Source: an uncultured Parachlamydiaceae bacterium
Lineage (GTDB): Bacteria; Chlamydiota; Chlamydiia; Chlamydiales; Parachlamydiaceae
Assembly (NCBI GenBank): GCA_963752155.1
Contig: CAVVXH010000010.1
Coordinates: forward strand, 32,001-96,000
Direction of reading: 5' to 3'
Length of the DNA stretch: 64,000 nt
Below, one piece after another: positions 1-64,000 of this stretch. The notes beneath the pieces were generated by a model, which was not told the origin of the DNA, ran no database searches, and was given only the letters and a program-made list of their open reading frames with translations. A program made the position numbers and the translations under genes. Within the stretch, counting starts at the first letter, position 1; the number at the start of each line of letters is the position of its first letter.

Positions 1-1156
1 TTTCAGTCATCCGTTTAGCGGCTCGGCCTGTCGGGGCAGCCAGGACAATTTTTGTGGAGAGCTGCTCGGTGATGGCCATGATAGCATTGGTGATTGTACT
101 TTTGCCTGTACCTGGACCCCCTGTAATAATTTGTACTTTTGCTTCTAAGGATTGTGCTACGGCATCTTTTTGGTGTGTTGCAAGCTCAATTTGGAGTTTT
201 TTTTCGACCCAATCGAGAGCTTTAGGAATGTTCACTTGACGTAAGGCACAAACGCCTTCCTTAAGGCGTTTAAGTTCTCTGGCGATGCCTATTTCAGCTG
301 CAAAAAGAAGTTTGTTCCATAGAAAGGGCATGACCTCACCGGCATGGACTAAGTCCATGATTTCAATGCGGCTTTCCTGTTCCAAACTTTTGATACAAGC
401 AGTGATATTTTCCTGAGAAGTTTCCAAAACTCCTTCAGCTATTTTAAGGAATTCTTGTTGAGGGAAACAGACATGCCCGTCGCCGGCAAGTTCTGACAAT
501 ACATGTTCAATACCGGCTTCAATGCGTAGAGGGGATTCTTTGGCAATGCCCATTTTCTGAGCAATCGTATCAGCTGTTTTGAATCCGATTCCACGGATAT
601 CCCGTGCAAGACGGTAAGGGTTGCTTTGTACTTTTTCAATACTTTTGTCGCCATAGATTTTATAAATTTTTTGGGCATAGGCGGGACTGACACCATTTGA
701 CTGAAGAAATATCATGACGTCGCGAATCGATTTTTGTTCTGTCCAGCAGAAGCAAATCTGCTCGAGTTTTTTCTTTCCGAGTCCAGGTATTTCTAAAAGT
801 TTATGGGGAGCTTTTTCGATGATTTCGAGAGTATCTACTCCAAATTTATCGACAATACGGCTGGCAAATTTAGTACCGATGCCTTTAATGAGTCCGGAGC
901 CCAAATATTTTTTAATGCCTTCAACATTGGCAGGAACTTCGCTTTTATAGCTTGAGACTTCAAATTGCATCCCATGCACTAGATGCCGTTTCCAGTTGCC
1001 TTGGCAGCGTAACGTTTCCCCTGGGGATATAGAAGGCATAATGCCGACAATGCAGGAAAGTTCTTGTTTATTGCTTTCTTTTAATTGGGCGATGGTGAAG
1101 CCGTTTTCAGGATTTTGAAATGTGATCCTTTCAACATAACCGATAATTTCTTGCAT
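1..1156 (-). CDS. recD2: RecD2-like ATP-dependent helicase (runs off left edge of window)
   Basis: Manual translation from ATG at 1156 gives MQEIIGYVERITFQNPENGFTIAQLKE; the same frame later has GIGFKTAD, ITGGPGTGKST (Walker A) and APTGRAAKRM. Not in ORF track because no stop lies in the window. Confidence 0.92.
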   Translation of the reverse strand, partial: MQEIIGYVERITFQNPENGFTIAQLKESNKQELSCIVGIMPSISPGETLRCQGNWKRHLVHGMQFEVSSYKSEVPANVEGIKKYLGSGLIKGIGTKFASRIVDKFGVDTLEIIEKAPHKLLEIPGLGKKKLEQICFCWTEQKSIRDVMIFLQSNGVSPAYAQKIYKIYGDKSIEKVQSNPYRLARDIRGIGFKTADTIAQKMGIAKESPLRIEAGIEHVLSELAGDGHVCFPQQEFLKIAEGVLETSQENITACIKSLEQESRIEIMDLVHAGEVMPFLWNKLLFAAEIGIARELKRLKEGVCALRQVNIPKALDWVEKKLQIELATHQKDAVAQSLEAKVQIITGGPGTGKSTITNAIMAITEQLSTKIVLAAPTGRAAKRMTE

Positions 1157-1273
1157 GTCGCGGTCCCTTTATGCATTTAGTGCTTTCAGTGTAACATTGA
1201 ATTAGATTGCATTGTACGACTAATTTTCGTAAAAGAAAAAAAGTGGTGGTAATCGTCGTCAAAGGGGGAAGTC

Positions 1274-1552
1274 ATGTTTAAGCCAGTAATTACATTTTTA
1301 GTTGCTCTATTTTTGTTTGGAGTACCACAAGTTTGTACAGGAGATTATGAAGATGAATTTCCTGAAATGCAAAATGAAGAACAGTTGAATGCTCAAATTG
1401 AATACCGTGAAGCCGTTGACGACGAAAATTGTCCTCGATGTAATCGTTGTGTACAAAGACGCTGGAAGAAAGATCGATTTCTTGAGAAACAGTTTCAAGA
1501 AACTGGTTGGCCTGGACGCCGAGATGAGCTTTCGGATCAACTTTCGCGGTAA
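1274..1552 (+). CDS. small exported hypothetical protein with CPRCNRC motif
   Basis: Purine-rich RBS (aagggggaag), hydrophobic signal-like N-terminus, acidic mature region. Confidence 0.6.
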   Translation: MFKPVITFLVALFLFGVPQVCTGDYEDEFPEMQNEEQLNAQIEYREAVDDENCPRCNRCVQRRWKKDRFLEKQFQETGWPGRRDELSDQLSR

Positions 1553-3966
1553 GGGAGTAAATCAAATTCGTGCACGTAATATTCAAATTCTGCCTCATCT
1601 GTTACCCATGCGGATTTTAGAATATGGATAAGAAAATTACGATCTTCAGGTTCTTGCGGCAGAACATGATCTACTGGATAAAGGATCAGAGCATCGAGTT
1701 TACGTACGACAGCAGAATGGATCTCATTCTGAAGAGCTATAATGTCTGCTGGATTCGGAATAGACTCTAATGTTACAAGCTGTATGGCTTTAGTAAGATT
1801 AGAATCGAGCTCTCTAAGAAATGTAGAATGTTTAATTTTTTCGATGTATTCTTTGATTTCTACTGTAGATGATGCATTTAGCTCATGTTGCTGAAGCTCT
1901 TTGAGGTTCCTTTCGAGATGGGATTCTATTTTTGCAGCTTTAAGGAAATTCATAAATTGCGAAAAAGGCATTGAAAAATATTCACGCTGGAGATTGTTAA
2001 TAATTTCCATGGTTTTCTTATGCAATTTTTGCGATATATTGTCATAATTGATTTGAAGTGCTGAAAGCTTTCTTGGACTATCCCATTTCTTATTGAGCTT
2101 TTCTTGTTCAATTTTATTACTTATGGGTCTTAAAGTTTTTTCATTCTCATTGTGAAGAGCAATCAATTTATAATACAAAGGGTGTTGTTTATCAATTTGT
2201 GTTTCTCCGTCTATATCTAATTTATCTGGCTGTTCTTGTTCGTTTATCGAGTTTAAAGCGACGTGATTGATTTCATTATCATCGATAAGTAAGTGAATAG
2301 TGTGAGAAAACATTTGTTGGTTAAACTGCAAGTAAGCATAAAGAAATTTATAATGAGGGAAAAATGTTGCAAGAGCCTTATTTCCACGTTGAGCCATTTG
2401 TATTCCTTCTGAAGAGTAGAGTACGATGTCAGGAAATCGAGTAAATTGGCTGATCTCTTCAATCAAGGGGATGAGATCGTGACCATTTTCATCATTGTCA
2501 TAAATCGCAGTCGCTTTTTTAATTAAGGATTCCCCCAGAGGGTAATATCTAATACTATTATAAATCAGGTTTTCGGCTCCGGGGCGGAAAAGAGCAAGCG
2601 CTTTGGGTAGGTCAAAACCTGCATGCGGACGATAATTCTTTAAGGTAGACAAGGAAACAAGCTTGCCGAGTTTGACTAGGTTGGTAATTTCTGCGCTGTT
2701 ACTCGTATCGAGTTTTGCGTTGACGAGTAGGCGATTAAGAGTTTTTAAATCCGTGATTTTACGCAGTTCCATAAAACTCGAATCGACCGTAATCGCGGCT
2801 TTTGGTATTAACCATTGGAGGATATTAGGGCTAGGCTGAGCGATGATTAAGAAATGATTTAAGTCATCTCCGGTATAAATGCGCAAAATATAAGAAGTGC
2901 TTTTAAAATGTCCATGAGCGTCAATGTTGATCAGGGGCTGGTAGGAAGGAGCTAACACTGCAGCTAAAGTTTGCTTGAGAAATTCAGGATCTGACCAATT
3001 ATGGTTTTGTGGCTGTGCATGGTTGATGAAGGCAGAATTTAACGCCATAGCAACGTCAGCAATGGCCTGAGCAGCTTTAATTTCTTCTTCTTCATTCTTA
3101 CCGGTAATAGCCAAATAAAGGGAGCCTGAAATAATTCCAATAAGCAGAAGGAAGATTCCAATAAACGAGAAAAACATCTTCCAGTTCAAAAAGAATGGCT
3201 TATCTTTCTGATCGAAGGATTCCTTTTTAAGGATATTTTCTTCAATCGTGTCATTTGAGGATTTTATTTCCGACGTGGGTAATGGTGGAGAAAGGGTTTC
3301 TTTCACTTCTTCGTTTACGTGAGGCGATGGCGTTGGTTCTATATCATGTAATTCAATCCGGGTTATATTTGGAGAATGCAGATCAAGAGCATCAAGCTTC
3401 GAAAAAAGAGCTTCAAGTTCTTGATCGGATATAGGAGATTCTTTTGTCGAAGAAATGAGTTCATTATCGGCTTGCAGAGACTTCTGTTTGACATTCGATT
3501 TTTCTAAAAGTTCTTCTAATTCCAGCATGGTCGCATCAATATCCAACGATGTCGTTAATTCCGGAGAACTCGGAGGAGAGATGTTTTCTATTTTTTGAGT
3601 GAGTATGTCAATGAGATATTCATCTAAACATTCGTTTTTGTTTGGCTGAATCTCATCGTCAGAGACTTGTGAAATGAATTCTCCAAATAAGATCTCAGTA
3701 CTACCAATTTGTAAAAGATCACCTGTTTTCAGTCTTTTTTTATTAAAGGGAAAGTCATTAATAGTGATAAAGGGATCTTCGGCGAGGTTGCTTGCAATAT
3801 AATTCTCTTGAACTAATTCAATTTTTACATAGACAGAATGTTCTCCAGAATGAGAAACAATGAAATCCGGCACAAAATCATCGATAATTTCTCCAATAAG
3901 GATACACTCTTTCTCAAAGATGTATGTAATAGGTTGCGTCTGTGGAGTCATAGTGAGCTTGATCAT
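1537..3966 (-). CDS. large membrane-anchored protein with degenerate N-terminal FHA-like domain
   Basis: ~810 aa ORF; N-terminal ...FITINDFPFNKKRLKTGDLLQIG resembles FHA C-terminal strands; one TM helix near aa 265-290. Confidence 0.6.
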   Translation of the reverse strand: MIKLTMTPQTQPITYIFEKECILIGEIIDDFVPDFIVSHSGEHSVYVKIELVQENYIASNLAEDPFITINDFPFNKKRLKTGDLLQIGSTEILFGEFISQVSDDEIQPNKNECLDEYLIDILTQKIENISPPSSPELTTSLDIDATMLELEELLEKSNVKQKSLQADNELISSTKESPISDQELEALFSKLDALDLHSPNITRIELHDIEPTPSPHVNEEVKETLSPPLPTSEIKSSNDTIEENILKKESFDQKDKPFFLNWKMFFSFIGIFLLLIGIISGSLYLAITGKNEEEEIKAAQAIADVAMALNSAFINHAQPQNHNWSDPEFLKQTLAAVLAPSYQPLINIDAHGHFKSTSYILRIYTGDDLNHFLIIAQPSPNILQWLIPKAAITVDSSFMELRKITDLKTLNRLLVNAKLDTSNSAEITNLVKLGKLVSLSTLKNYRPHAGFDLPKALALFRPGAENLIYNSIRYYPLGESLIKKATAIYDNDENGHDLIPLIEEISQFTRFPDIVLYSSEGIQMAQRGNKALATFFPHYKFLYAYLQFNQQMFSHTIHLLIDDNEINHVALNSINEQEQPDKLDIDGETQIDKQHPLYYKLIALHNENEKTLRPISNKIEQEKLNKKWDSPRKLSALQINYDNISQKLHKKTMEIINNLQREYFSMPFSQFMNFLKAAKIESHLERNLKELQQHELNASSTVEIKEYIEKIKHSTFLRELDSNLTKAIQLVTLESIPNPADIIALQNEIHSAVVRKLDALILYPVDHVLPQEPEDRNFLIHILKSAWVTDEAEFEYYVHEFDLLPYRES

Positions 3967-4070
3967 CGACATCCAAATTTAAAATATGGAAAAGGTTTGA
4001 GTAAAAATGTGAATGTTGACAAATGACCTAACATAGATTTCCACTATAAATTGCCAGTTTTTAGTTTTGT

Positions 4071-4901
4071 TTAACAGATAGTTGGTTTGCAGTCAATTGA
4101 CATATAGGGATCGTGCAAGTTATTATTGCCCAGTCCCTTAGGGTCTCTTAAGAATTTTGAAAAATTTTCTGCTAATTTATTCTTAAGGGATTTTTTGATC
4201 GATTTTTGATCCTCTGGAGTTGCACCTATTTCTAAAAGATGAAATGTGTGTTTCTTCATTGCTAAGGAAATTGCCGCATTGTCCAGAATTTCATTTAGAA
4301 AATTTTCTGGTGGAAGTGTTAAGGCAATCGAAGCCTGATGTAAAAATCCTTGCTTTGTTCGGCGCTGGGCCCCTCCTGCAAGTTTGAGATCGCCACAGAT
4401 GACATCGTATACTGTGGGAAGAGCCATGCAAAAATTGCGAAGTTGCTTGTCGATTAGACGATTATTGGAGCATCTTTTGGTACACTCTTGTTGGGATTGT
4501 AATTCTAGGGGATTAAGGAGGCTCTTTAAAAAAGGTTGAAGAGTATTGGCAATCATCGTGTTGACTAAGTGATAATTTACTAGAGTGTTTAAAGAAAAAC
4601 TAGGGTGTGAAGAAGGGAGTAGAAACGAAAAAGCAAAGTCATACTGATGAAAAATAATTCCACCTCCGGTAGGTCTGCGTGCCAAATGGAGTTGATGTTT
4701 GTCGATGGCGGCAGGGTTCAATAGCGTTAGTGGGGAGTTGAAGTAGCCGTAAGTGGCACTGGGCTCTTGCCAATCATAAAAATGCAAGATAGGGGTGGAA
4801 CAGCTTGGATTTAAAGACAAAAGCAATTGCTTGTCATATTCCATATTTTCTTCGGCCGATTTTTTTCCGCTATCGATGATGGTTAATTCAGGGAGGTTCA
4901 T
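4071..4901 (-). CDS. lplA: lipoate-protein ligase A family
   Basis: RRPTGGGIIFH, KLAGGAQRR and LHQAS motifs. Confidence 0.85.
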   Translation of the reverse strand: MNLPELTIIDSGKKSAEENMEYDKQLLLSLNPSCSTPILHFYDWQEPSATYGYFNSPLTLLNPAAIDKHQLHLARRPTGGGIIFHQYDFAFSFLLPSSHPSFSLNTLVNYHLVNTMIANTLQPFLKSLLNPLELQSQQECTKRCSNNRLIDKQLRNFCMALPTVYDVICGDLKLAGGAQRRTKQGFLHQASIALTLPPENFLNEILDNAAISLAMKKHTFHLLEIGATPEDQKSIKKSLKNKLAENFSKFLRDPKGLGNNNLHDPYMSIDCKPTIC

Positions 4902-5737
4902 TATTTATTGATATTCCGATTTTTTGTGTTTTTACGAATCATTTTCAAGAGCTCTTGATAGGGGTATTCAGGAGTAAATTTTCGTGCAAAGAGGGCTCCG
5001 CTATCATAAGCTTCATCGATGAGAACGTTGTTAAATGTGCTTGCTTCGGTAAAAGGGTAGGGGCTTGCTCCACCGTTGGGCGAGTGCTCCCAATTCATGT
5101 AGGTATAGGATTGGTTGTAGGTTTCGTCGATAAGGCAACCATGCATGGCAAAAAGTGTTGCAAAGTAGGATTCTTGGTCATTTTCAAAGGCGGAAATGAC
5201 GTTAATAAGTGCTTGGTCTGCAGCGACTAGCTCAGCATGCTTTCGATTGAGAACGATCCATTCCCAATTCCCATAGCGGTATTTCGGATTAACTATGCGA
5301 ACTTCCCTAGGGTTATCCTTAGGCCACCAGGGTCTTCTATAGAACATATGAGTGAACTCATCAGAAAGGATTTTTTTGTAGATGGTTCTTAGGGAATATA
5401 AAGGAATGCAAGATTCTGACAGTAAAGCAAATCGAACATTTTCTGGATTTTTAACAGCTTCTTGGAGCAACACCTGCCAGGCTTTAGCATGGATAGACCA
5501 ACTTGTTTTGACAACTTTAGGAATGCGGTATTTTTGGAAATAGGGATCTTCAATAGGTACTTTAGAATGAATGTAGACGTTGTACTTATTTGGTGCTTGT
5601 TCTAGCAGTATTTTCCATAACTCTGGGTGATTGACGTTTGATTGAGTGAGGAAAAGGAGGGCTATTTTTTCTTGAGCGAATGCTAGATGAGTGAACATGA
5701 ATAGAGAAAGTAAAGAGAGTAAGAACGTTGGATTCAT
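4901..5737 (-). CDS. Core-2/I-branching (GT14-like, DUF266-type) glycosyltransferase
   Basis: KIALLFLT, YNVYIHSK, NVRFALLSESCIPLY and LFARKF motifs; signal/TM at N-terminus; RBS aaagga before ATG 5737. Confidence 0.8.
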   Translation of the reverse strand: MNPTFLLSLLSLFMFTHLAFAQEKIALLFLTQSNVNHPELWKILLEQAPNKYNVYIHSKVPIEDPYFQKYRIPKVVKTSWSIHAKAWQVLLQEAVKNPENVRFALLSESCIPLYSLRTIYKKILSDEFTHMFYRRPWWPKDNPREVRIVNPKYRYGNWEWIVLNRKHAELVAADQALINVISAFENDQESYFATLFAMHGCLIDETYNQSYTYMNWEHSPNGGASPYPFTEASTFNNVLIDEAYDSGALFARKFTPEYPYQELLKMIRKNTKNRNINK

Positions 5738-5811
5738 TGTGAAGTCCTTTATTGTGTATTTGTGTAACACAGCATCTCATTTATATCTTATAGGAGTCAA
5801 AGGGAATTTTA

Positions 5812-5896
5812 AGCAAGGACAGCAAGGACAGCAAGCTTAGCGAATATGGTGTCGTTTTATTGTTAGCTACTCTTTGTCGTCCTTGCCATCCTTGCT
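5812..5896. repeat. inverted pair of 9-bp tandem repeats (GCAAGGACA type)
   Basis: agcaaggacagcaaggacagcaag ... ctttgtcgtccttgccatccttgct. Confidence 0.7.
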
Positions 5897-5910
5897 ATAA
5901 AAAAAGAAGC

Positions 5911-5940
5911 TTGCACAAAAATACCATAATCCTGTAGATT
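5911..5940 (+). promoter_or_regulatory. putative sigma70-type promoter for tRNA-Arg/MBL/ahpC
   Basis: TTGCAC-18 nt-TAGATT, 16 nt upstream of the tRNA. Confidence 0.4.
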
Positions 5941-5956
5941 GAAAACTTGACTGCCT

Positions 5957-6031
5957 GCACCGGTAGCTCAATTGGATAGAGCACCCGGCTACGAACCGGG
6001 AGGTTTAGAGGTTCGAACCCTCTCCGGTGCA
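5957..6031 (+). tRNA. tRNA-Arg (ACG), CCA not encoded
   Basis: Acceptor stem gcaccgg/ccggtgc, D-arm gctc..gagc, anticodon arm cccgg-ctACGaa-ccggg, T loop gttcgaa. Confidence 0.97.
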
Positions 6032-6667
6032 ATGATTATTCAACCATTCCCTTCAGGGCCACTTGCCACAAATGCTTATGTTATTGCTTGCGTTGCAAGC
6101 GGTAAAGCTGCAATCATTGACCCTTCGTTGGCAAGTTTAGAAAAGATTAATTCTTTTCTTGAAAAAAATAAATACGTCCCAGAAAAAATTCTGTTAACTC
6201 ATTCTCACTGGGATCATATTGCCGACGTTGCCAAATGTAAACGTGAATTTGCTATTCCGGTTTGGATTCATGAACTTGATGCGCCTAACTTAGTAAATCC
6301 AGGATCAGATGGTTTGCTGAATCGATTGACAATAGAAGGGGTGATTCCGGATCACTATCTCAAAGATAAAGAGACTTTTTTTGTTGGAGAGACTGAATTT
6401 GCAGTCATTCACACGCCGGGTCATTCTCCTGGAGGAGTATGCTTTTATTCAGATCAAACTAAAATCTTGATGTCTGGGGATACATTATTTCGAGGATCCT
6501 TCGGAATATTGTCATTACCGACAGCTCAGCCAGATTTAATGTGGATATCATTAGCTAGACTTTGGCAATTACCCCCAGACACAATTGTTTATCCTGGCCA
6601 TGGTCCCAGTACAACAATTGGTAGGGAAGATTGGCTTCCTCAAGCACAAAAATTTTTTAAGATGTAG
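6032..6667 (+). CDS. MBL-fold metallo-hydrolase (glyoxalase II/YcbL-like)
   Basis: THSHWDH, HTPGHSPG, SGDTLF and PGHG motifs; the ORF-track start inside the tRNA is spurious, true ATG is probably 6032. Confidence 0.9.
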   Translation: MIIQPFPSGPLATNAYVIACVASGKAAIIDPSLASLEKINSFLEKNKYVPEKILLTHSHWDHIADVAKCKREFAIPVWIHELDAPNLVNPGSDGLLNRLTIEGVIPDHYLKDKETFFVGETEFAVIHTPGHSPGGVCFYSDQTKILMSGDTLFRGSFGILSLPTAQPDLMWISLARLWQLPPDTIVYPGHGPSTTIGREDWLPQAQKFFKM

Positions 6668-6680
6668 AGAGGTTTGTATT

Positions 6681-7289
6681 ATGAATCAATTAATTGGAAA
6701 TAAAGCTCCAAGTTTTCGAGCAAAAGCTGTCGTTTCCGGAGAAATCATTAATGATTTTTCTTTAGACTCCTTTCACGGAAAATATGTCGTTTTTTTCTTT
6801 TATCCGCTTGACTTTACATTTGTTTGCCCTACTGAATTGCATGCATTTCAGGATCAACTTCAGGAATTTGAAAAGCGAAATACAGAAGTGATCGGCTGTT
6901 CCGTTGACAGTTGCTATACTCATTTGGCGTGGTTGCGGACGCCAAAGGAAAAAGGGGGGATTGAAGGAGTTGATTTTCCTCTAGTTTCAGATCTTCAGAA
7001 GACAATTTCTCAAGCTTACGGCGTATTTATGGCTAAAGAGGGAATTTCATTAAGAGGCCTTTTTATTTTAGATCGGGAAGGCGTGATACGCCACCAAACA
7101 GTGAATGATTTGCCTATTGGACGTTCCGTAGATGAAGTGCTTAGAACATTGGATGCGTTAATCAGTGTCGATACCCATGGAGAGGTTTGTCCTGCCAATT
7201 GGCGAGTGGGAATGCGTTCGATGAAACCGACCAAAGAAGGAATTGAAAAGTATTACTTAGGCGCTACTCCTTCTAGGGCTCCAGAGTAA
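6681..7289 (+). CDS. ahpC: 2-Cys peroxiredoxin
   Basis: FFYPLDFTFVCPTE and GEVCPANW; RBS gagagg before ATG 6681. Confidence 0.95.
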   Translation: MNQLIGNKAPSFRAKAVVSGEIINDFSLDSFHGKYVVFFFYPLDFTFVCPTELHAFQDQLQEFEKRNTEVIGCSVDSCYTHLAWLRTPKEKGGIEGVDFPLVSDLQKTISQAYGVFMAKEGISLRGLFILDREGVIRHQTVNDLPIGRSVDEVLRTLDALISVDTHGEVCPANWRVGMRSMKPTKEGIEKYYLGATPSRAPE

Positions 7290-7671
7290 GATAATCATAA
7301 AGGTCAGCTTCTGTAGTAATAAAAATGGTATGATAGAGAGCGCAAATGGAAGTTGTCGCCTTTATTATTTCACTGTTGCCTACTCCAGGCATGCAAATAG
7401 CTAAGAAATTAGAAATTGTGCGCTGAGTACGCAACAGGTCTATTCCGTAGTGATAATCCTGTAGGCTGAAACCTTCTTCTCTGACACGAAAAAAAAGCAG
7501 TTGACGATGGTAAAGAAGGGCTTGTACAGCAAAGTGCAAGCCTTTGCTGTTTGTGGGAGCATTGCCAAAATAATCGACAAGTTGTTGAAGATTATTACAA
7601 AGATAAGCTGAATCATAACTCCCTTTTTCAGCTTCCCCAAAAAGAGCGATGACATGTGGTATTGTTTCCAT
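7273..7671 (-). CDS. hypothetical protein
   Basis: 132 aa ORF with RBS gaggtg and protein-like composition. Confidence 0.7.
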   Translation of the reverse strand: METIPHVIALFGEAEKGSYDSAYLCNNLQQLVDYFGNAPTNSKGLHFAVQALLYHRQLLFFRVREEGFSLQDYHYGIDLLRTQRTISNFLAICMPGVGNSEIIKATTSICALYHTIFITTEADLYDYLTLEP

Positions 7672-7912
7672 TATTCACCTCTGCAGAGTATTAGTTTTAT
7701 ATCCTTAATTTTATTTTACCAAATTTAAATAATTCTAACAATACACCAATTAAGAACGGTGAGAACAACACCGAGACTGGTACACCATCTCCAAAATTAG
7801 TCTTTTTTGCCCCTTGCGTTTTCATTCATAATTTGATATAAAAAAATTTTCTGAACATGATAGAAAATTAATAAGCTATCGTATTTATAATTTTGATTAG
7901 GGGACTTATGCC

Positions 7913-9676
7913 ATGCTTTCTTGGAAAAATAACGATGACCCTATATGGGTCTATCCAAAATCTGATTCAGCCTTAAAAGAAAGCATCATTAAAGAATTCA
8001 AGCTTCATCCTATCATTGCCCAAATTCTTGTTAATAGAGGTTTTACCTCATTGAAAGATATCCATGACTTTTTATATGCAAAGCTTCCGGACCTTCACGA
8101 TCCCTTTTTAATGGCTGAAATGCCACAAGCAGTGGAAAGAGTTTGCAGGGCTTTGCGAGAAGGGGAAAACATCTTAATTTACGGGGATAATGATGTCGAT
8201 GGTATGACAGGAACGGCATTACTTACGGAATTTTTGCAATACATCGGATGCAACGTCTATTTTTATGTCTCGACACGTACAGCATTACGTCAGCGCTTGA
8301 TTATTGAAGCTCTAGAATATGCTGTCATGAATAAGTGTTCATTATTGATTACTGTAGATTGTGGAATTACTGCAGCAGAGGAGATCGCTCAGGTAGTTAG
8401 GCAAGGAGTAGACGTCATTGTCACGGACCACCATGAACCGACGGATACGATCCCTCATTGTGTGGCAACGTTGAACCCCAAATTGTTGAATAATTCTTAT
8501 CCAAATCGTGATCTTACGGGTGTAGGAGTCGCCTTTAAATTTGCACATGGGATCATTAATCAGTTAGTCGCTGAAAATAAAATTTCTCCTAAAAAAGTGG
8601 ACTTAAAACGCTATCTAGATCTTGTTGCCTTAGGAACCATTTCCGATATGGGCGCCTTAGTAGGTGAAAATCGCATTTTGGTACGGTATGGATTGCGTCA
8701 GCTACGCAAAACAAAGCGAAATGGCCTTCTTAAATTGATGTCGATCTCTGATGTCGATTTAAATGAGCTTTCAGCCTTTGACATTGCCTCAAAGATAGCT
8801 CCTCGGCTTAATAGTTTGGGACGTATTGACGACCCTCAAAAGGGCGTTAAAATGCTTCTTGTTCGAAATGTTCTCATGGCAGAAAAAATGGCAATCGAGC
8901 TAGATCTTAATAATATTGAAAGACAAAAAATTGAGAGATCGATGAGCAATGAAGCTGAAAGTATGATTGCGATGAATCCAGATTTACTCAAACATAAAGC
9001 AATCATCCTTTCTTCTGAAAAGTGGCATCCAGGGATTATTGCTATTCTTTCAGCCAGAATTTCTCGTCATTATAACAAGCCCGTCATCATCATTGCCATC
9101 GATAATGGCGTTGGAAAGGGTTCTTTGCGTTCTATTCCAGAATTTCCTTTGCTGTCTCATTTAAAGGACTGCTCTGACATATTGCTCAATTTTGGAGGGC
9201 ATGATTTTGCCGCAGGGTTAACTCTTAAAGAGTCAAATATTGAAGAATTCAAACAACGGTTCATTGATGCAGCGGACAAAATTTTGACTGAAAATGATGT
9301 CATGACAAAGTTAGTGTTGGATTCAGAGGTGCATTTTGATGATTTAACATTTGATTTTATGGAGTCGATGCGGTTGTTGGAGCCCTATGGCAATGGGAAT
9401 TATCCACCGGTTTTATATTGCAATGCCAAGCAAGCGTGGCCTCCGAAAGTTGTTGGCAAAATGCATTTGAAATTCTATTTATTGGAATATTTTGATGCTG
9501 AGATGCGTACAGGGGAACGGATGCTTGAAGGAATAGCGTTTGGCCGAGCCTCAGATAGTTCAAGTTTAAGAAAGCGTAATCTTTTACTGGAAGTTGCTTT
9601 CACACCTCAAGTAAACAATTACCAAGGGCCTAGTATTCAATTGATGTTCAGGGGGTTTCGTGCGCGACCAGATTAA
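7913..9676 (+). CDS. recJ: ssDNA-specific exonuclease RecJ
   Basis: YGDNDVDG, ITVDCG, TDHH, DLVALGTISD and GGHDFAAG motifs. Confidence 0.96.
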   Translation: MLSWKNNDDPIWVYPKSDSALKESIIKEFKLHPIIAQILVNRGFTSLKDIHDFLYAKLPDLHDPFLMAEMPQAVERVCRALREGENILIYGDNDVDGMTGTALLTEFLQYIGCNVYFYVSTRTALRQRLIIEALEYAVMNKCSLLITVDCGITAAEEIAQVVRQGVDVIVTDHHEPTDTIPHCVATLNPKLLNNSYPNRDLTGVGVAFKFAHGIINQLVAENKISPKKVDLKRYLDLVALGTISDMGALVGENRILVRYGLRQLRKTKRNGLLKLMSISDVDLNELSAFDIASKIAPRLNSLGRIDDPQKGVKMLLVRNVLMAEKMAIELDLNNIERQKIERSMSNEAESMIAMNPDLLKHKAIILSSEKWHPGIIAILSARISRHYNKPVIIIAIDNGVGKGSLRSIPEFPLLSHLKDCSDILLNFGGHDFAAGLTLKESNIEEFKQRFIDAADKILTENDVMTKLVLDSEVHFDDLTFDFMESMRLLEPYGNGNYPPVLYCNAKQAWPPKVVGKMHLKFYLLEYFDAEMRTGERMLEGIAFGRASDSSSLRKRNLLLEVAFTPQVNNYQGPSIQLMFRGFRARPD

Positions 9677-9686
9677 GGAGTTAGGA

Positions 9687-9864
9687 GAGAAAGATGCTGC
9701 GATATTAAGATATAAAGTATAGGAAAAAATTAAACGCAAAGGCACAAAGAGCACAAAGAGATCTTACGCGAAGAATCTTCAGTTTAAAGAAAAAATAGGT
9801 AATTTTTATACTTTATATGTAAGATCTCTTTGTGCCTTCGTTTCTTTGCGTTTAATTTTTCTTA
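9687..9864. repeat. palindromic repeat element A, copy 1
   Basis: taggaaaaaattaaacgcaaag-gcacaaagagcacaaagagatct ... agatctctttgtgccttcgtttctttgcgtttaattttt; homologs at 16601-16765, 21710-21985 and 55590-55615. Confidence 0.8.
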
Positions 9865-9914
9865 GCATTCCGCATCAGTCGATTTTGTAATTTAGGAGTT
9901 GAAATTTCCAGTTT

Positions 9915-10994
9915 TTAAATTTTTTGCAAAAACAAATTTTTCCATTTCTCAGCCATCGTTTTCCAAGTGTATTCTTTAAGAATAAAGTTTCCCATATCTT
10001 TGCGATTCTCTAAACTTATTTTATCAGCCTGAGACATCGCTTGGCAAAGTGTGTTGAAGTATTCAGCAGCATCGTAACATTTGTATCCATGCCGTACTGT
10101 TTCTGGCAAAGCCGAATTTTCTATGATGACAGGTATGGCTCCTGCTAATTGTGCTCGAAGAGCTGAAATACAAAAAACTTCGCAGCGAGTGCATGGATAA
10201 GTCCAAAATGAGGATTGACCATAAGCCCTATTCAATTCGCCGTGACTAACCAGACCGTGTTCCACGATGTCAAGCTCTGCACCATTTGTTATATGTTTGC
10301 GTAATTTAGTTTCTTTTTCCGGAGAAAGGAGGCCCCAATGTTGCCATCCATAATAAATATCGAGGGTTGCCCCAGGATATTGAAGTTTGACTTTGGGCCA
10401 GATATCTAACAAGATCTCTAAACCTCTGCTATAGTTGGATCCATAGATGCAAGAATAGGGGTTTTTGCGATTTTGAATTGGTTCGAATTGTTCTGGATTT
10501 ACACCATTGCCAAAAATCGGTTCAAATTTTGCAAATTCTGGATTTATTGAAATCCAATAGTCTCGTTGCCATTTTGAAAGCCATAAAACTCCATCAAATG
10601 CATGGATTTCTTTGGCAGATAGGCGGTGACTAAAGGCGTCGTGTGGCCAAAGATAGACTTTGCGGGCATATTTTTTAAGGAGTTCAGCACTCCATGGCAT
10701 ACGCCAGGCTATGGCAATATCGTAGAAGATTCCCTTGTCGTTGTTGTCTTCGCAAATCTCTATAAAACGTGGATTGCTTTCCGGCAAAGAGTGGGGAGAA
10801 TGTTTAGGAGGATTCCCTAAAACAGTGACTTTGTAGCCTAGTTTTGCAAGCTGTTGGGACATATAAATGACCGATTCTTCAGCCCCGGTAATCCCTGCAT
10901 TAATGCTATCGGGATCCCAGGATGGTGCCTCATCCACTTTATAGGTAACAATAACAATAGATGTGGCATTACTCGTCAAATCAGTCTGTTTCAT
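9915..10994 (-). CDS. GT-B glycosyltransferase (GT4-like), paralog 2
   Basis: GITGAEE, YGSNYSRGL, EVFCISALRAQLAG, ALPETV; highly similar to the adjacent gene. Confidence 0.85.
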   Translation of the reverse strand: MKQTDLTSNATSIVIVTYKVDEAPSWDPDSINAGITGAEESVIYMSQQLAKLGYKVTVLGNPPKHSPHSLPESNPRFIEICEDNNDKGIFYDIAIAWRMPWSAELLKKYARKVYLWPHDAFSHRLSAKEIHAFDGVLWLSKWQRDYWISINPEFAKFEPIFGNGVNPEQFEPIQNRKNPYSCIYGSNYSRGLEILLDIWPKVKLQYPGATLDIYYGWQHWGLLSPEKETKLRKHITNGAELDIVEHGLVSHGELNRAYGQSSFWTYPCTRCEVFCISALRAQLAGAIPVIIENSALPETVRHGYKCYDAAEYFNTLCQAMSQADKISLENRKDMGNFILKEYTWKTMAEKWKNLFLQKI

Positions 10995-12120
10995 CAGAAT
11001 GAACCGCTACAGCCTTATGAGAATCGAAAAGCTCCTTCCATTTTTCTGCGATTACTTTCCATGTATATTCCTTCAGAATAAAGTTTCCCATGGCTTTTCG
11101 ATCTTCAAGAGAGATTTGATCTGCATGAGCGAGCGCTTTGCTAAGCGTATCAAAGTATTCTGTTGTTGTTGAGCATTTGTAACCATGCCGGACTGTTTCG
11201 GGTAATGCCGATCCCTCGACAATGACAGGGATAGCTCCGGCTAACTGAGCCCGAATAGCAGTAATGCAGAAGACTTCAGGACAAAAGCAGGGATAGGTCC
11301 AAAATGAGGATCTTTCGTAAGCGCGGTTTAATTCCTCATGGCTAACAAGTCCATGTTCAGAAACATCCAGAGAAGCGTAGGAAGCGACTTGTTTGCGCAA
11401 TTTAGCTTCTTTTTCAGGAGAGAGGAGACCCCAGTGTTGCCATCCATAGTAGATGTCGAGTGTTGCTTTAGGGAATTGAAGTTTAATTTTTGGCCAGATA
11501 TCTAAGAGGACTTCTAAACCCCTGCTGTAGTTTGATCCATAGATACATGAATAGGGATTTTGCCGTTCTTGGAGAGGCTGAAATTGCTCAGGGTTTATTC
11601 CGTTGCCAAAAATGTGTTCAAATTGGGCAAGTTCAGGATTTCTAGCGATCCAGTATTCTCGCTGCCATTTAGAAATCCACAATACACCATCAAAACCATT
11701 AATTTCGTTGGCAGATAAACGATTGTCAAAAGTGTCATGAGGCCATAAGTAAACTTTGTGGGCATATTTCCTTATGGAATTTGCACTCCAAGGCATTCGC
11801 CAAGCAATGGCAATATCGTAGATCATGCCACTGCAGTAATTCATATCTACAAAACGAGGATTGCTTTGGGGAGTTGAGTGTCTTGAATTTTTGGGTGGAT
11901 CTCCTAGAACTGTCACTCGATACCCTAAATCAGCAAGATGTTGAGACATATAGATAACAGCTTCTTCGGAGCCTGTAATGCCGGATTTTATGCTTTCTGG
12001 ATCCCACGGGGTAGCTCCCCCCACTTTATAGGTGACGATGACGATTGATTCTGGCTGGTTTTCCCCAAAAATGGGTCCGTAAGTAAACAATGTGATGAGA
12101 AAAATAAAGAAAATCTGCAT
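10981..12120 (-). CDS. GT-B glycosyltransferase (GT4-like), paralog 1 with N-terminal signal/TM
   Basis: GITGSEE, YGSNYSRGL, EVFCITAIRAQLAG. Confidence 0.85.
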   Translation of the reverse strand: MQIFFIFLITLFTYGPIFGENQPESIVIVTYKVGGATPWDPESIKSGITGSEEAVIYMSQHLADLGYRVTVLGDPPKNSRHSTPQSNPRFVDMNYCSGMIYDIAIAWRMPWSANSIRKYAHKVYLWPHDTFDNRLSANEINGFDGVLWISKWQREYWIARNPELAQFEHIFGNGINPEQFQPLQERQNPYSCIYGSNYSRGLEVLLDIWPKIKLQFPKATLDIYYGWQHWGLLSPEKEAKLRKQVASYASLDVSEHGLVSHEELNRAYERSSFWTYPCFCPEVFCITAIRAQLAGAIPVIVEGSALPETVRHGYKCSTTTEYFDTLSKALAHADQISLEDRKAMGNFILKEYTWKVIAEKWKELFDSHKAVAVHSDETD

Positions 12121-12227
12121 GGAATCCTCCCTGAATTCTTTTGCAGAGTATATGAATTATAGCTTTCACACAATAGGAATTTCAAAATATAAGGTATGGA
12201 GTATAAGAAAAATTCAACGAATTTTTC

Positions 12228-13685
12228 TTAGTATTCCGCATCAGTCGATTTTGTAATCTCCCTAGACATCCAGGTAATCTCAGGAATTTTATTGAGGACA
12301 AGTTTGAAAACTGCTGCAAATAAGATTAGAAAATAGAGGCTTTTGTATATAAGACCTACTTCAGGAATAAAATAGAGAAAAAGTTCGGTGACAAAAAAAA
12401 GAGCAAAAAGGGTGCCGTTGGTTTTCGAAAGGAAGATGTCGTAAGATTTTAATAAATGGAAAGCAAAGCCAGCCATGATCGTCTGTGCAAGGAATTCTGC
12501 AAATACTGATCCGGCTGCAGCCCCGATGAGAAGATAACGAGGAATGAGAATGACATTCAAAAGAATTTTAGAGCTTATGACAGCGAGAGTCACCCATAAT
12601 GCAAATTTAGAGGTTTTGTTAAGCCTGCATACAGAAGCGCACATTTCTCCGATTGCCATTAAGAAATAACTCGCTGCAAGGAGATAGATAATTTGGTTTT
12701 CATTCCCATATTCTGAGCCAGCAAAAATAAGTTGCAAAATCTCACCAATAAACAAAATAAATGCACTGAAAAGCACTACAATTCCTCCAAGATATAGTGT
12801 AAAATCTTTTTTCAGTTTTAAATACCCTTGTTGAATGTTTAAATTAAAAACTCTAAAAAGGGAAGGCTCCCACACAGTCATAAATGGCTGAACAATTCCT
12901 ATCCAGAGTCCCATGGCAAATTTATAGGCTACAGCATAGATTCCAACGTCAGTCATATTTACATAATAATTGATGAACAAGCGGTCAGAAAGCAACAGCA
13001 CCCATCCACTTAAAGCTGTGAGAATGAGAGGAGCGCCGAAACGAATCATTTTCCATAAAAGAGGGAGAGAAATAAAATTTTTGTAGTAGGGGAGCTGAAG
13101 AGATTTGATGTGATAGCCTACGATGAGTAAGGCTGAAGATTTGGTAATCAGAAATATGGTAATAAAGTCGGTCATGTTCCCGCCGCGCATCACAACGACA
13201 TAAAAGCTCAGTCCATGGTGTATCAGGGCGATGAAGATGGCGTTAATTGCTAAGGAGGTGATTTTACCTTCCACACGCAAATAAGAATTAATCAATGTGA
13301 GCATGTAGTCAGAAAATAAGGCAAAGGCATAGATGGAAATAAATAGGGCTGCATTTTGGTGTTGAAAAAAGAACGGAGAGATTTTCGAGGAAAAGAGGGT
13401 TGTCACAAGCGCAAAAGCTAAGATCCATAAGCCAAAAAAAAAGGCAGAAGCGAACACTTGCTTTTGTTCGAGTGTTTCTTTTGCATGGCTATAGAATACG
13501 TAAAAGGCTGTGTTCATTCCTACAAATAACAGAATGGACAATATGCCTTGATACGCTTCCAGGAGAGCTACAATTCCGTAGTCGGTAGCTCCTAGGGCCT
13601 TTGCATATAAAGGAAAAGCCAGAAAGCCTAGGGCATTTGGCACTGCGGTTGCTAATAGAGAAATCAGATAGGGTTTTAATTTCAT
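12228..13685 (-). CDS. polysaccharide flippase (Wzx/MOP superfamily)
   Basis: Many TM helices; LGATDYG, SDRLFI, VGIYAVAYK and LNVILIPRY motifs. Confidence 0.85.
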   Translation of the reverse strand: MKLKPYLISLLATAVPNALGFLAFPLYAKALGATDYGIVALLEAYQGILSILLFVGMNTAFYVFYSHAKETLEQKQVFASAFFFGLWILAFALVTTLFSSKISPFFFQHQNAALFISIYAFALFSDYMLTLINSYLRVEGKITSLAINAIFIALIHHGLSFYVVVMRGGNMTDFITIFLITKSSALLIVGYHIKSLQLPYYKNFISLPLLWKMIRFGAPLILTALSGWVLLLSDRLFINYYVNMTDVGIYAVAYKFAMGLWIGIVQPFMTVWEPSLFRVFNLNIQQGYLKLKKDFTLYLGGIVVLFSAFILFIGEILQLIFAGSEYGNENQIIYLLAASYFLMAIGEMCASVCRLNKTSKFALWVTLAVISSKILLNVILIPRYLLIGAAAGSVFAEFLAQTIMAGFAFHLLKSYDIFLSKTNGTLFALFFVTELFLYFIPEVGLIYKSLYFLILFAAVFKLVLNKIPEITWMSREITKSTDAEY

Positions 13686-13708
13686 TCAGGCAACGAATTT
13701 TATTCTGC

Positions 13709-14116
13709 TCATTTTTTCGGGAGGTCTGGTGTTAAATGGCCATGTTTTACAAGATAATATCCTCCAGCAAAATTGCTTATAAGACCCCCGATAAGTAATC
13801 CAACTGCACCGAAGCCTCCAGCGAAGGGTATGAGTGCAAAGCAACCCCCTCCAAGAGTAATAAAAGCTACCACTGAGACTTTTTTAAATAAAGTTTCCCA
13901 TCTAGAAGGTTTTTTTTCATCTACGTTTGCATTTGAATCGTTTTCAAAAGTTATTTTCCTGTCAGAATTAAGAGGATTACCATTTTGAGTTGAACCTTGC
14001 GGGAATTCAGGCACCTGCACCAAAGGAGGGACATTTGTTTTTTGAGGACCAGGAGATGCGGGAGGTATAGGATTTGTGTTTGTGTCTGTATTTGGATCTA
14101 TTGGATTATTGTACAT
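13709..14116 (-). CDS. small protein with long bilobed hydrophobic domain (Inc-like candidate)
   Basis: RBS aggagg; Pro/Asn-rich N-terminus followed by a ~45-aa hydrophobic stretch. Confidence 0.6.
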   Translation of the reverse strand: MYNNPIDPNTDTNTNPIPPASPGPQKTNVPPLVQVPEFPQGSTQNGNPLNSDRKITFENDSNANVDEKKPSRWETLFKKVSVVAFITLGGGCFALIPFAGGFGAVGLLIGGLISNFAGGYYLVKHGHLTPDLPKK

Positions 14117-14427
14117 AAGTTTCCTCCTTAAAATGGATAGTATGTATAACATATACTTTTATATTATACAGTATTTGAATTTAAATTGCAAATCTAAGTG
14201 GATAGAGTTACGTAGGCTTTATCCATCAATATAGCCCTAACACTACTTTTTTTTCACTCAAATATTCACTAAAAGGGATGCGCACACGGGCACGAAATAA
14301 TTTTCAAAAAATCGTTCTAATTTCATGTGCTCTGTAAGATGTCCTCTTTATTCTTTAATTATTCACAATTTATGTTGTAATTTTAAATATCCTGTGCTAC
14401 AGGTCAGGTAAAAATAAGGGGATAACT

Positions 14428-14943
14428 ATGAGAAATTTAACGAGAAATTCGGTGCCATCAAATCTTGCTGTCCCAAATCATTTGGGTGCAGATGCTTGTG
14501 ATGAGATCTCACAAGCCATAAACCCTCTAGTGGCAGATGCCTTTGCGCTCTATATAAAGACAAAAAATTTTCATTGGCATTTATCGGGAAGGCATTTTCG
14601 TGACTACCATCTTTTGTTCGATGAACAAGCCGATCAAATTTTTGCAATGATAGATGTGTTGGCAGAAAGGGTGCGTAAACTTGGTAGACTTACGATTCAT
14701 TCGATTAAGCAAATTAGCCAGTTGCAAAATGTTAAAGACGACCAAGACGTATTTGTTGAGCCACAAGAAATGGCGAGACGGTTACTTGTGGAAAATAGCA
14801 AATTAGCTGAGCGTATGCTTTCTGCTCATCAGGTTTGTGATAACTTTCAAGATGTCGCGACTGCTAGTATTCTGGAAGTTTATATTGACGAAGCTGAAAG
14901 GCGTGCTTGGTTTCTTTATGAAGTTCAATGTGATGAAGAATAG
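14428..14943 (+). CDS. dps: Dps family ferritin-like DNA protection protein
   Basis: KTKNFHWH, HLLFDEQ, DVLAERVR, ERRAWFL. Confidence 0.95.
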   Translation: MRNLTRNSVPSNLAVPNHLGADACDEISQAINPLVADAFALYIKTKNFHWHLSGRHFRDYHLLFDEQADQIFAMIDVLAERVRKLGRLTIHSIKQISQLQNVKDDQDVFVEPQEMARRLLVENSKLAERMLSAHQVCDNFQDVATASILEVYIDEAERRAWFLYEVQCDEE

Positions 14944-14951
14944 AGATTAAA

Positions 14952-16595
14952 ATGAAAATCAGTCCATTGGCTGGAAAGCCGGCTCCATCGTCAATCCTTA
15001 TCGATATAACAAAATTACAAAATGCCTATTATTCGGAAATCCCTGATCCTTCAGTGAACGAACAGAGAGTTATTTTTGGCACTTCTGGACATCGAGGTTC
15101 TTCTTTTGATAAAGCATTTAATGAATGGCATATCCTAGCTATTACACAAGCGATTTGCTTATACCGCAAACAACAGAATATTAGCGGTCCTTTATATATT
15201 GGAATAGATACACATGCTCTATCTCAGCCTGCACTAAGAAATGCACTGGAGGTCTTGGCGGCAAATGATGTCCAAGTCATGCTTTCAGAAAAAGATGAAT
15301 ATACGCCGACTCCTGCGATATCTCACGCAATTTTATCTTACAATAAAGGACGCCAAAGTGGACTGGCGGATGGGATTGTGATCACTCCTTCGCACAATCC
15401 TCCTAACGAGGGGGGATTTAAATACGATCCACCAAGTGGAGGCCCAGCGGATCAAAATACGACGCGTTGGATTGAGACTAAAGCAAATGAATTTTTGCAA
15501 AATAGGCTTTCTGGAGTCTTGAGAATCAATTATGATAAAGCGTTGCAAGCCAAAACAACCCATAGACATAACTATTTAGAGGCCTATGTCAATGATTTGG
15601 CTAATGTCATAGATTTTGATCTTATTCGAAGTTCTGGAGTCAGTATGGGAGTAGATCCTCTCGGAGGAGCTAGCGTGCACTACTGGAAAGCAATTTCGGA
15701 ACGCTATCATCTGAATCTAACGGTTGTGCGTGAAACTGTCGATCCAACGTTTAGCTTTATGACCGTTGATTGGGACGGCAAAATACGGATGGACCCCTCT
15801 TCATCCTATGCCATGCAGAAATTAATAGGACTGAAGGATCGGTTTCAGGTCGCTTTTGCATGCGATACCGATGCGGATAGACATGGCATTGTGACCAAAA
15901 GTAGCGGGTTAATGCAACCCAATCACTATTTATCAGTGGCTATTTTTTATTTATTTCAACATAGACCTCATTGGAAAAAAACAGCAGCAGTTGGAAAGAC
16001 TGTCGTAAGCAGCCAGATGATTGATCGCGTGATAGCTAAGTTAAAAGGTAAACTATATGAAGTGCCGGTGGGTTTTAAATGGTTTGTTGATGGTTTGTTG
16101 GATGGATCTTTGGGATTTGGCGGTGAAGAAAGTGCCGGTGCATCTTTTGTTAGAATGGATGGATCTGTATGGACAACAGATAAAGATGGAATTATTGCAG
16201 CATTGCTAGCGGCAGAGATTACAGGAAAAATGGGGCGCGATCCAGGAGAAATTTACCAAAGTTTAACGAATGAATTAGGCACTTCATTTTATGAGCGTGT
16301 AGAGGCTGTAGCCACATTTGAGCAAAAGAAAGCATTAGGAAAAATTTCGGCGCAGCAAATACAAATTAAAGAGTTAGCAGGAGAAAAGATTGAATCGATA
16401 TTAACGAATGCCCCTGGGAATAATGCTCCGATAGGTGGAGTGAAGGTAAGTTCTAAGAATGGATGGTTTGCAGCACGACCATCAGGTACAGAGGACATTT
16501 ATAAGATTTACGGAGAAAGCTTTTTGAGCCAGGTTCATTTGAAGAGTATTTTAGAAGATGCTCAAACAATTGTGAATAGTGCACTGGTTGTATAG
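14952..16595 (+). CDS. pgm: phosphoglucomutase
   Basis: FGTSGHRG, TPSHNPP, DTDADR, GEESAG, RPSGTE. Confidence 0.96.
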   Translation: MKISPLAGKPAPSSILIDITKLQNAYYSEIPDPSVNEQRVIFGTSGHRGSSFDKAFNEWHILAITQAICLYRKQQNISGPLYIGIDTHALSQPALRNALEVLAANDVQVMLSEKDEYTPTPAISHAILSYNKGRQSGLADGIVITPSHNPPNEGGFKYDPPSGGPADQNTTRWIETKANEFLQNRLSGVLRINYDKALQAKTTHRHNYLEAYVNDLANVIDFDLIRSSGVSMGVDPLGGASVHYWKAISERYHLNLTVVRETVDPTFSFMTVDWDGKIRMDPSSSYAMQKLIGLKDRFQVAFACDTDADRHGIVTKSSGLMQPNHYLSVAIFYLFQHRPHWKKTAAVGKTVVSSQMIDRVIAKLKGKLYEVPVGFKWFVDGLLDGSLGFGGEESAGASFVRMDGSVWTTDKDGIIAALLAAEITGKMGRDPGEIYQSLTNELGTSFYERVEAVATFEQKKALGKISAQQIQIKELAGEKIESILTNAPGNNAPIGGVKVSSKNGWFAARPSGTEDIYKIYGESFLSQVHLKSILEDAQTIVNSALVV

Positions 16596-16600
16596 TAGAT

Positions 16601-16765
16601 GAGAAAGATTATAGGAAAAATTAAACGCAAAGACACGAAGGCACAAAGAGCACAAAGAGATCTTGCATGTAAAGTATAAAATTTACCTATTTTTTCTTTA
16701 AACTGAAGATTCTTTGCGTAAGATCTCTTTGTGCCTTCGTGCCTTTGTGTTGAATCTTTCCTATA
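16601..16765. repeat. palindromic repeat element A, copy 2
   Basis: Same arms as 9687-9864; central spacer is the reverse complement. Confidence 0.8.
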
Positions 16766-16872
16766 CGTATCGGTAAATAAGATGGTAAGCGTTTAAGCGC
16801 TGATTTATATTGACCTAAAAAGATCAATAAAGAACTATGTTATATCCACCAGCAATAAAAGAGTCGATATAA

Positions 16873-18426
16873 ATGAAAAGTTTTTGCATCGCAGGACCTA
16901 TAAGTGAATCAAGGAATTATTTTGTACCTAAACGGCTTGATTGGCTTCAGTTAGAGACTTTAATTGATCAAATGCACTATTTTATTTTGCATGCACCTCG
17001 TCAAAGTGGAAAAACTTCTGCTATTTTAGAATTTGCCAAGCATTTGAATCAGCAAGCTAAATGCACTGCGTTATACATAACTACAGAGCCTGCTCATCCA
17101 GCAAAAAATGACATTGAACGAGCTTTTTTCTGGCTCTTGTCGCAATGTGAATCTCAGATTGCCATCCAGCTTCCGGATCAAAAGGAAATTCGCGACTTTT
17201 TACAACCCATTCTTAAAGAGCGCCCAATCTCTGAAGATGCTTTTTTTCGCTTTTTAACCTATTGGGCAGAATTTACTAAAAGGCCATTGATCTTTTTTTT
17301 TGATGAAATCGATGGACTTATTGAAAATACTCTCGTCTCATTACTCAAACAATTGCGTACGGGTTATACAAATCGGCCTGACCATTTTCCTCAGTCAATC
17401 TGTCTCATCGGTGTTCGCAATTTACAAGATTATAAACTTACCTCGATGGAAGAGGAAGAAAAAGGAATTTTACTCAGTCCTTTTAATATCGTAGCTGACT
17501 CTTTGTTTTTGCGAAATTTCTCTTTAGAACAAGTGTGGGATCTCTATGGTCAACATACCCAAGAAACGGGCCAATGTTTTACCCCCGAGGCCATTGAGTA
17601 CGTTTATTATCTTACGCAAGGACAACCCTGGCTTACCAATGCTCTAGCCTATCAAGTTTGTTTTAGAAATGAAATAGATCGCTCGAAGACTATTACTAAA
17701 GATAACATTGAAGTTGCAAAGGATCAACTTATTTTGAGAAACGACACACACATAAGTTCTCTCACTGAAAGACTCAATGAACCTCGAGTATGTAATATCA
17801 TTGATGCTATTATCAGTGGCTTAAGCGGTGCAGTTTCTCTAAATCCCGATGATATCCAGTACGTCCGGGATCTAGGTTTAGTCAAAACTGACAGTTGGGA
17901 AATTGCTAATCCTATTTACCAACAAATCATTCCACGAGCACTTACGCAAGTCTTGCAAGGGTTGATCAAAGTGGATTGTAGTTGGTATGTCGATAATTCC
18001 GGAAAACTTAATGTAATTAAATTACTTGAGAGTTTTACTGATTTTTTCAGAGAAAATGCTGAAGGATATCGAGCAAAAACTCCCTATTTAGAATCCTATC
18101 CACATCTTTTACTTATGTCCTATCTTCAACGTGTGGTCAATGGGGGAGGCATGATTCATCGAGAATATGGTGTAGGAAGAAAACGAGTTGATCTTTTAAT
18201 TGAATGGAAAAAAAGAGAGCGTTATATCATTGAAATAAAAATAAAATATGGTGAAGACACACTAAAAAAAGGCCTTAAGCAATCGGTTGAATATCTTGAT
18301 CTTTGCAAAGCTACAGAAGCACATCTTCTTATTGTGGATAGAAACTCTAAAAAAAGTTGGGAAGAGAGAATATCGAACGAGGAAGTAATTTTCGGTGGAA
18401 AAAAGATTCACGTATGGACCTTGTAA
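16873..18426 (+). CDS. AAA-like ATPase with C-terminal PD-(D/E)XK nuclease-like domain
   Basis: HAPRQSGKT, FFDEID; C-terminal REY...RVDL...IEIK. Confidence 0.85.
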   Translation: MKSFCIAGPISESRNYFVPKRLDWLQLETLIDQMHYFILHAPRQSGKTSAILEFAKHLNQQAKCTALYITTEPAHPAKNDIERAFFWLLSQCESQIAIQLPDQKEIRDFLQPILKERPISEDAFFRFLTYWAEFTKRPLIFFFDEIDGLIENTLVSLLKQLRTGYTNRPDHFPQSICLIGVRNLQDYKLTSMEEEEKGILLSPFNIVADSLFLRNFSLEQVWDLYGQHTQETGQCFTPEAIEYVYYLTQGQPWLTNALAYQVCFRNEIDRSKTITKDNIEVAKDQLILRNDTHISSLTERLNEPRVCNIIDAIISGLSGAVSLNPDDIQYVRDLGLVKTDSWEIANPIYQQIIPRALTQVLQGLIKVDCSWYVDNSGKLNVIKLLESFTDFFRENAEGYRAKTPYLESYPHLLLMSYLQRVVNGGGMIHREYGVGRKRVDLLIEWKKRERYIIEIKIKYGEDTLKKGLKQSVEYLDLCKATEAHLLIVDRNSKKSWEERISNEEVIFGGKKIHVWTL

Positions 18427-18532
18427 GTAGTACAATCATTTTCAATAAATTAACCAGAATTCCTTGACTTGTAATCTTTGTTAATCTAGAATTAACGTGT
18501 CTATAATTCTTATAAATGAAGGAGCAAAATCA

Positions 18533-20143
18533 ATGGAACCTGTAGAAAATTCTCAAATCTATTCTCAAATTCAAAATTTTTACTCATCCTCCAGTGAAAA
18601 ATTGAATAAAAAATTTAAAAATGAATTAAATGAATTGCATAAAACTGTTTTTTCTATTTATGAAGAGATCATTCGCATTAAAAAGCCCATCCTAGCATCT
18701 TCTAGCATGCTGCTTGATATACGTTCAAGATTATATACTATAAGAAAACATTTTTCTAAACTTCCTCATGTTTTAAATAAAATTAATGATTTGATCATAT
18801 ATATCAATAAAAATGAGCCTAGTTTTAGAGAAATGACTTTGATGATGCCCAAAGAATTTATACGAAATATTATCAAAATTGTATTAGATTTGGATTACGA
18901 TGAATTAGATAACTATAAAGTTGCAACCTTGGATGAATTTAAACTTGCTGATCTGATAAGTGATGGGCAAGCTAATATAAACAATTATTTAGATGATAGA
19001 AAAAGAGATGAATTTTTGCCACGAGATCAACAAAAATTTCAAATTCGAGTGGATAGATTGAACAAAATGTTTGGTTTTCATGGTTATCAAGATTGGCCTG
19101 ATGAAATTTTTCATGAATGTTTTAATTCAGTTAATTTCAATTTTAGATTTTTGAAGGAGCAGCTTCGTGAATCTGATTTGAATCTTGTATTGCCCCATTT
19201 AGAAAGATTAAATCGTTTCAATAATTTAATTGATATTCAAAATTTCAGTTCTATTATTACTCCATTACAGCAGCTAACATCTCTTAATTTAGGAAAATGT
19301 TATTCTCTCAATGATAGAACGATTCAGAAAATCAGTGTGTTGACAAATCTTAAATTTCTTTTTCTTGCGCATGTTCCTGGGATTACTGAGGAAAGTCTAA
19401 AATATATTCGGCCATTGACAAAATTGCAAATACTTGACTTGTCTCGATTTACTGAAGAACAACAGAAACGGCTTAACTTGCCAAGCCTGCGAGGTATCTC
19501 GGATCTTGTTCCACTCGTCAATTTGCGAATGTTAAATTTATCCAATTCTCCAATCCAGTTAAGTTTTAGACATCTTGCTCTATTGACAAATATGCAATTT
19601 CTTAATTTTGATTCTTGGCACGTTCCAAGGAGTAAAATCCTTAAAGAGAAAAATTTTAAACTTCTTGGTCAACTGACAAAGCTACATTTTCTGAATCTAA
19701 ATTATTATCCTCTTGATAACTCCGAGATCAAGTATTTAACATCGTTAACAAATTTGCGATCTCTTGCTATTTCTGGAACCCTAAATGATGAGGGTCTTAA
19801 ACATCTTTCTCCGCTGTGTCTTCAAAGCCTCAAGCTCCAAAGTTGTAGCATCACTGATGAAGGCGTTAAGGATTTTTCTATCTCAACGAGTTTGAAGAAT
19901 CTTACGAATTTAGATCTTTCGAATTGTAATGCTATAACACATAAAGCTTATGAACATCTTGCTCAGTTGGTTGCTTTAGAAGATCTTGATCTTTCTTGCA
20001 CTCAATTAACAAATCAAGGTTTTAGACATCTGATGCAGTTAACAGCATTAAAGGTGTTAAAAATTGTAGATTGTGATGGGATTGAGATAACCAATGAAAT
20101 TCAAGAATGTTTTGGAATGGTTCTTCAGATATATGGGATGTAA
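18533..20143 (+). CDS. leucine-rich repeat protein (FBXL/RI-like repeats), candidate effector
   Basis: Repeated LTNLxxLxL...ITDEGLKHL units in the C-terminal half; RBS aggag. Confidence 0.85.
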   Translation: MEPVENSQIYSQIQNFYSSSSEKLNKKFKNELNELHKTVFSIYEEIIRIKKPILASSSMLLDIRSRLYTIRKHFSKLPHVLNKINDLIIYINKNEPSFREMTLMMPKEFIRNIIKIVLDLDYDELDNYKVATLDEFKLADLISDGQANINNYLDDRKRDEFLPRDQQKFQIRVDRLNKMFGFHGYQDWPDEIFHECFNSVNFNFRFLKEQLRESDLNLVLPHLERLNRFNNLIDIQNFSSIITPLQQLTSLNLGKCYSLNDRTIQKISVLTNLKFLFLAHVPGITEESLKYIRPLTKLQILDLSRFTEEQQKRLNLPSLRGISDLVPLVNLRMLNLSNSPIQLSFRHLALLTNMQFLNFDSWHVPRSKILKEKNFKLLGQLTKLHFLNLNYYPLDNSEIKYLTSLTNLRSLAISGTLNDEGLKHLSPLCLQSLKLQSCSITDEGVKDFSISTSLKNLTNLDLSNCNAITHKAYEHLAQLVALEDLDLSCTQLTNQGFRHLMQLTALKVLKIVDCDGIEITNEIQECFGMVLQIYGM

Positions 20144-20252
20144 TTTTTAATGTGTTTTAGATGTTGAAAAATAGTTTGATTAAGCATATATTAAGTTTAA
20201 TGCTTTCATTGGTGAATATTTACTTACATCACAAACTATAACAAGGATAAAA

Positions 20253-21317
20253 ATGATGAACCCCGGAGAAATTAATAATCAGCAAACTCAGCAAACTTAC
20301 AATCAATATTATAAATTTGCTCATCGCACAGAAGTTTTGCTTAATTTTACAGCAAAATATCCAACCATCAGTTCGCAATTTAACGATTTGAAAAAGCAAA
20401 AGATCGACTTTGAAGAATCACCATTTTTTGTTCACGCGATTTTTTCGACGATTGTTAGATATCGTAAAACAGATAATTTTAAATATTTTATTAAAAATGT
20501 TAACAAGGATAATTTCGCTCGGTGCGCAAACGGTTTAACTCTTCCCAATTTTGATGATTCTAAAAAATGCATTACTTCAAAGCCATTGCATTCTCTTCTT
20601 TTTCAGGCTATCTGTCCAAATTTTACATCCACTTGCGATGAAAGGCTTAAGCTTGAGCCAAAATTAATAAATATTTTATTGGCTCATGATGATATTGATG
20701 TCAATTCACCTGTCATTGATTATTCAGGATGGGATGATTATGGCCTATTTATAATGCATGGAGGGACTCCTTTAGATATAGTGATAGAAAAAATCCGAAA
20801 TATTCCTTTAGCGCAAGCTCTATTGCTAAACGGAGCCAGATTAAAACTGCCTCTATCAGATAGGGGGCTAATATTTTATCAATCTGTTATTAATCCTTTA
20901 TATGCACCTTCTAAATGGTTAATTTTATCTAAAATATTCCCCAAGGAAATTCTTTCGAAGATTGTATATTACCAAATCAAAAATGCTGAACAAAAAGTTC
21001 TACCTGAAGATGGTAGCTTCCAAGGTCCCCCTCCACCCTATTTTGAAGCTTTACATGAATTGAGGATCAAATACTTATTTAATCAGAGTTATAGAAAATA
21101 TGTTAATAAAACAAAGGAACTAATGAATCTGAACAAGTTTTTTCTTCTATCTGCATCGGAACCTACACTAATAAGCGAGCTACGTTTTATGCTAAAAAAA
21201 GCTGAAATTCTTGGTATTGACATCGGAGTCTTGGATGAAGAATCAAAAAATGCTTTGGACATCGCACAAAAATGTAAGAACGAAGAAGCAATCATCCTTC
21301 TTAAATCGGTGGGGTGA
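20253..21317 (+). CDS. ankyrin-like hypothetical protein, paralog 1
   Basis: GGTPLDIV..ALLLNGA and KNALDIA ankyrin-like motifs; near-duplicate of 22141-23259. Confidence 0.7.
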   Translation: MMNPGEINNQQTQQTYNQYYKFAHRTEVLLNFTAKYPTISSQFNDLKKQKIDFEESPFFVHAIFSTIVRYRKTDNFKYFIKNVNKDNFARCANGLTLPNFDDSKKCITSKPLHSLLFQAICPNFTSTCDERLKLEPKLINILLAHDDIDVNSPVIDYSGWDDYGLFIMHGGTPLDIVIEKIRNIPLAQALLLNGARLKLPLSDRGLIFYQSVINPLYAPSKWLILSKIFPKEILSKIVYYQIKNAEQKVLPEDGSFQGPPPPYFEALHELRIKYLFNQSYRKYVNKTKELMNLNKFFLLSASEPTLISELRFMLKKAEILGIDIGVLDEESKNALDIAQKCKNEEAIILLKSVG

Positions 21318-21322
21318 CATTA

Positions 21323-21392
21323 CCCAGCCTTCGCTTAGCCCTCCGGGACTGCGCTCAGACTGGGCTGTTGTATATCGGCCCTCCGGGACTTG
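21323..21392. repeat. REP-like GC-rich hairpin after stop codon
   Basis: cccag...ctggg stem and gccctccgggact repeated twice. Confidence 0.45.
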
Positions 21393-21747
21393 TTTTACTA
21401 AAATAGGTCACCAATTCCATCTTTCTGATCAAAAGAAAGAATTTCGTTAATAACAGTTGTTCCAGGGGGAAAAATGGTCAGCATTCCTTGAGGCATTCAA
21501 AACTCCCAAATTGAATTTCTTAAGCTCAAGTATATCAAATAAGAAAAAAAGGGTCATATAAAATCCGAAAGGGAAAAATTTTCCCTTTCCGAGTTTTATT
21601 GAAAATGCCATCTCGATGCATTTTAAATGGCATATTTTGAAATCTATGGAATTTCACGAGTTCATGTCCTCTGGAGCTACAATTTGCGCAATTTCTTAGC
21701 TGTTACGATTCGCGTAAGATCTCTTTGTGCTCTTTGCGCCTTCGTGC

Positions 21748-21928
21748 CTCCTAAATAACAAGTTCGCGCCTTGCCATTGGTGCCTGACCTGATATTCTGA
21801 CATTTGCCCTCCTGGGAGGTTATGTCATCATTGTAGGCAAATGTCAGAATATCAGGTCAGGCACCAATGGCAAGGCGCTTTAAAAATTTGTTATTTCCTA
21901 ATAGGGGGCGCCGCAGGCAACTGTCTCG
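21748..21928 (-). mobile_element. palindromic element B (short form) inserted in element A
   Basis: 43-bp perfect inverted arms gcgccttgccattggtgcctgacctgatattctgacatttgcc; flanked by the two halves of an element A arm. Confidence 0.8.
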
Positions 21929-22140
21929 CTTTGCGTTTAATTTTTTCCTATACTTGATATCTTAATATCGCAGCATCTTTCTCACCCACCAAACAACTGG
22001 TCAGGCAACCGTCTCGCTTTTTTTTAACAAGATCTGTTTTAGATGTTGACAAATTAATTTTATTTAATATATATTAACCTTAATACTTTCATTTTTCATG
22101 GTGAGTATTTACTTACATCACAAACTATAACAAGGAAAAA

Positions 22141-23259
22141 ATGATGAACATCGAAGAAAATTATGCCAGGCAAACTTGCAGTCAATATTATAAATTTGCT
22201 CGTCTCACAAACGCTTGCCTTAATTTCACAGCACAATATCCAACCATCATTTCGCAATTTAACCAATTGAAAAAGGAAAAGAACGATTTTGAAGAATCTC
22301 CATTTTTTGTTCACGCGATTTTTTCGACAATTGTTGATAATCGTAAAACAGATAGTTTTAAATATTTTATTAAAAATATTAACAAAGATACTTTCGCTCG
22401 TTGTGCAAACGGTTTAACTCTTCCAGATTTTGATGATTCTAAAAAATGCGTTACTTCAAAGCCTTTGCATTCTCTTCTTTTTCATGCTATCTGTCCACAT
22501 TTTAAAACCGTTTGCCGTAAAATGGTTAACCCTGAGCCAAAATTAATAAATATTTTATTGGCTCATGATGATATTGATGTCAATTCACCTGTCATTGATC
22601 AATCAGGATGGCATGACTATGACTTATTTATAATGGATGGAGGGACTCCTTTAGATATAGTTATAGAGAAAATCCGAAATATTCCCTTAGCGCAAGCTCT
22701 ATTGCTAAACGGAGCCAGATTAAAACTGCCTCTATCAGATAGGGGGCTAATATTTTATCAATCTGTCATTACTCCCTTATATGAACCTTCAAAATGGTTA
22801 ATTTTATCTAAGTTTGACCCCCAATGTAAATTCCAAATATTCCCCGAGGAAGTTCTTTCGAAGATTGTATATTACCAAATCAAAAATGCTGAACAAAAAG
22901 TTCTACCTGAGGATGATCACTTCCCAATTGCCCCACCACCCTATTTTGAAGCTTTACATAAGTTGAGAAGCTTTAACTTATTCAATCAGAATGAAAGAAA
23001 ATATGTTTACAAAAGAAATGAATTTATGAATCTGAACAAGTTTTTCCTTCTATCTGCATCGGAACCTACACTAATAAGAGAGCTACAGTTTATGCTAAAA
23101 AATGCTAAAATTCTTGATATTGACATCGGAGTCTTGGATGAAGAATCAAAAAATGCTTTGGATATCGCACAAAAATGTAAGAACGAAGAAGCAATCATAC
23201 TTCTAGAAAGCGCAAATCACAAACCTAAGCATTCAAATAAGCCTTGTGTGATACAATAA
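22141..23259 (+). CDS. ankyrin-like hypothetical protein, paralog 2
   Basis: Near-duplicate of 20253-21317, including ~100 bp of upstream DNA. Confidence 0.7.
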   Translation: MMNIEENYARQTCSQYYKFARLTNACLNFTAQYPTIISQFNQLKKEKNDFEESPFFVHAIFSTIVDNRKTDSFKYFIKNINKDTFARCANGLTLPDFDDSKKCVTSKPLHSLLFHAICPHFKTVCRKMVNPEPKLINILLAHDDIDVNSPVIDQSGWHDYDLFIMDGGTPLDIVIEKIRNIPLAQALLLNGARLKLPLSDRGLIFYQSVITPLYEPSKWLILSKFDPQCKFQIFPEEVLSKIVYYQIKNAEQKVLPEDDHFPIAPPPYFEALHKLRSFNLFNQNERKYVYKRNEFMNLNKFFLLSASEPTLIRELQFMLKNAKILDIDIGVLDEESKNALDIAQKCKNEEAIILLESANHKPKHSNKPCVIQ

Positions 23260-23285
23260 CTTCTTATATCTCCAAAATATTTAGA

Positions 23286-23314
23286 TTGCGTATAAATCTT
23301 TTATATGTTACAGT
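23286..23314 (+). promoter_or_regulatory. putative sigma70-type promoter of aromatic operon
   Basis: TTGCGT-17 nt-TACAGT with TG extended -10. Confidence 0.55.
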
Positions 23315-23343
23315 TAGGAAAAGAGCACAAAGGACACGTTAAG

Positions 23344-23403
23344 ATGAGCCAACAGCTGTACTTCTACTTCTATTACTTACCCACTTGGCGGGAGGCTGAC
23401 TGA
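23344..23403 (+). CDS. attenuator leader peptide 1 (MSQQLYFYFYYLPTWREAD)
   Basis: Six consecutive Tyr/Phe codons plus a Trp; aagga upstream; followed by an intrinsic terminator. Confidence 0.85.
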   Translation: MSQQLYFYFYYLPTWREAD

Positions 23404-23430
23404 TGCTGTAAAAAGCATTCGTGTCTCACA

Positions 23431-23457
23431 AATCCCGCCACAAGCGGGTTTTTTTTT
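23431..23457 (+). terminator. attenuator terminator 1
   Basis: aatcccgc-cacaa-gcgggtt plus T-run; 5' arm tcccgcca is complementary to tggcggga (23386-23393). Confidence 0.85.
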
Positions 23458-23492
23458 GCCCTAATATAATTTAATTTTTTTAAGGAATCCAA

Positions 23493-23588
23493 ATGTCTCT
23501 TATAAACTCTATCAAAACTCTCCCAAGTACAAATTGCTATTTCTATTTCTTTTTTTATTTTACTCCACCCATAGGCGGGAGCCCTTGA
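23493..23588 (+). CDS. attenuator leader peptide 2 (MSLINSIKTLPSTNCYFYFFFYFTPPIGGSP)
   Basis: Eight consecutive Phe/Tyr codons; RBS taagga; followed by an intrinsic terminator. Confidence 0.85.
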   Translation: MSLINSIKTLPSTNCYFYFFFYFTPPIGGSP

Positions 23589-23623
23589 TCCCTTATTAGC
23601 TGATGCTAAATAGGTTTGAATCA

Positions 23624-23653
23624 GGCCCCGCCAAAAGGTGGGGCTTTTTTTTT
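23624..23653 (+). terminator. attenuator terminator 2
   Basis: ggccccgcc-aaaa-ggtggggct plus T-run; 5' arm is complementary to ggcgggagcc (23574-23583) with one bulge. Confidence 0.85.
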
Positions 23654-23693
23654 GTCCAAAAATCAAAATGTGATGTTATATAAAAGGAAAAAT

Positions 23694-24485
23694 ATGGATA
23701 TTTTAAGTTCAAATCCTGCGAATTTAATGATTGCAGGACCCTGTGCTTTGGAATCTCGAGATCAGCTTCGAGAGACTGTGGCCACCCTAAAAAAATTGGG
23801 AATAAATATGATTCGAGCTTCTTTATGGAAGCCCCGAACACTACCAGGCTGGGAAGGCCTTGGATGGATGGGCCTCCCCATTCTCTTAGAAGAAACAGTT
23901 CCGCATGGTCTAATCCCTGCCACTGAAATCATCACTGCAGAACATGCATTAATGGTTGTGCATGCCATGGAACAGAATGGCGAAAATGCTAAAATCATCG
24001 TTTGGTTAGGATCTCGCAATCAAAATCATATTGAACAAAAGAAAATTTCTAAAATTTTGGCCACAGGTCCCGGAGGGATTATCCTCATGTTCAAAAATCA
24101 AATGTGGGAAGATGAGCGTCATTGGTTGGGTATCTATGAACATATCATTTCTGAAGGATTCCCTCGCGAACGGCTGATGATTTGTCACCGAGGATTTTCC
24201 CCAGGAAAAATGAATAATCCAAAAGGACTGCGGAATCTACCCGATTTCGAAATGGCGATGAGAGTCAAAGAAAAAACGGGTTTACCAATGTTGCTGGATC
24301 CTTCTCACATTGGTGGGTCAACAGAAAATGTTATGGAAATTTGTTCTGCTGCTATGGCCTATGACTTTGATGGACATCTTGTAGAAATGCATTGTAATCC
24401 AGATAAAGCAAAGACAGATGCAAAACAACAGCTTTCCCCGGCTCAATTCCAAAGTTTATTGAAATGTGTTCGAAATCCTTCTTGA
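23694..24485 (+). CDS. aroF: DAHP synthase (class I-beta type, no regulatory domain)
   Basis: IAGPCALES, WKPRT, CHRG, DPSH, EMH..P.KAKTD. Confidence 0.85.
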   Translation: MDILSSNPANLMIAGPCALESRDQLRETVATLKKLGINMIRASLWKPRTLPGWEGLGWMGLPILLEETVPHGLIPATEIITAEHALMVVHAMEQNGENAKIIVWLGSRNQNHIEQKKISKILATGPGGIILMFKNQMWEDERHWLGIYEHIISEGFPRERLMICHRGFSPGKMNNPKGLRNLPDFEMAMRVKEKTGLPMLLDPSHIGGSTENVMEICSAAMAYDFDGHLVEMHCNPDKAKTDAKQQLSPAQFQSLLKCVRNPS

Positions 24486-24493
24486 GGTGGGGC

Positions 24494-25326
24494 ATGGCAA
24501 CAATTACTTATCAAGGTGTTCTTGGAGCTTTTAGCTACATCACAGCCGTAAAGCTATTCGGAGAGGATCAAAATTATAAGGCTGCTTCTACTTTTAAGGA
24601 AGCATTTGATTATGTAAATGATGGAGAAGCGGATTATGCAGTTTTGCCCATTGAAAATAGCCTGATAGGTTCAATTTTCGAGAATTATGACCTTTTGAAT
24701 GCTTATGAGATGCTTATTATTGGAGAGCATTATATGCGCATTGAACATTGCCTTTTGGTATTGCCTTGCTTATCCGTTCTTAAGGACGTCAAAAAAGTAC
24801 TCTCGCATCCTAAAGCTCTGCAACAATGTACTGACTTTTTCCGCAATCATCCATGGATAGAGGCTGTCGTTCACATTGATACTGCAGCTGCTGCCAAAGA
24901 AGTGGCCGATCGAAAAGATCCGGCTTATGCAGCCATTGCAAGTGCTTTTGCAGGAGAATTCTATGGTTTAAAGATGATTGAGAGGGGCATTGAAGATGAT
25001 ATACAAAATTATACTCGTTTTATTATTCTAGCGAAAAAAGAAATGATCCTAGAAACGGCAGTTGAAGACGATAAATGTTCCTTAGTGATGCGTTTGAGAC
25101 ATCAACCTGGAACTCTTGCGAATGCTCTCGAATTATTTGGAAAATATGGATTTAATTTGACCAAGATCGAATCGCGACCTATTCGAGGAATCCTTTTGAG
25201 TATTTATTTTATGTGGACTTTAGTTTTGAACCTAGAGATGGGCATGTTATTCAGGCCTTAGAAAATCTAAAAGATGAAACAGAGTCTTTAAAGATTTTAG
25301 GATTTTATAAAAAAGGGACGTTATGA
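24494..25326 (+). CDS. pheA: prephenate dehydratase (frameshift near 25190)
   Basis: YQGVLGAFS, PIENS, SHPKALQQC, NYTRF, LTKIESRP; shifted frame continues NPFEYLFYVDF...ILGFY to TGA 25326. Confidence 0.9.
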
Positions 25327-26381
25327 AAATGTTGCAAAAACTTCGAGATCGAATTGATTGGCTTGATGAACATATCGCTTTTTTGATGGATGCGAGAATG
25401 AAAACGGTCGATCAAGTCGGTCGATTAAAAAGTACTCTACATCAAGATGTCACAGACTTATCCCGAGAAGACAATGTTTTACAGCATGTGCAAGATGCCG
25501 TTCAACATCCTATTCTTAAAACTAACATTGTCAACATCTACAAAGAGATTATGTTGGAAGCGAGAGTGGCACAACAGTTTTTTAGACATACTTCTCAGCC
25601 CTTTCGAAGAATTGGTATTATTGGGCTTGGAATGATGGGTGCATCTATCTCTAAAGCACTTAAAACAAAGGATCCATTAATTGAGTTGTGTACGATCATG
25701 CATCCTGGCAATGATACTTCACAGGCTTATGCGGGGGGGTGGATAGATCGTATGTTCTCCACATTAGCTGAACTTATTGAAAATATAGATCTTATCATTT
25801 TGGCATCTCCAATTTCGACGATTATTGCTTATGCCAATGAAATAGCACAGCATGCCTCACAAAACAAAAAACTCATCGTTCTGGATATCGCAAGCGTCAA
25901 GCTAGACATTGTTAAAGCTTTTGAGGCTCTGACCAGTGAACAGATAGAGTATGTGGGATCTCATCCTATGGCCGGAAATGAAACCAGTGGTTTTGCAGGG
26001 AGTCAACCCACTCTATTTGTTAATAGGCCTTGGGTCATCGTTCCTCATTCCAAAAATACTGCAGAAACACTCGGTTCCATCGAAGAGTTAATTCAATTTT
26101 TTGGTGCAAAACTTACTTCTTTAGATGCTGAAATTCATGATCAAAGAGTTTCACTCATTTCACATCTGCCTGCATTTATTTCAAAATCATATTTAGATTT
26201 TGTAAATTCTACGGATCCTCAGAGCTCACTTATTGCAGGGCCAGGTTTCGAATCATTTACTCGACTTGCTAGCCAAAACGAGCAGATGCAAGTTGAAATA
26301 GAAAAATATAACAAGAACTTTATTCAAGCTTATTTAAAGCAATGGCTAGCAGTTCTGGAAAATAGAGAGGAACATTCATGA
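25323..26381 (+). CDS. tyrA: chorismate mutase-prephenate dehydrogenase fusion
   Basis: N-terminal LRDRIDWLD..L..R (CM type II); GLGMMG, DIASVK, HPMAG, HD...ISHLP. Confidence 0.9.
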   Translation: MKMLQKLRDRIDWLDEHIAFLMDARMKTVDQVGRLKSTLHQDVTDLSREDNVLQHVQDAVQHPILKTNIVNIYKEIMLEARVAQQFFRHTSQPFRRIGIIGLGMMGASISKALKTKDPLIELCTIMHPGNDTSQAYAGGWIDRMFSTLAELIENIDLIILASPISTIIAYANEIAQHASQNKKLIVLDIASVKLDIVKAFEALTSEQIEYVGSHPMAGNETSGFAGSQPTLFVNRPWVIVPHSKNTAETLGSIEELIQFFGAKLTSLDAEIHDQRVSLISHLPAFISKSYLDFVNSTDPQSSLIAGPGFESFTRLASQNEQMQVEIEKYNKNFIQAYLKQWLAVLENREEHS

Positions 26382-27544
26382 AACAATTATCTGCTTCAGC
26401 AACTGTTGCAATCAATGATTTAGCTCTAGAAAAAAAGAGCAAAGGAGAGAGGGTCTATAATTTCGCAGCTGGGGATCCAGTCCTTGTTAATCACCCTTCC
26501 ATTGGTGCAAGGGGCTGTTAAGCAAATTGAGAAGGGATTATCTCCGTACCCTCCTGTAGAGGGGCTTCCTCAATTGCGTGCATTGGCTGTAGATTGGGTG
26601 AACACCACATGCCATACGAGTTTTCACAAAGAGAATGTATTGGTCACATGTGGGGGCAAATTTGCTCTGTTTGCGATATTAGAATCCCTCCTCGAGCAAA
26701 ATCAAACGGTTTTAATCATTGCTCCTTATTGGGTTTCCTATCCTTCACTTGTTAAGATGGCTGGAGGAATCCCTAAAGTGATTTCAACTCATGCTGCAAA
26801 AAAGTGGAAAATCACACCGCAAGACCTTATAGAGCATCATTCGGTAGAGACTAAAGCGTTGATTTTTAATAGTGCTTGCAATCCAACTGGAACGGTCTAC
26901 ACGAAAGAAGAGGTTGCGGCCATTTTACGTACAGCAAGTGAATTGGGTCTGATGGTTATATCTGACGAGGTCTACAGTGGTCTTGTGTTTGAAGAGGAAT
27001 TTGTTTCTTGCGGTTCATTTCCTGAATATCGTGAGAACGTTATGATAGTCCAAAGTTGCTCAAAGAATTTTGCTATGGCGGGATGGAGAGTCGGATTTGC
27101 TTTTGGGCCTGAATCGATCATTGAACTTTTGGCCCGAGTTCAAAGTCAAACAACTACAAGTACTCCTTTGGCGAGTCAGTGGGCTGCAATAAGTGCTTTG
27201 GAGAACGCAGGGGTTGTGAATTCATATGTTAAACAGGCAATGAGAGCAAGAAGAGACATTTTTGTCTCCACTTATAACTCTCTTTTTTCTACTCCTATTG
27301 AAACGCCAAAGTCGGCTCTTTATGCCTTTTTATCCATGAGTTCACTTGGATTACCGCAAGAGGTCTCCTCCGGTTCATTTTGTAAGGAACTTATTTCAAA
27401 AGATAATTTAGCTGTTGCCCTGGAACTGCTTTTGGAGATGAAGAGTATGTGCGCTTTGCCTATTCAGAAACTGAAGACGAAATTCAAGAAGGATTACATG
27501 TGTTGCAATCTGCAATTGAACCAATTAGGAGAGAAAAATCATGA
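26378..27544 (+). CDS. class I/II PLP aminotransferase (frameshifts near 26500 and 27415)
   Basis: MKQLSASATVAIND..FAAGDP start; NPTG, SDEVY, SKNFAMAGWRVG; shifted C-terminus PGTAFGDEEYVRFAY. Confidence 0.88.
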
Positions 27545-28840
27545 GTCACTATCTTGTTAAAAAATCAACTACAAAGCGGGGAAATTGTCGTCCCTCCTTC
27601 AAAGTCTCATACTTTACGTGCCATTCTTTTTGGCGCATTAGGTCACGGAGAAACAAAAGTTCGCAATTACCTTGACTCGACATACTCAGCAATGATTGAA
27701 GCCTGTAGACTCCTTGGAGCTACTTTAGATGTCACTTCTACATCCATTACAATTCAAGGGACGAATGGAAAAATTGATTTTGGGAATAAAGATGTGATCC
27801 ATGCTGGAAATTCAGGAATAGTTCTCCGGTTCTGTGCGGCCATTGGAGCCCTTTCTTCGAATCCAATTGTGATCACAGGGGATCATTCCATCCGCCATCA
27901 AAGACCTATGAAGCCACTTCTTGATGGGCTTTCACAGCTAGGTGTCACTTCTTATTCCATGCGAGGAGATGGGTATGCGCCCATTATTACTTTCGGACCT
28001 ATTCGTTCTGGAAAAGTAATTATTTCCGGAGAGGATTCTCAGCCGGTTTCTGACTCCTCGATCGCTGCCGCTTTTGCCGAAGGGCCTATTGATTTAGAAG
28101 TGCGTAATGCCGGGGAAAAACCTTGGGTGGCTCTGACACTAGATTGGTTTGATCGTTTAGGGATCGCTTATGAACATCGAAATTTTGAGTCCTATCGTCT
28201 TTTTGGAAATAATCGCTATGAAGGATTTGATTATACAGTGCCAGGAGATTTAAGTTCAGCAGCATTTCCCATTACTGCAGCGTTGATTACAGGTTCAGAG
28301 CTAATTGTCAATAATATTGACATGCAAGATTCCCAGGGAGATAAAGAGCTCATTTTGACGCTCCAAAAAATGGGAGCTAGGATTGAAATTGATGAACATC
28401 TCAAAAAGTTAGTTGTAAAAAAGGGAAAACAACTTTCAGGGATATCTGTCGACATTAATAATTATGTGGATGCCATTACAATATTGGCAGTCGTCGCTTG
28501 CTATGCTGAAGGGGAGACGAGAATTGAAAATGCTGCAGTTGCTCGACAAAAGGAATGCAATCGCATTCAGAGCATCGCAACAGAGTTGCGTAAAATGGGA
28601 GCTGACATTCAAGAAACTGAGAATGGTTTGCGTATTAGAGGATCCAAACTTAAAGGAGCAGATGTAGAATCGTATAATGATCATCGAATGGTGATGTCGT
28701 TGTGTGTTGCAGGCTTAGGTGCTGAGGGTGAAACTAAAGTGGGCCCTGTGGAGTGTGTTTCAAAAACATTCCCTACGTTTAAAAAGGATTTTACACTTCT
28801 TGGAGCTATCCTAAGAGATGACTTGGAGACCTCTTCATGA
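27541..28840 (+). CDS. aroA: EPSP synthase (frameshift near 5' end)
   Basis: PPSKS, GNSG, RPM, KECNRI, DHRM, KTFP; probable ATG at 27541 overlapping the upstream stop. Confidence 0.92.
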
Positions 28841-29367
28841 ACATTATTTTATGTGGACTCCCCATGAGTGGTAAGACGACGATTGGAAAAATGGTTGCTC
28901 AACAGCTAGATTATCATTTCATCGATACAGATCGCCTCATTGAAAAAGCTTATGTTGAGGAAAAACATCAAGCAAAATCTTGCCGTGAAATTTATCGAGA
29001 GCTAGGAGAAGTCAAATTTCGAGAATTCGAAAAACAACAAATTGCCACTTTGAAAGAATTAAATAGAACGGTTCTTGCACTAGGTGGGGGAACTTTGGAA
29101 GATGTTGAAAATGTGTTCAAATTAAAGGAAGTGGGTTTGATGATTTATTTGAAAGCTCCTATCGATGTTCTTTGGACCAGAATGAGTCTTCAAAACATTC
29201 CAGCCTATTTGGATCCAAAAGATCCTGAAAAAGCATTTTATGAATTAGCTAAAAAGCGTTTACCTTTATATGAAAATGCTGCACAGCTTGTTGTCGAGAC
29301 AACACAGTTAAGTGAGCAAGAGATCGTTAATAATATAATGAATAGGAAGTTAACAGATGGCGAGTAA
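28837..29367 (+). CDS. aroK: shikimate kinase
   Basis: GLPMSGKTT, DTD, FREFE, GGG, RLPLY. Confidence 0.93.
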   Translation: MNIILCGLPMSGKTTIGKMVAQQLDYHFIDTDRLIEKAYVEEKHQAKSCREIYRELGEVKFREFEKQQIATLKELNRTVLALGGGTLEDVENVFKLKEVGLMIYLKAPIDVLWTRMSLQNIPAYLDPKDPEKAFYELAKKRLPLYENAAQLVVETTQLSEQEIVNNIMNRKLTDGE

Positions 29368-30449
29368 TCATTTTGGAAATATTTTTAAAATTACGACATG
29401 GGGAGAGTCCCATGGAAAGGCTATAGGTGTCGTGATCGATGGGTGTCCGGCAGGACTCGAGCTTGATGTGAGCGAAATTAATTCAGCCCTAGCCTTGCGT
29501 GCACCTGGAAGAAATCCTTATACTTCCCCAAGAACTGAAACAGATCAAGCAGAAATTTTTTCCGGGGTGTTTGAAGGAAAAACAACAGGAGCGCCAATAA
29601 GTATCATTATTCCAAATAGGGATGCAGATTCAACGAAGTATGAACCGATTAAAGATCTCCTTAGGCCGGGACATGCGAATTTTACCTATTTGGAAAAATA
29701 TGGGATTTTTGATTATCGGGGAGGGGGCCGGGCATCTGCACGTGAAACTGCCAGTCGCGTTGCAGCTGGAGCTGTAGCCAAGAAGCTACTGAAATACAAT
29801 GAAATTCAGGTTATTGCCTATCATTAAACAGATTGGGGAAGTAGAAGCTATTCCTAACCGAGAAGATTTTGAACAGTTGCATGAAGCTATCTATGAAAGC
29901 CCTTTATTTTGCCCTGATGCGAATGCTACACAAAAGATGATTCATCTTATTGAAAAAGTCAAGGATGATGGGGATTCACTTGGAGGTGTCGTTGAATTTT
30001 ATGCCTTTGGAGTTCCTGTTGGGTTAGGAGATCCAGTCTATGAAAAATTGGAAGCTAATTTAGCTCAAGCTCTGATGACGTTGCCTGCTACAAAAGGATT
30101 TGAAATTGGTTCAGGTTTTAGTTCAGTAAGGATGCTTGCATCAGAACACAATGATCTTTTTAGCAATGAAAAGGATAAAATAGAGACTAAAACAAATTAT
30201 GCAGGTGGAACATTGGGAGGGATTTCCAGTGGAATGCCGATCGTTGGTAGAGTTGCTTTTAAACCGACCTCGAGCATTAAAAAGCCTCAGGCGACTTTGA
30301 CAAGATCAGGGGAACGTTCATCTTTTAAATTGCCTGAAGGTTCGCGTCATGATCCATGTGTTGCGATTCGTGCGGTGCCGGTTGTTGAGGCTATGGTTGC
30401 GCTGGTATTGGTAGATGCCATTCTCATGAATAGGAGCGTTAGGATTTAG
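29357..30449 (+). CDS. aroC: chorismate synthase (frameshift near 29820)
   Basis: GESHG, RPGHA, GGGRASARET in the first ORF; KPTSSI, RHDPC in the second. Confidence 0.93.
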
Positions 30450-30547
30450 ATCTTGCATGTAAAGTATTGTCACACGAAATAGTAAAGATTTTGAACGATT
30501 AAATATTCCACTTATTAATCCCTGGCTATAGCAGGGTTCGATCGTTT

Positions 30548-30925
30548 GTCCGCGGCGTTCCCTATCGGGAAATAACAAATTTTTAAAGCGCCTTGCCATT
30601 GGTGCCTGACCTGATATTCTGACATTTGCCTAAAATGTAATGTAACCTCCAAGGAGGGCAAATGTCAGAATGTCAGGTCTGGAACCAAGGCCAGAACGTT
30701 ACCTCTCAGAATTAAGTATCTTGTTATTAATTGAAAACGACGCTTTTGCTTCTTTCAGTTTCGTAAAACTTGGGGGTAACGTTCCAGCCTTGGTTCCAGA
30801 CCTGACATTCTGACATTTGCCCTCCTGGGAGGTTACGTTATCATTTTAGGCAAATGTCAGAATATCAGGTCAGGCACCAATGGCAAGGCGCTATTTTTAA
30901 AAAAGCAAACTTGTTATTTAGGAGG
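30548..30925 (+). mobile_element. palindromic element B (long form, nested inverted repeats)
   Basis: Outer arms gcgccttgccattggtgcctgacctgatattctgacatttgcc; inner arms ggcaaatgtcagaatgtcaggtctggaaccaaggc; near-identical to 59755-60135. Confidence 0.85.
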
Positions 30926-31002
30926 AATTAGAGTAGGGGCGGAGATTAACCCACCTCTACTCTAATGCCTTGCGTTTAGTTATTTCTGAAATGACAAGTT
31001 TG

Positions 31003-31032
31003 TGGTAGATGTCACAGAGTTGACATCTACCA
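31003..31032. terminator. hairpin downstream of SPFH gene
   Basis: tggtagatgtca-cagagt-tgacatctacca. Confidence 0.55.
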
Positions 31033-31036
31033 CTGT

Positions 31037-31885
31037 TTATTTAACTTGAATAAAAGGAGTTGCTCCGCTTGTTACAGAAGGAAGTTTGCCATCCCATTTT
31101 TGAACAGCTTGCCATTGGATCAGTTCCGGTGTAACTGATTGTGATAAAATGGTATTTGCTTTCGCTTCAGATTCAGCTTGTAATAAAACACACTGAGCCT
31201 GACCTGATGCTTTAGCGACTTGCTTTTTTGCCTCAGCTTCGGCTTCTCTCAACTCGTTTTCTCTTTGCTGTGCTCTTTGAATAGCTTCAATTTTCTGGTT
31301 AAGGGCAACAACAACCGTTTCAGGAAAATGAAATCTTCCAATAAGATAGATCCTAGATATCTCAAATCCAATTCCACGTAATTCTTCCCTCACTTGGCTT
31401 TGTACTTGATCAAAAAAAGTTTCTTTGCTTTCTCCATATAAATCTTCGATCTTCATTTTTGAAGCAGATTTATTGATCGCATCACGAATGTAGTTGCGTA
31501 TAAAAGTGTGGGTGATTTCATCCATTCCTCTTCGGTATTTAGCAAATATATTTGGAATAGAATCTGGTCGAATATGAAAAGTAATGCCAATATCAGCAGA
31601 AATGGCAAGTCCTTCTGACGTTTGAAAGTTAAATGCGTCTTTCCCTTCCCATGTGTGATTTTGTTCAAAAATTGGAAATTGATACACAGTTTTCCAAGGG
31701 GAAATCCAATGCACACCAACGTGCAATTCCTTTGCCTCAACACCTTTAGAATCGCCAAGCATATCTACAACGACTCCAACATAACCAGGACTAATCATCT
31801 TAAAAAAGAAAAGCCAACAAATAATAAAAGTAAACAAGATAGCGACCCCTAAAATGCCAAGGGAACCTTTAGTAGATTTCATCAT
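31037..31885 (-). CDS. SPFH/prohibitin family membrane protein
   Basis: N-terminal TM, PGYVGV, coiled-coil AEAEA region, KWDGKLP. Confidence 0.9.
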   Translation of the reverse strand: MMKSTKGSLGILGVAILFTFIICWLFFFKMISPGYVGVVVDMLGDSKGVEAKELHVGVHWISPWKTVYQFPIFEQNHTWEGKDAFNFQTSEGLAISADIGITFHIRPDSIPNIFAKYRRGMDEITHTFIRNYIRDAINKSASKMKIEDLYGESKETFFDQVQSQVREELRGIGFEISRIYLIGRFHFPETVVVALNQKIEAIQRAQQRENELREAEAEAKKQVAKASGQAQCVLLQAESEAKANTILSQSVTPELIQWQAVQKWDGKLPSVTSGATPFIQVK

Positions 31886-32049
31886 AACCTCATAATTGCT
31901 TTTAATTACCACAACCATTATACACGTTTTCGATATTTTTTGCTATTTGAAAGTATGGATTCTGTTGAAATTTCCAAAAAAAGCGCTTAATTTAAAATCA
32001 CATTCAAGGGTATAATGAAGCTAGACAAGGTAGACAGGAGGTGAGTTAA

Positions 32050-32151
32050 CCTAAAGAGAACTTAGTGAGTTTTTTTAGAAATTCTCCCTTCTATGGAGTA
32101 GAGCTTGATGTAGAACGAAATAAAGACGCTCCAAGGGAGATTGAATTCTAA
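32050..32151 (+). pseudogene. remnant of Phd/YefM-type antitoxin C-terminus
   Basis: Translates PKENLVSFFRNSPFYGVELDVERNKDAPREIEF*; an in-frame stop lies immediately upstream, so it has no start. Confidence 0.5.
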
Positions 32152-32163
32152 AATTTTTGACTA

Positions 32164-32580
32164 TCACTCTTCCAAAAGCAAATAATAACTAATGTTTAAT
32201 GCCTTAGCCAATTTCTTGGCCACTTTTTCGCCGACACCACGCTTCCCATTTTCAATTTTGGAAATTTCGTTTTGATGAACCCCGCTTTTCTTTGCTAATT
32301 CTATCTGAGACATGTCCTCACGATATCTAGCGCCACGTAATACAATTCCGGCTTTTTTATATTTCTCAAGCCTCTCTTTTGCTAAAACTTCCCATGGGGT
32401 CGCTTCCTCCCAAAGGTCTATGTCGCTTTCGGAAATATCTAACTCTTTCAAAAAAGAATTTAATTTTACGCTTGAAGAGGACGGGATGTGATAAAGCATT
32501 TCTTTGCCATCAGGCATTCCAACCTTTACATCAATATAAGAAGGTTCTTCAGTATGGTGCGCCCTCATGTGTGCCGACAT
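32164..32580 (-). CDS. XRE-HTH antitoxin (HigA-like)
   Basis: C-terminal HTH MSQIELAKKSGVHQNEISKIENGKR; downstream of a RelE-like toxin. Confidence 0.85.
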   Translation of the reverse strand: MSAHMRAHHTEEPSYIDVKVGMPDGKEMLYHIPSSSSVKLNSFLKELDISESDIDLWEEATPWEVLAKERLEKYKKAGIVLRGARYREDMSQIELAKKSGVHQNEISKIENGKRGVGEKVAKKLAKALNISYYLLLEE

Positions 32581-32848
32581 AATAAATCTCTATTTGTTTA
32601 AGTTTATAATCAAGAACGGTCCAACAAGCGATATAAGTAGGTTTACCTTTCTTCAGATGACAATGATAAGTATTTTTGGATAATAATCCGTAGTTAGGCC
32701 AGTTAGTCCTTTCGGGACCATCTTTTTTTAATTCCAAAGCCAATAAGTCAATAACATCATTGATGGGTGGTCGGGATCCACTTTGTTTCAACTTTAGGTA
32801 CTGCTTGTCTGCTTTTTTTGAAAAGCGAACAGACCACTCTCTAACCAT
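32549..32848 (-). CDS. RelE/HigB-like toxin
   Basis: 99 aa basic protein, YHCHL..., YVGTHE; toxin-before-antitoxin order. Confidence 0.75.
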   Translation of the reverse strand: MVREWSVRFSKKADKQYLKLKQSGSRPPINDVIDLLALELKKDGPERTNWPNYGLLSKNTYHCHLKKGKPTYIACWTVLDYKLKQIEIYYVGTHEGAPY

Positions 32849-32941
32849 TTTGGTCCTTTAAAGTTCATAATAGCACATGTAACGCCATATGGCAATAAGA
32901 AAAATCAAATGTTCCACTTTTTCGTGCTTGTGTCCGAAAAA

Positions 32942-34396
32942 TTAACTGGAATTGCTGTCAAATGGTTCTTCTAGTAGATCTCTCAGATCTACAATTCGGT
33001 AAAGTAATGGGCTCTCTTCTATTTTCGATGAAACTCCTCCTATATGAAAAAGAGCGATGACTTTACCATATCCTTTGGGCGTTGATAAGATCTCAGATTT
33101 TTCTTTTAGTTCTTGTAGAATAGAAGAACTCAATTCATTCTTACTAAATTTGAATTCACAAATAATTAGGCTATTCGTTTTTGTTTGAATTAAGTAATCA
33201 ATTTGACAGCCTTTTCTCCTTGAAGTTGCGGTTTGAATGAATGGATTGTCGCGAATAATCATCGCTGGGTCGAAGCCTAAGGTATGAAACAAAAATTCTC
33301 TATTGGAGAGCAGAAGGCTTTCAAGCTGAAAACCCATAATAGAATCCCAACCAGGAAGTTGCCCTGTGGCAGCTTTTCGATAAGATCCCTGTTCAATAAG
33401 CTCCCTGTGAGGTTCTACGTATTTTAATTGAAAACGGAGAAAACAATCGCTAAGTCGATAAAGTTTTTGTTTTCCGATCGTACCATTCTTAAAGGACCAT
33501 TGATAATGTTCGGTGATAAAACCTGCAGCAACTAAATTTTTTAAATACTCACTTAATGTTCCACCCTCTTCTAATTTTAAAAGCTCGCGTATTTCTTTTT
33601 GTGTTTCCATTCCGTTAATTAAAACTTGCAGGATTTTGCGGTATGATTCTCCTTTACGTTCAAATAGATCATGGAAAATTGTTTGGAATTCATTTACAAG
33701 TTGACTTGCTGGCTCGAAACAAAGCTCGTAAATATTTTGATCTGCAGTTCCTTTCGGATCTATTAAATCCAGATACCAAGGTATTCCTCCGGTGACAGAT
33801 AAAATCTTTAAAATCTCATAAATTGATCCGCGAAAACCCTTCTTTCTTAGAAAGAGTACTGACTCTTGAATGGATAAAGGTTTTAGATGGAGAACTAAAG
33901 CTATCCTACCAACAAATGCCGTGCTGTGTAAAATATTTTTCTCAATCCATGTCGAGATAGAACCACAAAGAATAAGTATGAGTCCTTGTTTTTTGCTAGC
34001 TTCTTGATCCCACCAGGTCTTTAGGGAACCTAAAAAACTTGGATCCAAGCCACCCATCCAAGAAATCTCATCGAATAGAACGATGATTTCTTCTTTCCCA
34101 ATGTGGGATCCTAGAAATCGGAATGCATCTGACCATGTAGAAAAGCTAACCCGAGGTAAGCCGAGTTGCACACAAAGTTGATCTCCAAATTCATCCCTTT
34201 GCTTTTGTTGAGTTATTCTGGGCGCAGGAAGAAGTCCCGAAATTGTAATAAACTTTTTATCTTTTGCAAATTCCTGCACAAGAGTACTTTTCCCCACTCT
34301 TCTTCGCCCTTTTATCACGACCAAACATGCTTTTTTTAGATGCCTTAGCCGTGATAAACGGTTGAGTTCAAGCTTTCTTCCTAAAAATAAACTCAT
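32942..34396 (-). CDS. archaeal-type ATPase with C-terminal DUF234/nuclease-like domain
   Basis: FLGRKLEL, GRRRVGKST, FDE, TGGIPWY, QID...EFK. Confidence 0.85.
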   Translation of the reverse strand: MSLFLGRKLELNRLSRLRHLKKACLVVIKGRRRVGKSTLVQEFAKDKKFITISGLLPAPRITQQKQRDEFGDQLCVQLGLPRVSFSTWSDAFRFLGSHIGKEEIIVLFDEISWMGGLDPSFLGSLKTWWDQEASKKQGLILILCGSISTWIEKNILHSTAFVGRIALVLHLKPLSIQESVLFLRKKGFRGSIYEILKILSVTGGIPWYLDLIDPKGTADQNIYELCFEPASQLVNEFQTIFHDLFERKGESYRKILQVLINGMETQKEIRELLKLEEGGTLSEYLKNLVAAGFITEHYQWSFKNGTIGKQKLYRLSDCFLRFQLKYVEPHRELIEQGSYRKAATGQLPGWDSIMGFQLESLLLSNREFLFHTLGFDPAMIIRDNPFIQTATSRRKGCQIDYLIQTKTNSLIICEFKFSKNELSSSILQELKEKSEILSTPKGYGKVIALFHIGGVSSKIEESPLLYRIVDLRDLLEEPFDSNSS

Positions 34397-34526
34397 TCTA
34401 TAATCTCCTAATATCTACAGATGTATCATTTAGGAGAATTTAAGGTCAATTGCTAATCTCCTAAACGATGCATTTGCAGATTTTTTTTCCCTAGTTGTAA
34501 AAATTGTGTTGAGTTAAACTGAGTCT

Positions 34527-36086
34527 ATGAAAAAGAGAGTTTTCAGAATTGCAGGACCGCTAGATCCTAATCTTCATTATTTTGTTCCAAATCGACTTGA
34601 TTTGGTGGTAATGGACCGCTTGATTCGTAATGGAGAATATTTCGTTCTGCATGCCCCAAGACAGAGTGGAAAGACGACGGCTATTTTAGAATTTTGCCGC
34701 CATTTGATAGCCCAAGGCACTTACAATGTCTTATATGTTAATATTGAAGCTGCACAGGCAGCGCTTGGAAATATCAAAGAAGGGCTTCTAACAATATTGA
34801 ACGTCTTATTGTCTGCTATTCGAAATCAATTGCCGGAAGAAAAGAGTGTCATCGAATTCCTTGAAAAAAGAGTTGGCGGTTTAGTTCCTGTAGACATGAA
34901 TTCTTTAAATAATGCTTTAGAGCATCTTGCAAAGCATTCATCAAAACCTGTTGTGTTGTTAATCGATGAGATTGACGCTTTGATTGGTGATACGTTGTTA
35001 TCTGTATTGCGACAAATCCGTGCAGGATTTAGTAATGCACCAAAACTATTTCCTCATGCCTTGTGCTTGATAGGTTTGCGCGATGTGCGAGATTATCGAA
35101 TTTGGTCCAAAGTAGAAGGCAGGAATATTTCGACAAGTAGTCCTTTTAATATAAAATCTGAGTCTTTACTTCTTTCTAATTTTACTTTAGATGAAATTGA
35201 TGCTCTTTATGCCCAACACACCGAGGAGACGGGTCAAACGTTTACACCTGAAGCATTGGAATATGTATATTACTTGACAGAAGGACAACCCTGGTTAGTC
35301 AATGCGTTAGCGTATCAAGCTTGTTATCGTGATGTCGAAGATGCTCTTCAACCGATCACGAAAGCGATTATTGAACGTGCAAAAGAGGCGTTAATTAAGA
35401 GAAGAGATACTCATATCGATAGCTTATTTGACAAATTAAATGAAGAGCGCATTTATCCCATTATCGAAGCGATTATTACTGGTGAAACTGATCCCGGTAA
35501 AATTCAGTTCGATGATTTGCAATATATACGCGATCTAGGGCTAGTCCGGAAAGATAGGTTAGAGATCGCTAATCCGATTTATCGAGAAATTATTCCTCGA
35601 GAACTAACCGCAGTATCGTCAGAGTTAATGATACAATCTAGCGCCCCCTTTATAAGGGCAGATTCCAGTTTAGATACTGTTGCCTTGGTGCAAGCTTTTA
35701 TAGATTTCTATCGCGAAAATTCGGCCGTATGGCTTGAGAAATTTATCTATAAAGAAGCAGGGCCCCATTTACTTATGATGGCCTTTCTTCAACGTGTGAT
35801 CAATGGTGGCGGTACTATACAACGTGAATATGCTTTAGGAACAGGTCGTGTAGATATTTTGATTAGATGGAAGAAGCAAATAATAGTGATTGAATTAAAA
35901 ATTTATCATAGGCCTAGTACCATTTCCGAAGGTTTGCAACAAATAGCTAAGTATATGGATATCTCTTCTGCAGCTGAAGGGCATTTAATTCTTTTTGATC
36001 GTGATCCTCATAAATCTTGGGATGAAAAAATATCCTATATTCCTGAAAATTTGAATGGAAAATTAATTCATATTTGGTGTTGTTAA
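34527..36086 (+). CDS. AAA-like ATPase with PD-(D/E)XK domain, paralog of 16873-18426
   Basis: HAPRQSGKTT, LIDEID, REYALGTGRVD...IELK. Confidence 0.85.
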   Translation: MKKRVFRIAGPLDPNLHYFVPNRLDLVVMDRLIRNGEYFVLHAPRQSGKTTAILEFCRHLIAQGTYNVLYVNIEAAQAALGNIKEGLLTILNVLLSAIRNQLPEEKSVIEFLEKRVGGLVPVDMNSLNNALEHLAKHSSKPVVLLIDEIDALIGDTLLSVLRQIRAGFSNAPKLFPHALCLIGLRDVRDYRIWSKVEGRNISTSSPFNIKSESLLLSNFTLDEIDALYAQHTEETGQTFTPEALEYVYYLTEGQPWLVNALAYQACYRDVEDALQPITKAIIERAKEALIKRRDTHIDSLFDKLNEERIYPIIEAIITGETDPGKIQFDDLQYIRDLGLVRKDRLEIANPIYREIIPRELTAVSSELMIQSSAPFIRADSSLDTVALVQAFIDFYRENSAVWLEKFIYKEAGPHLLMMAFLQRVINGGGTIQREYALGTGRVDILIRWKKQIIVIELKIYHRPSTISEGLQQIAKYMDISSAAEGHLILFDRDPHKSWDEKISYIPENLNGKLIHIWCC

Positions 36087-36180
36087 GCTTGCTCAGTATT
36101 GGAAAGTATGAGAGACTTTTTCTATTATCAGATCAAATGACCTCTATCGCGGTCTAGGTATTAATAGGAGAACCTAAAGT

Positions 36181-37299
36181 ATGAAAAAATTGACCTGTAC
36201 CATCCCTGGAAAACAAGTCTCTTATGATATAGAGATGCAAATGGATCTCTTGGATCAACCAAAATTTCTTGCTGATCGTCTAGCCAAACTTGGATCGCGT
36301 TTTGCTATTATAACAAATGCGAATATGGCAGGTTTACATGGGGAAAGATTGAAGAAATCTTTGTCCGAAGCTGGATTAGAGTGGGCTTCCTTTACCTTTC
36401 CATCTGGAGAGCAACATAAAACGCGTTTAATCAAAGAAGAACTGGAAAATCAGTTATTTGAGCAAGGTTTTGGGCGAGATAGTTGTGTTATTGCACTAGG
36501 AGGTGGAGTTGTAACGGATCTTGCTGGATTTCTTGCGGCTACGTATTGTCGTGGAGTTTCTTTGGTCATGATGCCGACTTCTCTTTTAGGGATGGTGGAT
36601 GCGAGTATCGGAGGAAAGACTGGGGTAGATGTCCCTTATGGAAAAAATTTGATAGGAGCTATTTATCAGCCGAAAAAAGTGTTGATCGATCTCTCTACTT
36701 TGCGAACTCTGCCTGTAAGAGAACTTCGCAATGGGGTTGTAGAAATGATCAAGCATGGATTGATTATAGATTCAGCTTATTTTGACTATCTTGATAGGCA
36801 TGCAAAAGAACTTTTGGAATTAAATCCTGAAGTGCTTCAAAAAGTAATTTATGAAAGCTGTCGCATTAAAAAGGAAGTGGTGGAGAGCGATGAAAGAGAA
36901 AGTGGAAAGCGTCACTTGTTGAATTTTGGTCATACCATTGGGCATGCTCTGGAGCATCTTACGCACTATTCAATTGCGCATGGTGAAGCCGTGGCTATTG
37001 GCTTGTTAGTAGAAAGCCATCTTTCAGTCCAACTGGGGTTGTTAGATCAGGTTGACTTCGACAGAACCATAGGTGTTTTAAGGAAATATGGATTGCCATT
37101 GCAATTGCCAAAGCGTTTTTCGAATAAGGAGATGCTTGATGTCATGGCTCTCGATAAAAAATCGCTTAAAGGCAATCCGAGATTTGTGATGATTAACGGT
37201 ATTGGCTCTTCAGTAGAATGTGATGGAGCTTATTGTATGCCTGTAGAGGAAAAGATTCTTTTGAATGCTTTAGATTGGATGTCCTCCTTGAATAAATAG
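36181..37299 (+). CDS. aroB: 3-dehydroquinate synthase
   Basis: ALGGGVVTD, VDASIGGKTG, LNFGHTIGHA, HGEAV. Confidence 0.96.
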   Translation: MKKLTCTIPGKQVSYDIEMQMDLLDQPKFLADRLAKLGSRFAIITNANMAGLHGERLKKSLSEAGLEWASFTFPSGEQHKTRLIKEELENQLFEQGFGRDSCVIALGGGVVTDLAGFLAATYCRGVSLVMMPTSLLGMVDASIGGKTGVDVPYGKNLIGAIYQPKKVLIDLSTLRTLPVRELRNGVVEMIKHGLIIDSAYFDYLDRHAKELLELNPEVLQKVIYESCRIKKEVVESDERESGKRHLLNFGHTIGHALEHLTHYSIAHGEAVAIGLLVESHLSVQLGLLDQVDFDRTIGVLRKYGLPLQLPKRFSNKEMLDVMALDKKSLKGNPRFVMINGIGSSVECDGAYCMPVEEKILLNALDWMSSLNK

Positions 37300-37311
37300 T
37301 TGTCTGTCTGC

Positions 37312-38673
37312 TTATCGGCTAAGGGATCGGATAGCGACTTGAGCTTCTTTAGCATGATCGATGATCGGTGTAGGGTAATTTGGACAAAGAGACCGATTTT
37401 TCTCAAGATACCATTTGTGAATGATTTGTGAAGGGAGCGAACTAAGTTCCGGCACCCACTTTTTGATGTATTGACAATTCAGATCAAACTTTTTAGCCTG
37501 TAGCCACGGATTAAAAATACGGAAATAAGGTTGTGCATCGCAGCCGGTGCTTGCAGCCCATTGCCAATTCCCATTATTCACAGCAGGATCGTAGTCGATT
37601 AAGTGCTGAGCAAAATATTTCTCTCCCCATTGCCAGTTCACATGCAAATCTTTGACAAGAAAGCTGGCCGTAATCATCCTTACACGGTTATGCATAAAGC
37701 CTGTCTGATTGAGCTCTCTCATTCCTGCATCGACGATTGGAAACCCCGTGCTCCCTTGACACCATGCATTGAACTTTTCTTCGTCATTTTGCCAAATCAC
37801 ATTGTTGAATCTCTCTTTAAAAGCTCCGGTGAATACATGTGGAAAATGAAAACCAATTAATGTGAAAAAATCTCGCCAATATAACGACCTAATGAGTTCA
37901 GAATGGGTACCTAAATGATTGATAATCGCGTAATAGACTTCTCTTGTAGAGCATGTGTTAAATTTCAAATGCGCGGATAAATGAGTGGTTTTATCTTGTG
38001 AAGGGAAATCTCTTTCAGAGGCATATAAGGAAAAATTTCGTAAGTGGTTTAGAATGTTGATTCCTTCCTCTCTTCCTCCGGGAAACTGAACTTCTCTTTT
38101 TTTGAGAATTTTATGATAGAGGGTTGAATCTTTTGCGAAAGGGATCGGCTTATTGTAGTAGCTATGACGAAGACTTTCTGTCGGTTTGCACACATCAGAT
38201 TTAGATGCGTTATGATAAAAGGGTGTGAAGATTGTATATGGCTGAAAATCTCTTTTAAGCGTTTCTTTGATCGGATGCAAAAGAAGGTCGTGAGTTGGTT
38301 GAAAGGGGATAGAGTGTTCATTGCAAACCTTCTCTATTTTATGATCTCTACGGATACTATAAGGAGAGTAATCGTGATTAACAAACACCCCTTCTACATG
38401 CAGTGTTTCGATGCATTTTTGGACAACCTCCTCAGGATTTCCATAAAAGAGATAGAGTTTTCCCTTATGTTTAGAGATATCGGCTTCTAAATCTTCTAAT
38501 GACTCGATCATAAATTGAAGGCAGCGGTCGCTTCTGTAAGGGTTCATTTCAATTTGTTCGGGAGTAAAGATAAAGGAAAGAATCACTTCTTCAGCAGATT
38601 TTAAAGCAGCTATGAGGCCTCGATTATCTTGTAAACGTAGATCTCTTCGAAAAATAAATAGTGCACGTTTCAT
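37312..38673 (-). CDS. phrB: DNA photolyase (class I CPD-type)
   Basis: FRRDLRLQDN, WRDF, GSTGFPIVDAGMR, MHNRVRM, DYD..NNGNWQW, FRIFNP. Confidence 0.93.
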   Translation of the reverse strand: MKRALFIFRRDLRLQDNRGLIAALKSAEEVILSFIFTPEQIEMNPYRSDRCLQFMIESLEDLEADISKHKGKLYLFYGNPEEVVQKCIETLHVEGVFVNHDYSPYSIRRDHKIEKVCNEHSIPFQPTHDLLLHPIKETLKRDFQPYTIFTPFYHNASKSDVCKPTESLRHSYYNKPIPFAKDSTLYHKILKKREVQFPGGREEGINILNHLRNFSLYASERDFPSQDKTTHLSAHLKFNTCSTREVYYAIINHLGTHSELIRSLYWRDFFTLIGFHFPHVFTGAFKERFNNVIWQNDEEKFNAWCQGSTGFPIVDAGMRELNQTGFMHNRVRMITASFLVKDLHVNWQWGEKYFAQHLIDYDPAVNNGNWQWAASTGCDAQPYFRIFNPWLQAKKFDLNCQYIKKWVPELSSLPSQIIHKWYLEKNRSLCPNYPTPIIDHAKEAQVAIRSLSR

Positions 38674-38705
38674 GATAGGCCTATAATTAGCTGCCCGAAA
38701 AATTT

Positions 38706-38770
38706 CCTCCTCTGTGTTCTCTGTGATCTCTGTGGTAGATTTTTTTTACCACAGAGAACACAGAGGAGGA
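38706..38770. repeat. inverted 9-bp tandem repeat hairpin (CACAGAGAA type)
   Basis: cctcctctgtgttctctgtgatctctgtggta ... taccacagagaacacagaggagg. Confidence 0.7.
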
Positions 38771-38813
38771 ATAATTGAGCGAAAGTTTCTCGTGTACAGG
38801 TGAACATAGCCGA

Positions 38814-40574
38814 TTAATCAACATTAGCAATCGCTTGCATAACCTCTTGTTCGAAGTGGTCTGGAAGTGAATAAATATAATTGTTCTTCTTATAGCAAAG
38901 TAAAATGGCGTTTCTTATTTTCTCTGTTATAAGTATAGAATCAGTTAAAGGAGATTTTTCAGTCAGTTTTTTAAAGCATGATTTTTTAGTTTCAACCACT
39001 TGTGAGAAAAGAACCGCCACTTGTTTCAACACATCTGTATAGTGAGGATCTATTCGATGTGCAGCTAGTAAATCTAAAGGTTTAATTGGGACCTCTTGTG
39101 TGCCATTAATAACCATATGTTCATACATAGTTGTAATTGATTTCATCTTTTCAGTATAGAACAAAATTGAGCGTAGAAGATAATTATGCACCCATTGATT
39201 GCCCTTAGCAAAATCTTTAATGAATTGAACAATAGTATTGTATTTAAAAGTACCTTCAGTAAACACCTTAGTGCATTTTAATTGTCCATTTTGATTAATC
39301 GTGATATGCTTAGGATGAAGATTATCTGGCGTTTTGTTCTGTTCAATGCACCATTGTAATAGTTTCATTATCGGATCTAGCCGTAGCCTATCTTTGGGTA
39401 AAATCTTTGGGCTTAAGCTCTTCCACGTATAATGATTGATATATTCTCCTATCTTCTCGATAATGGCAAATCGTCCCTTAGGATCTATATCGACATATTT
39501 CGCCGATCTCAGAGCGCAACTCTGTTGCTCGTATATATGTTTTGTTAACACATGATGAGAACAGTTAAGTCCTACTGACAAAACGATGGATGGATTATTC
39601 TCTATGGCAAAGATTATACGGCCATTGTTTTTTAATGGACTTTTTCTTCCTAATTGTTCTCCCAAAATAAATTTACGACCATTGCAACTGATCTCTAGCC
39701 CTGGTTTTAAAGACCGTCCCCATTCAAGAAGCTTCTCATCTTCTTTAGAGAACATCACACATCCTTTTAAATGAAGGGCTGTAAATAATTTTTCTAAACT
39801 TACTTTATGTGTGAAGTTCGTGTTGTTATTTAAATTTTCAAAGACTTCTATAAAACGTCTTAAAGCTTTATCAAAGGTGCGTATAGTGACATTGCACTTA
39901 TTTTTGTTAAGTTTACGGATGATTCTTTTTAATTCTCTTTTTTCTATGTAATTTGGCTCTTGAGCACTTGCTAATTTAAAAAAGAGTGAGAGTGGGAGAA
40001 TCTCTTCAAGGAGTGTTTCGTAAGTGATAATTTTATAAAATCGACGTAAGGAAGTTGTTTTTTTACTGAATTGTAAACAAAAGAATAATTTTGAGAGGGA
40101 TTTGTCTTTTTCACATTGATTTTTGATCCATTTTACAACTCGTGTAGACTCGGGAGTTTTAAGGAATTGTGCCCATTGACATGTTGCAGATTGCCACTTT
40201 ATTAGCGTTAATCGACTTTTTTGAAAATGAGTCTCAATTAAAGAATCTTTGATTTGTGTGTCTTTCAAAACTTCAGTATAATTGATTTGAGCTCCGAGAG
40301 CCTTCTTTCGTAAATCAAAAAAGAGTTCTTGCGTATATTTAATGGCTGATTGTAGTTTTATTTGTTTTGCTTCTGGGTATCCAAAATAGGGAGTCATGTT
40401 GTATACAATCGACCAAAAGTATCCGATATAGCTCTGGTTTGGATTGTAAAGATAAGTTCCACTCCAGTTTGCAACGAGTTCGCTTGGCTGGGGATGGGCC
40501 GGGTCCTGCATTTGTTGATCATAGGCGAGGTCAGAGAGTCTTCGAAGATTATTTTCAAGATAGTCAAAAGTCAC
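38814..40574 (-). CDS. hypothetical protein (possible degenerate kinase-like C-terminal region)
   Basis: 586 aa open frame coupled to the upstream RluA gene; GTG start overlaps its stop. Confidence 0.65.
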   Translation of the reverse strand: MTFDYLENNLRRLSDLAYDQQMQDPAHPQPSELVANWSGTYLYNPNQSYIGYFWSIVYNMTPYFGYPEAKQIKLQSAIKYTQELFFDLRKKALGAQINYTEVLKDTQIKDSLIETHFQKSRLTLIKWQSATCQWAQFLKTPESTRVVKWIKNQCEKDKSLSKLFFCLQFSKKTTSLRRFYKIITYETLLEEILPLSLFFKLASAQEPNYIEKRELKRIIRKLNKNKCNVTIRTFDKALRRFIEVFENLNNNTNFTHKVSLEKLFTALHLKGCVMFSKEDEKLLEWGRSLKPGLEISCNGRKFILGEQLGRKSPLKNNGRIIFAIENNPSIVLSVGLNCSHHVLTKHIYEQQSCALRSAKYVDIDPKGRFAIIEKIGEYINHYTWKSLSPKILPKDRLRLDPIMKLLQWCIEQNKTPDNLHPKHITINQNGQLKCTKVFTEGTFKYNTIVQFIKDFAKGNQWVHNYLLRSILFYTEKMKSITTMYEHMVINGTQEVPIKPLDLLAAHRIDPHYTDVLKQVAVLFSQVVETKKSCFKKLTEKSPLTDSILITEKIRNAILLCYKKNNYIYSLPDHFEQEVMQAIANVD

Positions 40575-41434
40575 AATGTTTTCTCCTTCAAATTTAATAG
40601 ATGATAAAAAGAGTCTGGTAAAGGTGAAGTAAAACGCAAAGATTTACCTGTTAAAGGATGGATAAACCCAAGAGTATGTGCATGTAGAGCTAGGCGTTTA
40701 ATCGGATTGCATTTGGAGCCGTACTTTTTATCACCAACGATGGGATATCCTGCTTCTTGGCAGTGCACGCGGATCTGATTTTTTTTGCCTGTTTCAAGAG
40801 TGAGTTCCAGTAAAGTATATCCTTTACTTTTAGTTTTTACATTGAAATGTGTGACGGCAAGCTCTCCTTTAGAAGGATCTTGGGTTACTCTAACGATATA
40901 ATTGGGATCGTCGTATAGATAACTTTGCCAAGTCCCTTTTTGTTCAGGGAAAGCTCCTTCAACAATAGCTATATAGCGTCTTTCGATATCATGTTTTTCG
41001 AAGATTTTTTTTAATTTTTCAAGAGCTTGTTCATTTAGAGCAAAGAGCATAACGCCGGATGTGTCTTGGTCAAGACGGTGAACGACGTGTACTGTTCGCG
41101 GATAGTATTTGCGCTTTAGATAAGCAAATGCTGTTTCGGTCTTTTCAAAAGCAGTGGAAACACTTAGAAGTCCGACAGGTTTTTCTATGACCACAAAGGA
41201 ATCGTCACTGTAGAGGATAGGAAAAGTGTTTTCGACTAAACGAGTTTTTGAAGAAATGGAAATCAGTTGCCCTTTGGCAATTTTGCACTTTAGAGATTTT
41301 GCTGTTGATCCATCGACAGAAATGCGTCCGGAAGAGACCCAAGAGCGAAGGGTGGACTTGGAACTATCTGGAAAAAGGGTTGCAAGAGCCTCTAAAAGCT
41401 CTAAATCATCGGGACAGGAATAGTCTTGGCTCAT
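40571..41434 (-). CDS. RluA/RluD-family pseudouridine synthase with S4-like N-terminus
   Basis: VHRLDQDTSG, LETGKKNQIRVH, PIVGDKKY, LHA. Confidence 0.93.
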   Translation of the reverse strand: MSQDYSCPDDLELLEALATLFPDSSKSTLRSWVSSGRISVDGSTAKSLKCKIAKGQLISISSKTRLVENTFPILYSDDSFVVIEKPVGLLSVSTAFEKTETAFAYLKRKYYPRTVHVVHRLDQDTSGVMLFALNEQALEKLKKIFEKHDIERRYIAIVEGAFPEQKGTWQSYLYDDPNYIVRVTQDPSKGELAVTHFNVKTKSKGYTLLELTLETGKKNQIRVHCQEAGYPIVGDKKYGSKCNPIKRLALHAHTLGFIHPLTGKSLRFTSPLPDSFYHLLNLKEKTL

Positions 41435-42030
41435 TTAATATTTCGGGAGTTAGAGATAATCGATAAAAAATATTCATGCAAAGCGGTATTTTTTAAACTT
41501 AGCTCTGAATGAAAAGTGGCTCCTAAATGAAGGCCTTGACGTACAAGAACAGGTTCTTCCCCATGCGTAGCAAGAATTTTAACGTCTGGACCGCAATGTT
41601 TAATGCGTGGAGCTCTTATAAAAAAAGCGTGAGTTGTGCAGGATAACGATGAAATCTTTATTTCAGTAGCAAATGATTCGATTTGGCGCCCATAAGCATT
41701 TCTTTCTATGACAATATCTAGTAATCCTAAAGAGGGTGTAGGTGGATTTAGGACTTCTTTACTCATCAAAATGATTCCCGCGCAAGTTCCAAAAATCGGC
41801 TTTGTTTTTGCAAATTCCAACAATGGTTCTACGAGTTCAATGTAATGGAGCTGTCGAAGTATTGTTGTGGATTCACCCCCTGGAATGATCAAACCATTGC
41901 AAAAAAGCAATTCTTCCGGTGTGCGCACTTGTAGTGTGGCGATTCCTAGGGATTTTAAAACTTCCTGGTGTTTAGCAAAAGCTCCTTGCAAGGCTAATAC
42001 GCCAACTGTTAGAGGTGGATGAGTGGACAT
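41431..42030 (-). CDS. pdxT: PLP synthase glutaminase subunit
   Basis: VLALQG, PGGEST, GTCAG, RNAYGRQ, FIRAP, FHSE. Confidence 0.95.
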   Translation of the reverse strand: MSTHPPLTVGVLALQGAFAKHQEVLKSLGIATLQVRTPEELLFCNGLIIPGGESTTILRQLHYIELVEPLLEFAKTKPIFGTCAGIILMSKEVLNPPTPSLGLLDIVIERNAYGRQIESFATEIKISSLSCTTHAFFIRAPRIKHCGPDVKILATHGEEPVLVRQGLHLGATFHSELSLKNTALHEYFLSIISNSRNIK

Positions 42031-42036
42031 TGTGCC

Positions 42037-42942
42037 TTACCATCCTCGTTGAGCAAGCAATTCTTCTCTTCCAAGGTGTTGGATGTCGATCCCTTTCATA
42101 GCATCGAGGAGTCCCATGGAAATTTTTGCAAGCATTTCAGGATCGTTATAATAGGTGACTGCTGCGACGATCGCCTTGGCTCTTTTCACAGGGTCTGCGG
42201 ATTTAAATATGCCGGAGCCAACAAAGATACTTTCAGCTCCAAGTTGCATCATGAGAGCTGCATCAGCAGGAGTCGCGATCCCTCCGGCTGCAAAATTTGG
42301 TACGGGGAGTCGGCCGCTTTTGGCTATTAGCACAACAAGTTCGTAAGGAGCACCCATTCGCTTAGCTTCTGCCATTAATTCTGAGTGATCGAGAGAAGCA
42401 AGACGTCGGATATCGCGATTGATTGCGCGCATATGACGCACTGCTTCGACAACATTTCCTGTTCCGGCTTCTCCTTTGGTGCGGATCATCGCAGCGCCTT
42501 CACCAATGCGTCGTAAAGCCTCTCCTAGGTCACGGGCTCCGCATACAAACGGAATGCTGAATTGGTGTTTAGAGATATGATTTTCTTCATCTGCCGGGGT
42601 GAGGACTTCGCTTTCATCGATAAAATCGACAAATAGCGCTTCGAGGATTTGAGCTTCAACAAAGTGACCTATGCGACATTTTGCCATCACAGGAATAGAC
42701 ACAGCCTCTTGAATAGTTTGAATGAGCTCAGGATTAGACATCCGTGCCATCCCGCCTTCTGAGCGAATATCTGAAGGAATCCTTTCAAGAGCCATCACGG
42801 CAGCAGCGCCTGCCTCTTCTGCGATTTTAGCTTGATCTGCATTGGTGACATCCATGATCACGCCACCTTTAAGCATCTCTGCAAGACCGATTTTGACTTC
42901 GAAAGATCCCTTTTCAATGAGATGTTTGGTTTTATGTTGCAT
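42037..42942 (-). CDS. pdxS: PLP synthase lyase subunit
   Basis: [34 protein letters not shown]. Confidence 0.97.
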
Positions 42943-42960
42943 CGACTTTCCTTTATAGTG

Positions 42961-44150
42961 CTATCTGAAGTTTTTATTTTCAGCCATTTTACTTTTTACA
43001 AGAGATCTTAGAGCGTCTGCGCGATCTGTTTTTTCCCAAGTAAATTCAGATTCATGACGTCCAAAATGTCCTCCAAACGCAGTCTTTTGATATATTCGGA
43101 CGACAAAGATCTAACATTTTAAGAATACCGCCAGGAGAGAGATCAAAAAGTTCTAAGATAGCAGCTGACAAATATTGATCTGGAAACTGTCCAGTTCCAA
43201 AAGTGTCAATTTTAATTGAGATAGGCTGGGACATCCCAATCGCATAAGAAACTTGAATTTCACAACGGGAGGCTAATTTAGCGGCTACAACGTTTTTAGC
43301 AACATAACGTGCGGCGTAACTTGCAGAACGGTCCACTTTAGTTGGATCTTTTCCGGAGAAAGCTCCTCCGCCGTGACGTCCCATGCCTCCATATGTGTCT
43401 ACAATGATTTTTCTGCCCGTCAGTCCGCAATCAGCTGCCGGACCACCAATGGTAAAACGACCTGTTGGATTAATATAAAAAAGAGTTTTATCGTCGATGA
43501 GTTCTTGAGGAACAACATTTTTTACCAATCGAATCATATCTTCATGCAAGACTTTTTGGTCGATATCGTCTGAGTGTTGAGCAGATAAAACAACAGTATG
43601 CACTCGTAAAGGGCGGTGGTCTGCGCTGTACTCGATTGTGATTTGGGTTTTAGCATCTGGACCTAAATAGGGTAGAGTCTTTGCTCTTCTGACATTGTCC
43701 AATTCTCTGACGATTTGATGTGAAAGCATAATCGGTAAAGGCATGAGCTCCGGGGTATCTTCACATGCAAAACCAAACATCAGTCCCTGATCGCCTGCGC
43801 CCAATTCCTTTGAATCGCTAGCTCTTTCGTCAACTCCTAAGGAAATATCGGGGATTGTTTATTAATCGAGACATGATTCCGCATGAGCGGCAATCTAAAC
43901 CTAAGCGAGCATCCGTATAGCCTATATGTTCGAGCGTTTGACGCACAATAGCCTGGAAATTTAAATGAGCTTTGGTAGTAATCTCTCCGGCGACAATGAT
44001 GACCCCCGGACAAACAAGGACTTCGCAGGCAACTCTAGAAAGAGGGTCGTCAGTTAGAGCTGCATCTACAACTGCATCGGATATTTGGTCGGCAACTTTA
44101 TCCGGATGTCCAATGGCGACAGATTCGGAAGTAAATAAATATGTAGGCAT
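42961..44150 (-). CDS. metK: S-adenosylmethionine synthetase (frameshifts near 43860 and 43095)
   Basis: [32 protein letters not shown]; shifted C-terminus GHFGR...FTWE. Confidence 0.92.
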
Positions 44151-44259
44151 TATCAATTAACCATGGTGCAGATTTAATGGTATAAGCAAATATAGGCTGA
44201 TGTTAGTGGAACTTAATATATGTTGCAATAGGAAAAAAGTAAGGACAATAATTTCTGTA

Positions 44260-44416
44260 GACAGCAAGGACGGCAAGGACAGCAAGGACAACAAGGACAA
44301 CAAGGACAACAGAGATGACATGAAAGATAATTCAAAAATTTATGAGGACGGATCTATGTCGTTGCCTTGTTGTCCTTTTTGTCCTTTTCGTCCTTTTCGT
44401 CCTTGCCGTCCTTGCA
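44260..44416. repeat. inverted pair of 9-bp tandem repeats (GACAACAAG type)
   Basis: ~6 units gacagcaag/gacaacaag, a spacer, then complementary ccttgttgt/ccttttcgt/ccttgccgt units. Confidence 0.8.
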
Positions 44417-44418
44417 AC

Positions 44419-45130
44419 TTATTTCTGTAGAGCTTGGTTTCTCTTATTTGCCATTTTCTCAGCAGCTATCTTAACAGCTAAGTTTTTATCAGAAATGGCA
44501 CACTTAGTGGTTCCTTTGCATTTTCCTTTTCCGGCACAGTCATTTGTTTCAGTTTTGCAAGCATTTTCTCCACTGCAGCTGTTTGTTCCACCGCAACGTT
44601 GGCTAGCTAATTTTCTAGCTAATTCTTGCCCTTCTGGAGATAGCTTTTTGTATTGTTTAATCCCTTCACTATTGAGTTGCAGAAGAAGGTCTCCTTCCGA
44701 CATCAAATGGTATCCAAGATTCCCGGCATTTGCATCGGTATTCGCTGTAATCTACTTTTGAAGGATCTTCAAGAGTTGATTTTTCGTCTAAGTCGCGCGC
44801 AGCTACTGCATGATTTAGTTCCACATTTGGAAGCCACTGAATTGCATTTGCTTCCACATTTGGAAGCCACTGAATTGATTTACTCCACATTTGGAAGCCA
44901 CTGAATTGCATTTACTCCCACATTTCGAAGCTATGAATTGCATTTCCCCAATTCGAAGCTACGGTTGCATTTGCTTCCGCAACTACACGCAAAAGCTTCG
45001 AACGAAAGTTTGTTAGATTTTCTAATGTAAGAATCGTTTTTTCGTTTCCAAAAGCAGCAGAAGGTGTGCTAAGAAGAAATCCATTAGTTAAACCTAGGAG
45101 GGCTAATTGTTTTATGTTTGTTTTTTTCAT
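44419..45130 (-). CDS. secreted Cys-repeat protein A (reconstructed across several frameshifts)
   Basis: Signal peptide MKKTNIKQLALLGLTNG; 33-bp repeats encoding KCNSVASKCGS; C-terminal Cx5Cx5Cx6Cx5Cx5C domain. Confidence 0.7.
44821..44985 (-). repeat. ~5 tandem 33-bp coding repeats
   Basis: + strand unit ccacatttggaagccactgaattgcatttgctt; several copies are short by a few nt. Confidence 0.85.
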
Positions 45131-45214
45131 AAAATATGTCCTTTTATAGATTTGTTTAAATTATCAAAAAGATGGTCATACTTTGGAATATAAAGTTCCA
45201 AATATAACCATTCG

Positions 45215-46253
45215 TTATATTATTGAGGTAATGTTATTATTGAGAGTGCTATTTCGTTTTTCAGCCATTTTTCTTGAGCTACTTTGACAGCTGTGTTTTT
45301 ATCTGTAAAAGGACCTGGAGACTTACCTTTGCAGCCATTTTTACCAGCGCAAGAGTTTTCAGCATTTTTGCAAGATCCTAGACCTTTACAATCATTTTTA
45401 CCTTTACAATCTTGATTAGCAAGCTTAATAGCCAAAGCTTTACCTTCAGGTGTTAGAGAATGGAATCTGGCTTTTCCTTGTGCGTTTAGTTGAGATGATA
45501 GATTTTTATCATCTATATAAACTTTTGCTGTTCGTGGAGTTGTTATAGTCTCATTTTCAGCCACAAGTTTGTTTTTGTTACCTTCAGTAGTGATTTAGGA
45601 TTTACATCATTGTAAGGGTTGTTTGCTGGAGCATCAGCATAATAAAATCTATCTTCGTTATTTTGAGTAGGTTTTGAAGCTCCACAACTTTGCGCAGTTG
45701 ACTGATTATTGAAACTGGAATCTCTGAATTCTTTAGAAGCTCCACAACTTTGTGCAGTTGCTGGATTATTGAATCCTTCGGATTTACCACCACATCCTTG
45801 AGATATTTGTTGACCTTTTCCAGATCCACGTTCTCCACCTTGAGCACAGGATTGGGTTGGTGATCCATCAGAACGCATTCCACCACCACTACAGCTTTGT
45901 GAGATGAATTGACCAGAGCCAGATCCACGTTGTCCTTCGGATTGATTTGGTGACCCATCAGAACGCATGTCAGATCTACCAGCACATCCTGTAGATATTT
46001 GTTGACCTCTTCCAGATCCGCGTTCTCCACCCTGAGCACAGGATTGAGTTGGTGATCCATCAGAACGCATATCAGATCTGCCAGCACATCCTGTAGATAT
46101 TTGTTGACCTTGTGGAATGCTTGCTCCGCATCCAGCAGCTAAGATAGAGCCATAAGAACCATTTAGAGATGTGGCGTTGGCCTCTGCTCCTAAGAATAGT
46201 AGACCTCCGGTTAATCCCATTAAAGCAAGCTTTTTAAATTTGTTGTCTTCCAT
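45215..46253 (-). CDS. secreted Cys-repeat protein B, paralog of A (frameshifts near 45565 and 45268)
   Basis: Signal MEDNKFKKLALMGLTGG; repeats ISTGCAG/TQSCAQG/AQSCGAS; C-terminal domain SLTPEGKALAIKLANQDCKGKNDCKGLGSCKNAENSCAGKNGCKG homologous to A. Confidence 0.75.
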
Positions 46254-46568
46254 AATTTTCCTCAAACTTTTTTTTTTGATTCTGAGTTCTCGGCAGCCCA
46301 CTATATCCGCAGAGACTTCTTCTATTTTTGGGGTAACATACTTTCTATTTATGACTCAAGTTTTTTTTATGATGATATTTTGTTATCAGGCGTTTGCGTG
46401 CTTTGGACATGGTTACAAAAATTCTTTGTCCATTACAACGGCATGGGCGAAAATAGCCATTTTTTTCCGGTTTTCGCCAAGTATATGTCTATACCTGGCG
46501 AAAATTGCTATTTTTATCGTGTTTTCGCGGCTATCTGGAATTGATTTTTTGAGTGATTGGGTATACAA

Positions 46569-46873
46569 CTAGGGATGAGGTGTTATGGCAAGAATTGTTA
46601 TTACTTTTTTACCGGGCCCATAATGCCAAAAAATTCTGTAAGCCCCTGGTGTTTTATTTTGAGCGTAGGATTCGAAAACTTCTTCCCCGTTCGGGCCCTC
46701 CATCTCATCATATTTATGAGTATTTAATGAAGGATGCTTGAGGTTTGTACTCATGAGCTTTAAACTTTTGAGAACCGCTTTTTTAGCTATTTTTTTCCAT
46801 TGTCAGAGGCTAAAGCCAACAAGTCATCTTCAGCATTTTCAGTATATTCAAGTTCAAATTCGTTAGTTTGCAT
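46569..46873 (-). CDS. RelE-like toxin (frameshift near 46790)
   Basis: MQTNEFELEYTENAE start; HPSLNTHKY..., YRIFWHYG..ITILAITPHP. Confidence 0.7.
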
Positions 46874-47114
46874 CATTAAATATATCATCCAATTCTTCAG
46901 AGCTTATTACTCGACATTTTCTTTCTTTTGATTGCTGAATTGATTCTTTCAGCCTTTTTCTAAATCTTTCTTGCTTAAGTTCTTGAAGCCCTTTCAAAAT
47001 CATTTGATGAACGAAATCTTTTATTGATAATCTAGCTTTAACGCATTCTGTTTTTAATATTAAATGCTCATTTTCAGGTATATCAAAGCTCAATCTAACC
47101 ATGCTTTCTTTCAT
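46863..47114 (-). CDS. putative antitoxin (RHH-like)
   Basis: 83 aa, VRLSFDIP..H..LK N-terminus, overlaps the toxin start. Confidence 0.65.
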   Translation of the reverse strand: MKESMVRLSFDIPENEHLILKTECVKARLSIKDFVHQMILKGLQELKQERFRKRLKESIQQSKERKCRVISSEELDDIFNDAN

Positions 47115-47188
47115 ATAACCTCCTCTCTATATCTTAAGTATACAACATAACATGTTTACATGCAAATATGAAGTTTTAGCGCAGATTT

Positions 47189-49172
47189 TCACGAAGGTAA
47201 ACGGTCACCATGGTCAATGAAAAGAGAGATTAACTCTAAATTTTCATTGTTTTTGGCCAGTTCTAAAGGCTTCATTCCATTGAATTGGATGTTTACGTCA
47301 GCTCCTTTTTTTAAGAGATCTCTGACGAGCGGAATCTGATCTTTGTTGAGCATATGACCTTCGCAAAGGCGATAAAGAGGCGTTTTGCCTTCAGCATCAA
47401 GGGCATTGATGTAGGCTCGTGCCTCAATTAAGGGAATAATAACGTTCCACATCTTCTTTGTGATGGCTAGGTGCAAAAGAGGAATGCCACTTGGGTGAGG
47501 GATCGTTGCATCCGCTCCTTTCTTTAATAGGACTATAGTATTTAGTGAGCTTTCTTTATCAATGGCTAAGTGCAGGGGAGTCTTTTTCTTAGAGTCTTTT
47601 GCATCTAAGTCTACGCCAGCTTCTATGAGAAGAGCAATACACTCAGTTGAACCCCCTTCAACAGCGCTATGGAGTGGGTAAGATGGAGGATCGTTATGAG
47701 GGGAGGCATTTGCTTCCAATAAGAGCCTAAGAATTTTTGAGTCGTGAAAATTTTGACAGGCGATGGTTAGTGGTTTAAGGCCTCGTGAGTTGGCTTTAGC
47801 AACATCTGCCCCGTGGCCCAATAATAAGCGTACAAAACCTTCATGGCCAAGTTGTGTTGCTATGCAGAGCGGAGGAGATAACTCGCCTAAGGTTAAATTT
47901 GGATCTGCTTTGTGTTGCAATAAAAGTTTCGCTATTTCAATCTGAAGATTTTCAGTTGCATTGATAAGAGCTCTTCCACCTTGATTTTTTACAAGCAGGG
48001 GTTAATTCTTTCGTAATTTTTAAATTTAAGTTAGGGGTAAAAAAAGAATTTAATATCTTATATGAATCAGAATAGGTTTCTTTATGTGAAAATAGATCAA
48101 ATAGTTCTTCTGTTGAAAGGGTGAACAGATTAAGCAAGGTTCCTTCATGGTCGAATACAGTTTTACCTTTAAGCCTTTTTGAAGGAATTTCTTTTTTTAT
48201 TCTAAAGTTATGAATGCAAAATTGATCTATTTCTTTATATAGGTTTATAATATGTCTTTTTGCTTCTTCAAAAGTATAACCTAGTTTCTTATTATCATCT
48301 TTTTTTCCATAACCATATTTTATAGCTCGCCGAATCAAAGCTTGATCTTTGTATTTGTTTCCGTCCTTATTTAACTGTGCAATCTTTCCTAAATCAGCTA
48401 TTTCTAGCCAGTTTGTAATTTCGTTGATAATACTATCGTCTAAATTTATTGCTTTTTCGGAAACCTGAGAAAATATTTTAGGGGGCGAGATAAGGATATC
48501 AATACGTTGTTCGATATTGACAGACAAATCAGCGATCTCGGCTTTTCGCATGTTGATCTGTTCTGCGAAGTACCATTTTGTAAATAGATTTAATTTTGCA
48601 GCATTTACCATATGAATTATTTTTGGTTTCTATTGCTGTTCGACTGAAAGCTAAGTTGTTTTTACTCTAGAAATATTTAAATAATAAGGATTATTGTTCA
48701 ATAAATTGTTGAAAGTGTTTAAGAATTCCTTTATGTTTTTTAACGTGCTTTTCGCAGATTCGAGGGGAGGGGTGAATAGCCCTTTGGGGTGTTCTGGGAG
48801 ATTAAAAAATTGATATAAATGAAATGGGTAAAGTAGGGTTTCTGGATTCGAATATTTTTGAGGAATCTGATTTTTGAAAAAAAACTTTTGAATACGATTT
48901 AGCTTGGCATATTTAGTGTTATAGCCTTTAACCATCACTTTTGCTTTTTCTTGAAAAAGCTCATAAAGTTTACTTTCAGACATTTTGGCAAAGGGATCAT
49001 CTTGTATTTCGGCTTTGTATCTAAGGTTACCATTAATGACTAAGTCAATATTATTTAAATTCAAGAGAGCAGATCCGCCGCCCGTTCCTAGCTTTGCAGA
49101 GGTTTCTCGGATATAAAATGTATTGTCTTCTGGTCTAAGGATCACATTAAAAAAATTATTTGCCTGTCTCAT
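47189..49172 (-). CDS. ankyrin repeat protein, apparently split into three ORFs (47189-47920, 47952-48611, 48651-49172)
   Basis: Clear ankyrin repeats (TPLHLA, GADVN) in the last ORF; three co-oriented ORFs with 30-40 nt gaps; single-gene status is inferred. Confidence 0.65.
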
Positions 49173-49302
49173 TATGCTTCTATTTTAAGTATTGTAAATT
49201 AGTTTGGCATACTTTGACAGTAGACCGCCTATTTAGGGCTATTTTATCAGGAAATGTAATAGATGTAAAGCTTGGTCATTTTAACTCCTAAATAATGAAA
49301 TC

Positions 49303-49426
49303 GACTAAGGGACGAAAGGACAACAAGGACAACAAGGACGACAAGCAAGGACATATAAAATAAACGGGAAATGGTACTATCTTACATTTTTGTTGCTTGT
49401 CCTTGCTTGTCGTCCTTGTTGTCCTT
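49303..49426. repeat. inverted pair of 9-bp tandem repeats (GACAACAAG type)
   Basis: ggacaacaaggacaacaaggacgacaagcaaggaca ... tgtccttgcttgtcgtccttgttgtcc. Confidence 0.8.
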
Positions 49427-49509
49427 TTTTCCTATACTTTATACCCTAAAAATATAATACATATAGTATAATGAAATTAAAGGTTCATTCAAGTTATAAG
49501 GTTTAAACT

Positions 49510-52500
49510 ATGCCGTTTATAAAGGATTATGAGAACTTAATACTAATACAAGAAGGACGTCGAAATGTCATTTATACCGCATTTCGTAAAAAGATCGGAA
49601 GTTCCCGTAGTTCTTAAAGTCTTACGAATGTCGAATCCAACATTAGAGGATATAGCCCTGATTTATAATGAATTCGAGGTTAGTAAAGATCTTGTATTAT
49701 CAAATATAATTAAAACATATGGTTTGAGTAGAAGAGCCAGAATGTTATGCTCTAGTCCAAGAAAATATTCAGGGAACCTTTCATTAGCAAACTATTTAAA
49801 TCAATAGACCAATCAAAAATTTAACAGATTTCTACAAAATCGCTTTACAGATGATCGATGCAGTGATTGGAATCCATCGCAATAATATCATTCACAAAGA
49901 TATAAAGCCTAGTAATTTTATCATCGATGCCTACGACGATGATCGTTAAGCTTACAGATTTTAATTTTGCGGTGAAACTTTCTCATGAAATTCAAGAAGC
50001 TTTACCTCCTGAAAATTAATCGGAACCCTTGCTTATATGGCCCCAGAGCAAACAGGTCGCATGAACATGAACGTGGATTATCGCAGCGATTTCTATGCTC
50101 TTGGTGTGACATTCTATGAAATGCTTAGCCGGAGAACTTCCTTTTTATTCAACGGATCCGTTTGAATTAGTCCATTCCCATATTGCAGTATCAGCCCCTG
50201 ATGCTTCGGAACTCAATGTTGATATTCCCAAATCTTTAGCTAAATTGATACAAAAGCTCATGGCAAAAGACCCCTCCGAACGTTATCAAAGTGCTATTGG
50301 GATCAAGCAGGATCTTGAGGAATGCGCTAAAGGAGATGATAAAGTTATTTGCGTTAGGGCAAATGGATGTCCACGACACTTTAAATATCTCTCAAAAGAT
50401 GTATGGAAGGCAAGATGAAATTAAATTTCTTTTAACCGCCTATGATCGAGTCAGCCAGGGATCCACCGAAGCATTGATGGTCCATGGATATTCTGGCATT
50501 GGAAAAACGATGTTGATTAATGAAGTGCATAAACCCATGGTCAAGCATAAAGGGTATTTCATAAGCGGAAAATGTAGTCAAATGCAACATAACATTCCCT
50601 ATACAGCGATGACCCAAGCATTTAATCAATTGGTTCGGCTTATTTTGTCTGAACCGGAAGAACAGTTTGAAAAATTTAAAGAAGCAATCATCGATGCCCT
50701 TGGGGGCGTTGCACAAGTATTGATCGATTTAGTTCCCCAACTTGAACTTATCATAGGCCCTCAACCTCCTTTAGAAAAATTGCCGGCTCAAGAAACACAA
50801 AATCGGATGATGGTTTTTTTTAAACGCTTTATGGAGGTCGTAGCAACTAAAGAACATCCCTTAGTGATGTTCATCGATGATTTGCAATGGATTGACAATA
50901 GTTCTTTAAAACTCTTGGAATATATTATTACCGATGAGGACTTAAGTTACGTGTTGCTTATCGGAGCATATCGCGATAATGAAGTTGAAGGGCATCATCC
51001 TTTGCAACTTTTTTTAAAGGAAATGTCAGAACAAGAAAAAACCATTCATTCACTAAGATTAGGACCTTTGAAAGAAGCTGATTTTGAAGCTCTATTTAAA
51101 GATAGTTTTAATCGTGATGAAGAGTCCCTAAAACCATTGGTCGATCTCATCTACAAACTTACTGGAGGGAATTCTTTTTTCTGTAAGCAGGTAATTAACA
51201 CGTTATATAAAGAAGGTTTTTTATTTTTTGATTATGAAAAGAGTCGATGGGATTGGAATTTGGATGGGATTAAAACGTTAAAAATTTCGGATAATGTGGT
51301 TGATCTGATGTTAGGAAAATTAGGTGAATTACCCATTGAAACTCAGTCTTTATTAAAATATGGAGCTTGTTTAGGCAATTCATTCACTGTTGAAATGTTG
51401 ATGCTAGTGAGCAATCAATCGGCAAATGAAATTGCCAAAAATCTTTCTCCAGCATTCCAAAATGAATTGATCTTATTGCAAAAGCAAGGGATTAAATTTA
51501 CAAATGCAATTAGCTCAGATAAATTGGCTCATCAACTTTCAAGAAATACCGTTTATCAATTCATCCATGATCGAATTCAGCAGGCAGTAGATAAGAGTAT
51601 TCCATTAGATGAAAAACAGAAAATTCATCTAAGCATTGCTCGTTTACTTATTGAAAATGAACCAGAAGCTTCTGCCAAAGAATTGTTATTTGAAGTTGCA
51701 GATCATTTTAATGAAGCCCATGACTTATTAAGTGAAAAAGAGAAGTTCGATGTTGTCAATTTAAATTATAAAGCAGGTCTCAAAGCATTAGGTGCAAATG
51801 CTTACAGTTCGATGTCTAATTATCTTCGAGCTGCGCTCTCCCTGATTGATGCAAAGTGGTGGGATACACATTATGAGTTGATGTTTGGGTTGAATCGCAG
51901 CTATGCGCAAAGTCTTTATCTCACTGGAGAGGTTGGTAAAAGTGCTGAAATAACAGAAAATCTTTTACAGCTTGCTCAAAGCGCATTTGATAAAGCAGGC
52001 ATTTATCGTATTCAATGTTTACAACATCAAATGAGTGCTAATCTCCCTTTGGCAGTTGATGCTGGGTTGAAAGCCCTAGAACTTCTGGGTGTTAAGATCT
52101 CGGCTCAACCTTCGAAGCTGAACGTTTGGATGAAATTTATTCAAGTGAAGGGAGCTTTCTGGAAATATCATCTCGATACACTGGATAAAGAATTGAAGGT
52201 GATGACGGATAAGAATTGGCTCGCAGTTTTTCAGATTTTGAACGAGATATTTTATTCTGCTTATTCAGTGTCCGGAAATTTGTATACCTATTTGCTGTTG
52301 GTTGCGATGCACTTAATGCTGAAACATGGCAAACCTCCAAGCGCAGGGTTATGGGTCATAGGGTATGCCTTAGCGACATTGAATTTAACAAAAAATGTGA
52401 ACGATTGTTTTGCTTTGTGGGCTTGTGCAGAACGATTTATGGAGCAAGATAAGGATAAATATTCTTCTCCATATGGTTGTTGGGTGCGGGGATTTTTTTT

Positions 52501-54847
52501 AAATCATCTTCGTTATCCTTTCAAAGATGCGAGTGTCTATTGTCAACAAGGTATCCAAGACGCTTTGGAGTCAGGTAATTTACAGGCAGCCATATTGAAT
52601 ATGAGTGCTTTAGCAGGAGTGATTAGAAGTGAATCGAAGTCTTTGAAAAATTTGAGGGAAAGCCAGGGTGATACGTTGAATTATGCCCGTAAGATACATA
52701 TGAAAGAAGCTGTCGATACGATGGGATTTTTGAGCTGTTTAGCCGATGTTGAGTTAGGGAGAATTCCTGCTGATAAATCCCAACTCGATTTGTATCGCAG
52801 TCTTATTTTTGGAAAAGGTCGATTTATGGAGGCGATTAGATCCATTTTAATGGGACGCTATTTTTATTTTTTGGAGTTATATGAGGCGGCATGTGCGTGT
52901 CATTTTCAATGGTATTCGGAAGAAAAAAGAATGCGTTACAATGTAAATACTCTTTCTCAAAAAACATTGGATGCCTTATCGATTGCAAGACGCATTCCTG
53001 AGTTGTCGTTCACTCAAAGGCTTCGTTATCATCATCAATTCCGCAAAATTTATAAAGACTTAAAATGGGCAGCCAAAGAGTGTCCTCAGAACTATGAACA
53101 TCAATATGCAATACTTAGAGGTGTTCGTGAATCTCTTAAAGGTCGATACCAAAAAGCTATTCAGGAGTTTGAAAAAGCTGCTGATGGGGCTAAAAGAAAC
53201 CGAGGATTTCTTTGGGTGGCGATAGCTAATGAGTTGGCCGGAGACTTACTCGTAAAACAAGGGCATCTTCGCTATGCTGTCGATTATATCCGTGAAGCTT
53301 GTTATTATTATGAGCATTATGGGATGAAGTTGAAAGTCGACGTGCTCGAAAAACGTTATCCCTACTGTTTTGCAAATGTAGATATGAGCTTTAATCATGG
53401 TCAAGGAGCTGAATTAGATAGAATTAGCATGATGACAATGACCACATCGTCAGCAGATCTCGATATCACATCTGTCATAAAAGCCAGCCAATCCATTTCT
53501 GAAGAGCTCGTGCCGGATAAATTGTTTGAAAAAGTATTGCATATCATGATCGAAAATGCGGGAGCTCAAAGAGCTGTGTTTATAGAGAAAGAAAAAAAAC
53601 AATGGCTAGTCAACGCTTCATTTGTTCATCAAAAGGACTCTGATCGGTTTCAAGTTCATAATATTCCATTGAAGGATTACAAAGAGGTTCCACATTCCAT
53701 ACTGAACGTTTCCTTAAGACTAAGAGAACCTATGATTGTCAATAATGCTAAAGAAGATCCACAATATGCAGATGATCTTTATATCAGAAGTGTTGCTCCT
53801 AAATCGATTCTGTGCCTTCCCATTATTTACAAAGAAAAACGAGTGGGTTTGATTTATTTTGAAAATAATCTTACTGGAGGAGCGTTTACTGAAAAGAGAA
53901 TTCATTTGCTTCGTACGTTGTCGACACAGATTGTGATTTCATTAGAAAACGCTCGCCATTTTGAGTACGTACAGTTCATGTATCGTGCGATAGATCGGTT
54001 TGTTCCGAGACGATTTTTGCAGTTACTGCAAAGAGAAAATGTGGAAGATGTGAAATTAGGAGATAGTGTTAAACGAAAAATTAGTGCCTTATTTGCTGAT
54101 ATTCGTGGTTTCACGACTTTAGCGGAAACCCTTACGCCAGAGCGTACAGCATTATTTTTGAATACTTATATGCGTTATATGGCACCAATTATTCGAAAAA
54201 ACAAAGGATTCGTCAATCAATTTTTGGGCGATGGAATCATGGCGCTATTTCCTGAATCACCTTCAGATGCAGTTGATGCAGCTGTTGCTATGAATGAAAT
54301 GCTAGCAAGCTTTAACAAAAAAATCGAAGCCGAAGGATTTGCACCCATTAGTGTTGGAATTGGGATCAACACGGGCGATGCGATGATATGCACCCTTGGA
54401 GAAGAAGAGCGTTTAGATGCAAGTGTTGTGAGTGATGCTATCAACACTGCCTCTCGCGTTGAAGGATTAAACAAGTACTATAGAACTCGGTTGCTCATTA
54501 GTGATGCTGTGTATGATCAACTGACAAATAAAAGTAAATACTTGATCAGATTAGTTGATCGAGTTGTATTAAAAGGTAAGAATAAGGCAACAGCTATTTA
54601 TGAGGTATCGCGACTTCCCTCACCTGAGAATTTTCAAGATGAATTGAGTTATCTAGAGTTATTTACGAATGCATTTGCTTCGTATGAAAAGGGGGATTTT
54701 AAAAAGGCGGAAGAAGCTTTTAACCTTTGCTATAAGCAAAAGCCTGAAGATTACTTAGCAAGAATGTTTCGCGATCGATGCAGCGAGTTTCTGAAAACAG
54801 GTGTTCCGGCTGACTGGAATGGAGTGAATATTCTTTTGGAAAAATGA
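49510..54847 (+). CDS. Ser/Thr kinase - AAA ATPase - GAF - class III nucleotide cyclase hybrid (N-terminal part frameshifted)
   Basis: [23 protein letters not shown] and DFYALG in broken frames 49510-50350; [40 protein letters not shown]. Confidence 0.88.
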
Positions 54848-55024
54848 AAATTTTCAATAAAGTTGTTATAATCCTAGGAATTGAAGAGAAACATTTTTGA
54901 TAGAAATATTTATGAATTTAAAAAATAACTTGACAAATTCACTTTAAGAAATTAATTTGAGTTTATGAGGCATAAAAGTGCCATCAGTAGTTTTCTTAAT
55001 AAGTTCTTAAATAAGGAGATCATT

Positions 55025-55543
55025 ATGAATGAATATAAAAAAATAATACCTGCTTTGTGTATATTCACTCTTTCGATTGCCCCTACTTTTAATCTTTTAG
55101 CAATTGGCGGAGCTGGAGCTGGAGGAGGTTTCGGTAACCAAGGGGGTTTAGGAAATCAAAATAATCAAAGCAACCCTAGCGGCCAAAATTATCCAGGAGA
55201 GCAAAATCAAAATAATCCAAAAACTCCAGGGAAAGTAGGAAATGAAGATAATTTTCTAAGTCAAAATTCAATGAGAAATGACGGCATGGGCGGTGGTCGA
55301 AAGATGGATAATCGAATGAATGACGACATGATGGATGATCGTATGGGAAACGATCGCATGAATGACATGGGTGAACACCACCACCACCATCAGCATGGTA
55401 TGGGCAATAGTATGAATGATGACATGATGAACGATCGCATGAATGATATGGGTGGGCATCATCATAACATGGGTAATGATATAAGTGATGATAACATGGG
55501 TGATAGTGGTCGTATGCCTCATGGGAATATGAGAGGACATTAA
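55025..55543 (+). CDS. secreted low-complexity Met/Asp/His-rich protein
   Basis: RBS aaggag; signal peptide; MNDDMM.DRM repeats and HHHHH/HHH tracts. Confidence 0.8.
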   Translation: MNEYKKIIPALCIFTLSIAPTFNLLAIGGAGAGGGFGNQGGLGNQNNQSNPSGQNYPGEQNQNNPKTPGKVGNEDNFLSQNSMRNDGMGGGRKMDNRMNDDMMDDRMGNDRMNDMGEHHHHHQHGMGNSMNDDMMNDRMNDMGGHHHNMGNDISDDNMGDSGRMPHGNMRGH

Positions 55544-55554
55544 TTCAAGCCCCC

Positions 55555-55615
55555 TATTCCCTGATAGGGGGCTCCACAGGCAACTTTCTCTCTTTGTGTT
55601 TAATTTTTCCTATAT
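55555..55615 (-). repeat. truncated element A/B junction
   Basis: gatagggggctccacaggcaactttctctctttgtgtttaatttttcctata resembles 21901-21953. Confidence 0.6.
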
Positions 55616-56044
55616 TAATTAGTGTAGACTAAAGTTATGCTTTAAATAATAACTCCGTAGTTCTTCGTAAGTTTCAAAAGTTGGTTTTTTTATAGCATGT
55701 GACTTGACTTTTTCATTATAAAGCTCAACTGTTAGATCAAGAGGTGTGACTGTGTCTCCTTCTTTTGTTGTGATAGTAATTTTTTTTGGACTGCCATCAT
55801 TTCTCATTTTCAGCCCCGTTTATTAATAAATTCCTAATATCACTATATTTTGAAACATTGCCCATTGAAGCACCCGCTTATGGTTCTAAATTTATTATAT
55901 AGATATAAAGTTTTATTTGTAAAGAAAGGTTTATTTTTAATAACTACTCAAATAGTAGTTCTTATTTTAGTTGAAATGAAGTCAAACGAAATCGTATGCT
56001 TTGCTTGTGCCCTTTTACAAATTTTATACAACAAAGGAAATAGT

Positions 56045-56632
56045 ATGAAAAAGCACATATTTACGATTCTCTCATTGACATCAGCATTGTTTGGAGCAGG
56101 TTTGCAAGCAAGCCAAGGTTGTGATGGCTTTTATGTTGGTGGTTTCGGAGGAGCCAACTTCATGCAGAAGCAGAAGCATGAAGATTTTCGTTTTAAACCA
56201 AAAACAGGGTATGTTGCCGGCGCTTCAGTAGGGTATAGATTTGCAGATATCGCTCGCGTCGAAGCTGAGTTTGCATATAGAAATAACTCTGTTGACAATG
56301 GTCATGGAAATAAGATTAAACAAAGAAACGAAACTTATTCCTACATGGCTAATGCTTATTATGACTTAGATTTAGGTTGTGACTTTACTCCATACATCGG
56401 TGGTGGTGTGGGTTATGCTCAGAATAGACAAAGAGCCGGTTCTTCTATTGCAAAAGGGTGGGAGATCACAAAGAATACAGAGGGTTTTGCTTATCAGGGA
56501 ATCGCTGGAGTTAGCTATGATATATCTAGCTTATGTGAGAAGGCTTCTGTTGGTCTAGAATATAGATACTTTGCGACAAAACAAGATATTAAAGATCATT
56601 CGGTTGCTGTTGCTTTAAAAAGATATTTCTAA
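56045..56632 (+). CDS. outer-membrane beta-barrel protein (8-stranded OmpA/opacity-like)
   Basis: Signal peptide, GFYVGG, RVEAE, ANAYYD, PYIGGGVG, AYQ..AG, terminal YF. Confidence 0.88.
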   Translation: MKKHIFTILSLTSALFGAGLQASQGCDGFYVGGFGGANFMQKQKHEDFRFKPKTGYVAGASVGYRFADIARVEAEFAYRNNSVDNGHGNKIKQRNETYSYMANAYYDLDLGCDFTPYIGGGVGYAQNRQRAGSSIAKGWEITKNTEGFAYQGIAGVSYDISSLCEKASVGLEYRYFATKQDIKDHSVAVALKRYF

Positions 56633-56637
56633 TTTAA

Positions 56638-56673
56638 TAACAATTCCCGTTAATTTATTAACGGGAATTGTTA
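56638..56673. terminator. bidirectional terminator
   Basis: taacaattcccgttaa-ttta-ttaacgggaattgtta between convergent genes. Confidence 0.75.
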
Positions 56674-56678
56674 GATGC

Positions 56679-57947
56679 TCACTCTGCGATCTGGGCTTGT
56701 GTTAGCTTAGGCAGTTCGGACTCTTCTTGAGAAAGGACCTTTTTCTCTGTCATCAGCAATAAAGTAAACCCAGCAGTCCCTAGCGCAAGCCCAATTGGAA
56801 TGACTGCGATTCCATAGAGGAGAGCGTCAGAATTGCCAGCTCCGCCCATCATATTAATCACTGCTCCCATGGTTGAATGGAAAGCATAACCGAAGACCAT
56901 GATGATCATATTGGCGACTGCAGTCGTTAATCCCGCAACTTCTCCGCGTACATATGTAGAGGCTTTATAAATTGCTAGAATTTGATAGGCACAGCAGGCT
57001 CCGATGATTGCAAAATTAATGCTGATAGCGGTAGTCGTCAGATGAAAAGTCAAAAGAAGCATAAAAATCATGATTAAAGCGCTACCTGCGGCGATGATGG
57101 TTCCGAGATAGCTGCCGATTTTTTCAGCGATCAAACTTAATATAGGAGCTCCGAAGCACATTCCGATAAAGATCATTGAAGGAAGGCTGGCGGCTAATGT
57201 CCCTTCGAATCCATAAATTTGTTTTAAAAATGCTGTTCCCCAGACATCGGCAAATCCTTCTAAGGGGCCTATCATCAATCCGGCAAATATACATGAACCT
57301 ATGACCCGCCGATTGCTTAAAACTTCCTTAAGATCAGAAAGTGGCGTGCCTTGAGGGGTCGTTTCCATTCTAGGAATAATTAAATAAGTGACAAATGCCA
57401 GAACGATGCCCATTAAAGCAAACAATTCAACGACAGCTTCATAACCCATAGATTCTCGCATATAGCTTACGGGACCTCCGCCATAAATGGCGCCAAGAAG
57501 ACCAATAGTGACTGAAAGGCTGAGCATTCGGGGAAAGCGTTCTTCGCTGAATGTCATGCGGATAATTTTAAATAATCCTAATATTGCGGCAGATGAGCCC
57601 ACCCCGATCATGAATCTACCTACAATGGGGTATATCCAATAGTCAGATATAAGGAGAGGCATTAGACCGACAACATTTAGTAGAATGCAGCCTGTCATGA
57701 CAATACGTGGGCCGTAACGATCTAGCATTATTCCGATAGGTAAATGTAATAATGAATAGCCGATGTAATAGATTCCGGAAAACTGACCGAAAGTTGCTGC
57801 ACCAATGTCAAATTGTTGCATGATGTCGTCGATCATGATGTTAGGCATCACGCGTAAAATATATTGGTAGGCATAGAATATAGATGCTATAAGCCATACA
57901 CACCATACTATTACGCGTGATTTTGAAGCCGAAGCCGGTAAAGTCAT
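56679..57947 (-). CDS. MFS transporter
   Basis: ~12 TM; motif A GIMLDRYGPR; GRFMIG. Confidence 0.92.
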   Translation of the reverse strand: MTLPASASKSRVIVWCVWLIASIFYAYQYILRVMPNIMIDDIMQQFDIGAATFGQFSGIYYIGYSLLHLPIGIMLDRYGPRIVMTGCILLNVVGLMPLLISDYWIYPIVGRFMIGVGSSAAILGLFKIIRMTFSEERFPRMLSLSVTIGLLGAIYGGGPVSYMRESMGYEAVVELFALMGIVLAFVTYLIIPRMETTPQGTPLSDLKEVLSNRRVIGSCIFAGLMIGPLEGFADVWGTAFLKQIYGFEGTLAASLPSMIFIGMCFGAPILSLIAEKIGSYLGTIIAAGSALIMIFMLLLTFHLTTTAISINFAIIGACCAYQILAIYKASTYVRGEVAGLTTAVANMIIMVFGYAFHSTMGAVINMMGGAGNSDALLYGIAVIPIGLALGTAGFTLLLMTEKKVLSQEESELPKLTQAQIAE

Positions 57948-58066
57948 TTGAAATCCTCTTTTGAAAGATTAATACTTAAGATCAGCAAAGTCTTAAACAA
58001 TTATTAATAATATTCTATAATGAACTCTGCTGAGTCTGTCAAAATAAATTTTGATGCAATAACATT

Positions 58067-58095
58067 ATTATAGCAAGAAAATATATATTTGTCAA
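58067..58095 (-). promoter_or_regulatory. consensus sigma70-type promoter for the MFS gene
   Basis: Minus strand TTGACA-17 nt-TATAAT (perfect consensus). Confidence 0.8.
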
Positions 58096-58165
58096 AGCTA
58101 ATTTGCTAATGGGACATGGTTAAGGGAAAGAGAGTCACGTTGCAGTGACTCTCTTATTTCAGAAC

Positions 58166-58708
58166 TTATGGAGACCAGTAACCGGTATCTCTTTTAAATT
58201 GCCCGCAATCTTTTGTCTTTCTTATGGCTTCATCCGCTTTTTTAGATCCATCCCATGTCACAAAAAGATAGGGTTTATAATTCAGGCGCAGTTGGCAGGA
58301 ATCATCGTCTATTGCAAAATAGCTTTTTTCACGAATCCAATCCTTACTCTCTTTAGATGAGAGGTAAACATGGCATTCCTGTCCGAAAATCTCTTTCATT
58401 TTAGTACAAATGCTATCTTTAGTTCGCTTATATAATTCTATATCATCTTCTGTTTTAAGATGAAAAAAATGCCTTTCTTTTGGACAGTCTATCATTTTTG
58501 CCTGTGTTTTGATTTCTTCCATCTTGACAAATGCCGTTCCGATCACTCGGTCGACAAACGGTTCTTGCATTTGTAAAAAACGTTGTTCTCTTTCAAATTT
58601 CATTCGTTCGGCAAGCTCTGCTAAATCCGCCTTTTTTTGAGCGGACAATAGGGCTAATTGAGCCTCATTATGCTGAGACAACTGAAATAAATTAAATGTA
58701 GTATTCAT
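58166..58708 (-). CDS. hypothetical protein
   Basis: 180 aa ORF, RBS aggag, downstream hairpin agagtcac..gtgactct. Confidence 0.65.
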   Translation of the reverse strand: MNTTFNLFQLSQHNEAQLALLSAQKKADLAELAERMKFEREQRFLQMQEPFVDRVIGTAFVKMEEIKTQAKMIDCPKERHFFHLKTEDDIELYKRTKDSICTKMKEIFGQECHVYLSSKESKDWIREKSYFAIDDDSCQLRLNYKPYLFVTWDGSKKADEAIRKTKDCGQFKRDTGYWSP

Positions 58709-58835
58709 ACAAATCTCCTAAATTTATTGTTGATTCATTCCCAATTTCTTGATTGAGAATAAATTCATTGTATAAAAATTGGAAATTGTTTAAAAATTAA
58801 TAATCCTAATAAGTCCATTAGCAGGAGTTATACCT

Positions 58836-59675
58836 ATGGAACCTGGATTGAACTTGAATAATCTAAAGTATTTCTTCGATTCGGTAGAGACAGAGAGCAT
58901 CTCAGAGGCTGCCAGAAGAAATTATGTCACGCAATCTGCGGTCAGCCAGGGGATTCAGAAACTGGAAAAAGCCTTGAAAGTCTCTCTTATTACCCATCAA
59001 CGAAATTGCTTTAAGCTGACTCCAGAAGGTCAAGCGGTATTTTTATTAACACAGCAGATCTTCCGAAATCTTAAAGCCATGTCAGATGTTGCTCAAGACT
59101 TTCAGGAGATTATCTCCGGGCATATAAACCTCGCTTGTACTCAAAGCATCGCTATGAATCTTATTTCATCCAATTTTCAAAAAATGAAGAAAAAGTATCC
59201 GCAAGTGATTATGAATATGAAAATTGCGAAGATGGAAAACATTTGTCTGATGTTAAAGCGAGGGGCGATGGATATTGGCATCGTTGTGGAAAGCGAGGTT
59301 TGCGATCAATTTGACAAAATTGTCGTTCATAAGGGGTTTTTTCGAATCTATTCAAAAACCGGGTATTTTGATGAGGGGATCTATGTAGACCATGCCCATG
59401 GCTTAAATGTGGACAGGCTTTCTGAAATGTACCGCAAAAAGTTTGGGAAAGAATTGACGATCCTGCAAGAGCTGGACTCATGGCAGGTGCTTGCCAAATG
59501 CGCAGAAAGTGGAATAGGCGTCTCTTTTCTACCTGATTTTTTGTTGGATGAAAACACGAGCTTGCGCATATGCGAACAATTGCCACCGATCCCTTACAGG
59601 ATTGTTGCCATTTCACCGCGGGGTGTTCACTTATCTCGCGCAACCAAAGCTTTTCTTGATCTTATCATAAATTAA
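58836..59675 (+). CDS. LysR family transcriptional regulator
   Basis: SISEAARRNYVTQSAVSQGIQKLE HTH, LTPEG. Confidence 0.93.
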   Translation: MEPGLNLNNLKYFFDSVETESISEAARRNYVTQSAVSQGIQKLEKALKVSLITHQRNCFKLTPEGQAVFLLTQQIFRNLKAMSDVAQDFQEIISGHINLACTQSIAMNLISSNFQKMKKKYPQVIMNMKIAKMENICLMLKRGAMDIGIVVESEVCDQFDKIVVHKGFFRIYSKTGYFDEGIYVDHAHGLNVDRLSEMYRKKFGKELTILQELDSWQVLAKCAESGIGVSFLPDFLLDENTSLRICEQLPPIPYRIVAISPRGVHLSRATKAFLDLIIN

Positions 59676-59754
59676 TGATAAATCACGCTCAGATATTATG
59701 GCAGTTCGTCTGGCTTTTTAGGAATTCAAGGTGACCTTGATTTTTAACGCAGAG

Positions 59755-60135
59755 CGAGACAGTTGCCTGCGTCGCTCCCTATCGGGGAATAACAAATTTT
59801 TAAAGCGCCTTGCCATTGGTGCCTGACCTGATATTCTGACATTTGCCGAAAATGATGACATAACCTCCCTGGAGGGCAAATGTCAGAATGTCAGGTCTGG
59901 AACCAAGGCCAGAACGTTACCTCTCAGAATTAAGTATCTTGTTATTAATTGAAAACGACGCTTTTTTCAGTTGCGTAAATCTTGGGGGGAATGTTCCGGC
60001 CTTGGTTCCAGACCTGACATTCTGACATTTGCCCTTTAGGAAGCAATGTTATCGCATCGGCAAATGTCAGAATATCAGGTCAGGCACCAATGGCAAGGCG
60101 CTTTGAAAATTTATCAGTCGATTTTGTTATCTAGG
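59755..60135 (+). mobile_element. palindromic element B (long form)
   Basis: Near-identical to 30548-30925; begins right after aacgcagag. Confidence 0.85.
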
Positions 60136-60142
60136 GCAGCTG

Positions 60143-60174
60143 GGACGCGGAGAGTTCGATTCTCTCCACCTCCA
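60143..60174 (+). other. isolated tmRNA-like 3' end (possible att site)
   Basis: ggac..gagag-ttcgatt-ctctc-cacctcca = T-arm plus 3' acceptor strand; no matching 5' half nearby. Confidence 0.65.
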
Positions 60175-60183
60175 ATCAAAATT

Positions 60184-60219
60184 AAGGCTTCACTTTTTGG
60201 AGTGAAGCCTTTTGTTTTT
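60184..60219 (+). terminator. intrinsic terminator after the tmRNA-like fragment
   Basis: aaggcttcact-ttttgg-agtgaagcctt followed by ttgttttt. Confidence 0.75.
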
Positions 60220-60341
60220 AGTGACTTACACATCAAAAATCTTATCAAGAATTTCCCCTGCGTAAAGCTCAATTACGCATAGGAAAGCCCATCTGAGGAT
60301 CTGATCCATTATGTAATCACCTAGATCAAGAACTGATTAAG

Positions 60342-61403
60342 TCATTTTTTAGCATGTTCTTTAATAACCTCTTCCTCACTTTTCAAATTATTAGATTGCA
60401 TAAATTGCTCAGGGTATCTTGTACCTGAAAATGAACCTATTGGAGCAATTTCATCTAATCTACGCAAATCTTCGGCCGTTAACTTAATCCTAGTCGCTGA
60501 TAAATTTTCTTCCAAATATCCAACATGTTTAGTGCCTGGAATCGGAATAATGTTGTCCCCCTGCGCTAATACCCATGCCAAGCAAAGCTGAGCTGAAGTA
60601 CACGCTTTTTCAGTTGCCATTTCCACAATCCGCCGAACAATTCTCTGATTTCTTTCCATGTGTTCTCTTTGAAAACGTGGAAACATTTTTCTACAATCAC
60701 CCTTATCATAAAAATCAGATGTCCTACCCAAAGCAGTAAGATATTGACGCCCAAGTGGTGCGTATGGCACAAAAGCTATCCCTAGCTCACGGCAAACTTG
60801 CATGGTTCCATCAATTTCTGGTGTACGACTCATTAAGGAATACTCTGTCTCTACAGCAGCAATATGATGTCTTCCTTCAGTAAACCGCAATAAAGCGCTA
60901 TTGGCTCTTTCTATAATTTCTTTACTAGCCTCTGATAGACCCACATAATGAATTTTGCCTTCTGCTAACAATTCAGCCATAGCATGCATGCTAGCTTCAA
61001 TATCTGCCCCATCACGTGCAATACGATGTAGATAATATAAATCTATATAGCCGATCCCCAGACGAGTTAAACTATCTCTATAGCTTTCTCTAATATGCTC
61101 AGGACTATTATCTACAACTCGTTTAGTCAAATCCCCTGGATCTCTTCTTACGCCACATTTTGTCGCAAGAAAATACGTTTCTCTTGAGATCCCATACAAA
61201 AACGTACCCAGCAATCTCTCATTGTGCCCCAATCCGTATATCGCAGCGGTATCAAAAAAATTACATCCCAATTCTAAAGCTCTATTCAACGTTGCTATGC
61301 TGTCAGGTATATTTACTCGGCCATAAAATTCTGACATGCCCATACAGCCTAAACCTAAAGCAGAAACAAGAGGTCCTTTTTTGCTTAATTTTCTATGCTC
61401 CAT
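60342..61403 (-). CDS. aldo/keto reductase
   Basis: LGLGCMGMS, FDTAAIYG, DLYYLHR, GLSE, PIPGT. Confidence 0.93.
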   Translation of the reverse strand: MEHRKLSKKGPLVSALGLGCMGMSEFYGRVNIPDSIATLNRALELGCNFFDTAAIYGLGHNERLLGTFLYGISRETYFLATKCGVRRDPGDLTKRVVDNSPEHIRESYRDSLTRLGIGYIDLYYLHRIARDGADIEASMHAMAELLAEGKIHYVGLSEASKEIIERANSALLRFTEGRHHIAAVETEYSLMSRTPEIDGTMQVCRELGIAFVPYAPLGRQYLTALGRTSDFYDKGDCRKMFPRFQREHMERNQRIVRRIVEMATEKACTSAQLCLAWVLAQGDNIIPIPGTKHVGYLEENLSATRIKLTAEDLRRLDEIAPIGSFSGTRYPEQFMQSNNLKSEEEVIKEHAKK

Positions 61404-61486
61404 GTGTTACGACCTCGTTGCTTCAATGCGTTTTTCTAACGACATCAGGAAATCCATTATAAAGTTATTTTTCATTTCGAAAAAAA

Positions 61487-62095
61487 CTAGGTGATGAGAG
61501 CGAAACTTCCAAATCCAAAAAGGATTGAACCTGATATTTTATTTAACCAAATAGAAGATTTAGATGTAAATTTGTCTCTAAAAATAGATGCGATTAGGCT
61601 AAGTATAAACCACCATACAATGGAACCTAAAAATACTCCTAGAGTCGTTATTAGAGCATGACTTGCATTCGAATTTTCATGTCCTATTCCAAGCCCAGCA
61701 TAAACACCTGCAAAGCTAATAATCGTCATTGGGTTAGTGAGTGTTAAGAAAAAAGTCGATAAAAATGCTCGAGAATTTGCCAAACCTACTTCTTTGTTAT
61801 CCGTATCCGATGCTTTTCCAAAAAATGTTGAGATACCAAGGTAGCACAAAAATAGCGCTCCGCAAATTTGGATGTAAGCACCATGAGTTTCTAAAAATGA
61901 GCTTACGGCGGTAACTCCAAATCCTGCAAGCGCTCCATAAATCGCATCAGCACATGCAGCTCCAAGTCCCGTAATCAGTCCGCATAACATTCCAAAAGTC
62001 AGAACATTGCGTATACACAACAAACCAATGGGACCAACTGGCATGGCAATTGAGAAGCCAATCATTAATCCTTTAAAAAGGAGCTCGATAGACAT
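61487..62095 (-). CDS. LysE/RhtB family exporter
   Basis: IAMPVGP, GLGAACAD, LTLTNP. Confidence 0.92.
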   Translation of the reverse strand: MSIELLFKGLMIGFSIAMPVGPIGLLCIRNVLTFGMLCGLITGLGAACADAIYGALAGFGVTAVSSFLETHGAYIQICGALFLCYLGISTFFGKASDTDNKEVGLANSRAFLSTFFLTLTNPMTIISFAGVYAGLGIGHENSNASHALITTLGVFLGSIVWWFILSLIASIFRDKFTSKSSIWLNKISGSILFGFGSFALIT

Positions 62096-62101
62096 AAAGC
62101 C

Positions 62102-62560
62102 TCATATTTTGTGTAGTTTTTTAATTGAAGATTCTTTTGATGAAGATAGAACAATGGTGGTTCTCGTTCTTGAAATTCCAGGCAGAATCTTTAAGTTCTC
62201 GTTTAAAAACTTATCTAGATGCTCAGTGTCCTTGCATCTCACTTTAAGAATATAGTCATCATCCCCTGCTACATGATGACATTCTTCAGCTTCCTCCATT
62301 TCCTCAATTGCCTTCAAAAATCCAACTATATGTTTGGGATGAGACAATGATACTGCAATGAAAGCAGTAATTGAGTAACCCAGTGATCTATAATTTAAAA
62401 TTGCACCATATCTGACAATAACACCCTGTTCCTCTAAACGTTTTACGCGTTCAGCTGTTGAAGGAGCGGAAAGTCCTAAAATATGTGCAAGATCGGCCCA
62501 TGTCGCCCTTCCGTTTAAAGAGAGGCGCTCAAGAATTTTATAATCTAAACCATCTAGCAT
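62102..62560 (-). CDS. Lrp/AsnC family regulator
   Basis: LDGLDYKIL..LS.PST.ERVKRLE, VAGDDDY. Confidence 0.93.
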   Translation of the reverse strand: MLDGLDYKILERLSLNGRATWADLAHILGLSAPSTAERVKRLEEQGVIVRYGAILNYRSLGYSITAFIAVSLSHPKHIVGFLKAIEEMEEAEECHHVAGDDDYILKVRCKDTEHLDKFLNENLKILPGISRTRTTIVLSSSKESSIKKLHKI

Positions 62561-62723
62561 ATGTAACCTTTGATTAATAGGGTTTATATATATTGTACCT
62601 TATATTCAAAAGAATATCAACCAAATTTCCTTTTTAATAAAAATTCCTAAGATGTTCACTTCTTTAACACAACTTTTTTCACAAAAGTATGCTACATTTG
62701 TGAAATAAGAAGGGGTTATCAAT

Positions 62724-62789
62724 ATGCATCAAAGCATAGAAAACTTGGTAAAAAATAAAATTATCGACCATGGTCGAGGGTGGTGTTTT
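62724..62789 (+). pseudogene. N-terminal remnant resembling DUF6088/AbiEi-type antitoxin
   Basis: MHQSIENLVKNKIIDHGRGWCF, in frame with the next gene. Confidence 0.4.
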
Positions 62790-63470
62790 ATGAAAATAAT
62801 TTATCTTTTTTTGCTTCTTATCTTTACAGCCTGTTCTTCAGACTCAAATAAAAGATTGGATAATGTCGAGGAAATCAAAAAAGATTTTATCGCCACTATT
62901 TTAACCGAAAGCGTTTTAGATGAAGGGCCTTTTCAAATGAATTATCATTTAAGAGCCATTTTATTTTCAGATAACGTGGTGAGTCTTATGGGAGATATTT
63001 TTGTATTTGCACATCTGCCACATGGATGGACTCGCTATGAAGGTAAAACATATGTCAAAACCAATGGCTCTTTCAAAGAAATCGCATTAAATGATTTATT
63101 TCCACAACCCAGTCAAAAGGAATTTTTACGGAGCTATTGCGAAAACTTTTTCAAGCATCATGGCGATTGTAGCTACTTTCAGAGGGACTGATCCATTGTG
63201 TAATCACCTAGATCAAGAACTGATTAAGACATTTGTAGTAGATCACGAATCTCTTATTTTAGTTTTTCAACCTTATGCTGTAGGTGGATTGGCTGATGTT
63301 CCCTTTACAGTTAAAATTCCGTTCACTGAGCTAATTGGAAAATGGCAAGCAGGCAATCCACTGGAAAAGCATCTACCAATTACTAAAAATTTTCTTTCTT
63401 CATGGGATAAGGACAATTGGATCAGCGATGTCCAAGAAGATCATTCAATTGCATATCAAAAGGAGGCACA
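62790..63470 (+). CDS. lipoprotein with RsiV/DUF3298-like domain (frameshift near 63185)
   Basis: Lipobox-like LIFTAC; AHLPHG, LNDLF, FQPYAVG..VKIP motifs. Confidence 0.6.
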
Positions 63471-63471
63471 G

Positions 63472-63840
63472 ATGCAACAAGAAACATTTTCAAAAGATTT
63501 TGGCGATGTGCAATTAAAGAAGTCAGGCATTGGACAATTTCAAGATGGCCTAGGTGTTTTTGCTAAAAGAGATTTCAAAGCAGGAGAAATTGTAATCAAA
63601 TGGAATCTTAAAGCTCTAACCGAACAACAGTATCAAGATCTGTCTTTATATGAAAAAGAAAATTTTTGTCATAACCGAGAGGGTATCCAATGGCTCTACC
63701 CTGATCCTGAAAGACATGTTAACCGATTCAAAAATCCAAATGTCGTGCCAAACTTTGAAATGCAAGCAAACATTGCTTTACGAGACATTAAAAAAGGAGA
63801 GGAGTTATCCATTGCACAAGACACGATAGAGGATTTTTGA
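63472..63840 (+). CDS. SET-domain-like protein (degenerate motifs)
   Basis: RBS aaggagg; GLGVFAKRDFKAGE, HVNR..NPN, ALRDIKKGEEL; in frame with the upstream domain. Confidence 0.75.
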   Translation: MQQETFSKDFGDVQLKKSGIGQFQDGLGVFAKRDFKAGEIVIKWNLKALTEQQYQDLSLYEKENFCHNREGIQWLYPDPERHVNRFKNPNVVPNFEMQANIALRDIKKGEELSIAQDTIEDF

Positions 63841-64000
63841 TAATTTCCGCCTTTAAGCCAACAGGCAAAATTTTATACTCCGAAATGGGCGAGAAAACTT
63901 AATCTGCAAGATATGTCAAAAGATGCTCAAAAAGTTTACTCATTCCCAGAGTTGCCATTTTTCTCCCCAATCTCCTTTCTAAAGAAGAGGTTATCAAAAG

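Follow-up and report, generated by a model that had tools for sequence, protein, structure and literature searches.

In the window, i.e. the whole 64-kb stretch of DNA that was analysed, the aromatic amino acid operon is preceded by one promoter and, as read from the sequence, by two consecutive units that each comprise a leader ORF and a terminator. Based on sequence and folding models, it is likely that these units represent two same-signal attenuators of the pheL type acting in series, so that their read-through would multiply and the pair would work as an amplifier.

According to this reading, transcription from the single promoter would produce a leader of about 370 nt with two independent and complete ribosome-mediated attenuators, followed by the genes for DAHP synthase, pheA, CM/tyrA, an aminotransferase, aroA, aroK and aroC. 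With plentiful Phe-tRNA and Tyr-tRNA, the ribosome would cross the aromatic codons and cover the GGCGGGA strand, which lies at the end of this ORF. As a result, the terminator would form, transcription would stop at terminator 1, and leakage would be caught at terminator 2. If Phe or Tyr is short, the ribosome would stall 9-13 nt upstream of the GGCGGGA strand, the freed strand would pair with the 5' arm of the terminator, and the polymerase would read on to unit 2, where this test would be repeated. Each unit would represent an OR over Phe and Tyr, and the arrangement in series would multiply the read-through probabilities, which is expected to lower the basal leak and to make the response steeper and wider.

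Anatomy of the leader

The putative promoter of the sigma-66/70 type (23286-23314; this and all further features of leader and operon lie on the forward strand) consists of a -35 box TTGCGT (23286-23291), a 17-nt spacer and an extended -10 element TGt-TACAGT, the hexamer of which lies at 23309-23314. With 8 of 13 positions it is a weak match to the consensus and is absent from the list of a strict consensus scan. It aligns with the TTGACA-17/18-TAGAAT-type promoters of nine relatives. The transcription start would lie near 23320-23321.

The first leader ORF would be translated from a Shine-Dalgarno sequence AAGGA (23330-23334) located 9 nt ahead of the ATG. Since an alternative in-frame ATG at 23305 falls within the promoter, the ATG at 23344 is the likely start of leader peptide 1, MSQQLYFYFYYLPTWREAD, which ends with the TGA at 23403 (23344-23403). 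It contains four Tyr, two Phe and one Trp codon, with the control codons Y6-Y11 at 23359-23376. In antiterminator 1 (23385-23441), GGCGGGA (23387-23393) pairs with UCCCGCC (23433-23439) around an inner hairpin at 23402-23419, while the predicted protector hairpin at about 23376-23394 is weak (-3.9 kcal/mol). Intrinsic terminator 1 (23434-23457, pattern-based), at which transcription would end in vivo, comprises a stem at 23434-23448 and a tail of 9 U.

The second unit is built in the same way. Leader peptide 2, MSLINSIKTLPSTNCYFYFFFYFTPPIGGSP, extends from the ATG at 23493 to the TGA at 23588 (23493-23588) and has its own Shine-Dalgarno sequence AAGGA (23482-23486), 6 nt ahead of the ATG. Its five Phe and three Tyr codons form the control cluster Y16-F23 (23538-23561), of which only Y16-F21 are effective in the folding model. 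Antiterminator 2 (23574-23632) pairs GGCGGG (23574-23579) with CCCGCC (23627-23632) around an inner hairpin at 23596-23609, the protector hairpin is predicted at about 23563-23582 (-7.4 kcal/mol), and intrinsic terminator 2 (23625-23653, pattern-based) comprises a stem at 23625-23644 and again a tail of 9 U. The first-pass annotation had described two leaders with their own ribosome binding sites, two U-tailed terminators, the GGCGGGA/CCCGCC pairing in each unit and the codon counts given here, and all of these elements are present in the sequence.

Terminators 1 and 2 are the only terminator-like sites in the region 22800-24200, for which shuffled sequence gives 0.9 +/- 0.7 sites. In the complete 3.13-Mb assembly 94 such sites were found, among which these two alone are preceded by a short ORF rich in Phe/Tyr, and no convincing candidate for another leader-peptide attenuator was recognised among the 94. 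The assembly contains indel errors (rpoB is split over frames), and homopolymer lengths in the leader may be off by one base.

Switching in the folding model

The whole leader was folded with ribosome masks, in which the ribosome is represented by unpaired bases; the calculation describes the equilibrium and ignores the co-transcriptional order. For stalls at Y6-Y11 the probability of terminator 1 amounted to at most 0.03, with one exception of 0.32 in 1 of 48 state pairs. With the ribosome at W15 or at the stop codon it rose to 0.96-0.99 in 12 of 16 state pairs. The remaining four of these 16 pairs, all with ribosome 1 past the cluster, showed values of 0.17-0.63, which originate from long-range pairing with unit 2. 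At the moment terminator 1 decides, unit 2 is not yet transcribed, which bears on these four pairs.

For unit 2, the probability of the terminator was at most 0.04 for stalls at Y16, F19, F20 and F21, increased to 0.74-0.92 with the ribosome at Y22/F23 (mostly closed) and reached 1.0 at the stop codon. The state of terminator 2 was independent of the position of ribosome 1 in the model. Folding each leader for mutually exclusive states, a check proposed with the first-pass annotation, accordingly gave terminators that open on a stall at Phe or Tyr codons and close after passage. The ribosome-stalling architecture of the pheL/trpL type claimed there is borne out by folding and conservation, as leader ORF, end-product codons, terminator and exclusive antiterminator are all present.

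In contrast to the classical attenuator, in which the untranslated leader terminates by default, the naked RNA of the window folds as antiterminator at equilibrium (probability of the terminator 0.00 in both units). This preference can be explained by the weak protector hairpins. Among the homologous units described below, the equilibrium probability of the terminator in naked RNA exceeded 0.5 in 32 of 55 tandem units and in 30 of 43 single ones. Altogether, 72 of 108 homologous units switch in silico, compared to 0-3 of 108 for controls with shuffled linkers (10 shuffles). The other 36 of 108 fail at equilibrium, among them the second units of L040, L041, L044 and L029, which are close relatives.

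The single Trp codon of leader 1 (W15) had been listed together with the Tyr and Phe codons. It is no control codon, since the antiterminator strand begins with its T-GG, and termination is favoured in the folding model when a ribosome occupies it. Trp as a third input of the window is therefore ruled out, and W15 is part of the antiterminator and not a sensor. In first or single units of the Chlamydiota type this position encodes W in 5 of 14 cases and R or another residue in 9 of 14. Within the control clusters, Trp occurs in 26 of 52 single units compared to 3 of 56 tandem units (the Trp of L002 lies outside this count). This contrast disappears in phylogenetically independent pairs (7 pairs, p 1) and is therefore phylogenetic.

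Conservation, input and history of the paired units

For the comparative survey, 130 DAHP synthase loci were collected and reduced to 107 by removal of one locus without its 5' part, 20 duplicates and two near-identical loci. Four heuristic unit matches were dropped by hand, while the second units of L020 and L024, which have imperfect stems, were added by hand. Among the 89 non-redundant loci with at least 450 nt of upstream sequence, two units are present in 28, one unit in 44 and no unit in 17; the 18 loci with less than 450 nt comprise 8 with one unit and 10 with none. In some of the loci without a unit, the element precedes a gene located further upstream in the operon (L104, transaldolase). 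The Chlamydiota-type group accounts for twelve tandem loci and comprises Parachlamydiaceae, Waddliaceae, Chlamydiales, uncultured Chlamydiae records and further contigs. The other 16 include Patescibacteria and Ca. Roizmanbacteria records and otherwise consist mostly of metagenome contigs. In a sample of the phylum Patescibacteria 1 of 401 genomes matched, namely the centre genome of the sample, and in the family sample 12 of 151.

In all 28 tandem loci, the DAHP synthases of which are 42-78% identical to that of the window, start codon, reading frame, control codons, antiterminator and terminator are kept in both units. Of 74 loci in which the 450 nt ahead of DAHP synthase contain a GC-rich terminator, 72 have an aromatic uORF unit. 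The control codons vary synonymously (TTT 288, TTC 58, TAT 168, TAC 101 and TGG 29), 105 of 108 homologous leader ORFs start with ATG, and the distance from the last control codon to the antiterminator shows a median of 11 nt.

Where the terminator arm is CCGC, the linker carries GCGG in 60 of 69 units; where it is CTCC, GCGG occurs in 3 of 31 units and GGAGG in 26 of 31. After correction for relatedness this covariation between antiterminator and terminator arm was not significant (6 independent pairs, about 4 changing in the same way and 0.1 in the opposite way, median p 0.125). The helix of antiterminator 1 is kept in an alignment of 14 sequences with at most one sequence broken per pair and no compensatory change, and the core helix of the Chlamydiota is nearly invariant, which indicates conservation rather than covariation. 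Of the conserved, F/Y-rich uORFs with covarying stems that were sought upstream of homologous DAHP synthases, the uORF units were clearly recovered, whereas the covariation exists at the level of arm classes and is not significant on the tree.

A covariance model built from 28 Chlamydiota-type units gave exactly two matches in the window, both of which belong to its training set. Outside the biosynthetic operon, single elements were found in other Chlamydiota before Trp/Tyr-permease genes (L132, L134, L136 and L138 assigned by Pfam, L144 and L148 by N-terminal likeness), and the covariance model recovered a single element before a class I/II aminotransferase locus (L131, L141). These predicted aromatic attenuators form a family within the environmental chlamydiae, the doubled version of which has so far been seen only ahead of the biosynthetic operon.

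The two units of a pair differ consistently in two respects. In 19 of the 28 tandem loci the number of control codons is higher in unit 2 than in unit 1, in 3 it is lower, and terminator 2 is stronger than terminator 1 in 11 of 11 scored Chlamydiota-type and in 12 of 16 other tandem loci. Both properties would fit a sensitive and tight second checkpoint. A compensation for individually leakier switches by doubling was rejected, as tandem and single units are alike in protector, terminator and antiterminator energy and in the U-tail (p 0.06-0.82). Since one unit is enough in 44 loci and no folding measure shows the tandem units to be the leakier ones, the advantage of doubling can only be presumed.

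The best surviving alternative to the repetition of the same test, though unlikely, is an AND gate with two inputs, in which unit 1 would sense mainly Tyr and unit 2 mainly Phe, and the operon would be fully open only if both are short. The window itself could be read in this way, with a Tyr:Phe ratio of 4:2 in unit 1 and 3:5 in unit 2 (2:4 if only the codons that open the terminator are counted), but this split is not significant (Fisher p=0.59). Phe and Tyr codons occur together in 54 of 56 tandem units, usually alternating, and partner units are more alike than expected: the mean difference of their Tyr fraction was 0.080 compared to 0.227 after reshuffling of the codons within each locus (n=28), with practically all of 5000 shuffles as large or larger. 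Nor does the bias follow the position. Among the 12 Chlamydiota-type tandem loci, unit 1 is richer in Tyr in 6, unit 2 in 3, and 3 are ties; among the 16 others the corresponding numbers are 3, 7 and 6. A position-specific bias and a complementary bias of the partners were both rejected on these grounds.

The family as such can be tuned to one amino acid, as Phe-only runs occur in L012 and in four of six permease leaders, and this speaks in favour of separate inputs. However, the Tyr-only codons of L020 are found in both of its units, i.e. the same input is used twice, and a Phe-only unit paired with a Tyr-only unit was found in none of the 28 tandem loci. Codon content need not predict the response, since the aroR leader of Corynebacterium glutamicum (Phe-Tyr-Phe) is reported to answer to Phe alone (PMC11802643, accessible text). 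The best reading of each unit is a putative sensor for a shortage of Phe OR Tyr, and the pair would carry out this test twice. Thus, of the earlier suggestion of an 'AND gate or amplifier', the amplifier, in which both units must read through, agrees with the modelling, the 28 loci, the placement of promoters and the covariation of arm classes, while the separate weighting of Tyr and Phe was given up.

As to the history of the pair, 21 of 24 Chlamydiota-type units and 24 of 32 others have a nearest neighbour that stands in the position they occupy themselves. The Chlamydiota-type units keep their positional identity, and the tandem pair therefore seems to predate the spread of this group. The tree of the units is weak, with 1 of 27 branches supported, and neither a within-genome pairing (p-AU 0.36) nor a clade of second units (p-AU 0.62) was rejected. 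On a quick DAHP synthase tree of 103 rows, from which L029, L053, L056, L125, L129 and L130 were excluded due to frameshifts, stops or short matches, the state changes between tandem and single 15 times, at least 7 of which are forced by well-supported branches (26 tandem and 44 single rows). L042 and L017 contain one uORF followed by two back-to-back hairpins, the second of which is a bare terminator. This layout would be expected if recombination between near-identical terminators had deleted unit 2. A 'domino' antitermination in these double-hairpin loci was not supported in L042, and L017 folds into a third, nested structure.

The alternation of states, the two loci resembling a collapsed tandem and the many units that fail the in-silico switch could also be explained by a neutral or transient duplication, in which one unit regulates while the other is redundant, leaky or decaying. 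This explanation is very unlikely, because both units are complete in all 28 loci despite the divergence of their DAHP synthases, and the position-specific unit sequences point to an old and maintained pair, though the weak unit tree limits this second argument.

With regard to the series arrangement, a promoter score of at least 10 (of 13) was determined before unit 1 in 20 of the 28 tandem loci, and before unit 2 in none. Since a strong promoter precedes unit 1 in most of these loci and unit 2 in none, the units are expected to act in series; the single promoter for both units proposed in the first-pass annotation agrees with these scores. The gap between terminator 1 and ATG 2 amounts to only 10-62 nt in 24 of 28 loci, and the stretch from terminator 2 to the ATG of DAHP synthase scored 5 at best. 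A promoter of unit 2, or one of the operon behind terminator 2, with real but parallel units, is therefore highly improbable, even though a perfect TATAAT lies at 23465-23470 between the units, 22 nt ahead of ATG 2, as this lone hexamer has neither a -35 box nor an extended -10 element.

For the preferred reading of two attenuators in series, the level of control can be deduced from the position of the second hairpin. Since terminator 2 leaves the ribosome binding site of DAHP synthase (Shine-Dalgarno AAGGA, 23684-23688) uncovered, the control would be transcriptional. The mechanism was termed translational before and is better described as transcriptional attenuation controlled by translation.

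Known attenuators and the regulated operon

The closest known design is pheL-pheA of E. coli (PMC3082878, accessible text; Rfam RF01859, Phe_leader), which comprises a leader ORF with Phe codons and a 2:3 antiterminator opposed to a U-tailed terminator. Like pheL-pheA, the window shows an aromatic-codon leader ORF and an antiterminator competing with a U-tailed terminator before Phe biosynthesis genes; unlike it, the codons are mixed Phe/Tyr, two units stand in series, and the operon covers the whole shikimate and Phe/Tyr pathway. Both units score below the Rfam gathering thresholds and are therefore not counted as members. Phe_leader is the best match of unit 2 (24.2 bits, threshold 55), and unit 1 reached 23.7 bits with Trp_leader (RF00513, threshold 41) and has no tandem Trp control codons. 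The homologue L085 passes the gathering score of Phe_leader (56.4 versus 55) as the sole match among 6 loci, while no match was obtained in 20 Chlamydiota-type and related loci.

The following comparisons refer to the accessible text of the cited sources. In the aroR-aroF system of C. glutamicum (Neshat et al. 2014, cited in PMC11802643), an experimentally supported attenuator that is reported to respond to Phe and not to Tyr limitation, a leader peptide with Phe and Tyr codons likewise precedes a DAHP synthase operon. It has one unit and three control codons, whereas the window has two units and 6-8 codons, and the comparison concerns the design. The Acholeplasma uORFC-13-1 upstream of aroF (PMC8632094), a predicted Phe-codon uORF with an intrinsic terminator before DAHP synthase, is a single element from a different phylum and only a prediction, in contrast to the tandem of the window. 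Two uORF attenuators in one leader, mgtM and mgtP, are described for the mgtCBR operon of Salmonella (PMC3641672), which is called a singular example there, single attenuators being the norm for biosynthetic genes. They respond to different signals (ATP and proline), act additively and work without intrinsic terminators, whereas in the window the same mixed Phe/Tyr input and an intrinsic terminator are found in both units. The two leader peptides of ermB (PMC8274638) belong to antibiotic-induced translational attenuation.

A functional analogy may exist to pseudo-cooperative tandem riboswitches, e.g. tandem TPP riboswitches (PMC9481103), in which two independent switches for the same signal have their own terminators and give a steeper response. 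The window would likewise combine two independent switches for the same input on one transcript, and a steeper response may be expected from this analogy. The sensor is an aptamer in the riboswitches and would be the translating ribosome in the window; the main text of PMC9481103 mentions neither uORFs nor attenuation.

In Chlamydiota, only the putative trpL of Chlamydia trachomatis has been proposed according to the sources found, and no validated leader-peptide attenuator. This trpL (PMC7755916) is unvalidated, encodes 59 aa with non-consecutive Trp codons and is a poor attenuator in silico; compared to this atypical element, those of the window appear canonical and conserved. The accessible parts of PMC4974804 and PMC2659441 contain nothing further on tandem amino-acid attenuators. 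A same-signal tandem amino-acid attenuator was not found described in the literature searched, which consisted of main texts mostly from outside subscription journals; according to the first-pass annotation, no tandem translational attenuator is known to be described in Chlamydiota. Older comparative surveys of attenuation may mention same-signal tandems. As judged from the sequence, the same-signal tandem is a variant of a textbook mechanism in a phylum in which this mechanism is not yet demonstrated; the new part is the doubling.

The first gene of the operon encodes a class I-beta DAHP synthase of 263 aa (23694-24485), which consists of the catalytic barrel only. It matched NCBIfam PRK08673 with 142 bits, below the curated cut-off, over the profile positions 95-327 of 338, as well as PF00793, while models of KDO8P synthase scored at most 46 bits. 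The N-terminal part of class I-beta DAHP synthases carries allosteric control, and the enzyme of the window is predicted to be without this regulatory domain. The attenuator pair may compensate for the lacking allosteric domain.

The genes that follow are prephenate dehydratase for the Phe branch (24464-25323, interrupted near 25189-25210 by a single frameshift that probably stems from the assembly), chorismate mutase-prephenate dehydrogenase for the Tyr branch (25323-26381, best profile match), a class I aminotransferase (26378-27541, frameshifts at about 26502-26512 and 27407-27419), EPSP synthase (aroA) with shikimate kinase (aroK) (27554-29367, profile matches) and chorismate synthase (aroC) (29357-30449, split over two frames at about 29799-29827). 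Only aroA scored above its curated cut-off; the other names represent best matches below the cut-offs. Since rpoB is likewise split over frames, the frameshifts, of which at least four interrupt the operon, are likely assembly indels. The regulated genes make Phe and Tyr, matching the control codons.

Taken together with the survey, a broader interpretation appears somewhat favoured. Two complete same-signal leader-peptide attenuators with their own terminators would form an undescribed architecture, a multiplicative series amplifier that takes the place of allosteric feedback and of repressors in a DAHP synthase operon lacking a regulator. As a portable module, it would occur twice ahead of biosynthetic operons and once ahead of aromatic permeases, and would have been gained and lost repeatedly in environmental Chlamydiota and Patescibacteria.

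As a prediction, ribosome-coupled attenuation would be extended to these two phyla. If the interpretation is true, classical attenuation would have its first well-supported case in Chlamydiota, which would imply a tight coupling of transcription and translation in these host-dependent bacteria. As predicted from the genes, some environmental chlamydiae synthesise Phe and Tyr themselves and regulate this synthesis. A conserved attenuator with two terminators would offer a natural test of how stacking affects leak and steepness, with the single-unit relatives as built-in controls, and the compact 330-nt element, as a predicted switch, could serve as a ready part for Phe/Tyr biosensors.

A genome of the same family has the locus of a Parachlamydiaceae record (L002 = L015), and through such relatives the host is assigned to Chlamydiota. 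The DAHP synthase of the window was matched in 12 of 400 genomes of the phylum, and a search with it as query did not find the gene in two genomes of the same genus. This patchy distribution suggests a lateral gain or frequent loss. In the 80%-complete assembly trpA was not found, while aroB is located at 36181-37299, 5.7 kb beyond the operon. Two further matches to PF00793 exist in the genome, which, by their N-terminal motifs, are presumably a class I-alpha DAHP synthase and a KDO8P synthase.

Single attenuators before permease and aminotransferase genes

Among the covariance-model matches collected from other Chlamydiota, single-copy attenuators were observed directly 5' of genes for a Trp/Tyr permease (PF03222) at six loci, L132, L134, L136, L138, L144 and L148, the last two permeases being named by N-terminal likeness and the others by Pfam. 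The matched attenuator lies at approximately 1501-1620 of each locus, and the control codons of most of these leaders form runs that are Phe-only or Phe-dominated. Because Phe-rich single attenuators adjoin Trp/Tyr permease genes, the sequences suggest that the import of aromatic amino acids may be under Phe control in these Chlamydiota. A close match to the DAHP synthase of the window was absent from five of the six genomes carrying a permease attenuator. Furthermore, single attenuators of the same family were located in L131 (1501-1614) and L141 (1501-1616, minus strand). In both cases a short stretch of ORF sequence comes next, together with a gene for an aminotransferase of class I/II (PF00155 in L131).

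Surroundings and integrity of the operon

Directly 5' of the operon promoter, the window comprises two highly similar, paralogous ORFs of 354 and 372 aa (20253-21317 and 22141-23259), for both of which the Pfam search gave no match. An LRR-like ORF near this pair (18497-20143) and three AAA-ATPase-like ORFs (at 16873, 32942 and 34527) were recognized by eye. Just 3' of the operon, on the minus strand, an HTH-bearing pair of ORFs of 99 and 138 aa (32164-32848) looks by eye like a candidate RelE/HigB-HigA toxin-antitoxin module, which would be in line with an island-like neighbourhood.

Between 24464 and 30449, the operon itself showed at least four frameshifts, and a fifth is probably located at the start of aroA, near 27541-27554. 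Since rpoB of the same assembly (G000:C6) also comprises several frameshifts, the indel load of the assembly is high, and calling a split gene in the window a pseudogene would therefore require support from sequencing reads.

Variant layouts among the DAHP synthase loci

In two of the collected DAHP synthase loci, L042 (3411-3455) and L017 (2886-2935), one leader ORF is followed by two back-to-back terminator hairpins, a layout that resembles the tandem minus its second leader. In nine Patescibacteria-type loci (L023, L027, L046, L049, L052, L054, L062, L126 and L130), only about 9-10 nt separate TATAAT from the ATG of the first leader, i.e. the first leader peptide is predicted to be translated nearly leaderless.

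A second conserved, hairpin-like element of 100-140 nt immediately follows the attenuator terminator in several Patescibacteria-type loci (L025, L053/L056 (twice), L085, L093, L130 and L076). It shows a long closing stem and the internal words GAGCCG...CGAATAG...AAGGC, gave no Rfam match at gathering score (six loci; L076 and L056 left out) and is absent from the window.

L018, an Oligoflexia record from a non-chlamydial bin, carries a DAHP synthase of the Chlamydiota type (68% identical) with one attenuator only, which is Tyr-rich; its placement reflects either lateral transfer or mis-binning.

Precursor-supply genes were linked with these aromatic operons: a transaldolase gene lies directly 3' of an aromatic attenuator in L104 (3002-3103), a transketolase gene lies 3' of DAHP synthase in L024, and a second, divergent attenuator was found on the minus strand of L079 (102-212).
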